Part shown: piece after piece, positions 1-64,000 of the stretch
How positions within the stretch are numbered: the first letter of the stretch is position 1
Layout of the letters: every line of letters begins with the position of its first letter
NCBI RefSeq assembly: GCF_009914755.1
Contig: NC_060941.1
Direction: 5' to 3' (one strand)
Length of the DNA: 64,000 nt
From: the human T2T-CHM13v2.0 reference genome, Homo sapiens
Translations under genes and position numbers: made by a program
The notes under the pieces: generated by a model
What the model saw: only the letters and a program-made list of their open reading frames with translations
Told to the model about the DNA's origin: nothing
The model's database searches: none

Positions 1-127
1 AGGACTTGAGGACTGGAAAGGCAAGAATTATGAAAGGAGGATTCAAGACACACATTAGAAGGACTTCCCAATTATGTTTGGAAGCAAAACATTAGACTAA
101 ATGATTATTTGTGATTTTTAAAAATTT

Positions 128-746
<619 letters not shown>

Positions 747-869
747 ATTCATGATTCTTGACCTACTCTCTCTCAAGTAAAATTTATTGAGCATCCATTC
801 TGACCCATGTATCAGGCTAAGCACTTTCACTTGTATTATCTCAGCCCATCATGCCTGGGGACAGGAAGA

Positions 870-1928
870 TGGAGTTCACACACTCTTGATGTGCACATTT
901 TTCTTAGACGATCTCCTCCACACCCGTGCTTTTAACCACAGAAGCTACTTTGACTCTCTGGTCCAGCTCTCCTCTTGCCCCACACCTTTCCTTTACCCTG
1001 CTGCTGACTCTCTCCCACTAGATGTCTGCAGATGCCTCCAACTGAAGGGACTCCACACAGGACTCATCTGTTTTCCCACTAAACCTTCTCCTCTGCCCAG
1101 ATTCCCCATCTCTACTCATGGCACTCTCACCTGACCCACTCAACACCCAAGTCAGAACATGGGCATCAGCTCCTTTTCCCTGCCTGTGCCCCCCATGCTG
1201 GTCACCATGTCCAGTAATTCTACTTCTTAAATGCCTCGCAGATCTGTGTTTTCCTTTTCCTTCCAATGGGAGCTGCCCTAAATTCAGGTCCTCACCATTT
1301 CTCACTGGGTTACTTCCCTAGCTTCCTTTTGCTCCCTTTCTCCCCCATCTCATATTCTGGGAATCCATTCTTTACTTAGTTGCCAGACTCATTTTCCAAA
1401 ATGCAAATCTGATCAGTCACACACCCTCCAAGCCTTTTGATGATACTCTAGCTGTTTTTAAAATAACATCCAAAATCCTTAGCTTCTCTGACAAGAGCCT
1501 TAACCCCTCACTCTGCCACACCAAATCCCAGTACTTGCTGGCCTATGCACTTTCATCCCCATGCCTTTTCACAGGCTACTTCTGCTGCCTAGGAATGCCT
1601 TTCCTCCCATTTATACCAATCTAATTCCTCCTCATTCCTCACGATTCAGTGTGTTAGATGTCACCTCCTCCAGGCAGACTCTCTGACTGCCCCTCTGCTC
1701 CTGAGTCTGAGTGAGCTCCCCCTCCTCTGGCCTCTCACTGTGTCCAGTGCTTGTCTCTTCTTTAGTACTGATTACGCTGTATTACAGTTGCCTGTTTCCT
1801 TGTGTGTCTCTCCCACTCAAATGTGAGATATTCCAGGACAGGTGTGCTGTCTTTCACATCTGCATTCCTTGCGCTGCATGTTTTGCCTGGCATGTAGTGT
1901 GCCCAGTAAATGTTTGTTGAGTGAATGT
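870..1928 (+). mobile_element. L2 LINE 3' portion
   Basis: L2-type motifs aaaatgcaaatctgatca and terminal cctggcatgtagtgtgcccagtaaatgtttgttgagtgaatg. Confidence 0.65.
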
Positions 1929-2934
1929 ATGGCTGGTAGTTCTCTATAATCTACGGGCCTTTGATCTCATTCTCTCTCATAGGACAGTCAATTCAGTACA
2001 GTTTAAGATAGGACTCAAGATGTGCTGTGGAAATCAGTACATTTTTCTCTCTCTCCTTCCCTCATCTCTCTCAGAATTCGCCGGTGGCCACACCCTTGGC
2101 ACAGACACAGGCAGCTCAGTCTGCAGAACGTCAGCTGGCAGCGAGCAGCCCTTCCCTTCCTCCCTGGCTCTGTCTTCGCGCTCAGCACAAATCGTTTTTC
2201 CTTTTTGGGTGTTCAGAGCTCTGATAGCAGAGGGCTGGGTGGGAGTGTGGCAGAGCGGGCTGTCTGCAGGGAGGCAGAAAAGCGGGGTGTGGGAGAGCCA
2301 AGATGTGGGTGGAAGCATTGCTATGTAGGCCCTTTTAGAGGGAGAAAGAAAATTTAGCTCCTCTTTGGGGCTGCCTGGGGCACAGCAGCTGAGATGTGCT
2401 TGTCCCCTTTTGCTCTCCGGGGGTTGGGATAACCCTGTTGATATTTAGCCTCCTTCTGAGCATTGGCAAGCCTTCTGAGAGAGAGAGGCAATGAGAGAGG
2501 GAGAGATTATGGATTTTCAAAACTGGCCCAGTACATTCCCTTGATACCAAGCCACTGGGCAGAATCTTGGGGGTCAAGCTATTGCTGTTTCCTTGTTTTG
2601 GAGAACATAGGAAAAGATAATCTGCCACATACCTCATTCATTCATTCAGTACCTGGGTGATGCCAGACACTGGGGACACAGATGAATAAGGCCCAGTGCT
2701 CCTCCTGGGGCTCACAGTATACGGGGCATGGGCTTGTAAGGAGATGTGTTACAAGTGGGCTGGGATGGTTGTGAGAGGAAAGGCTTGGCAGGCTTGGAGG
2801 AGAACAGGTCACTCCGTCCATGGAAAGAAGGTGATGTTGGGGCTCTGGGAGTGATTTCTGTACGGTCTTGTACTTACAACTACCTCCAACATCAGTTCCT
2901 GAGAGGAGACTCTGTTTAACTCTTCATAAAGACA

Positions 2935-3200
2935 GCAGCAGCAGCCATGGTAGAGAATATGGAATTTGGAGAAGACAATGTGATTTCAGACCCTGGCTTA
3001 CCACCTCATTCATTCATTCAGTAAATGCCTGGATCTGCTGTGAACAATTGACATCAGTTCTCTGAGCCTCAGTTTTGTCATCTATATAATTGGGATAGTG
3101 GTGACACTCACCTCACCATTCTGTTGGGAGGATTACATGAGCTCGTTTATGTGATAATGCTTTGTAAACTGGAAAGTGCTGTGCAAATATGAGCTGCTAA
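2935..3200 (+). mobile_element. MIR SINE
   Basis: ctctgagcctcagttttgtcatctatataattgggatagt...gggaggattacatgag core. Confidence 0.6.
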
Positions 3201-4041
3201 TTACCCTTCCATCTATCCACTGATTCAGTCAACAAATAACTATCAAGTGCCCTCTTCTAAAGGCCTGACAAGGCCCTTTTTGAGGCAGGAGCCTGTTTCT
3301 TGCATGTGCGCGTGTGTGTGTGTGGGGAGGGGGTTGCTGTGTGTGACCATAGCGCGTCTTCATTAAGCGGCAACCATCTGCTCTGTCTGAAGGGAAGTCC
3401 TAGTTTCCCCAGCTCTCAGCCCTCGTCCCCACTGCAGGCGGGCAGGGACACGTTCTGCAGTCTCCCCGCTGAGGGTTGCTGCTGCACACAGGAGGCCGGC
3501 AGGGCGTGTGAATCACCAGCCTTAGTCACCACTCTGCCTACAGGGCTTGTCTTCCCTACCAGATGATGAGCCCAAAATAAAAATACGGCTGAAGAGCGAG
3601 TTAGCATTCCAGGCTGTCTCTGAGAGGCATCTGAGCCACCAGGAAAGGAGCTGAATGCATTATTTTGCACTTCTCCCAGCCCCCAAAACTCACATCAGGA
3701 GCATCCTGGGTAACCTCAGAGCTGAGGGGCAGCAGAGAGAGGGACGCCGGGCTTGGTGGTGAGGGTAGGAGACTGAGGGTGGCTTTCCGCACAGTCACCG
3801 TCTCAGCAGGTCCTGTCCAGCCACATTATCAGCTCTAACTTGTGCACAGTGCTTTGTGGCTTACAAAGTGCTTTGATACACTTTCTCTCATTTGATGCTC
3901 ATGAGAACTTTGTGAGGGAGTTACTGGAAGGCAGAACAGCCTGGAGGTCCAGTGTGTGGCTTCTGGAGCCGAACCTGCCTGACTTTGAATCTGTTTTTGT
4001 TGCCTACTGGCTGTGGGACTTTGAGCAAAATCCCTTAGCCT

Positions 4042-4044
<3 letters not shown>

Positions 4045-4072
<28 letters not shown>

Positions 4073-4953
4073 GAGACAGAGTCTCGCTGTCTCCCAGGCT
4101 GGAGTGCAGTGGCGCGATCTTGGCTTACTGCAAGCTCCGCCCCCTGGGTTCACGCCATTCTCCCGCCTCAGCCTCCTGAGTAGCTGGGACTACAGGCGCC
4201 CACCACCACCGGCCGGCTAATTTTTTGTATTTTCGGTACAGATGGGGTTTCACTGTGTTAGCCAGGATAGTCTCGACCTCCTGACCTCGTGATCCGCCCG
4301 CCTCAGCCTCACAGTGCTGGGATTACAGGCGTGAGCCACTGCGCTGGCCTAATAATAGTGGTGGTGTTTTTTTTTGTTTGTTTGTTTGTTTGTTTGTTTT
4401 TTTGAGACAGAAAATCTTGCTCTTTCACCAGGCTGGAGTGCAGTGAGGCGATCTCGGCTCACTGAAAACTTCTGCCTCTTGGGTTCAAGCGATTCTCCTG
4501 CCTCAGCCTTCCAAGTAGATAGGACTACAGGCACACACCACCACACCCAGCTAATTTTTTTTGTATTTTTAGTAGAGACAGGGGTTTCACCGTATTGGAC
4601 AGGATGGTCTTGATCTCTTGACCTCGTGATCCACCCGCCTCAGCCTCCCAAAGTGTTGGGATTACAGGCGTGAGCCACCCGCCTGGCCAGTAATTATTTT
4701 TGTAGAGATGGAGTCTCACTACATTGTCCAGACTGGTCTTGAACTTTTGGCCTCAAGCCATCCTGCTGCCTCAGCCTCCCAAGTAGCTGGGATTACAGGC
4801 GCCCGTCACTGCGCCTGCCTAGTTTTTGTATTTTTGATAGAGACGGAGTTTCACCATCTTCGCCAGGCTGGTCTCAAACTCCTGACCTCGTGATCTACCT
4901 GCCTCAGCCTCCCAACGTCCTGGGATTACAGGCATGAGCTACTGTGCCTGGCC
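4045..4953 (-). mobile_element. Tandem antisense Alu cluster: AluY (4045-4349), AluS (4367-4688), chimeric AluS/AluJ (4695-4953)
   Basis: Three consecutive antisense Alu bodies; the first two are preceded by T-rich tails. Confidence 0.85.
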
Positions 4954-4983
4954 CAGTTTTCTCATTTTCAAAATGGAGGTACT

Positions 4984-5270
4984 GGCTGGGCACGGTGGCC
5001 CATGTCTGTAATCCCAACAATTTGGGAGGCCAAGGCAGGCAGATCAGCTGAAGTCAGGGGTTCAAGACCAGCCTGGTTAACATGGTGAAACCTCGTCTCT
5101 AATGCAAAAAATTAGCTTGGCATGGTGGTGTGCACCTGTAATCCCAGCTACCTGGGAGGCTGAGGCAAGAGAATCGCCTGAACCCAGAGGGCAGAGGTTG
5201 CAGTGAGCCACTACACTCCAGCCTGGGTGACAGAGTGAGACTCCGTCTCAAAAAAGTAAATAAGTAAATA
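4984..5270 (+). mobile_element. AluS
   Basis: Dimeric Alu with A tail. Confidence 0.85.
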
Positions 5271-5275
5271 CATAA

Positions 5276-5610
<335 letters not shown>

Positions 5611-6092
5611 AATAGTACAGTTTTTATAAGGTTAATATTTTTTAATCTGTTTATTATCTCCCCAAATTAGAGCAAAAGCTATAATAAAGAGGGATCTTTG
5701 TTTTTTAAGACACTGCCCGACACAGGGAGGTTTGCAATAAATATTTGTGCAATGAATGAATAAGAGGCTTAGAACAATGCCAGGCACATAGTAGACACTA
5801 TGTGTGCTAGCTATTATTATAGGATTTTTTCCATTTGGGCAATGTAGAAACTGAAGTTTAGAGAATTTAAGTGAATTGCCTGAAGTCACAAAGCTAAGAT
5901 GTGGCAGATTTGGAGCTTTAAATAAAGCTGCTACTCTAAAATAAGGGCCCCTCCTCCCACACTGTGACTACCCCAGTTCCTCCTCTTCTTTCCTTTCTTT
6001 AATCTCTTTCCTTACCTTCCCCAGATACTCATTAAAATTGAGCAACAGAGTTAATCCACTTCCTTGTCTGCAGTATAGAAAGCTGTAGAACT

Positions 6093-6420
<328 letters not shown>

Positions 6421-6564
6421 TCACATAACTTCTGTGTAGCACAGTTTCTCCATCTGTGAAATGGACGTCATAATATAACCCACCTCACAATTCCACTTTT
6501 GTGAATATTAAGTGATAGTTAATATATGTAGTGATGAACACATAGTAATAGCTCAATACACAAA

Positions 6565-6864
<300 letters not shown>

Positions 6865-7062
6865 ACAAAAGCTATTAATCATCATCTTTTGGGGACCACT
6901 AGAACATATCCAAGATTTAGATTCATAGAATGTTAGAGTTGGAAGAGATCTTACAGAATATGATCCAATTTTAAAATTGGATCACATATGAGAAATAAAA
7001 ATTTTCACATATGAGAAAATAAAAACCCAGAATCATTTGACTTGCCCAAGAATACAATACTT

Positions 7063-7360
7063 GAGTTGGGTGCGGTGGCTCATGCTTGTAATCCGAGCAC
7101 TTTGGGAGGCTGAGATGGGTGGATCACCTGAGGTCAGGAGTTTGAGACCAGCCTGGCCAATGTAGTGAAACCGCATCTCTACTAAAAATACAAAAAATTA
7201 GCTGGGCGTGGTGGCAGGTGCCTGTAATCCCAGCTAATAGAGAGGCTGAGGCAGGAGAATTGCTTGAACCAGGGAGGTGGAGGTTGCAGTGAGCCTAGAT
7301 TGCACCATTGCACTCCAGCCTGGGCAACAAGAGCAAATATCCATCTCAAAAAAAAAAAAA
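7063..7360 (+). mobile_element. AluS
   Basis: Full dimer; TSD aagaatacaatac at 7048-7060 and 7367-7379. Confidence 0.9.
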
Positions 7361-7699
7361 AGAGAGAAGAATACAATACCTATTTTTAAAAATTTATCAC
7401 CTAGGAGAAACTGGGTAAAGTGTTACAGGCACTCTGTCTACTATCTTTACAACTCTTTTGTAAACCTAAAATTATTTCAACATAAACATAACAACAATAG
7501 CTGCTGCAACTATTCCTAAAAAAAAAAATCATGTAAATTATAGGGCAGAGAGAAGAAGACAGTGTGTGGGGGGTGGGGAGGTGTTTAGGAATATTTTTCT
7601 CCAATTACCTTGTTCCTTCCCAAAAGAGATATTGACCTATATTCTAGTACACTTTATCCTGTCTTCTGCTATAGCCAACCTGTTGAACTCATCCATTTA

Positions 7700-8007
7700 T
7701 TTTTTTCTTTCTTTTCTTTTTCTTTTTTTTTTTTGAGATGGAGTTTCGCTCTTTCTCTCAGGCTGGAGTGCAGTGGCACAATCTCAGCTCACTGCAACCT
7801 CCGCCTCCTGGGTTCAAGTGATTCTCATGCCTCAGTAGCTGGGATTACAGGCACCCGCCACCATGCCCGGCTAATTTTTATATTTTTAGTAGAGACGGGG
7901 TTTCACCATGTTGGCCAGGCTGGTCTTGAACACCTGACTTCAGGTGATCAGCCCACCTCAGCCTCCCAAAGTGCTGGGCTTACAGGCATGAGCCATGGCG
8001 CCCAGCC
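7700..8007 (-). mobile_element. AluS
   Basis: Antisense dimer. Confidence 0.85.
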
Positions 8008-8670
8008 TTATCCATTGATTTCTTAATTTCAGATACCCTATTTTTCAGTGTACATTTGTGGATTTTTTTGTTATCAAAAAACCATTTTTTTTTAGATTCT
8101 AATTCTCTGTTGAAATTCTCCATATTATGTGCATCTTTTCCTCTATTTTCTGAATATATTAATGATAATTATTTAGAAGTCCTTGTCGTCTAACTCTGAT
8201 GTCTATATCATCTGTGGATCCACATCTTATGTTTTCTATTTATCAGTCATATATTTTTGTCTTTTCACATTGCGATTTTTGACTGAATGTTGGTAAAATA
8301 CACACAAAAGCACTATTGAGGCTCCATAAAATATTTATTTTCCACCAGAGACAGTTTACACAGTCCTCTGCAAGACACAAAGTGTGGTTAATCCCCTCAA
8401 TCCAGTCAGGAACTCCTATGAGTCCAGGCTGTATTACATATTTGGTGAGGTTCAGTTCATCTCTGTTTGAGTCCATTCCTAGGTTGTGACCCTACTCAGC
8501 TTACGGTTGAGGGCATGGCCGACTGTGTCCTCAACACCAAGAGAAGCATAAGAATTTCCACTCTGCTTTTCAGAGACTTGTCAGTTTCTCTCTTTAGTTT
8601 TCCTCCCTGCATAGCTTCAGACTTCAGCAGATGTTATGAGAGGGAATCTGGCTACCTATTTAAGACCCCT

Positions 8671-9110
8671 GGATGGGTCTTGGTGGTTCATGCCTGTAAT
8701 CCCAGCACTTTGGGAGGCTGAGGTGGGAGGATCACTTGAGCCCAGGAGTTCAAGACCAGCTGGGCAACATAGTGAGATTCTGTCTCTAAAAAAAATTTTT
8801 TTTTAATTAGCTGGTTGTGGTGGCACCAGCTGGTAGTCCTAGCACTTTGGAAGGCTGAAGTGAGAGGATCGCTTGAACCCAGGAGTTCGAGACCAGCCTG
8901 GGCAACAAAGCGAAACCCTGTCTCTACAAAAAGTAAAAATAATTAGCCAGGTGTGGTGATGCATGCCTATGGGACCCAGCCACTCGAGAGGCTAAGGTGG
9001 GAGGATCGCTTGAGCCCAGGACTTCAAAGTTGCACTGAGCTATAATCAAGCCACTGCACTCCAGCTGGGGTGAAAGAATGAGACCCTATTTCTTAGGAAA
9101 AAAAAAAAGA
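8671..9110 (+). mobile_element. AluJ with three monomers
   Basis: Left monomer, hybrid right/left monomer, right monomer, A tail. Confidence 0.75.
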
Positions 9111-9896
9111 GAGAGAGAGAGAAAGAAAGAGTGAGAGAAAGAGACCCTTCAAGTATCCCATTTTGTGTTTCCAGTCCCCGTGTGACCGTCAGAAGCTCTG
9201 CTGGCTTCTCTGCCTAGCAGCAATGCCTTCTGTGTAGGACAAACCCAGATTATCAATCTCGAGTCTTATCTAGAGTTAGAAAATGCTCCTGGGGAAAAGG
9301 AGCTGCAGATCTTCATTCATCTCGGAAAGGTGAACCCTTCCCTGTAATGTCAGTCTCTCTTATGAACTTCTGCAGCTCTCTGATGCTTTCATAAATATCA
9401 TTTTTGCAGTTTACCTGGCTTTTTTAGATGTTCCCAGAAGAACTATTGGCTTGCTGTGAACTATTTTGTCCTATTCAGAAATACTCTCAAGATATATTCT
9501 GATGGATTGAATATATTATCATAGGTTTTGTTGGAACAAAATCTCTTGAGAAATCATTTTTTCCTTTATCTCTTCCTCTTCCCCCCACCCCCAGCCCTCT
9601 AGATGTGGGTATAGAGAAAGAAGCACCTTGGGTCAATTCCAGATCTCCTGCTCACCTAGTGTATGGGATTAGAGCATTTATTTAAACTCTCTGCCTCTCA
9701 GTTTGATCTGAAAATGAGGATCCTGTGAAAATTAAGTGAGGTAACACTGTATGGCACCCAGCACGAAGGCTGGCACATGGATTTTAATGCCTTTCACCTC
9801 TTTCTTCTCTCTCCTCTCCCCACAGCTGATTTGAGCAAGCTTCCTCTTAGTGGCTGGGAGAGTTTTCCCACAAAGGGATCAAAGCTAAGTGGTTTA

Positions 9897-10487
<591 letters not shown>

Positions 10488-10816
10488 GCTTAGTGGTTTA
10501 AAGGTAGTTTCTCTACTGATGACTAGAAAGGTGGTCAATGTGTCCAGTCTTAGGGGTAAAAGGAGATAAAGCAAGGTCTTTACTCACAGCATGTGGCCCT
10601 TGGAAATGACAACTTCAGGATATGGAGAGGCTAAGAGTAATTTAGAAGCGGTAATGGAGCTTCCCAGGGCCAGGCGGGGTCCACGCTCATAGCTATCTGG
10701 AGGTGGAAGACACTCATGGGACAGAGCTACTCAAATCTGTCACTCTTCAGTCGCTTTCCTCAGCCCCCTAGACAAGGCACTTAGACGCACGGTTTCATTT
10801 AAACTCTAAGCAGAAG

Positions 10817-11182
10817 CAGTGGTGTGCTGGACTTAGCTCAAACCATCTTGGATATTGAGAGCTGAATGTTGAATTTTCAGGAATTTTATGAGCTGGTTGA
10901 CTTCATGTTGGTAACTTAAAATCTGCGATGGTGAGCTGGGTGCTGTGGCACGCACCTGTAATCCCAGCTACTCAGGAGGCTGAGGTGGGAGGATCACTTG
11001 AGCCCAGGAGTTCAAGACTAGCCTGGGCAACATGGTGAGACCCCCATCTCAAAAAAAAAAAAAAAAAAAAAAAGCTGCCATGGTGGGAATATTTATATGA
11101 TGGAAACCAATGAACACTACAAAGAAAGGATTTGCGTTTCTTCTGGAGAGCCAGTTGTTAAATATTTACTAGCAAACCACTG
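10817..11182. mobile_element. MER63A-like hAT DNA transposon interrupted by an Alu monomer (10935-11073)
   Basis: Terminal inverted ends cagtggtgtgctgg ... ctagcaaaccactg; monomer TSD aaaa(t/g)ctgc(g/c)atggtg. Confidence 0.7.
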
Positions 11183-11254
11183 AACATAAGTGTTTTTACC
11201 AATTTACAGTTGAGTAAACTGAGGCTTTGAGACCCAAGTTCTCTCAGAGCATAA

Positions 11255-11717
<463 letters not shown>

Positions 11718-12178
11718 TGAGTATCCAAAGAATATCAGAATCTCACTTCTGCTCACTGTGATCCTCACCGTGATCCCTGGCCCAAGCGGTCTTCCCTTAA
11801 TCATCCCCATTCTACAGACTGGGAGGAAGCCCCATAAGGTTCAGTGACTCCCAGCCCCGGGCTCACACATTAGTGCCAGGACTCATTAGAGGCCTCTCCA
11901 CCTGAATCCAGAAACCCTTGGCCATGCTCCAGCTAGCTGCCTGATAAAGGAGCAGAATTCTCGATTCAGGTTCAGGTTCAGCAACCATGCACATTTCCTT
12001 TCCTTTTCCCTTCAGGTGACAGGAAGCCATTGCTGGTCCTCAGGCAGGCTCTGTTCATTGCTGCCACAGCCTAAACTGCAAACATGGCATATCTGGGTGC
12101 CGCTGGGAAGCAACTCATTGAGGAGAGTGTGGCAGATGCTGCTGAGAGGCTAGGAATGTAGAGTAAGGTATCAGCAGG

Positions 12179-13260
<1,082 letters not shown>

Positions 13261-13457
13261 CTCAGAGTCAAGAATAAATCTTATATTTTATTAAAGATTT
13301 AGTTACTGCTGCAAGTTTATTATTTAAAAAATTTAGTAGTCATATCTCTAAAGCTTGTCCTAATGCAGAAATAATACTTTCTCAGCACATTCAGCACCTG
13401 AATTGTTCCTTCGGTCACTACTTGGCACATTTAGGTTATAAGTAGAAGTTCACTTTC

Positions 13458-13750
<293 letters not shown>

Positions 13751-13822
13751 ATAAGTAGAAGTTCACTTTCATCTGGGGTTAATGGAGGGTCAAAACGTTT
13801 TTTGGATATCTCACTTATCTGA

Positions 13823-14128
<306 letters not shown>

Positions 14129-14483
14129 TCTTTATTTTCTTTATTGCAATTGGATTGAATGAAACCCGTCATGAATGTTGTGTATGTTTTTTCTCTTCCT
14201 GAAATTTTGAAGTGACAATGTTGACATTTGCTTTTGGTGCAACTTCACAAGATATGGAAATTCTCAGATAGTCTTTTTTGAAAGACTCATGGACTAAATA
14301 ACTAAGGATTACAACACTCAAAGTTTATTTTGCTTAAGGTTATAAAGGCTAGTTCACCAAACAATTCTACTAAGACTAGAATTATGATATGGTAACTATT
14401 ATTTTCTTATATTATCGTTTAAATTTTCATAAATGTTTCATGGCCTAAAAAGGCTGTAATATTTTCCCTAAGGTTTCTAGCTC

Positions 14484-14669
14484 AGAGTCATTCAGTGTGG
14501 GTCCTCAGGCTAGTAGCATTACCAAAACACTGGAGTTTGTTAGAAAGACAAATTCTTGGGCCAGTCCAGAGACCCATTGAATGAGAACATTTGGAAGACA
14601 GGTTCCTGGAATCTGTATTTTAATCAGCTCTCCAATGATTTTGAGTGTCCGTAAGTTTGAGAAGCACTG
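14484..14669. mobile_element. MER5A-like hAT-Charlie element
   Basis: Ends aagtttgagaagcactg; 8-bp hAT-type TSD ttctagct/atctagcc. Confidence 0.65.
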
Positions 14670-14760
14670 ATCTAGCCAACACACACTCCTGATAATTGCA
14701 TAGTTGTCCATCTACTTTTTATATCACCATTTGAAAGTTCCAAACTGTTTTGGTACATAG

Positions 14761-15338
<578 letters not shown>

Positions 15339-16652
15339 TGAAATACCAGATGTGAAGGTGCTTCATCATCCAAAGGGGACCGGGAGAAGGAGCCCAACTA
15401 GTTACCTTCCTACTGGAAGGCATGGTCCCACTGACACAGTTTCTGCTCACGAACACATGGTAGTTGCTGAAGAAATGTCCTTTGAAGAGTGTTTTGTGGC
15501 CTGAATGTGTTCTCTGCACCCTGCTTTCTCTCATTCTTTTATCCATTTGCTCATTTGTTCACATGGCCAGCATTCCTTGAGTACTGCTCTCTGCAAGTCC
15601 TTGTCTGGGCACTGGGCATAGAGTGGAGTGAACAAGGCAAACCAGGTTCTTGCTCTCAAGCAGTAAACAATCTGTGGGACAGAGAGAGTCCTGGAGGATT
15701 CCAGTGCTGTGTGATTGGTGTCAGGATAGAGGGACACACAGGGGGACTGTCGGATTGCAGAGTTCTCATATTGGTCCTTCTCAAGTATAAGGAGGATCTG
15801 CTAAGCATGGAATTTCCCAGCCCAACCTGAGATATATCCCTTTGCTCTCAAAGGTCCAGGGTAGACAGCAGATAGAGAAGCTCTAGGACGGTCCCAGGGG
15901 AGGAATCCCGACTGGGCACATTCTTACTGTAACCTTACTTCCCTGACCCTGCTGTCTCCCTGCAAGGCATCTGTAGCACCGGCCTTGCCATTTTAGCCTT
16001 CTCCAATTAGACATCACTCATGAAGGCAGGGAGACTTGGAGTGAAGCCTGGCCAATGGGTTATTTATTCTATCGTTTGAATCACAATACATCTCCAAGCT
16101 TACCCTTGATTTGGCTAATTCAAGAGATTAAAGCCCAGATGTGATGGGGGCTGTGCTGTCACAAAATGTCACAAACCCCTCATTTTGTGCCAGCTGATGA
16201 GAGACTAATTGCCCAGACGGTGAGAGAGCATGATTAGTCCTTCTTTTATGCCAAGCCCCGAGGGAGATGAGAATTAATCGTGCAGCCCGGTGGGAGGGGC
16301 TCTTCTGTCTCAATGCGCTCTCTCAAGCTGGCGAGAAGGTTCCCTGATGAATATGCAGTAGAGGAAGCTGATTTGTCTTCCTGCTTAGCTTCAGCCAGGT
16401 CCAGCAATAACTTCTGATTCTGGCAGGCTCTGTGTTCAACATGGCTCTTCCCTCCAAGTCTTCTCTCTCTGGCTGCATATTTTGTTTCCCCCCTTTTCCT
16501 GCATACTTCACTTCTTCACCTCCCACACATCCTTTTCAATATGTTTTTATGTTCTTGGCAACCCTTACCAAGGACAAGACTGACCTCCTACTCATCAAGA
16601 CTAATGTTTACCAGGATGGTCCTCATCTATTTGACCTCTCTGTAATGTTTGA

Positions 16653-18208
<1,556 letters not shown>

Positions 18209-18489
18209 TAGGGAGATACTAACATCTCCCATGACTTTGACTACCAGCTCTGCACTGTTGCTGCCAAAGTTTATGAGTTTAATTCAGATCTCTTACTTGT
18301 AGCATCATAGATGTCTTCACATGAATATCCCTCACACTTAAGATCTAAACAAAACCCCATCTGTATATCCTCTTATTCTCAGGCCAAGTCAATTGGCTTT
18401 CCATCATCCTGCAGTAATTTGTTCATACCTCTGTTAGAGCATTTGTCCCATGAGTTTGTTTGTTTAACTGTGTCTGTCTTCCCCTTTAG

Positions 18490-18810
<321 letters not shown>

Positions 18811-18894
18811 CTAGAACCTTATCACATCTTTAAATCCCTAGTATTAAGTAGAAGCTATTATATACTTGTTGAACAAATTAATTGGCAAATGTTC

Positions 18895-19440
18895 AGAATG
18901 TTCAGAGGTGTTCAACTGCAAGTAACACAATATCTAAAGACTAGTGACTTAAATTGTAAAGATGTTTACCTATCTCACAAAATGTGAACTTTGGAGTTAC
19001 ATTGTTCCAGGATTAGTTAAGCAGCTCAGCAAAGTCAGGAAACTGAGTCAGAATATCTGAGATCCTCTTGGCTCAGAATCTCTGAGATTCTTCATTGTTG
19101 CAAAGTAGCTGCCACAACTCCAACATTACATCTTTGCACAACAATCTTCCAAGCAGGAAACAAGGGAAGCAGATCTTGGTGGCAGCAAAAGGGCTTCCAC
19201 TTCACATACTTCTCTCTTTTTAGGGGGGTGCAAATCCTTCCAGAAACAACTCTCTGCATTGTTAACTGGAACTATGTTATGTATCCCCTTGGATCAATAT
19301 CTGGCAAAGGGAACAGCAATGACCGAGATCGGCTTAGACCGATCTTGAGTCATTCCTGGTGCTGGTCATGTTGCTGTCTGACCAAAGGAGGATTCTGAAT
19401 CAAGGTGGGAGAGTATCTACCGGATAGGTGATTAATGATA
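18895..19440 (-). mobile_element. MLT1-type MaLR LTR remnant
   Basis: ctgcaagtaacacaa..tagtgacttaaa, caaagtagctgccacaactcc, ggcttagacc motifs typical of old MLT1. Confidence 0.5.
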
Positions 19441-20028
19441 CTTGCCCTTGATGTGGTTTCCTGAGTCCAAGCTCTTCCAGAACCCTCGCTGTTTCTTGGG
19501 CACTTCTGAGATACACATAGCTCTGTGGTCAGCCTGTTCCTTTATAGAACAATCCCTATATTCTCCATGTTTAGTGATCCATAGCAGAGGCTGATTATGT
19601 GCAGTTGTATAACTCTGTGAACTTGCTCTTTAGCAGGGCTAGTGCACACAGGAGTCAGTGTCAAGGGGAGGTGGATGGCGGCAACTTTGCTTGCCAAGCC
19701 ACGCACCTTGGCATGGGGTTGTGTCTGTTTGGAGGTAGGAGTATCTTGTTGCAATTCTCACAAAGGCACTGTAATGGCTGTGGCTGCTCTGTCTTCCAGA
19801 AAGGCTGTACCAGCATGGTGAGTGTATAATGGACATGAGCATGGACATGGGATGGACATGAGAATGTTCATCTGTCTATACCCTCTCCATTACTAGGTAT
19901 AATCACTCTAGAAAATCTTTAATAATCTTTTATCTGGTCCCCTTGGCTTTAGCCTTTCCCTATGCACTTGATATCTACTCCCAGATTTACCTTCCCCCAA
20001 ATCTCAAAGCAGTTGCTTCCTTGCTTAA

Positions 20029-20335
<307 letters not shown>

Positions 20336-20609
20336 CCAGATCTGGGACTGTCTTATAGGTATACGTTAAACCCCTTACTTGACATTATGGGCCACTCAAG
20401 ATCTGGCCCCACCCTATGATCCCAACCTTATTTCTCATTATGAATCTTTCACCGAAGCCAAAATTTTTTTTATGCTGCTCTTCACCCTCAAATTCCTTTC
20501 TTCTTCCTTTCTGCTTATTCTTGAAGACATGGCTCAGATCCAATCTCCTGAGGAAACATTCCTTGGCTGCTCTAGCCTACCCTCTTATCACCTCTGAATT
20601 CCTTCCATT

Positions 20610-20913
20610 CAGTGGTTCTCAACTTTGGCTACAAGTTAGGATTACCTGGTGAGCTTTAGAAAATACCATTGCCTGGGTCCAGCCATAGACATTTTGATTT
20701 AATCAATCTTGGTGCCAGATTGGACTCTGGGATATTTAAACACTCCCTAGGTGATTCTAATGTGCAGCCAAATTCCTGGACTCATTTGGAGTTTTTGTGT
20801 TGCATTTGTGAGTTTTAAAAATCAGATTCCTGAGCTGCACCTCCAGGGGTTCTGACATCTATATAAAAGCTCCCCAGGTGATTCTAAAGTGAAGCTTGAT
20901 TGAGGGCCACTGT
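20610..20913. mobile_element. MER5-family hAT fragments
   Basis: cagtggttctcaactttggct...gattacctgg; two ccc..aggtgattctaa motifs. Confidence 0.6.
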
Positions 20914-20950
20914 TCTGTGCTTACATATTTTTATTAATATTTTGTTTTGG

Positions 20951-22200
<1,250 letters not shown>

Positions 22201-22284
22201 CTGATTTTTTATCTTCACTTAGCAATATATCATGAACATTTGCCTTTGTTAGTAAATATTCTTCTATAGCAAGAATATTGAATA

Positions 22285-22493
22285 TTAGTTGGCAAGCTTT
22301 TTCTATAAAGGTCTAGGTAGCAAATGTTTCAGGCTTTGTGGGCCATACAGTTTGTTGCAACTCTGTTGTTCTAGCATGAAAACAGCCATAGACAACACAT
22401 AAACAAATGAGTGTGGCTGTGTTTCAATAAAACTTTATTTACAAAAACAGGATGGACATTCATTTGGCTTGTGGGTGTGTTTCCTGACTCCTG
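22285..22493. mobile_element. MER58A hAT-Charlie element
   Basis: caggctttgtgggccata...gtgtggctgtgtttcaataaaactttatttacaaaaacagg. Confidence 0.75.
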
Positions 22494-22815
22494 TCTTATA
22501 GCACGGTTTCTTTTTTAGAGCTCACTAAGATCCCATTGTATGTCTACTCTGCAATTTTTATTCTCTTAACCTTGAATATTTAGTTCATTTCCATTTTTTA
22601 ATATTACAGAGAATCACTGCAAGTAATATCTGTGCATCTTTGTCTCCCCTGTCCACCCCCAAGATAAATTTCTAAAAGTGTATTGATGGGCCATGGGTTT
22701 TGCCTAATTTTTAGAGCTTGCGACTCAAATTGCCCAGTGGCCCTTCAGGAAGTACAGGAGAGGGCTGCCCACTTCTTGCATCTTTGCCAAAACTGGGTAT
22801 TAAAATTCCTTTTAA

Positions 22816-23288
<473 letters not shown>

Positions 23289-24044
23289 TGAAACTGCCCC
23301 AAGGGACAGTCAGATAAAACAAATTACTTGCTTCAGAAGCAAACCCTGTCTGTCAAGTTATTGGATACAAGCTGAGACCCCAGAGCCCTGCTCACAGATA
23401 AGTATTCAGTGGAGAAAGTAGGAAGATTACTATAAGTCTGAAGTTAAATATCCTCTTTTTCCGACCTCCAGTAAAGGGAAATGTATTTTGGAACTTATGT
23501 AAAAATGTCTTTGTGATTTTTGCCTTAGAAAACAAACCTGACTCCTTTGTTTTAAGTCCAAGGGCTGATGGTCCACCCCCAGGGATGGGGGGTGTGTCCT
23601 GTCACACAGGAGGTGGTGCTTTGTGTGGCTTCCAGTCTCTGCTGGCTCTTTAGGAGTTCAATTTGGGAAAGGGAAAAATAAGGCAACTTAAGTTGCTGCC
23701 ATCAGTTCCTGGGATGAATGGCTAAGTGATGATGCTGATGAACAATTTGCAGCTAAGAGGCTGTTTGGGAGTTGAAGAATAGCCCATGATTGCAGATAAA
23801 CACCACCTGCCATGCTGTCCACCGCAGCCCCCCTTCTACTTGGGAGGCAGAGGTTCTCCTTTTCCTTCTCTCTCCATTGCTTTTATGCTAATGCTTTAGA
23901 GCTGGATGAGAAAACCGGATTTATAGAAAGTCTAGTTGGTTCCTCTGGCAAAAGCCATTTCCAATTGAAGCTTGTCTACATTTTAACTAAATCAGAAAAA
24001 TGGTGGCTGCAGAGGCTCTTTAAAAAAAAAAAGAAAAAATTATT

Positions 24045-24351
24045 GGCCGGGCGCGGTGGCTCACGCCTGTAATCCCAGCACTTTGGGAGGCCGAGGGGCG
24101 CAGATCACGAGGTCAGGAGATCAAGACCATCCTGGCTAACGCGGTGAAACCCCGTCTCTACTAAAAATACAAAAAATTAGCTGGGCATGGTGGTGGGCGC
24201 CTGTAGTCGCAGCTACTCGGGAGGATGAGGCAGGAGAATGGCATGAAAACCCAGGAGGCGGAGCTTGCAGTGAGCCGAGACTGAGCCACTGCACTCCAGC
24301 TTAGGCGACAGAGCCAGACTCCACCTCAAAAAAAAAAAAAAAAAAAAAAAA
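24045..24351 (+). mobile_element. AluY
   Basis: CpG-rich dimer, ~24-nt pure A tail. Confidence 0.9.
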
Positions 24352-25069
24352 GTTTACCCTACTTTCAAGCCAACGAGTTATTTTTTTGTTTATTATTATT
24401 ATTTTATTTATTTATTTGCTTTTTGCAGAGGCTCTTTCCTGGTCCTTGATGGTCCCCTTTGTGTGGACTGTGGACATCATGATTGTTGGAATGCAGATTC
24501 CATGGCCCTACACCGGATCCCTGGTAGGCTGGGAATCTGCATTTTGACAAGCTTGCCTAGGTGATTTCATAAACTCTAAGGCAGTGGGTCCTAAACCTAG
24601 GTGAGCCTCATAATTAATTGGAGGGTGTTAAAAACTATAGATCATCAAGCCCTGGTCCCTGGAGATCCCGATTCCACAGGCCAGAATCTGTGGAAGAGTT
24701 CTTGCAAGGGACTCATGGAAGCAGCCAGGTCTAGGAATTACTACCTTAAGGAAATTACTGGAGGTGAAATATTCAGACTCTCTTATTCATTCTACAAGAC
24801 CTAGAGCAGAAGAGGCCAGAAGGGGGCCGGAGGTGCCAGGATCCTTTCTGGGGCTGCCTTTGTGTTTATCTTTGGACCTGGGCTGATTGCTTGGAACCAG
24901 GCAAGCAGTAACTACAGAGTTTAGAAGCACTTTGGATCAGCCCCTCATTTGCTTGTGGGAGGGAATTGCAACCGCAGACACTCGTTTCATCACTGAGCAT
25001 GTCTGAGCTGGGGGAGGATATGGGGTGGGATGGCAAGGGCATTGGACTAAGCAGGCCTAAAATATTTTG

Positions 25070-26065
<996 letters not shown>

Positions 26066-26091
26066 TAGTCTGGGTGTGGTTCATGCTACTG

Positions 26092-26276
26092 GATAGGTTA
26101 CACTCTATACAAATGAAGGATTCTGCCCAGGACCAATAAGAGGCAGAGCTCTGCCCAGGACCAATCAAAGGCATCCCATCTGTGACCTATGAGCAAATGA
26201 AGGTTTCAGAATGGACCATTTACAGAAATTCCCGTTTTTGACATAAGGGAGGGGAGGTTCAGAGAGGGAAGGGCCT
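26092..26276 (-). repeat. Inverted 185-bp copy of the adjacent LTR interior (26479-26663)
   Basis: Manual reverse-complement alignment: about 10 mismatches in 185 nt, no gaps. Confidence 0.92.
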
Positions 26277-26361
26277 ATCCAGTGGCTCATGCCTGAAATC
26301 CCAGCATTTTGAGAGGCTGAGGCTGGAGGATGGCTTGAGGCCAGGAGTTTGAGGCTGCAAT

Positions 26362-26889
26362 TGAGGCAGGAGAATAGTGTCTGGAGGCAGGAAACCTAAG
26401 GCCAACCCACAGCTGCCTTCTTGGAATTGGACTGAAAGAAAAACCCCACCTTTCCATGACCAAGTGATGAGGGGCCAAAGGCCCCTCTCTCTCTGAACCT
26501 CCCCTCCCTTATGTCAAAAATGGGAATTTCTGTAAATGGTCCATTCTGAAATCTTCATTTGCTCATAGGTCACAAGTGGGATGCCTCTGATTGGTCCTGG
26601 GCAGAGTTCTGCGTCTTATTGGTCCTGGGCAGAATCTTTCATTTGTATAGAGTGTAACCTATCAGACGCTGCTAAAGGGTGCTTAGGGGTGTTACCATGC
26701 TCTTTCAATTCAATGAAAACCCCAAGAAACTTTACAATCAGGGTTCTTGAGCCACTCTGTGGAGTGCACTTTCACTTCAATAAATGTATGCTTTCATCTT
26801 CTATTGTTTTGTCTGTGCATTTTGTTCAATTCTTTGTTCAACACGCCAAAAACCTGGACAACTCAGTCAAGGCTTCCCATCCTATAACA
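26362..26889 (+). mobile_element. MER51-family ERV1 solo LTR inserted in an old Alu monomer (~26068-26975)
   Basis: Starts tgaggcaggagaatag..ctggaggcaggaaacctaaggcc, ends taaca; 4-bp TSD caat (26358-26361, 26890-26893); tandem attgg boxes and aataaa. Confidence 0.85.
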
Positions 26890-27969
26890 CAATGAGCTAT
26901 GATTGTGCCACTGCACTCAGTCTGGGCGACAGAGTGAGACCCTGCCTCTACAATAATAATAATAATAAAATAAAAGTAGATTTGTGCAATGGAACACTAT
27001 GCAGGCATTAAAAAAATCATTCATTATGAAGACCATGTAGCAACAAGGAAAACATTTATAAATGTTTAGTGAAAATAGCAGAACCCCAGATGGTATACCC
27101 TTTGACTATAACCGTGCACACTGAGAGAGAGCATGTAGACAGGGCCAGGAGGTAACATGCAAAACAGGGTAGTTGTGCAGAGGATAGGCTTATAGTTACT
27201 TTTTTCTTTGCCAAAATTAAAAACAATTTTACTGTTACATTCTTTTTTCATAATAGGAATGACTAATTCCTGCCCTTCTACCATGCTGGCTTGTTCAGCG
27301 GACCAAATGAAAAACTGAGAAAACTGTTGTGTCTTCCCGTAGGATGTTGGAGTGAATCTACCATGCATGACTCATGTTTCCATCCCTATCATCCTGGGTA
27401 GGGAAGCACCAAGCTGAGGACTCTGGATCCTTTCAGGCTCTAATGACAATGCACATCCAGCATTTGTGGAGTATGTATACAGTTGTCTGGGCCAACTACT
27501 GTGGGAAGAGGAAAAGAAGTCACATTGCTACTGGTCATCAAGAGCTCACAAAATAGATGTAGACATCATTTGGGGCTATCTACTTATCCTAGTGATTCTC
27601 AACTGAGGTTGATACTTAAATTTTTTTTTTTCATTTTCTTTTTTTTTTAAGTTTCAAGAGGTTGATACTTTTGATTGTCACAATGATTGGCTTTTGATTG
27701 TCACAATGATTGGGAGCGTTATTACCACTCACATATAGTAAATGAAGGATGGGATAGTCCTACACAAAAAATTATCTAGCTCCAAATGTCCTCAGTGTCT
27801 CTGATGAGAAACACTGATCTAGTCCATAGTCAGGGCTGCCAGGTATGGGTGTGCAGGTTGCCCACTGTACAACTCTTAAGGGAACCATTCACCTGGTGGC
27901 TAAGTGTGTCAATTCTGAAACCATACTGCCTGAGTTCCAGTGCCAACTGGAACTGCCCCCCACCCCCTA

Positions 27970-28268
27970 CTTCTTTTTTTTTTTTTGAGACCGAGTCTTT
28001 CTCCACCACCCAGGCTGCAGTCCAGTGGCACAGTCACAGCTCACTGCAGACTCTACCTCCCGGGCTCAAGTGATTCTCCTACCTCAGCCTCTTGAATAGC
28101 TGGGACCACAGGCACCACCACCACACCTGGTTACTTTTTAAATTTTTTGTAGAGATAAGGTCTCCCTATGTTGCCCAGGCTGGACTCAAAACTCTGAGGC
28201 TCAGGTGATCCTCCTGCCTCGGCCTCCCAAAGTGCTGGGATTACAGGTGTGAGCCACCGGACCTGGCC
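27970..28268 (-). mobile_element. AluJ
   Basis: Antisense dimer. Confidence 0.8.
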
Positions 28269-29442
28269 TGGAAGCTCTTGAACATATTGCTTATCTTCTG
28301 TGGACCTCAGTTTCCTCATTTATAAAATGGGAAGAGCAATAGTAATATAACTCATACTGATAACATAAGAATATGTTATCAATAATATATGTTCCTGCAC
28401 ATAGCAGACATTCAATTCATGTTCAATGATTATTATTCTCTGAGATCTGACTTCCCCATTGACTGGGGTGGGGCCCTGGTGTCTACTCCCTGATAAAGAC
28501 CACGTATGCCTGGATTCCTGCTCTCCCTGAGGCTTAACTTTCCTGGTTCCACCTGTAATCTCATTGAGAACTCCCATTGTTGCCTAAACTTGCTTGAGAT
28601 GGTTTTTGTAATCTACAACCAGAAGTCTTAATTACTAAGACAAGGTGAAAAGACTCACCTGTAGGAAACACAGTAGATAATACAAAAGGGCTTTCAAGTT
28701 AGTGTGAGACTGCTTGGCATAGAAAGACGATAAATGCCACAGACAAAACCTAATCGTAACTGAAATAAATAAATTCGAACAACAAATTGTTAAGTGAATG
28801 GAATGCAGCTAGCTAGGATCTCATGCTCTGTTCTAAGAAAACAGACAGGTCAAACAATCAGGACCAGTCCAGACATGTGTCTGGGAAGTTAAAGGAAAGA
28901 GACCCTGTCCCTCAAAACCTTCCTTACTAGTGACTCATGTCTTCGTTTACCAGGAGGTCTTCTTTGAAAATATGAATGTTTCTGGGAAGGGTAATCCAGA
29001 AACCTACTGAGGCTCACCCTACTAGGAATGTATTTACCATTTTTCTTTTCTTTCATGTCTGTTCATTGAGAACACAGAGAATGTATTTATTCAGTGACTT
29101 TCTCTCTCCTCCACTTCCCAACCCCAGCTACAAATGGGGACAGCAAGAGAGAGAAAACCTGGGGAGAACGGAAGAAACCATGCTTTGTAGAATGGATCCT
29201 GCTTCAGAATTGCTGATCTCATCAACCACATGTTTATAGAGAGAGCAGTGGCCCTTAAGGAACTGGAGAGAATGCTCTGATTTACTTCTGTCCGGCATGG
29301 TGAACAGCAGGATTGGCTGTAGCTGTTCTCTTTGCCAAGGACAGATCTGATCTGATTGCCTTGAGGTGAAAGTGAGGTAAGGTGGGGCGGGGATTAGCTT
29401 TTGGCTCCCAAGAATGGTTGTTCATCAACCTTTTGCTAAGCC

Positions 29443-29631
29443 CGTGGTTCTCAAATTTTGCTGCATGTTAGAATCACCTGGGAAGCTTTAAAAAAACATC
29501 TCAGTACCCAGGTTGTACCTCAGACCAATTAAATCTGAATGCCTGGGGGCGGTTGCCAGGCATCAGAAGTTTTCAAAGACCTCCCCCAACCAGGTGGTTC
29601 CTGGACATGTACCCACGTCCGGGAACCACTG
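29443..29631. mobile_element. MER5A-family hAT element
   Basis: gtggttctcaaa...tagaatcacctggg...cagaccaattaaatc...gggaaccactg. Confidence 0.7.
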
Positions 29632-29974
29632 TCCTCAGCATTTATTGTATGAGGCAACTTAGGTGACACACAACAGGTGAGAACCTGGCTCCTGCCTTTC
29701 GGACACAGGACTTAATTTTTTTTTTATTTTTTAAATTATGCAGTAAAATTTTTTCTGTTGGTGTACAGGTCTATGAATTTTTTTATACTGAGTTTTTCAT
29801 ACTGCCTGAGTACAATTTAATGGTATACCATAAAGTATACCATAATTTTATGGTATACCGTAACATTTTACATACCATAATTTTATTTTTATAAAGTATA
29901 CCCACAATTTTATGGTATACCATAAAACTAGTATAGTATACCACAAAATTTACCCTTTTAAATTATACAATTCA

Positions 29975-30079
29975 ATGCTCACTTCAGCAGCACATATACT
30001 AAAATTGGAATGATACAAAGAAAATTAGCATGACCCTTGCTCAAAGATGACACTGTAATTTGTGAAGTGTTCCATATTT
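29975..30079 (+). pseudogene. RNU6: U6 snRNA processed pseudogene
   Basis: Full-length U6 match (tgctcacttcagcagcacatatactaaaattggaa...gttccatattt), ACAGAGA box mutated, A tail, degenerate 15-bp TSD 29960-29974/30097-30111. Confidence 0.93.
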
Positions 30080-30111
30080 AAAAAAAAATTTTTTTTAAAG
30101 TGTACAACTCA

Positions 30112-31050
<939 letters not shown>

Positions 31051-31119
31051 AAAGAGAGGAAAACAAGTTACCAAATTATACAATTATCTGTTCAGACCTA
31101 GATTTACAAGAAAAAAAAT

Positions 31120-33135
<2,016 letters not shown>

Positions 33136-34667
33136 GGACACAATACTTTTTGTACATGTGTCTGATGAGAGAAAGGTATGGAATTAACATTTACTGAGCA
33201 CCTACTATGTGCTGGACGTTGTAGTGGATTGCTGGAGGAATAGGGATATAAGTAAGATAGAGTCCCTATCCTCAAGAGAGGTTTCCTGGAGGAGGGGTGA
33301 AGTTTGGACACTACTGTCTATACTACAGGCAGAAATTTTTGTAGAGACGGGGTCTCACTATGTTGTCCAGGCTGGTCTTGAGCTCTTGGGCTCAGGCGAT
33401 CCTCTGAGCCACAATAAGGTAGAAGAGGGAAATGTAGAGCCAAGTGGTTACAAGTAAGGACTTTGGAGTCAGTTTGTCTGGTCCCAGCTGCAGCACTTAC
33501 CACCTGTATGTCCTTGGGCAAGTTACTAAATCTCTCAGTACCTCGGTTTCTTCATTAGCAAAATTAGGGCAGTAATAATGCCCATGGAAGGGCTGGGGGT
33601 ACGAAATGAGAGGGTGTAGGTGGCAAAGGGAAACTCTCCACTCTTATCTACTGTATTATCATTTATTTGGGTAGCAACGTTGTTCTGTGGCCATCAGGGG
33701 AAGCTACCCTCCACCTCCTGGAGGAGGTGTCATTGGAGCTGAACCTCAAGGCCTGGAAAGACTTCCAGAAGCTGAGATGGGTGCATTGAAGTGGTGGAAG
33801 CTGCTCTTTAGAACCTATATTTTGCCCCAAACCATATATTCCTCCCCAAAGAGAGAAGTTTTCCTCTTTCTTGTTCCATCCCCTCCTCTCTTCATCCTGC
33901 GCTGTCCTCTCATCAAGTCTTTTTCTTTCTTTTCCCTGTCTCTCCTTCTCACCTGCCAGAGGCTTCTATGGGCCCCTCTTGTGTCCTTGGCCTTATGAAG
34001 TCACCGACACTTGGGTTATGGGCTGCTGCTCTGAGGCTGCAGGGTCACCTTCGGCCCCTCGATGGGGACTTTACACTCTACTCCAAACAGAAGCAGGATG
34101 CTGTCTTGGGGATTCTTTCCCCCTGCAGTCTGGTGCCCTGGTGCCAGTGCTCAGGGAATGAATTTAGTGCTGGGTCACTTCCAGTACAAATTATTGAGCA
34201 ATTTTCTGTGTGGACATCAGGCCTATGTTGAGACAACAGCTCTGCCAGTTCGAGCTTGTTCCGTTAATAATTTACTGGCGGAGAAATGGGAGTTAAATGA
34301 GCCAGGAGGCATATTTTGCATGAACTTTGAGGGTACCTCTGACAGCAGTTCATGTAATTTGTCCGGGAAGATACTAAAGCTGTCTGAAATCTAATGTCCT
34401 GCCTGCCACACTGACCCTTTGGATCCATTTTATTAACACAGTTGGCTTTGATTTATGTTTATTTTATTGCTTTGGTTTCTCTTCTGAACTCATAACCAGA
34501 GTGGTGGTGCATGTGGAAAATGGCTCTGTGAAGAATTAGGTTCCCAGGTGTGCTTGTGGAAGGAAACCTAGCAGCAGCTGTGGGTTTTTCTCGGCTTTGC
34601 AGGACTGGGATGTCTTGTGGCAAAACTGCCCCTTTCTGAGTGACTGGCCACTGTGTGTGTGCAAGGC

Positions 34668-35137
<470 letters not shown>

Positions 35138-35335
35138 AGTGTGTGCCATGGTCCACATTCCCAATTCTTTATGTTGAACCTAGGTGATTCGCCAAGTTTA
35201 TTCTGTTCTTTCTGGGGCCATCCCAAAATCCTTAAGGAGGCTATGGCAACTCTGTCCCAGTGTCTTACAGGCCCACCAGCCAAGATATCTGAAAACACAT
35301 ACAGATAAAAAGTTTGCTTAAAAAAAATCAGTTAC

Positions 35336-35560
35336 GGCCTCTTCCCGGCCACCATCCCATCTAGGAAGTGAGGAGCGTCTCTGCCCGGCCACCCATCGTC
35401 TGAGATGTGGGGAGCGCCTCTGCCCCGCCGCCCCGTCTGGGATGTGAGGAGCGCTTCGGCCCGGCCGCGACCCCGTCTGGGAGGTGAGGAGCGTCTCTGC
35501 CCGGCCGCCCCGTCTGAGAAGTGAGGAGACCCTCCACCTGGCAACTGCCCCATCTGAGAA
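35336..35560 (+). mobile_element. SVA VNTR fragment from a second SVA, part of the 5' transduction
   Basis: Colinear with 36198-36422 of the main SVA but ~15 mismatches in 225 nt. Confidence 0.9.
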
Positions 35561-35889
35561 CGGCATTCCAGATTTTTCTGCAGTCCAGAATAGAGCACCA
35601 CCACCATAGCATTTCAAGCTCATTCTAAGTTCATCTTATCAATGACAAGAGGAGACACGTTGTTCATTCATGTATGAGGTAGTACTTTCCAATTGAAGAC
35701 ATTGCTTTGAAAGAGACTGCCAAATTGGTTTCATTGAGAAGGAATGAAAGAAGCTAAAAGGCTTTCACCTGAGATTTGACAATAGCCAGAAAACCTCTGT
35801 TAATAATGAATGTTTCCCTATCTGCAAAGTGAAGATATGTTTCAATGCTTCAACGCATAGGAAGTCTGTAGAACAGTGCAAAGAATATA
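35561..35889 (+). other. Captured unique sequence inside the SVA insertion (5' transduction)
   Basis: Non-repeat-looking DNA lying inside the insertion TSDs. Confidence 0.8.
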
Positions 35890-35957
35890 CAGGCATACCT
35901 TGAAGATATTACAGTTTTGGTTCCAGACCATCATAAAAAGGTGGATATTGCAATAAG
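35890..35957 (-). mobile_element. Tigger1 terminal fragment, part of the 5' transduction
   Basis: ta|caggcatacc..gatatt..ggttccagacca..gatattgcaataa matches the Tigger1 end. Confidence 0.75.
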
Positions 35958-37689
35958 GCTGGAGTGCAGTGGCGTGATCTCGGCTCGCACAACCTCCACC
36001 TCCCAGCCGCCTGCCTTGGCCCCCCAAAGTGCCGAGATTGCAGCCTCTGCCCGGCCGCCACCCCGTCTGGGAAGTGAGGAGCGTCTCTGCCTAGCCGCCC
36101 ATCGTCTGGGATGTGAGGAGCCCCTCTGCCTGGCTGCCCAGTCTGGAAAATGAGGAGCGTCTCTGCCCGGCCGCCATCCCATATAGGAAGTGAGGAGGGC
36201 CTCTTCCCGACAGCCATCCCATCTAGGAAGTGAGGAGCGTCTCTGCCCGGCCGCCCATCGTCTGAGATGTGGGTAGCACCTCTGCCCCGCCACCCCGTCC
36301 GGGATGTGAGGAGCGCCTCTACCCGGCCGCGACCCTGTCTGGGAGGTGAGGAGCGTCTCTGCCCGGCCGCCCCGTCTGAGAAGTGAGGAGACCCTCCGCC
36401 TGACAACCGCCCCGTCTGAGAAGTGAGGAGCCCCTCCACCCGGCAGCCTCCCCGTCAGAGAAGTGAGGAGCCCCTCCGCCCGGCAGCCACCCCGTCTGGG
36501 AAGTGAGGAGCGTCTCCGCCCGGCAGCCACCCCGTCCGGGAGGGAGGTGGGGGGGTCAGCCAGCCGCCCCGTCCAGGAGGGAGGTGGGCGGGTCAGCCCC
36601 CTGCCCGGCCGGCCGACCCGTCCAGGAGGGAAGTGGGGGGGTCAGCCCCCCGCCCGGCCAGCCGCCCCGTCCGGGAGGTGAGGGGCGCCTCTGCCCGGCC
36701 GCCCCTACTGGGAAGTGAGGAGCTCCTCTGCCCGGCCAGCCGCCCCGTCCGGGAGGGAGGTGGGGGGGTCAGCCCCCCGCCCGGCCAGCCGCCCCGTCCG
36801 GGAGGGAGGTGGGGGGGTCAGCCCCCCGCCTGGCCAGCCTCCCCGTCCGGGAGGTGAGGGGCGCCTCTGCCTGGCCGCCCCTACTGGGAAGTGAGGAGCC
36901 CCTCTGCCCGGCCAGCCCCCCCGTCCGGGAGGGAGGTGGGGGGGTCAGCTCCCCGCCCGGCCAGCCGCCCCGTCCGGGAGGGAGGTGGGGGGGTCAGCCC
37001 CCCGCCCGGCCAGCCGCCCCGTCCGGGAGGGAGGTGGGGGGGTCAGCCCCCCGCCTGGCCAGCCTCCCCATCCGGGAGGTGAGGGGCGCCTCTGCCTGGC
37101 CGCCCCTACTGGGAAGTGAGGAGCCCCTCTGCCCGGCCGCCACCCCGTCTGGGAGGTGTGCCCAGCAGCTCATTGAGAACGGGCCATGATGACAATGGCG
37201 GTTTTGTGGAACGGAAAGTGGGGAAAGGTGGGGAAAAGACTGAGAGGTTGGATGGTTGCCGTGTCTGTGTAGAAAGAGGTAGACATGGGAGACTTCTCAT
37301 TTTGTTCTGTACTAAGAAAAATTATTCTGCCTTGGGATCCTGTTGATCTGTGACCTTACCCCCAACCCTGTGCTCTCTGAAACATGTGCTGTGTCCACTC
37401 AGGGTTAAATGGATTAAGGGCGGTGCAAGATGTGCTTTGTTAAACAGATGCTTGAAGGCAGCATGCTCGTTAAAAGTCATCACCACTCCCTAATCTCAAG
37501 TACCCCGGGACACAAACACTGCGGAAGGCCGCAGGGTCCTCTGCCTAGGAAAACCAGAGACCTTTGTTCACTTGTTTATCTGCTGACCTTCCCTCCACTA
37601 TTGTCCTATGACCCTGCCAAATCCCCCTCTGCGAGAAACACCCAAGAATGATCAATAAAAAAAAATAAAAAAGAAAAAAAAAAAAAAAA
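35958..37689 (+). mobile_element. SVA retrotransposon (C/D-like) lacking hexamer and 5' Alu-like region
   Basis: Distal Alu-like region, GC-rich VNTR (~36045-37150), SINE-R, AATAAA 37654-37659, poly(A). Confidence 0.97.
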
Positions 37690-37783
37690 GAAACTATCCA
37701 ATCCTCAGCCTGCTCGGCTGCTTACTCTGTTTCACCCATGCCTTCTGTGAAAACAACAGTAAAGGTTTTGCCCAGGGAAAAAA
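37690..37783 (+). other. 3' transduction with second poly(A)
   Basis: ~88 nt after the SVA poly(A), AGTAAA 37758-37763, A run from 37778, then TSD 37784-37799. Confidence 0.85.
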
Positions 37784-37799
37784 AAAAAAAATCAGTTAC

Positions 37800-38659
<860 letters not shown>

Positions 38660-38704
38660 TCAGTTAAGTATAGATATATTTCAAAATTCAAAAAGTACAG
38701 AAGG

Positions 38705-39265
<561 letters not shown>

Positions 39266-39610
39266 TATTCCCTAGTTTTCTTGTTCCCTTTCTGCAGAAG
39301 CAAGCACTGCTACCCATCTCTGAGCATCTTGCAGAAAGTCTATGCTTTGATGAAATATATGTACATATCTCCATATTTATTGTTCTTTACCAGATGGTGG
39401 GATAAGTTGTACACTATTTTGAACCTTCCTCTTTTCACCTAACTATGCATTTTGGAAAGAATTCCAAGTCATCATATAAATCTATCTCATTATTTCTTTG
39501 GTAACAATTTCCTGTTGTTTGGATTTACCATAATTCACTTCACAGGTCCCCTATTGATGGACACTTAGGTTATTGCCTAACCTTTCCTTCTATAAACAAT
39601 GCTCTTAGAA

Positions 39611-40416
39611 TAGGCTTGCCAGATTGAGCAAATTAAAATACAAGCTGCCCAGTGTTGAATTTGAGATTCGATTTTTTTATTTGAAATTTCAATTTTGAAT
39701 TTGAAATGCAGATAACAAGGAACACAGTAGAACCCCCTTATCCATAGTTTCACTTTCTGGGATTTCAGTTACACATGGTCAGCTGCAGTCTGAAAACATT
39801 AAATGGAAAATTCCAGAAATAAACAACTCATAATTTTTAAATTACATGCTGTTCTGACTAGTGTGATGAAATCTCACACCTTCCCACTGTGGCCTGCCTG
39901 GGACTTAAGTCACCCCTTTGTCCAATGTATCCATGCTGTATATGCTCTTTGCCTGTTTGTCACTTTTTGTAGCTGTCTAGGTTATCAGATTGACTATTTC
40001 AGTATTGCAGTGCTTGTGTTCAAATAACCCTTATTTTACTTAATAATGACCCCAAAGTGCAAGAGTAGTGATGCTGGCTTATTGTCATAATTGTTCTATT
40101 TTATTATTGTTGTTGCTAATCTCTCTTACTGTACCTAATTTAGAAATTAAACTTTATCATAGGTGTATGTGTGGGGAAAAAAACATAGTATATAGAGGGT
40201 TTGCTACTATCTGCAGTTTCAGGCATTTACTTGGGGTCTTGGAAAGCATCCCCCCACGATAACAGGGGACTACTGTAATTCCTTAGTATAAACACGTTTC
40301 ATACTTATGACCCAAAAGGGTAGGATATTTGAGGAATAGTAATACTAAACAAAATGTTGCTGTTTATCTGAAATCCAAATTTAATAGAGAGACCTGTATT
40401 TTATCTGACAACCCTA
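39611..40416. mobile_element. MER53 hAT element split by MER44B
   Basis: TIRs taggcttgccaga ... tctgacaacccta; 8-bp TSD tcttagaa/tcctagaa. Confidence 0.75.
39725..40275 (+). mobile_element. MER44B (Tigger7-derived) DNA transposon, full length
   Basis: TIRs cagtagaaccccctta ... caggggactactg; 551 bp; followed by TA. Confidence 0.85.
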
Positions 40417-40469
40417 TCCTAGAACAAAGCCTGGTACATAGTAGGGGCTCAGTAAAAATTTATTGAGGC

Positions 40470-40844
<375 letters not shown>

Positions 40845-41686
40845 TCAATGTTTCTTAGGCATTTGTTCAATACCTGGACAAATGCTGTAGTGAATGTCTT
40901 CATGAACGCTTCATTTGGCCCACGAGAGAATATGTTTGTAGAATAAATTCATTTGTTTGAATGCCTGATGGATTCTGCCTAATTGCCCCTCCACAGGCCT
41001 CCAACACTTCTTAGCCAAGTTGTCCAATTGTATTCCTGCTGTCACCTAAAGTCATTTAACCTTTGGGGAACTTCCTCCCTGAGGCTGCCCTAAATGGGGT
41101 TAGGAAAGGAGCTGAAAGTGCCAACCCCATTATACCACCCCTTTATGCCCCTTCCGTCAATCCACACGAGGAAATGAGGAATTTTAGATGCAAATGGCAG
41201 GACATAACATCTGGCTCATCAGAGCCCCAGACTGTCTTGTCCCCAGAGGTGCTGAGGAGCCCAGTGGGCTCTGCCAGCTCCTAATGATATATGGTTCACA
41301 TGGGTTGAGCCATCCCAGAGGCTCACTCGGTTCATTGTCCACCTGCTTCCAGTCTTACAATCTGTCACCAGCACAGGACGATTTAATCATCCTAATGAGG
41401 CTGTCACTGACAGCATGCTCCACCACCTCACAAGGGAAAGTCGGTTCTGCCTCTTCCCCCAGCCAATCTAAGCACATGTGGTCTCTGTTTGCCAACCACA
41501 GAGATGTGGGTGGAGGAGCAGCTGAGGTTACATGGAGCAGAGGGGACACAGGGTTCAGCCTTTTGAACTAGGAATTGAGAAGCTTGGATCCGATCCCTAT
41601 TTCACCACTTCCTGTATTAGCTTGATGACCTTGGACAAGTTACTTACCCTCTCTGAGTATCAGTTTCCTCTGTATATTGTCCAGTG

Positions 41687-41827
41687 TACAGCATGGATAC
41701 ACTGGACAAAGGGGTGACTTAAGTCCCAGGCAGGACACAGCGGGAAGGTGTGAGATTTCATCATGCTATTCAGAACAGGATGTAATTTAAAAATTATGAG
41801 TTGTTTATTTCTGGAATATTCCATTTA
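41687..41827 (-). repeat. Inverted 141-bp copy of the local MER44B (39800-39940) inserted in a MIR
   Basis: Reverse-complement alignment with about 8 mismatches in 141 nt; MIR on both sides. Confidence 0.88.
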
Positions 41828-42648
41828 TTTTACTACATTTATTTCTGTAGTAAAATGGGGCTAATAGCCCTGAACTATTTTCTCATGGGTTCATCATGAA
41901 GTTAAATCAATAACTTAAGGAGGAAAAGGATGTATAAATTATGAAGCATTCTATAAATATAGAATACTTTAGGGTTGAGAGTGTGGATGGCAGACGGTCT
42001 TAATCAGCTTCCAAGCTATTGCTATTATTATTTGTACTAGTGTGGCTTCAAAATTTCTATCCAGTAGGGCATAAAGGGTGAAAACATGTAGGGTAGGAGG
42101 GGGGCTTGCCCTTTACCAAAGACTGGGGAACAGTCAGTATCAATCAATAGCACCCATCAAAGTCAGGGAGCAGGGGTGGCTGATTACAGGACGGGGGAAA
42201 GCCTCTCTAAACCATCTTTTGGGGACCCCATTGTCTCTTCCCAGGACTAGGCATTGGGGTCCTGCTCTACTGGGGTCCTCTTTCTCTATGTAGAAGCCTC
42301 TCTCGAAGCTGTTCATGGAAACAGAAGATAATAACCCCATTAGCTTCTGAAAACCTGCTATTCTAAGAAGGCAGCTGTCCAACCTAATTTAAGATGGGGC
42401 TTCTCCTACATTCTCTTGCACTTTAAGAAGCCAGTTTCTCAGCACCCTTGGGGAAGGGAGAGCCTTCCCAGAAGTGGCTGGGAAGCAGAGGAAGTGCTGA
42501 GCCCTAGGGCGAGGGAGGGTGGGTCATTCTTACATCAGTGAATGTTGAAGAGAAGGCCCTGACCCACCCCGTTCTGCCTGCCAGCTCTGGGGTGTGGCTC
42601 TGAACTCCCTTTTCCCTCTAAAGTAAATGGAAAGGTGGCAATTCACAG

Positions 42649-42784
<136 letters not shown>

Positions 42785-43522
42785 AGGCATCAGTGACCTG
42801 GCCTAGAGGGGCCCCTTTCTGGGAGTACCACTGAGTTTTATCACTGTGTGAAATGCCAGCAAGCTGCAAATGAAGAATAACTTTCAACATGTCCTTTCAG
42901 TGTAAATTACCCCCAAAAGCATTATGTTACACCTTTGCAGGGTGGCTGCTGGCTGCCCTGTGGAGATGCCTTTGCCAGTTGTTGGCCCTCACACCCAGAG
43001 GTGGAAAATACACAAGACTTGAAATGGGTTTGTCTAGGCTGCTTAGGGGGTGGGAGGAATTCCCTAAGTGGAGAAAACAAACAGACCTAACGAAAGCAGA
43101 TCAAAACCCAGCTTACCACACATTGTTCCGCACCTGGGGGCAGAAAAAAAATCAGAGCTCTAACAAAGCAGGGAAGTGAGAGGTGGTGTTGGGATGCTGG
43201 AAAAATTTAGTATACCTATTATAGCACGTGGCTGGGTGCCTCTACTCTCTCCAGAAAGGGAAAGGTAATGCACCCAGCAGAGGAAGCCTCTGTAGTTTGG
43301 AGAGGGATGACTGGCTCCCAACATGGCAGGCAGTAGCACACCAGTGTCTCCTCACCAGCACTCTCACTTCCCTGGGAGTTTGGGATTAGAGAACTGTTCT
43401 GTTCCTTTCAGGGTCCTGTCCCAGGCACAGGAACTAGGTAAGTAGAAGGAAGTGAAAGCTTTCCTCCTCCCCGGTGCCCTAGATCCTCCTGTCCAACTAC
43501 CGTTTGAAAGTTTGGGGACCTG

Positions 43523-44845
<1,323 letters not shown>

Positions 44846-44866
44846 AGCCATAACCATTATTGCTAT

Positions 44867-45824
<958 letters not shown>

Positions 45825-46242
45825 CTATCAAACACCATCCTGTTTACTTATTGATTTGTGGCCAGATTGAAAGCTCTATGAGAGCAGAGATATTTCTGTC
45901 TTGTTTTCCAATGCTTATCATCAGTGCCTGCAAGAAGAGTGCCTGAAACATAAAAAATTCTCAGTGTTTGTTGAATGTATGGTCCTGTTCAGGGACCATG
46001 TTTGTCACAGACAGATGTGTCCAGATTAAAGAGAATATCCTCTTTAGAAAAAAGGAAGAAAATGCTGATGCACAGATAGATTGGGTTGTGGTAGAGCTAT
46101 TCCCATTAATCCAGAATCATTTTCTATACTACAGCATGGATTTACGGTTTCTTTGGCTAAATTTTTTTTTTTTAAAAGCTTATATATGTTTGGGAATAGA
46201 CGAAGTTCCAGATAATGGATTTTTCTGTTTAAAGGAGGGCTA

Positions 46243-46590
<348 letters not shown>

Positions 46591-46611
46591 TTAGAATGCT
46601 TCTTGTAAATT

Positions 46612-47369
46612 TTTATTTATTTTTATTTTTTATTTTTTTGAGACAGCATCTTGCTATCACCCAGGCTGGAGTGCAGTGGTGCAATCAGGGCTTACTGCAT
46701 GCAGCTTCGACCTCCCAAGCTCAAGTGATCCTCTCAGCTCAACCTCCTGAGTAGCTGGGACTACATATCTGGCTAATTAGAATTTTTTTTTTTTTGGTAA
46801 AGATGAGGTTTTTTTTATTATTATACTTCAAGTTTTAGGGTACATGTGCACAATGTGCAGGTTTGTTACATATGTATACATCTGCCATATTGGTGTGCTG
46901 CATCCATTAACTCGTCATTTACATTAGGTATATCTCCTAATGCTCTCCCTCCCCACTCCCCCAACCCCACAACAGGCCCCAGTGTGTGATGTTCCCCTTC
47001 CTGTGTCCATGTGTTCTCATTGTTCAATTCCCACCTATGAGTGAGAACATGTGGTGTTTGGTTTTTTGTCCTTGCGATAGTTTGCTGAGAATGATGGTTT
47101 CCAGCTTCATCCATGTCCCTACAAAGGACATGAACTCATCATTTTTTATGGCTGCATAGTATTCCATGGTGTATATGTGCCACATTTTCTTAATCCAGTC
47201 TATCATTGTTGGACATTTGGCTTGGTTCCAAGTCTTTGCTATTGTGAGTAGTGCCACAATAAACGTAAAGATGAGGTTTAACTTTGTCGCCCAAATTGTT
47301 GTTCTCAAGCTCCTGGCCTCAAGCGATCAAAGTACTGGGATTATAGATGTGAGCCACCTGGCCTGGCCT
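46612..47369 (-). mobile_element. AluJ split by an L1PA insertion
   Basis: Right arm 46612-46796, left arm resumes after 47279. Confidence 0.75.
46812..47264 (-). mobile_element. 5'-truncated L1PA (roughly PA4-PA6): ORF2 C-terminus and 3' UTR
   Basis: ORF 47024-47308 has ...DWIKKMWHIYTMEYYAAIKNDEFMSFVGTWMKLETIILSKLSQ...GGN; perfect 15-bp TSD gtaaagatgaggttt 46797-46811/47265-47279. Confidence 0.95.
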
Positions 47370-47377
47370 ACTGTAAA

Positions 47378-48707
<1,330 letters not shown>

Positions 48708-48789
48708 ATAACAGGGATTTTATTGTACATTCAGATTGTGCTTTGATATTACACAACTTTGAATCAGTAATAGTGGGTGACATATGTCA

Positions 48790-48985
48790 TGCAGATACTA
48801 TGTCCCAGACAATATCCTGAGCTGTGTTTACATTTATTAACTCATTTAATTCTCATAACAATCCTGTGTAGGTACTTGTATTATCTCCATTTTACAAATG
48901 AGAAAACTGAGGCTCAGGGAAGTTAAGTAATTTGTCCAAGTTTACACAGTTAGGAAACAGCAGAGTCAGAATTTGAATCCAGGAA
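48790..48985 (-). mobile_element. MIR
   Basis: ccattttacaaatgagaaaactgaggctcagggaagttaagtaatttgtccaag. Confidence 0.75.
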
Positions 48986-49120
48986 GGCAGGACTAGGTGG
49001 GGTGGGGGCAGAGCTCGGACACTGGACTCCTCCACAGCTCTGCCTCCTTCAGCCACCACGTCCCAAAAAAAAAAAAGAATTTGAATCCAGTTTCCAGAGC
49101 CTACATTATGCTCTTCTGCC

Positions 49121-49233
49121 TATGGTGACCAACTTGTCCCAGTTTGCACAAGACTTCCCTGATTTGGGCATTGAAGATCCTGTGTCCTGGGAACCCAGTC
49201 AGTCCTAGGCAACCCAAGATGGTTGGTTACTTT
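49121..49233. mobile_element. MER81-like hAT element
   Basis: tatggtgaccaacttgtcccagtttgc ... gatggttggttac. Confidence 0.6.
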
Positions 49234-49796
49234 GGTCTTTCAAATACAGCTCTTCAACGTCAGCTGTTTTGTAAATAAAGTCATAATTACCTCTAGCCTG
49301 TGTGACATTCAGTTCGCCGATCACTAATGCAAGATAAGGGGGTTGTGAAAATGACCTTGTTAGGCTCTTGCTATTAAAGTAATATTTGGAAATAACATAT
49401 GGATAATATACGGAAAAAATATGTGCAGAGGACAAAAACAGGAGCCATGGAAAATATTTCCAAATGAATAATAAATAGTGACTGAGAAATAGGATTGGCA
49501 AAGAACTGGCTGTGAGGGAGGAAAGGACAGTTGGAAATACCAGAAATAATGATGGTGATGGCGGTGTCATCTCTAACACTGGCTGAGTGTTATGTGCTAA
49601 GTTCTGTCCAATCACTTCACCAGCGTTAACACATTTAATCCTCAGGCAGCATGTGAGATAAGCACTACCTACTATTATCTTACTGTGCAGGTGACACAAT
49701 TGAGGCTCAAAGAAGTTAGGTTAGGCAAATCCTTTTAGCAGCAAAGGAAGCGGCCAGCCTCAGCAGGGGATTACTTGAGACAGCGCCTGGTGCTGG

Positions 49797-52240
<2,444 letters not shown>

Positions 52241-54310
52241 AGAAGGCTTTTCGCCACTGTTGAATCTTCCACAGCACCTCGCACATACTGGGTGCTCAGT
52301 TGCTTTTCTCATTTGCTTGCTTGCTTGTATGACCAAATGCCTCCAGCCACCCTGTGACCTGGGATACACTTGAGTTCTCATTTTTCCCAAAGCTGACAGG
52401 GATCCCAGGCTGGTCTTGGTTGACCTGGAAGAGTCTGTCCAAAGGAGGAAATTATCTCCCCATGAGGATTATTCTATTTATTTCCTCAGGATTGGGTCTG
52501 GTTGGAATCCAGCCAGGAACTCAGATGGTCCAAGACAGATTTGAGTTAGATATTCACACCCAGCTGATTCTGCCTGCCCAGGGAACAGGAGCATCTGTCA
52601 GGTGCCAGGAAAGTCAATGACAGATGTCTCCCCGTGGGTGCAGCGAGAGCTTCTGCAACTTCAGCCGAGGGAGATTCCCCAAGTGACAGCACTGCCTCCG
52701 CCCCCACTTACATTTTGATCTAATTTCTGCATGTGATATCGGAACTGATATTCTTTTGGTGGGAAGGGAATAAAGCAAGGACAGGCCTGAATCATCTTCA
52801 TGTGCTCATCAGGAGAAATCATGTTTTTCTACTGCTGGGATTGCCTACTAATAGAAGGGCAGGGTTTTCCCCTCCATGGGTTTCAGGCAATGGAATGTCC
52901 TGCTGCCTCCTCAAATTAGCTTCAAATACCACTGGGAGCAGCAAAGGGAGACTGGGCCACGTGTCTGGTTCATAAATTACTTGCTAGCTCCTGTGGTATT
53001 CATTTTTTTTTTTTTCTTGAGCGTTTTTGTGCTCGAGCCATCGGTTTCTGATACAGCTTGCTTGAGAATCAAGATATTTCAATGCTGGAAGATCTAATAA
53101 TTTCAAGGGCCAGCAAGCATTTATTTGAAGAATTTTCTGCAGGGCTGGCAGGCATGAGAAAGCCTCTTTCATGCAGTGGGGAATTAAGGTCTCTGAACTT
53201 GCAGTCCACGAATTCAAGAAGTGGATAGAAATGCTCACAGTTTGGGATGTAGCTTTGTGTAGTGTGGCCCAGGGCGAGATAATCCAAGTTTAAGTGCCTC
53301 CTCTGCCCCCTTATTAGCTGTGTCACACTGGATGAGTCACTTCATGCCACTGAGCCACATTTGTTCATGCATCATATGGTCACTGAGCATCCAAACCGCA
53401 TGGAATGGAGGAAGGAGTTTACTGAGCATCTGCTCTGCCCTGGCACTGTGGCAACTGTTTTTTCATAGTTTTCTTTTCTGTAAAATGTAGTTGATACTAT
53501 ACCTGCTCTTTGTCCCTCCAGGATTGCCATAAGACTCAAAACAAGACAACATGGGAAAGTATATTGGGAGCAGCAAAGAATATAACCATGTAGAGGCCTG
53601 TTACCTTTGCCTTAATTCAGATTTTCCACATTCTCTTACTCTTTCAAGTATGTACAAGCTTGCCTGGGTGTGGCTTTGTGCGGCTGATTATTCACCATAC
53701 CCCATCTAAGTTCGGTGTAGACACACAGCTGGGAGTGTAGTATTTCCTTCTGAACCCATGCCCCTAGATGCATGTGTCATCTTGAAATGTACAACACCAG
53801 TGAGGACACCAGCTTCCCACATTCTGTAGAAGATTGAGGCTAAAGTGGGTATGAGTCACGTGAAGTTGAAGGGCTGGGTTTGGTACCTTTGTGCTGTTGA
53901 TTCCCATGTTGTCAGGGATAAGATCTGAGTGATTAGATGAAACTTGGTCTCCTGCAGCGAAAACAGCATGGGCTCAGGAGTCAGACTTACCCATCCAGGC
54001 CTCTTTGCTCTGCCAGTTACTAGTTATATAAAGATGGCTTGACTCAGCTTGGGCAAAAAGGAGAATGTAGTGGTAGGATCGTAGGGCATCTAGAATAAGG
54101 GATAACTGGAATGAGGACTAAAATGTCTCCAGGATACTTTCTCCTGGTTTTGTTTGTTCCCCTCCCCACATGTTGGCTTTATTCTTTCAGTCCAGCTTTT
54201 TCCCCAGAGAGGGGATCATGGCTTTTGGTATCTCTCGTATCTCATGGATCTAGCTTCACTATCAAAGAAGGCCTGGTTTCTTCCCTCAATTCCAGTTTCA
54301 AAAATCCTGG

Positions 54311-55312
<1,002 letters not shown>

Positions 55313-56755
55313 CTATCATAAACCAATACATTAAAATAGATATCATTATGTATGCAATTTATAATATATAAGAATATGTGCAATTAATCATTTTCTTTTA
55401 TATTTATGGAAATAGCTGAATGACATCCAAAGAGCATATTTCTCTATGTTCCGGAGGAAGAAAGTTATCATAAGCAGAAATTATAATAGCTTTGAGCACT
55501 GTCTCTTAAGTGGCCAAGGTAACAGTTTCTTGATCACAAACCCAGCTGGCATTTACAGGTACTGTGAAAGACTAGATCAGGCCTTGGCAACTGAGGGCAA
55601 TATGGCTCTTAGAAAGAACTGAAGGATATAGTTCAAGGCTTAAACCAGCTCTGCTCAAATTTGCCTCTCAAAAGCAACCAAAATTGAGGCCCCATCATTT
55701 GAGGTCTGGCCAAATGGCCTTGCTGCCTGTCTCTCCACCTCCCTGTATCTTCTTGTAGTTCCTATCTACTTTTAGGGTCGTGGTAATAATGGTCAAAGTA
55801 TCTAGTCACATGCCTAAGTAGGTACTCAAAAAATACTGCTTTACTTTCTTTCTCCAATGGCTCCACACATCTTTTAAAAAAAAATCATGAGCACACAAAC
55901 AAGGTTGGCTATAGACATTTCATTGTAAGAGCCAGCTACGTGGCTCAAATATTGGCTGTGTTACCCTCTGATTTGTTTAAAATTCACCCAGGGATCCCAC
56001 AATTATTCTCAATTTGATCTGAGCAAGCACAATTGGAAATATATCTTAGTATTCTAAATGCCTTCCTGGCCCATAAGGAATCAGGCAGGCTACAGCATGT
56101 TTGGATAAAGATTCACATCTAACCCATGAACATATATAAAATGCTTATATCAGTTATCTTGTGTTACACAGACACAGCGACAAAATTATAGTGTATGGTA
56201 TGCCAAAGGCTCAAAATAGCAGGATGGTTATTTAAATTGTAGTTTAGAATTCCTCAAATCACTACCTTTTCCTAAGAAGTCCATATCCTTATGACATTGT
56301 AAGCCCAATAAAGAAAGGAGGAAATATAGTGTCTATCATCTGAATGTGCAGACTCCATCATATGGCAGAACATTTGTAACTAGCCACGTGGCTTGGGGCA
56401 AACCACTTTATTTCTTCAATCTGAAAAACACTTGCTTTGCATACCTACCTCATACAAGGCTTTGAGATGGACTTCTGAGGGATGACTCAGACATGCCTTT
56501 AAAGAGAAGGGCCTACTGGGTATGGACTTTCAGTAGAGTTAAGTACAGAATCTGCAATAGTTCTAGAAGCAGAATGGGATATTCAGGAATGGGGATAAGC
56601 AAGTGGTCTGATTTGGTTGAAGGATATGGGGCATGCAGAGAGTGCAGGGGACTAAGGTTGTTGGGGGGCTATTTATTGGATGTAGAGGTCATAAGAGGGG
56701 AGGTATCACAGATTTGGAGCCTAGGTGACTTGGAAAATGGGTTGCCCTTTTTTAA

Positions 56756-57621
<866 letters not shown>

Positions 57622-58052
57622 TTTTTTTTCTTTTTCACATAATTCAAGAGTAAGCAGTCTAGGGTTGGTGTGGTGGCTCTGGGACGTCAGCGACTCAGGT
57701 TTCTCCTATCTTTTTGCTCCACCAAGCCCAGGGTCATGCCTTTGCTCACATTGTCCAAGATGGCTTAACACTACTGTAACTGTACTTCCAGGCAGTGGGA
57801 AGGAGAAAACGAGTTAAAAGTATGACCTGGATGTACTGTAGGACTAGAACCCTGGTCTTTAGCTAAACTCATGCTAGACCCACAATAAAGATTACATTTC
57901 CAGTCTCCCGTACAGATAAGTGGCCAATCAGAGGTGAGCCAAATACACATGAGCAACTTCTAGATCCATTCTACAAACATCTTTTGAATATCACTATGTC
58001 CTTCCATACTGAGTCACAGAGAACAGTGCTGTGAAAGCCAAAGGAAAGGAGA

Positions 58053-58160
58053 GCGCTTGCTTCAGCAGCACATTTACTAAAATTGGAACCATACAGGAAG
58101 ATTAGCATGTCCCCTGTGCAAGGATGATGTGCAAATTCGTGAAATGTTCCATATTTTTTT
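58053..58160 (+). pseudogene. RNU6: U6 snRNA processed pseudogene
   Basis: gcgcttgcttcagcagcacatttactaaaattggaacc...gaagattagcatg...gcaaattcgtgaa..gttccatattttttt; ACAGAGA box disrupted. Confidence 0.93.
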
Positions 58161-58165
58161 AAAAA

Positions 58166-58266
58166 GTCCAGGCACAGTGGCTCATGCCTGTGCTCCCAGC
58201 ACTTTGGGAGGCTGAGGTTCAAGACCAGCCTGGGCAACATAGCAAGACCTCATCTCTATAAAAAAA
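58166..58266 (+). mobile_element. Alu left monomer abutting the U6 copy
   Basis: gtggctcatgcctgtg..cccagcactttgggagg..gaccagcctgggcaacatagc with internal deletion. Confidence 0.75.
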
Positions 58267-58350
58267 TTTTTTTAATAACGAGAGGCTTCTGAAAGGGGTT
58301 TCACAGTGTTACAGACAGATCAAGGAGGAGGAGAACTGAAGACACGAGGG

Positions 58351-58578
58351 CAGTGCTTCTCAACCAGGGCCTATTTTGCCACTTCCAGGGGACATCTGGC
58401 CATGTCTGGAGACATTTTTGGTTTGTGATGACTGTGAAAGGAAATGTGTGTGCTTCTATCATCTAGAAATTAGAGGACACAGGTGCTGCTAAACACTCTG
58501 CAATGCATAGGAAAACCCCCAACAACAAAGAATAATCCTGGCCCAAAATAGCAATTGTGCTGAGGTTGAAAAACCCTG
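58351..58578. mobile_element. MER20 hAT-Charlie element
   Basis: cagtgcttctcaacc..ggggacatctggccatgtctggagacatttttggtt..gctgctaaaca..gctgaggttgaaaaaccctg. Confidence 0.8.
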
Positions 58579-58596
58579 CACTAGGAGATTAGGACA

Positions 58597-60283
<1,687 letters not shown>

Positions 60284-60620
60284 GCCCAAATGAAGCCCAG
60301 GTGAGGTTTGGAATTGTGAATCTATACTGGGTCAAACCAGCGTGACCTTGGGACTTTCTCCAGCAATATCCTGCAGTGTGGGAGGGGAGAAACAGGGCAA
60401 TAGGAGCCAGCTGGGGCTGGGAAAACACGGGCAGTAGAAAACCAGTGAAGGGAAGAAATCCTTGGCATTTATGAGCAAATTTCAAAATGGCTGAGCATGA
60501 GATCTAGGCCAGGAGGAAATATGAGTGAAATGAAAAGAGTGCTGATAATTGGAGAGAAAAGTGTAGATGAATGACTTAGAGACAACATGAAATGTTCAGT
60601 GGTAGAGAAAAAGCAGAATA

Positions 60621-61259
60621 TTTCCAGTTCTAGGTGCTTCAGGAGCCACAGCTTAAGGTGCAGACATGGCCAAGTCCAAGAACCACAGCACAAACAACCA
60701 GTCCCGAAAAAGGCACAGAAATGGTATCAAGAAACCCCGATCACGAAGATATGAATCTCTTAAGGGGATGGACCCCAAGTTCCCGAGGAACATGTGCTTT
60801 GCCAAGAAGCAAAACAAGAAGGTCCTAAAGAAGATGCAGGCCAACAGTGACAAGGCCATGAGTGCACGTGCTGAGGTTATCAAGGCCCTCGTAAAGCCCA
60901 AGGAGGTTAAGCTCAAGATCCCAAAGGGTGTCAGCTGCAAGCTCGATCGACTTGCCTACATTGCCCACCCCAAGCTTGGGAAGCGGGCTCGTGCCCGCAT
61001 TGCCAAGGGGCTCAGGCTGTGCTGGCCAAAGGCCAAGGCCAAGGATCAAACCAAGGCCCAGGCTGCAGCTCCAGCTTCAGTTCCAGCTCAGGCTCCCAAA
61101 GGTGCCCAGGCCCCTACAAAGGCTTCAGAGTAGGTATCTCTGTCTGCCAACGTGAGTACAGAAGGATTGGTGCGATACCCCCCGGGCTGCCATCTGCACG
61201 GGGCTGGGGTCCTCAAATAAACCTGAGGTAGGAAAAATAAAAAGAAAAGAAAAAGAATA
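60621..61259 (+). pseudogene. RPL29: Processed pseudogene of 60S ribosomal protein L29 (eL29); ORF 60666-61133 open, 155 aa
   Basis: [20 protein letters not shown]...PTKASE; intronless; RPL29-like 5' UTR and 3' UTR, AATAAA 61216-61221, degenerate poly(A) 61233-61259. Confidence 0.95.
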
Positions 61260-61587
61260 AGTTGGGTCAGAGGGAATTTCACAGAATGAGATTTAGAAGT
61301 CAAGCCACTTTAAATAATGATAGAATCTAATGTGTGGGTTTGATTATATTACCTCTTAAACCCCTTTCAACTCTAAAACTCTATGAGAAATATGAATGAG
61401 TGAATACTGCACTTACATCCAAATTTCCAAGTGGCTGACAGTGTGACCCCAATCTATCCTTGTTACATATGAAGTCCCATCAAGTCCAAGTCCATGGGGA
61501 TAGACTTGGACTATTTTAGGAATTTCTGCATGTGCTCAATGATAAGGATAATCAATCACTATTGGACCTATATGTCTTTCAAAAAAA

Positions 61588-62195
<608 letters not shown>

Positions 62196-63313
62196 CAAAA
62201 CTTTTAATATAAATTCTACTGTCACCAGTATTTGATAGTAGACTGTGGAAGTTAGGTAAGATCAGAGTCTGTGTCACATAAAAGCAAATGTATGGCTAAG
62301 AAGGAAAAAAAAACCTTTGCTTCACACGTATCCATGTAATAGAGGTTTATCCTCACTTCCCCCTTTCCCCTCCCTCAGTCAATTTGCAATAATAATAATT
62401 TAAAAAAGGTAAAGTGGTGATGTCGTGGAACAAATTACTTTGCTTGAAAGACACAACTGCAGGTTGGTGTTTACGGGAGGACTCAGACTTGGCATGGTAT
62501 TGTGAGGCAAAGAGGACGCTTGTTAGGAACTTGTGATCATTATTGAACCAGGCAGGGGAACCTGGGCCCCTGAACTCTGTCTCTTTATACTGCATTTTGA
62601 AAGCAGCACTTGGCTCTCTAATTGCCCCATATGCTGGTTTTATTCGGTGGCTCAGCTGGGTGGAGTGAACTCTGGGAAGAGATGCATTCATTTTTAGTTA
62701 CCTCACCAGATTGCTAATTTTCACTCTGGAGGCATAAATCACCATAATTACTGTAATCCCAAGACGAAGGGACTTGCTATTCTGGCACAAGGGCAGCAGC
62801 TATTTGTACCGCCAAAGCTGTTCTACCTGAGAGCTGGGGAAAGAGTTGCATATGGCTGGTTCTGCCAGGACACTCTTAGATTTGGGGTGGAGGGTGTGCT
62901 CGGAGCCCATTATCCTTTACTTGGGAGAAATGGAGATCCTGGAGGAGCAGTTTCTTCTGTGTTAGTGGCAAGCCTGTGGCTTAAGACAGAGCTTTGGCCC
63001 TCGGCTCACTGCACAGCCCACACTGCCCAGCTGTTGACATGTTTGACTTGCAAACAGAACATCAACAGAACTTCAGAACTTCAGTTCCTCTTCTCTCATC
63101 TTTTCCCATCAACTCATTCCTTGGTTTGTCTTGGTTTTTGTTTTTGCATTTCTCCTGAGGAAATCCTTATTAATTTCTGAAGAAATTACCTCAAATAGAA
63201 ACCAGATACTACAAAAATCCCTAGTACCCTGGAGCAGAGGCTAAATATCATTAGGGAGGGGGAAAACAGAAAAAGCCCAGTGTAACTTGTCACTTTGTCA
63301 TTCATACTTATAA

Positions 63314-64000
<687 letters not shown>

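What the first reader, a model, noticed from the sequence alone, without database searches (positions are those of the whole stretch)
35320..37799. Doubly transducing composite SVA: one TPRT event carrying five different sequence modules
Seen: identical 16-mer aaaaaaaatcagttac at 35320-35335 and 37784-37799, preceded by TT (L1 endonuclease TT|AAAA site). Between them, in order: SVA VNTR piece, ~330 bp unique DNA, Tigger1 end, SVA body, poly(A), ~88 bp extra DNA, second poly(A). Established: SVAs are mobilised by L1 ORF2p and can carry 5' and 3' transductions. Inference: the whole 2.45 kb is the cDNA of one chimeric RNA made elsewhere, although a repeat annotator would split it into unrelated hits. 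It may mark an SVA lineage with its own 5' module, analogous to the MAST2 exon of SVA_F1.
Basis: partly seen in the sequence, partly recalled or inferred. Interest (0 to 1): 0.88.

Follow-up and report, generated by a model that had tools for sequence, protein, structure and literature searches.

The report
Spliced two-SVA chimeric retrocopy
This is one retrotransposed copy of a spliced RNA that ran from one SVA element through two chromosome-5 exons into a second SVA, a well-documented example of a known process (exon trapping) and not the start of a new SVA family.

Summary
An exact 16-bp target-site duplication at 35320-35335 and 37784-37799 brackets a 2,448-bp insert at an L1-endonuclease-type site.

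The insert is the cDNA of a spliced chimeric RNA:
- 225 nt of an SVA VNTR, ending exactly at a VNTR GT donor.
- Two chr5 exons (252 + 145 nt, intron removed, canonical AG/GT at the source).
- A second, unrelated SVA entered at an AG acceptor in its Alu-like region.
- Poly(A), 87 nt of chr13 sequence, then a second poly(A).

An SVA lies 2.3 kb upstream of the exons on chr5. The second SVA belongs to a lineage with the same chr13 3' transduction (two full-length siblings).

The 5' and 3' extras come from different chromosomes, so they were acquired in different generations. The parent locus, an SVA of the chr13 lineage downstream of the chr5 exons, is absent from this assembly.

No other copy of the 5' module exists in this genome, so it founded no lineage here. 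The acceptor is 49 nt upstream of the SVA_F1/MAST2 one.

The mechanism is already known (exon trapping, 3' transduction, VNTR donors). This is a new member of a known kind, of moderate to low interest.

The parts
35318..35319 (+). TT immediately 5' of the TSD; together with the A-run it forms the L1 endonuclease-type target (bottom strand TTTT/AA)
35320..35335 (+). Left target-site duplication, 16 bp. It is also the original 5' TSD of the neighbouring Alu.
35336..35560 (+). 225-nt SVA VNTR piece (SVA#1). It ends at ...tctgagaa, where every related SVA continues with gtgagg (a GT donor). The first base, G at 35336, is unmatched in all 5 relatives aligned.
35561..35812 (+). Captured exon A, 252 nt, 100% identical to chr5:77463136-77463387 (minus strand). 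At the source it is flanked by ...acacag| and |gtaagt.
35813..35957 (+). Captured exon B, 145 nt, 1 mismatch to chr5:77461605-77461749 (minus strand). At the source it is flanked by ...cttcag| and |gtgagt.
35958..36043 (+). Last 86 nt of the Alu-like region of SVA#2, starting right after the ...gtgcccag| acceptor of canonical SVAs. The hexamer and the rest of the Alu-like region are missing.
36044..37158 (+). VNTR of SVA#2 (about 1.1 kb)
37159..37654 (+). SINE-R of SVA#2: 99.0% and 98.4% identical to the two chr13-transduction siblings, 92.1% to the chr5:77.466 Mb SVA
37655..37689 (+). First poly(A) (A-rich tail of SVA#2, after AATAAA at 37654/37664)
37690..37776 (+). 87-nt 3' transduction, 100% identical to chr13:44993456-44993542, with an AGTAAA signal at 37758. 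The G at 37777 is not matched by chr13.
37778..37783 (+). Second poly(A): 6 A outside the TSD, up to 14 A if the A-run of the TSD is counted
37784..37799 (+). Right target-site duplication, 16 bp

Best explanation
The 2,448 bp between the TSDs are one L1-mediated (target-primed reverse transcription) insertion of a processed, chimeric RNA.

Transcription began in, or passed through, a full-length SVA at chr5:77.4657-77.4677 Mb (minus strand). A GT donor inside its VNTR was spliced over a 3.5-kb intron, which removed that SVA's own 3' half and poly(A) signal. The splice joined a non-coding exon 2.3 kb downstream of the SVA (exon A). Exon A was spliced to exon B over a 1,385-nt intron. Exon B's donor, which lies in an exonised old repeat, was then spliced into an AG acceptor in the Alu-like region of a second SVA.

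That second SVA belongs to a different subfamily. It already carried a 3' transduction from chr13:44.99 Mb, inherited from an earlier retrotransposition. The RNA was polyadenylated after an AGTAAA inside that transduction and was inserted on chr17 at a TT|AAAA site that an Alu had used before.

Shown here: the TSD, the endonuclease-type site, the three splice-site junctions, the two source loci, and the sibling lineage.

Inferred: the second SVA sat downstream of exon B in the same chr5 transcription unit, on an allele that is absent from this assembly (polymorphic or lost). Also inferred: the chr5 SVA, and not a near-identical relative, supplied the VNTR piece.
For: Insertion hallmarks: the TSD is exact and non-random, TT precedes it, and a poly(A) sits against the right TSD.

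The 5' module: window 35561-35957 maps to two chr5 blocks 1,385 nt apart, at 100% and 99% identity. At the source both blocks have ag| in front and |gt behind.

The upstream SVA: a full-length SVA with its own TSD lies upstream on the same strand. Its VNTR reads ...catctgagaa|gtgagg exactly where the window switches to exon A. The VNTR piece matches that SVA with 5 mismatches in 222. It shows 13-18 mismatches against the element's own VNTR and against the siblings.

The acceptor: canonical SVAs read ...gtgcccag|gctggagtgcag at the point where SVA#2 starts.

SVA#2 lineage: the SINE-R is 98.4-99.0% identical to two full-length SVAs carrying a 200-nt version of the same chr13 sequence, and 92.1% identical to the chr5 SVA. 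On chr13 that sequence is contiguous with its flanks.

Independent use of the acceptor: an SVA at chr8:0.77 Mb is joined at the same acceptor to two spliced chr17:7.79 Mb exons, and it has two further copies.

Literature (passages read): human SVA VNTRs contain functional splice donors (PMC7353768). Splicing of upstream exons into SVA followed by retrotransposition is an established class (PMC4859970; PMC6139936). Published cases likewise infer a parent SVA that is absent from the reference (PMC12593883 supplement, Figs S8, S9).
Against: No SVA with the chr13 transduction lies near chr5:77.46 Mb in this assembly. All 8 of 8 candidates were scored, and the only chr5 copy is 3.3 Mb away on the other strand. 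No SVA at all was found in the 10 kb downstream of exon B. The cis parent locus is therefore hypothetical.

The VNTR piece is not diagnostic. An SVA on chr8:134.88 Mb matches it better (3 mismatches in 224) and one on chr17:45.09 Mb matches equally well. Only 40 of 2,421 candidates were scored.

The first ~16 nt of the piece are of a VNTR unit type that the assembly's chr5 allele lacks at that position.

A search of one catalogue of 543 non-reference SVAs found none in the hg38 interval I guessed for the parent site. This is weak evidence, because the interval rests on a recalled coordinate.

Presence or absence in other humans and in apes could not be tested.
Confidence: 0.8

Rival explanations
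1. Trans-splicing. The chr5 transcript (SVA#1 VNTR, exon A, exon B) was joined in trans to the Alu-like acceptor of an SVA RNA transcribed from another chromosome (the chr13 source or one of its offspring). The product was then retrotransposed.
For: No locus in this assembly holds both the chr5 exons and an SVA with the chr13 transduction (8 of 8 candidates scored). The junction still uses a canonical donor and acceptor.
Against: Trans-splicing is rare in human cells (established knowledge, not tested here). The chr13 source SVA itself is also missing from this assembly, which shows that relevant source elements can be absent. That makes a missing cis parent the simpler reading. Published analogous cases are explained by polymorphic parent SVAs.
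Confidence: 0.08
2. Template switching by the L1 reverse transcriptase during one TPRT event. Reverse transcription would run from an SVA RNA onto a separate spliced chr5 RNA, as proposed in print for SVA-CKS1BP.
For: Template switching between an SVA RNA and an mRNA has been proposed for another SVA chimera (PMC12593883, passages). It needs no shared parent locus.
Against: The switch would have to leave the SVA template exactly after an AG and land exactly on the last base before a GT donor of exon B. The same Alu-like position is joined to spliced exons in an independent SVA group. There is no microhomology, poly(A) or truncation signature at the junction.
Confidence: 0.05
3. One reading: a founder or member of an SVA lineage with its own 5' module, comparable to SVA_F1 with the MAST2 exon.
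For: The architecture is analogous: foreign exon sequence replaces the hexamer and most of the Alu-like region. Such lineages exist in human (F1) and chimpanzee (STK40) (PMC6139936, abstract and passages).
Against: The genome search with the 5' module returned only this copy and its two chr5 source exons. The remaining 37 of 40 scored hits cover only the repeat-derived last ~80 nt, at 79-93% identity. The element lacks the hexamer, which deletion experiments show to matter for mobilisation (PMC7353768, passage). Non-reference copies in other people were not testable.
Confidence: 0.05
4. Nested or stepwise origin: an SVA inserted first, and the 5' module arrived later by a second insertion, recombination or gene conversion.
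For: Repeat annotation would show separate pieces. The site is a re-used target.
Against: There is only one TSD pair. The 5' module has no poly(A) of its own and no flanking TSD. Its junction with the SVA is base-exact at splice sites.
Confidence: 0.02

Closest known systems
Exon-trapping / spliced 5' transduction SVAs (Hancks 2009 and Damert 2009, both not held here and known to me only through citing papers; examples MRPS18A-SVA, and LINC02916 and UQCRC1 5' transductions in PMC12593883)
   Same: Upstream exons with their introns removed are joined to an AG in the SVA Alu-like region. The chimera is then retrotransposed by L1 with a TSD and poly(A). In several published cases the parent SVA is also missing from the reference.
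   Different: Here the 5'-most module is itself a piece of another SVA, joined through a VNTR-internal donor. The acceptor is 49 nt upstream of the F1/MRPS18A one.
SVA_F1 (MAST2 exon 1 spliced to SVA_F) and chimpanzee pt_SVA_D6 (STK40 exon 1)
   Same: The hexamer and most of the Alu-like region are replaced by spliced foreign exon sequence.
   Different: F1 uses the AG/CC junction (window equivalent 36006/36007), carries a GC-rich first exon with promoter activity, and has at least 84 reference copies. This element uses the AG/GC junction at 35957/35958, carries AT-rich internal non-coding exons (GC 0.37-0.38), and is single-copy.
Concatenated SVA_D-L1M5-SVA_F group from chr14 (PMC12593883, supplementary Fig. 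S6)
   Same: Sequence of two different SVAs is mobilised as one unit inside one TSD pair.
   Different: That group arose by read-through of contiguous genomic DNA. Here the two SVAs are joined by splicing, with introns and SVA#1's 3' half removed.
SVA 3'-transduction groups
   Same: SVA, poly(A), unique flanking DNA, then poly(A). The transduction is shared among siblings and traceable to one locus.
   Different: This copy uses an earlier AGTAAA site (87 nt against 200 nt in the siblings). The source SVA is absent at chr13 in this assembly.

Membership tests
L1-mediated (TPRT) retrotransposon insertion | Target-site duplication flanking the insert | tested here: met
   Exact 16-mer at both ends; 0 of 100 shuffles gave 3 matches
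L1-mediated (TPRT) retrotransposon insertion | Endonuclease-type target (TT|AAAA) and a 3' poly(A) abutting the TSD | tested here: met
   ...gctt|aaaaaaaa at the left end; an A-run at 37778-37791 at the right end
L1-mediated (TPRT) retrotransposon insertion | Empty (pre-integration) allele in an outgroup or another haplotype | not testable with these tools
Canonical SVA element | 5' CCCTCT hexamer repeat and complete Alu-like region | tested here: not met
   The element starts with a VNTR piece and exons. Only the last 86 nt of the Alu-like region are present. The siblings have both features.
Canonical SVA element | VNTR, SINE-R, AATAAA and poly(A) | tested here: met
Spliced 5' transduction (exon trapping) SVA | The 5' foreign sequence equals genomic exons with introns removed, and has canonical AG/GT at the source | tested here: met
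   two chr5 blocks, a 1,385-nt intron, and ag|...|gt at both
Spliced 5' transduction (exon trapping) SVA | The junction with the SVA lies directly after an AG in the Alu-like region | tested here: met
   Canonical copies read ...gtgcccag|gctggagtgcag. The same junction is used by the chr8:0.77 Mb SVA group.
Spliced 5' transduction (exon trapping) SVA | A parent SVA lies downstream of the trapped exons at the source locus | tested here: not met
   No chr13-transduction SVA lies near chr5:77.46 Mb, and there is no SVA in the 10 kb downstream. This holds for this assembly only.
SVA_F1 | MAST2 exon 1 at the 5' end | tested here: not met
   The 5' module maps to chr5:77.46 Mb only. It is AT-rich and unlike the F1 5' end printed in the supplement of PMC12593883.
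SVA_F1 | Splice junction AG/CC in the Alu-like region | tested here: not met
   The F1 SVA part begins at the ccgcctgcc... motif, which is window 36007. This element's SVA part begins at 35958.
5'-transduction group (lineage sharing one 5' module) | Two or more insertions sharing the same 5' module | tested here: not met
   One search found only this copy plus the source exons. Non-reference human insertions were not searchable.
chr13 3'-transduction lineage | The 3' flank after the first poly(A) is identical to a unique locus and shared with other SVAs | tested here: met
   87 of 87 nt identical to chr13. Two siblings carry 200 nt of the same sequence at 98.5% and 99.0%.
chr13 3'-transduction lineage | Source SVA present immediately upstream of the transduced sequence | tested here: not met
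   On chr13 the sequence is contiguous with unique upstream DNA and there is no SVA within 1.5 kb. This is read as an empty allele in this assembly.

The most novel reading that the evidence does not exclude
The chimera is a fossil of germline trans-splicing. An RNA started in the chr5 SVA and spliced through two exons. It was then joined in trans to the Alu-like acceptor of an SVA RNA from another chromosome, and L1 copied the product. The absence of any locus in this complete assembly that holds both partners is what keeps this reading open. A milder novel reading is that SVA-to-SVA cis-splicing is a general way for one SVA to supply the promoter and 5' end that mobilises another. The unmatched 5' G at 35336 hints at a capped RNA that started inside the VNTR.
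Probability: 0.08. Interest if true: 0.7.

Novelty: new member of a known kind. Interest (0 to 1): 0.35.

Why it matters
The locus is a clean, fully resolvable record of several known SVA behaviours acting together:
- A VNTR-internal splice donor was used in vivo.
- Two exons were trapped through a second Alu-like acceptor that is distinct from the SVA_F1 one.
- A 3' transduction was inherited, with alternative polyadenylation.
- An L1 target site was re-used.

It also shows that two source elements in its pedigree, the chr13 source and the chr5 parent, are missing from a complete human assembly. That matters to anyone who traces SVA source elements from reference genomes.

Locally, the insert supplies the whole terminal exon of the annotated lncRNA MIR2117HG.

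It does not change how SVA mobilisation is understood.

Tried and rejected
SVA_F1 acceptor by pattern search. A search for non-canonical prefixes before the Alu-like 28-mer could not find F1. My filter would also have rejected a GC-rich exon end, and the F1 junction lies elsewhere. [quoted passage not shown] The question was settled from an F1 sequence and the 'AG/CC' statement in the supplement of PMC12593883.

Mosaic body. I checked whether the four clustered private changes at 37212-37240 came from the chr5 SVA. None of 10 relatives carries them, so this was rejected and the patch is unexplained.

Source of the VNTR piece by identity alone. Rejected as a criterion after one search showed equally good or better matches elsewhere.

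Naming the chr5 transcription unit. I obtained only an anchor: CRF-BP domain exons at chr5:77.4359-77.4377 Mb on the + strand. The two exons have 6-11 stops per frame and are taken as non-coding.

Literature. The 2009 catalogues (Damert; Hancks) are not held, so I could not check whether this reference element is already listed there. Full-text searches for MIR2117HG/MIR2117 and for SVA + CRHBP + transduction gave nothing on this element.

Catalogue look-up. No non-reference SVA was found in my guessed hg38 interval. The interval rests on a recalled coordinate.

SVA subfamily names were not assigned, because no consensus library was available.
Full report
OBSERVATION. The window (T2T-CHM13 chr17:44,268,001-44,332,000 according to the hub) contains the exact 16-mer at 35320-35335 and 37784-37799. 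A search allowing one mismatch gave three matches against 0.01 expected, and none of 100 shuffles reached three. TT precedes the left copy, and an A-run abuts the right copy. On the bottom strand this is the TTTT/AA-type L1 endonuclease site, with the poly(A) at the primed end. The insert between the TSDs is 2,448 bp.

ANATOMY, 5' TO 3'.

(1) 35336-35560 is 225 nt of SVA VNTR.

(2) 35561-35957 matched the window's own genome in two blocks on the minus strand of chr5: 77,463,136-77,463,387 (100%) and 77,461,605-77,461,750 (99%, overlapping by one ambiguous base). The other 37 of 40 scored hits (251 candidates) covered only the last ~80 nt at 79-93% identity, so that part is an old dispersed repeat. 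At the chr5 source the first block is preceded by ...acacag and followed by gtaagt. The second is preceded by ...cttcag and followed by gtgagt. These are therefore two internal exons, joined with their 1,385-nt intron removed. Every reading frame has 6-11 stops, so I take them as non-coding.

(3) 35958 onwards is an SVA that begins at gctggagtgcag. Full-length SVAs read ...gtgcccag immediately before this motif, so the junction sits directly after an AG acceptor. VNTR, SINE-R, AATAAA and an A-rich tail follow (to 37689).

(4) 37690-37776 is 87 nt, 100% identical to chr13:44,993,456-44,993,542. It has AGTAAA at 37758 and is followed by the terminal A-run.

THE FIRST JUNCTION. About 2.3 kb upstream of exon A, on the same strand, chr5 carries a full-length SVA (about 77,465,655-77,467,678). 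It has hexamers, a poly(A) and its own TSD. Its VNTR reads ...catctgagaa|gtgagg at 77,466,887, exactly where the window switches from VNTR to exon A. So all three internal junctions (VNTR/exon A, exon A/exon B, exon B/SVA) lie on a GT donor and an AG acceptor. Splicing from the VNTR donor to exon A removes 3,499 nt, including that SVA's SINE-R and poly(A) signal. Functional donors in human SVA VNTRs are documented experimentally: three donor sites were spliced to a reporter acceptor (PMC7353768, passages).

TWO DIFFERENT SVAs. The 5' VNTR piece matches the chr5 SVA with 5 mismatches in 222. It shows 13-18 mismatches against the element's own VNTR and against the siblings. The SINE-R shows the opposite pattern: 99.0% and 98.4% to the siblings, and 92.1% to the chr5 SVA. 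The closest SINE-R genome-wide is an SVA at chr3:132.1 Mb (99%), among 40 of 2,220 candidates scored.

CAVEATS ON THE VNTR PIECE. Among 40 of 2,421 candidates scored, an SVA at chr8:134.88 Mb matches slightly better (3 mismatches in 224) and one at chr17:45.09 Mb matches equally well.

Column by column, using 5 relatives aligned without gaps:
- Positions 35391 and 35455 are private to the window copy.
- Position 35377 is private to the chr5 copy.
- Positions 35338, 35343 and 35351 reflect a VNTR unit type that the assembly's chr5 allele lacks at that place.

Two further relatives of different length were dropped from the display, and my row for the element's own VNTR was out of register and should be ignored.

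The assignment to the chr5 SVA therefore rests on synteny with exon A and the exact donor, not on identity. It requires a one-unit VNTR difference between the transcribed allele and the assembly's allele. The first base (G at 35336) is unmatched in all five relatives. An untemplated 5' G is a known mark of reverse transcription to the cap (PMC4859970, passage), so the RNA may have started inside the VNTR. This is speculation.

THE 3' TRANSDUCTION LINEAGE. All 8 of 8 candidates were scored. They comprise this copy, chr13:44.99 Mb, chr5:80.79 Mb and chr10:94.85 Mb at 99-100%, and four old-repeat hits at 75-84%. The chr5:80.79 and chr10 copies are full-length SVAs with hexamers, each with its own TSD. 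They carry 200 nt of the chr13 sequence (98.5% and 99.0%), ending after AATAAA. On chr13 the sequence is contiguous with unique DNA on both sides and has no SVA in front. I read this as an empty allele of a source SVA that is missing from this assembly. The window copy used the earlier AGTAAA site.

CONSEQUENCE. The 5' module comes from chr5:77.46 Mb and the 3' module from chr13, so they cannot be the two flanks of one source locus. The simplest history has three steps:
- The chr13 source SVA produced an offspring carrying the transduction.
- That offspring landed downstream of exon B on chr5, in the sense orientation.
- A chimeric spliced RNA from that locus was inserted on chr17.

That parent is not in this assembly. 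No transduction copy lies near chr5:77.46 Mb, and no SVA lies in the 10 kb downstream of exon B. The same inference, a polymorphic parent SVA absent from the reference, is made in print for MRPS18A-SVA and the UQCRC1 transduction (PMC12593883 supplement, Figs S8, S9). Trans-splicing and reverse-transcriptase template switching remain possible. Both are less parsimonious, because all junctions are base-exact at splice sites.

IS THE ACCEPTOR A REAL, RE-USED ONE? I searched the genome for the 28-mer that follows the acceptor, preceded by a non-canonical 5-mer. There were 53 hits. I inspected 51: 30 loci, 20, and the window's own. The hits at C22:36,946,166 and C23:144,368,135 were not inspected.

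- Forty-six were ordinary Alus, or Alu-like downstream.
- Two were SVAs joined to foreign sequence: this element and chr8:0.77 Mb (L060).
- Three were SVAs with an internal Alu-like deletion ending at the same AG (L044, L066, L086). My script mislabelled L086 as Alu-like; its sequence is SVA.

The 200 nt upstream of the L060 junction map to two blocks at chr17:7,790,497-595 and 7,788,563-664, again a spliced pair. Two further copies exist at chr10:69.15 Mb and chr6:132.0 Mb at 96%. This acceptor has therefore trapped exons at least twice independently.

COMPARISON WITH SVA_F1. An F1 insertion printed in the supplement of PMC12593883 has its SVA part starting at the ccgcctgcc... motif. The same supplement gives the MAST2/SVA junction as 'AG/CC' (Fig. 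S2). In the window that position is 36006/36007, which is 49 nt downstream of the junction used here (35957/35958). So this is a different acceptor. The module is AT-rich internal exons and not a GC-rich first exon, and there are no sister copies. The F1 analogy holds for mechanism only.

AGE. There is 1 mismatch in 397 nt of exons and 0 in 87 nt of transduction. There are two private changes in the VNTR piece. There are no private changes in the SINE-R outside one 29-bp patch. This indicates a young insertion, on the order of a million years, with a very wide error. Whether it is human-specific could not be tested. An annotated RefSeq transcript includes the VNTR/exon A junction, which suggests the insertion is not private to this genome (inference from the hub's table).

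VERDICT. It is wrong about a one-locus double transduction and about a lineage. Every mechanistic component is already in print:
- Exon trapping by SVA (PMC4859970, PMC6139936, PMC12593883).
- VNTR donors (PMC7353768).
- 3' transduction groups.
- Two-SVA concatenates by read-through (PMC12593883, Fig. S6).

What I did not find in the papers I could read is a chimera in which one SVA's VNTR donor is spliced through exons into another SVA. The two 2009 catalogues of reference SVAs were not available to me, so I cannot say this element is unreported. I file it as a new member of a known kind, interest 0.35.

Noticed in passing
window 37800-38667: An old Alu starts at 37800 and ends in an A-rich tail at about 38651. 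It is flanked by the 16-mer at 37784-37799 and a 1-mismatch copy at 38652-38667, which are its own TSDs. The SVA composite therefore hit the same TT|AAAA site and duplicated exactly the Alu's 5' TSD, so this is target-site re-use.
   Followed up: partly
window 37856-38380: The Alu is split by an insert of about 525 bp that has TATAAA near its start and AATAAA near its end (solo-LTR-like). I did not identify it. The RefSeq enhancer feature 38311-38810 overlaps its end.
   Followed up: no
window 35365-35665: The annotated terminal exon of the lncRNA MIR2117HG lies entirely inside the inserted 5' module. It starts after an AG inside the VNTR piece (...catctag|gaagtgagg) and ends 105 nt into the chr5-derived exon A. 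The retrocopy supplied this exon.
   Followed up: partly
window 37212-37240: Four substitutions (37212, 37213, 37219, 37240) are clustered in 29 bp at the start of the SINE-R. They are private to this copy and absent from all 10 relatives checked from both SVA lineages. The rest of the 511 bp has no private change. The patch is unexplained; possibilities are a conversion tract, a reverse-transcription error patch, or an unsampled donor.
   Followed up: partly
L060 (chr8:764867-767899); also chr10:69148296-69148495 and chr6:131996635-131996834: This is a three-copy SVA group. Its 5' end consists of two spliced blocks from chr17:7,790,497-595 and 7,788,563-664, joined at the same Alu-like acceptor as the window element. 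It is an independent exon-trapping lineage.
   Followed up: partly
L044 (chr1:44.99 Mb), L066 (chr10:9.28 Mb), L086 (chr16:93.79 Mb): These three SVAs have an internal deletion of the Alu-like region (...ctgactggttttt joined to gctggagtgcag) ending at the same AG acceptor. This may be an internally spliced SVA variant that has retrotransposed.
   Followed up: no
L023 about 2509-2550 (chr10:94.85 Mb sibling): About 24 nt of non-SVA sequence lies between this sibling's 5' TSD and its hexamer repeat. It is not the chr13 upstream flank, which hints at a short 5' transduction from yet another intermediate locus.
   Followed up: no
L024 about 4440-4470 (chr13:44,993,456): The source site of the 3' transduction has no SVA in this assembly. 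The sequence runs ...cctatttatt|gaaactatcc, a plausible L1 endonuclease site. The lineage's source element is therefore absent from a complete human genome.
   Followed up: partly

What the first reader, a model, noticed from the sequence alone, without database searches (positions are those of the whole stretch)
35336..35570. SVA-to-SVA splicing: first module ends exactly at a cryptic VNTR splice donor
Seen: the upstream VNTR piece stops at ...catctgagaa (35560). At the homologous position of the main SVA (36422) the next bases are GTGAGG, i.e. GAA|GTGAGG, a 5' splice-site-like motif repeated in the VNTR. The piece differs from the main SVA at ~15/225 positions, so it is a different copy, not a local duplication. 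Inference: transcription began in or ran through one SVA, spliced out of its VNTR into unique exon(s), then into a second SVA that supplied the 3' end. One SVA acts as promoter/first exon and another as exon trap, mobilising the exons between them. The first base (g 35336) could be a cap-derived G, but the main SVA also has g there, so this is ambiguous.
Basis: partly seen in the sequence, partly recalled or inferred. Interest (0 to 1): 0.8.

Follow-up and report, generated by a model that had tools for sequence, protein, structure and literature searches.

The report
Retrocopied SVA–exon–exon–SVA spliced chimera
A single young retrotransposon insertion on chromosome 17 is the DNA copy of a spliced RNA in which a piece of one SVA element on chromosome 5 was joined to two neighbouring chromosome 5 exons and then to a second SVA, a tidy but not revolutionary example of mobile elements shuffling exons by splicing.

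Summary
Window 35336-37783 is one insertion flanked by a 16-bp target-site duplication.

It has four modules:
- A 225-bp SVA VNTR piece.
- Two chr5 minus-strand exons with their 1,386-bp intron removed, matching the source at 252/252 and 144/145.
- A second SVA that begins right after the CCCAG of its Alu-like region.
- An 87-bp 3' transduction from chr13, followed by a poly(A) tail.

At the chr5 source, all three junctions fall on canonical GT/AG sites. A full-length SVA lies on the same strand 3,499 bp upstream of exon A. It carries the fragment's rare 29-mer, which is exact at only 5 places in the genome, followed by GTGAGG.

Four caveats remain:
- The variant GAGCGCTTCGGCCCGG is unique to the window.
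- The first ~13 nt of the fragment lie in a VNTR unit that this assembly's chr5 SVA lacks.
- No second SVA lies within 100 kb downstream of exon B, so the cis "trap" SVA is inferred as a lost or polymorphic copy.
- A promoter role for the first SVA is only hinted at, by a possibly untemplated 5' G.

Each step is a known mechanism: VNTR splice donors, exon trapping by SVAs, and 5'/3' transduction. The new point is their combination in one element. I found no description of this in the papers I could search. Hancks 2009 and Damert 2009 were not readable.

The parts
35320..35335 (+). Left target-site duplication AAAAAAAATCAGTTAC, preceded by TT (an L1 endonuclease TT|AAAA site)
   Evidence: the identical 16-mer recurs at 37784-37799.
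35336..35336 (+). First base G of the insertion, possibly untemplated (cap-derived)
   Evidence: the two closest relatives that keep this VNTR unit (chr8, chr3) have C at this position, while the main SVA has G. The donor allele is unknown, so this remains ambiguous. Untemplated G at full-length SVA insertions is reported in PMC3287187 (passage seen).
35336..35560 (+). Module 1: a 225-bp VNTR piece derived from the chr5 SVA lineage. It ends at a GAA|GTGAGG splice donor.
   Evidence: Identity is 209/225 to the main SVA and 217/222 to the SVA at C5:77467108-77466887 minus strand. The terminal 29-mer is exact there and is followed by gtgagg.
35561..35812 (+). Exon A, copied from chr5 minus strand C5:77463387-77463136
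   Evidence: Identity 252/252. At the source it is flanked by ...ttacacAG| and |GTAAGT.
35813..35957 (+). Exon B, copied from chr5 minus strand C5:77461749-77461605. Its 3' third lies in an old interspersed repeat.
   Evidence: Identity 144/145, with T/G at 35838. At the source it is flanked by ...cttcAG| and |GTGAGT, and the 1,386-bp intron between A and B is absent. The last ~70 nt match many loci at 79-93%.
35958..37689 (+). Module 2: the second SVA. It starts at GCTGGAGTGCAG of the Alu-like region, followed by the VNTR (~36046-37158), the SINE-R (~37159-37656) and the first poly(A) (37657-37689).
   Evidence: In full-length SVAs (chr5, chr10) this start is preceded by ...ggtgcccAG|. Tandem-repeat structure. 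AATAAA lies at 37654 and 37664. It closely resembles the chr10 sibling carrying the same transduction.
37690..37776 (+). 87-bp 3' transduction whose parent locus is C13:44993456, ending after an AGTAAA signal at 37758
   Evidence: Identity is 87/87 to chr13 and to the chr5:80.79 Mb SVA, and 99% to the chr10:94.85 Mb SVA. The chr13 locus has no SVA in this assembly, and the siblings carry a longer (~195-bp) version. Signal position.
37777..37783 (+). A G followed by the terminal poly(A) tail. The A-run 37778-37791 merges with the As of the TSD.
37784..37799 (+). Right target-site duplication AAAAAAAATCAGTTAC
35365..35665 (+). RefSeq MIR2117HG exon 2. It begins after ctAG at 35363-35364 inside the VNTR piece and crosses the VNTR|exon A junction.
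   Evidence: Coordinates from the hub annotation table supplied with the finding. AG checked.

Best explanation
Window 35336-37783 is one L1-mediated retrotransposition of a spliced, polyadenylated chimeric RNA made at a chr5 locus.

The proposed sequence of events:
1. Transcription began in, or ran through, a sense-oriented full-length SVA on chr5.
2. A GAA|GTGAGG donor in its VNTR was spliced over the rest of that SVA, including its poly(A) signal, to exon A 3.5 kb downstream.
3. Exon A was spliced to exon B.
4. Exon B's AAG|GTGAGT donor was spliced to an AG in the Alu-like region of a second SVA.
5. That second SVA belongs to a lineage carrying a chr13-derived 3' transduction, which supplied the 3' end and the poly(A).
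6. L1 proteins then copied this RNA into a TT|AAAA site on chr17.

Shown: the single insertion, intron loss, all splice-site coincidences, the upstream chr5 SVA, and the lineage of the second SVA.

Inferred: that the second SVA once lay downstream of exon B on a chr5 haplotype that this assembly does not carry, and that the RNA may have started inside the first SVA.
For: - Single event. An identical 16-bp TSD lies at 35320-35335 and 37784-37799, poly(A) occurs only at the 3' end, and the target is TT|AAAA.
- Exon source. The unique part maps to two chr5 minus-strand blocks at 252/252 and 144/145, with the 1,386-bp intron missing.
- Splice sites. All six splice-site positions are canonical at the source: VNTR GAA|GTGAGG; acAG|exon A|GTAAGT; tcAG|exon B|GTGAGT; SVA cccAG|GCTGGAG.
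- Upstream SVA. It lies on the same strand, with the donor 3,499 bp from the exon A acceptor. It shares the fragment's 29-mer, which is exact at only 5 places in 3.1 Gb including the window itself. A second upstream SVA 60 kb away matches the fragment at only 92.9%.
- Different SVA copies. The VNTR piece differs from the main SVA at 16/225 positions, while the exons differ from their source at 1/397.
- Lineage of the second SVA. Its 87-bp 3' transduction is shared with SVAs on chr10 and chr5:80.79 Mb. Its parent site on chr13 lacks an SVA in this assembly, so members of this lineage are absent from this genome.
- Literature. Human SVA VNTR donors splice efficiently in reporter constructs (PMC7353768, passages). 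Exon-to-Alu-like splicing followed by retrotransposition is documented for MAST2/SVA_F1, STK40 and MRPS18A (PMC6139936; PMC12593883).
Against: - No SVA, and no copy of the 3' transduction, lies within 100 kb downstream of exon B on chr5. The genome-wide search for the transduction found high-identity copies only on chr17 (the window itself), chr13, chr10 and chr5:80.79 Mb. The cis arrangement of the second SVA is therefore not observed.
- A catalogue of 543 non-reference SVAs has no entry on chr5 at about 76.94-76.99 Mb in GRCh38. That coordinate conversion is my own rough estimate.
- The chr5 SVA is not the best match to the fragment: 217/222, against 221/224 for a chr8 SVA. It also lacks the VNTR unit containing the fragment's first ~13 nt. 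This needs a VNTR contraction or allelic difference at chr5.
- GAGCGCTTCGGCCCGG is found nowhere else in the genome.
- The VNTR donor matches only 6 of 9 consensus positions (my count).
- I could not show that the two exons belong to any annotated gene.
Confidence: 0.85

Rival explanations
1. The chimeric RNA is the same, but the first SVA was not the promoter. A transcript that started further upstream on chr5 included part of the SVA as an exon or read through it. The insertion was then 5'-truncated during reverse transcription, inside the VNTR.
For: Most L1-mediated insertions are 5'-truncated (general knowledge). The fragment begins in the middle of a VNTR unit with no promoter landmark. 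Another sense SVA and much further sequence lie upstream on the same strand. The first G is also G in the main SVA's version of the unit, so it could be templated.
Against: The two closest relatives that keep the unit have C, not G, before GCCTCTTCCC. The 5' G therefore looks like the untemplated G seen at full-length SVA insertions (PMC3287187). No sequence from any upstream exon is present in the insertion.
Confidence: 0.45
2. Trans-splicing. The chr5 transcript (SVA VNTR, exon A, exon B) was joined by the spliceosome to an SVA pre-mRNA transcribed from another chromosome, for example the chr13 parent or a sibling. The product was then retrotransposed.
For: Both sides of the exon B|SVA junction are exact splice sites, yet no SVA with the chr13 transduction exists on chr5 near the exons in this assembly. 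The window's transduction is shorter than those of its siblings, ending after AGTAAA. That is what a transcript made directly at the chr13 parent locus could look like.
Against: Trans-splicing of independent pre-mRNAs is rare in humans (general knowledge). Polymorphic or lost SVA source elements are common, and the chr13 parent itself is absent here. The SVA_F1 founder is likewise described as a polymorphic intronic SVA (PMC12593883). No direct evidence exists for either route.
Confidence: 0.08
3. Template switching by L1 reverse transcriptase between separate RNAs (SVA RNA, chr5 RNA, another SVA RNA) created one or both SVA junctions. U6/L1 chimeras and the SVA-CKS1BP element arose this way.
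For: Template-switch chimeras involving SVA are documented (PMC12593883). This route would not require a second SVA in cis.
Against: Four breakpoint sides would each have to coincide by chance with an exact splice site. For the VNTR side alone, the chance is about 1.3%. There is no internal poly(A), no microhomology and no 5' truncation of the partner at either junction. These are the criteria the cited authors used to call a template switch.
Confidence: 0.03
4. A DNA-level origin at chr17: local duplication, gene conversion or recombination between SVAs, or two nested insertions.
For: The two VNTR stretches are homologous and lie only 860 bp apart.
Against: Identity between them is 16/225 mismatches, against 1/397 for the exons. 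The fragment carries lineage markers of the chr5/chr8/chr3 SVAs, not of the main SVA. There is a single TSD pair and no second poly(A) or TSD. The intervening sequence is intron-less chr5 exons.
Confidence: 0.01

Closest known systems
SVA 5' transduction by splicing ('exon trapping'): MAST2 exon 1 in human SVA_F1, STK40 exon 1 in chimpanzee pt_SVA_D6, MRPS18A exon 1 in a polymorphic human SVA
   Same: An upstream exon ends exactly at its donor and is joined to an AG in the SVA Alu-like region. The chimera was then retrotransposed with a TSD and poly(A), and the founder SVA at the source gene is not in the reference (PMC6139936; PMC12593883).
   Different: Here two internal exons were carried rather than a first exon. 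The 5' end of the RNA is itself a piece of another SVA, spliced out of its VNTR. The acceptor leaves ~88 bp of Alu-like sequence, and I could not show that it is the same AG as in SVA_F1 (one search was uninformative). There is no progeny: the exons occur only at chr17 and at the chr5 source.
VNTR splice donors of human SVAs, seen in reporter constructs, and the gibbon PVA family (VNTR fused to PTGR2 exon 4)
   Same: A donor inside the VNTR is joined to a downstream acceptor, skipping the SINE-R and the SVA poly(A) signal (PMC7353768). PVA elements are described as a fusion of PTGR2 exon 4 to the VNTR (PMC4432496).
   Different: The reporter cases are artificial acceptors in plasmids. PVA keeps the SVA 5' end and replaces the 3' end, and it became a family. 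Here the VNTR piece is only a 225-bp 5' leader on an insertion that ends in a complete second SVA 3' part. That PVA arose by splicing is my recollection, not something seen.
SVA 3' transduction families
   Same: The second SVA carries 87 bp of chr13 flanking sequence between two poly(A) tracts. It shares this with two sibling SVAs.
   Different: This member additionally has a spliced 5' transduction and uses an earlier polyadenylation site, after AGTAAA, than its siblings.
Template-switch chimeric retrocopies (U6/L1, SVA-CKS1BP)
   Same: Two or more RNAs of different origin end up in one TSD-flanked insertion (PMC12593883).
   Different: Those junctions lack splice sites. Here every junction sits on a canonical GT or AG at the source.

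Membership tests
L1-mediated (target-primed) retrotransposition insertion | Target-site duplication flanking the whole insert | tested here: met
   16-bp AAAAAAAATCAGTTAC at 35320-35335 and 37784-37799.
L1-mediated (target-primed) retrotransposition insertion | 3' poly(A) tail and an A/T-rich endonuclease site | tested here: met
   The A-run 37778-37791 abuts the right TSD. The target reads gcTT|AAAAAAAA.
L1-mediated (target-primed) retrotransposition insertion | RNA intermediate, shown by loss of introns relative to the source | tested here: met
   A 1,386-bp intron between exons A and B, and a 3,499-bp interval between the VNTR donor and exon A, are absent.
SVA 5' transduction by exon trapping | The transduced exon ends exactly at its genomic 5' splice site | tested here: met
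   Exon B ...GCAATAAG|gtgagt at C5:77461605.
SVA 5' transduction by exon trapping | The SVA part begins directly after an AG within the element | tested here: met
   Full-length chr5 and chr10 SVAs read ...ggtgcccAG|GCTGGAGTGCAG. The window's SVA starts at GCTGGAGTGCAG (35958).
SVA 5' transduction by exon trapping | A sense-oriented SVA lies downstream of the exon at the source locus | tested here: not met
   No SVA and no copy of the 3' transduction lies in the 100 kb downstream of exon B in this assembly. None is near chr5:77 Mb genome-wide. This could reflect a polymorphic or lost element. It lowers the cis claim, not the splicing claim.
SVA_F1 (MAST2) subfamily | MAST2 exon 1 sequence replaces the hexamer and most of the Alu-like region | tested here: not met
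   The 5' non-SVA sequence maps only to chr5:77.46 Mb, and MAST2 is a chr1 gene (recalled). About 88 bp of Alu-like sequence is retained.
SVA_F1 (MAST2) subfamily | Use of the same Alu-like acceptor AG | tested here: inconclusive
   An exact-pattern scan for elements starting at this position without the preceding G gave 180 hits. The 100 listed are almost all mutated Alus with no recurrent non-Alu context. The listing was truncated, and I could not read the SVA_F1 junction sequence.
VNTR-donor splice fusions | The VNTR piece ends immediately before a GT at the donor element, and the partner begins after an AG | tested here: met
   chr5 SVA ...CATCTGAGAA|gtgaggag; exon A is preceded by ...ttgttacacAG.
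VNTR-donor splice fusions | The donor element and the acceptor exon lie in cis, on the same strand and in the right order | tested here: met
   The donor at C5:77466887 and the acceptor at C5:77463388 are both on the minus strand, 3,499 bp apart.
SVA 3' transduction family (chr13 parent) | Unique flanking sequence between the SVA poly(A) and a second poly(A), shared with other SVAs and traceable to one locus | tested here: met
   87/87 to C13:44993456, 87/87 to C5:80786331 and 99% to C10:94850726. The latter two follow SVAs.
Template-switch chimeric retrocopy | Junction without splice sites, often with partner truncation or microhomology | tested here: not met
   Both SVA junctions coincide with canonical splice sites on both sides.

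The most novel reading that the evidence does not exclude
The second SVA was never on chr5. A chr5 transcript led by an SVA VNTR was trans-spliced to an SVA pre-mRNA from another chromosome (the chr13-transduction lineage), and the product was retrotransposed. That would be a germline-fixed record of inter-chromosomal trans-splicing between SVA-containing RNAs. It would also suggest that SVA donor and acceptor sites let dispersed copies recombine at the RNA level, a possible route for assembling composite retrotransposons.
Probability: 0.08. Interest if true: 0.8.

Novelty: new variant of a known kind. Interest (0 to 1): 0.45.

Why it matters
- It is a fossil of a complete germline chimeric RNA in which one SVA supplied a splice donor, and possibly the transcription start, while another supplied the acceptor, the 3' end and the mobilisation signal. 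Two ordinary exons were carried between them to a new chromosome.
- It shows in vivo that VNTR donors can bypass the SVA's own poly(A) signal.
- Pairs of sense-oriented SVAs can bracket and shuffle the exons that lie between them.
- The same splicing-based assembly proposed for composite elements (SVA_F1, pt_SVA_D6, PVA) can join SVA to SVA.
- The inserted piece has since been reused as the terminal exon of the lncRNA MIR2117HG.
- It also points to a missing chr5 SVA allele and a missing chr13 source SVA, both of which can be looked for in pangenomes.

Tried and rejected
- **Key papers not held.** Hancks 2009, Damert 2009 and Hancks & Kazazian 2010 could not be read. I therefore cannot say whether this chr17 element is in their 5'-transduction inventories.
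- **Literature searches.** Full-text searches for an SVA-exon-SVA or 'second SVA' spliced transduction found no description. The search for MIR2117HG gave 6 listed papers, seen as listings and abstract starts only; none concerns this structure. PMC9132208 and PMC13690279 held nothing relevant. PMC10380656 and PMC10681720 mention SVA exonisation and exon trapping only in general terms.
- **Search for the missing downstream SVA.** BLAST of 200 kb around the chr5 exons found two SVAs, both upstream. The genome-wide search for the transduction found no copy near chr5:77 Mb. The PMC12593883 supplement had no chr5 entry starting 7694-7699 and no CRHBP, AGGF1, S100Z or MIR2117HG entry. Some cells of that file were cut, and my GRCh38 coordinate estimate is rough.
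- **Test for the SVA_F1 acceptor.** A shorter one returned mostly mutated Alus, so the result is inconclusive.
- **Fetching related SVAs.** Only 1.2 kb of chr10 was added.
- **Naming the chr5 gene.** I could only anchor the locus. Exons with the CRF-BP domain lie at C5:77435860-77437682 on the plus strand, about 24 kb from exon B on the opposite strand. Whether exons A and B are annotated exons was not determined.
- **Rejected readings.** Local duplication, nested insertions and template switching are rejected, for the reasons given under the rival explanations.

Full report
**1. The observation**

- The stretch 35336-35560 is SVA VNTR sequence (tandem-repeat rows).
- It aligns without gaps to 36198-36422 of the large SVA downstream at 209/225. 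The next-best register scores only 159/225.
- The 16 mismatch positions are listed.
- The piece ends ...CATCTGAGAA at 35560. The homologous place in the main SVA continues GTGAGG.
- GTRAG occurs 16 times in the 1,113-bp main VNTR and 14 times in about 1,040 bp of the chr5 donor VNTR. A random breakpoint would therefore hit such a site in roughly 1.3-1.4% of cases.

**2. Anatomy of the insertion**

The 16-mer AAAAAAAATCAGTTAC occurs at 35320-35335, directly before the VNTR piece. It occurs again at 37784-37799, directly after an A-run. The target reads TT|AAAAAAAA.

| Window coordinates | Content |
|---|---|
| 35336-35560 | VNTR piece |
| 35561-35957 | Non-SVA sequence |
| 35958-37689 | SVA from GCTGGAGTGCAG of the Alu-like region, through the VNTR and SINE-R, to a first poly(A) |
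| 37690-37776 | Non-SVA sequence |
| 37777-37783 | A G, then the terminal poly(A) |

There is no internal TSD and no poly(A) between the VNTR piece and the unique stretch. This is one L1-type insertion, not a nest of insertions.

**3. Source of the unique stretch**

A search of the window's own assembly found it in only two places besides the window, both on the chr5 minus strand. One search refined the coordinates:

| Exon | Window | chr5 source (minus strand) | Identity |
|---|---|---|---|
| A | 35561-35812 | C5:77463387-77463136 | 252/252 |
| B | 35813-35957 | C5:77461749-77461605 | 144/145 (T/G at 35838) |

- At the source, the two blocks are separated by 1,386 bp, which includes a young Alu.
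- Both blocks have textbook splice sites...ctgctcttgttacacAG|CGGCATTCC ... AATGAATG|GTAAGT, and ...ccatgcttcAG|TTTCCC ... GCAATAAG|GTGAGT.
- The last ~70 nt of exon B lie in an old interspersed repeat, with many 79-93% matches.
- No other copy of the exons exists in the genome, so the composite has left no progeny here.

**4. The upstream SVA**

The fragment's terminal 29-mer is CTCCACCTGGCAACTGCCCCATCTGAGAA. It is exact at only five places in the assembly: chr3, chr8, chr17:45.09 Mb, the window itself, and C5:77466915-77466887 on the minus strand.

That chr5 site lies in a full-length SVA spanning about C5:77467680-77465665. The element has hexamer repeats, its own TSD (agattttaacaaaa) and a poly(A).

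- The 29-mer is followed by gtgaggag. The distance from this GT to the AG before exon A is 3,499 bp.
- That interval contains the rest of the VNTR, the SINE-R and the SVA's own AATAAA. Splicing from the VNTR would therefore bypass the element's own polyadenylation.
- A second sense SVA 60 kb further upstream matches the fragment at only 92.9%.

**5. What does not fit neatly**

- The fragment matches the chr5 SVA at 217/222. It matches a chr8 SVA at 221/224 and a chr3 SVA at 218/224.
- The alignment shows why. The fragment begins in a VNTR unit (GCCTCTTCCCGGCCACC...) that chr8 and chr3 keep. The chr5 and chr17:45.09 Mb SVAs have lost it, each with a different hybrid unit.
- The remaining differences are largely transitions at CpG sites. 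The fragment has 18 CpGs in 225 bp.
It is either a change after insertion or an allele not in this assembly.
- I take the position of the chr5 SVA (same strand, right order, canonical GT...AG) as decisive. I explain the sequence gap by VNTR contraction or allelic variation at chr5. That part is inference.

**6. The second SVA**

- The window's SVA starts at GCTGGAGTGCAG (35958). In full-length SVAs on chr5 and chr10, this is preceded by ...ggtgcccAG. Exon B's donor was therefore joined to an AG acceptor in the Alu-like region.
- The 87 bp after the first poly(A) match C13:44993456 at 87/87, an SVA at C5:80786331 at 87/87, and an SVA at C10:94850726 at 99%.
- The chr13 place has no SVA in this assembly. 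The chr10 and chr5:80.79 Mb SVAs carry a longer version (~195 bp) ending after AATAAA.
- In the window, the transduction ends earlier, about 13 nt after an AGTAAA at 37758.
- The chr10 sibling is a full-length SVA with its own TSD. It shares many of the main SVA's VNTR and SINE-R variants.
- The second module therefore belongs to a chr13-derived 3'-transduction lineage whose parent is absent from this genome.

**7. The gap in the model**

Splicing of exon B into an SVA normally requires that SVA to lie downstream in the same pre-mRNA.

- In this assembly, no SVA lies in the 100 kb downstream of exon B.
- No copy of the transduction lies anywhere near chr5:77 Mb.
- A catalogue of 543 non-reference SVAs has no matching chr5 entry, with the caveats given under Tried and rejected.

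The simplest reading is a polymorphic or lost SVA on the haplotype that produced the RNA. The SVA_F1 founder is described in the same way (PMC12593883, passage). Trans-splicing remains possible. I give it about 8%.

**8. Was the first SVA the promoter?**

- The insertion begins G|GCCTCTTCCC.
- The two closest relatives that keep this unit have C before GCCTC. The main SVA has G.
[quoted passage not shown] The G is therefore mild evidence for a capped RNA starting inside the VNTR.
- The true donor allele is unknown, and 5' truncation of a longer RNA is equally ordinary. I leave this near even odds.

**9. Comparison with what is known**

- Exon-to-Alu-like splicing followed by retrotransposition defines SVA_F1 (MAST2) and chimpanzee pt_SVA_D6 (STK40). 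It recurs in a polymorphic MRPS18A case (PMC6139936; PMC12593883).
- VNTR donors of human SVAs splice strongly in reporter constructs (PMC7353768).
- Gibbon PVA elements are a VNTR fused to PTGR2 exon 4 (PMC4432496).
- 3' transduction families are routine.
- What I did not find in four full-text searches is an element in which an SVA VNTR donor, intervening host exons and a second SVA's acceptor are combined in one retrocopy.
- The two 2009 inventories most likely to list it were not readable.
- I could not show that the acceptor is the same AG as in SVA_F1.
- I therefore call it a new variant of a known kind, with moderate interest.

**10. Side observations**

- The 15-mer AAAAAAAATCAGTTA occurs a third time at 38652-38666, after an older Alu (37800-38651). 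That Alu is itself split by a ~520-bp insert. The young composite re-used the left copy of that Alu's TSD as its own target.
- RefSeq MIR2117HG exon 2 (35365-35665, hub table) starts after ctAG inside the VNTR piece and crosses the VNTR|exon A junction. The retro-copied chimera is therefore exonised again at chr17.
- The RefSeq 'enhancer' 36955-37729 lies within the second SVA.

Noticed in passing
window 35320-35334, 37784-37798, 38652-38666; Alu 37800-38651: The 15-mer AAAAAAAATCAGTTA occurs three times. An older, diverged Alu has it as its TSD. The young SVA composite inserted into the left copy (plus 1 nt), so the same L1 endonuclease site was used twice.
   Followed up: partly
window 37857-38378: A ~520-bp non-Alu element interrupts the older Alu, whose two halves resume at 38379. 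It was not classified. It overlaps the RefSeq enhancer 38311-38810 from the hub table.
   Followed up: no
window 35365-35665: MIR2117HG exon 2 (hub table) uses an AG at 35363-35364 inside the VNTR piece as its acceptor and spans the VNTR|exon A junction. The terminal exon of this lncRNA is therefore made entirely of the retro-copied chimera.
   Followed up: partly
L010 (G000:C13:44991956-44995042), position 1501: The parent locus of the 3' transduction has no SVA in this assembly. The source SVA of this transduction family is therefore absent (polymorphic or lost) here.
   Followed up: partly
L050+L012 (G000:C10:94848000-94852312): A full-length sibling SVA with TSD aaaaaaaatggcaaagt and a ~195-bp version of the same chr13 transduction. 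Its VNTR and SINE-R variants are very close to those of the window's main SVA.
   Followed up: partly
L022 (G000:C17:45089719-45092747): Another SVA of the fragment's lineage (exact 29-mer) lies only ~0.8 Mb from the window on the same chromosome and strand. It has also lost the extra VNTR unit, but with a different hybrid junction from the chr5 copy.
   Followed up: partly
L002 positions ~165-470 (G000:C5, intron between exons A and B): A young-looking Alu with a long poly(A) and the TSD gaaagcagtggggcc sits in the 1,386-bp intron that the retrocopy lacks.
   Followed up: no
window 36955-37729: [quoted passage not shown]
   Followed up: no
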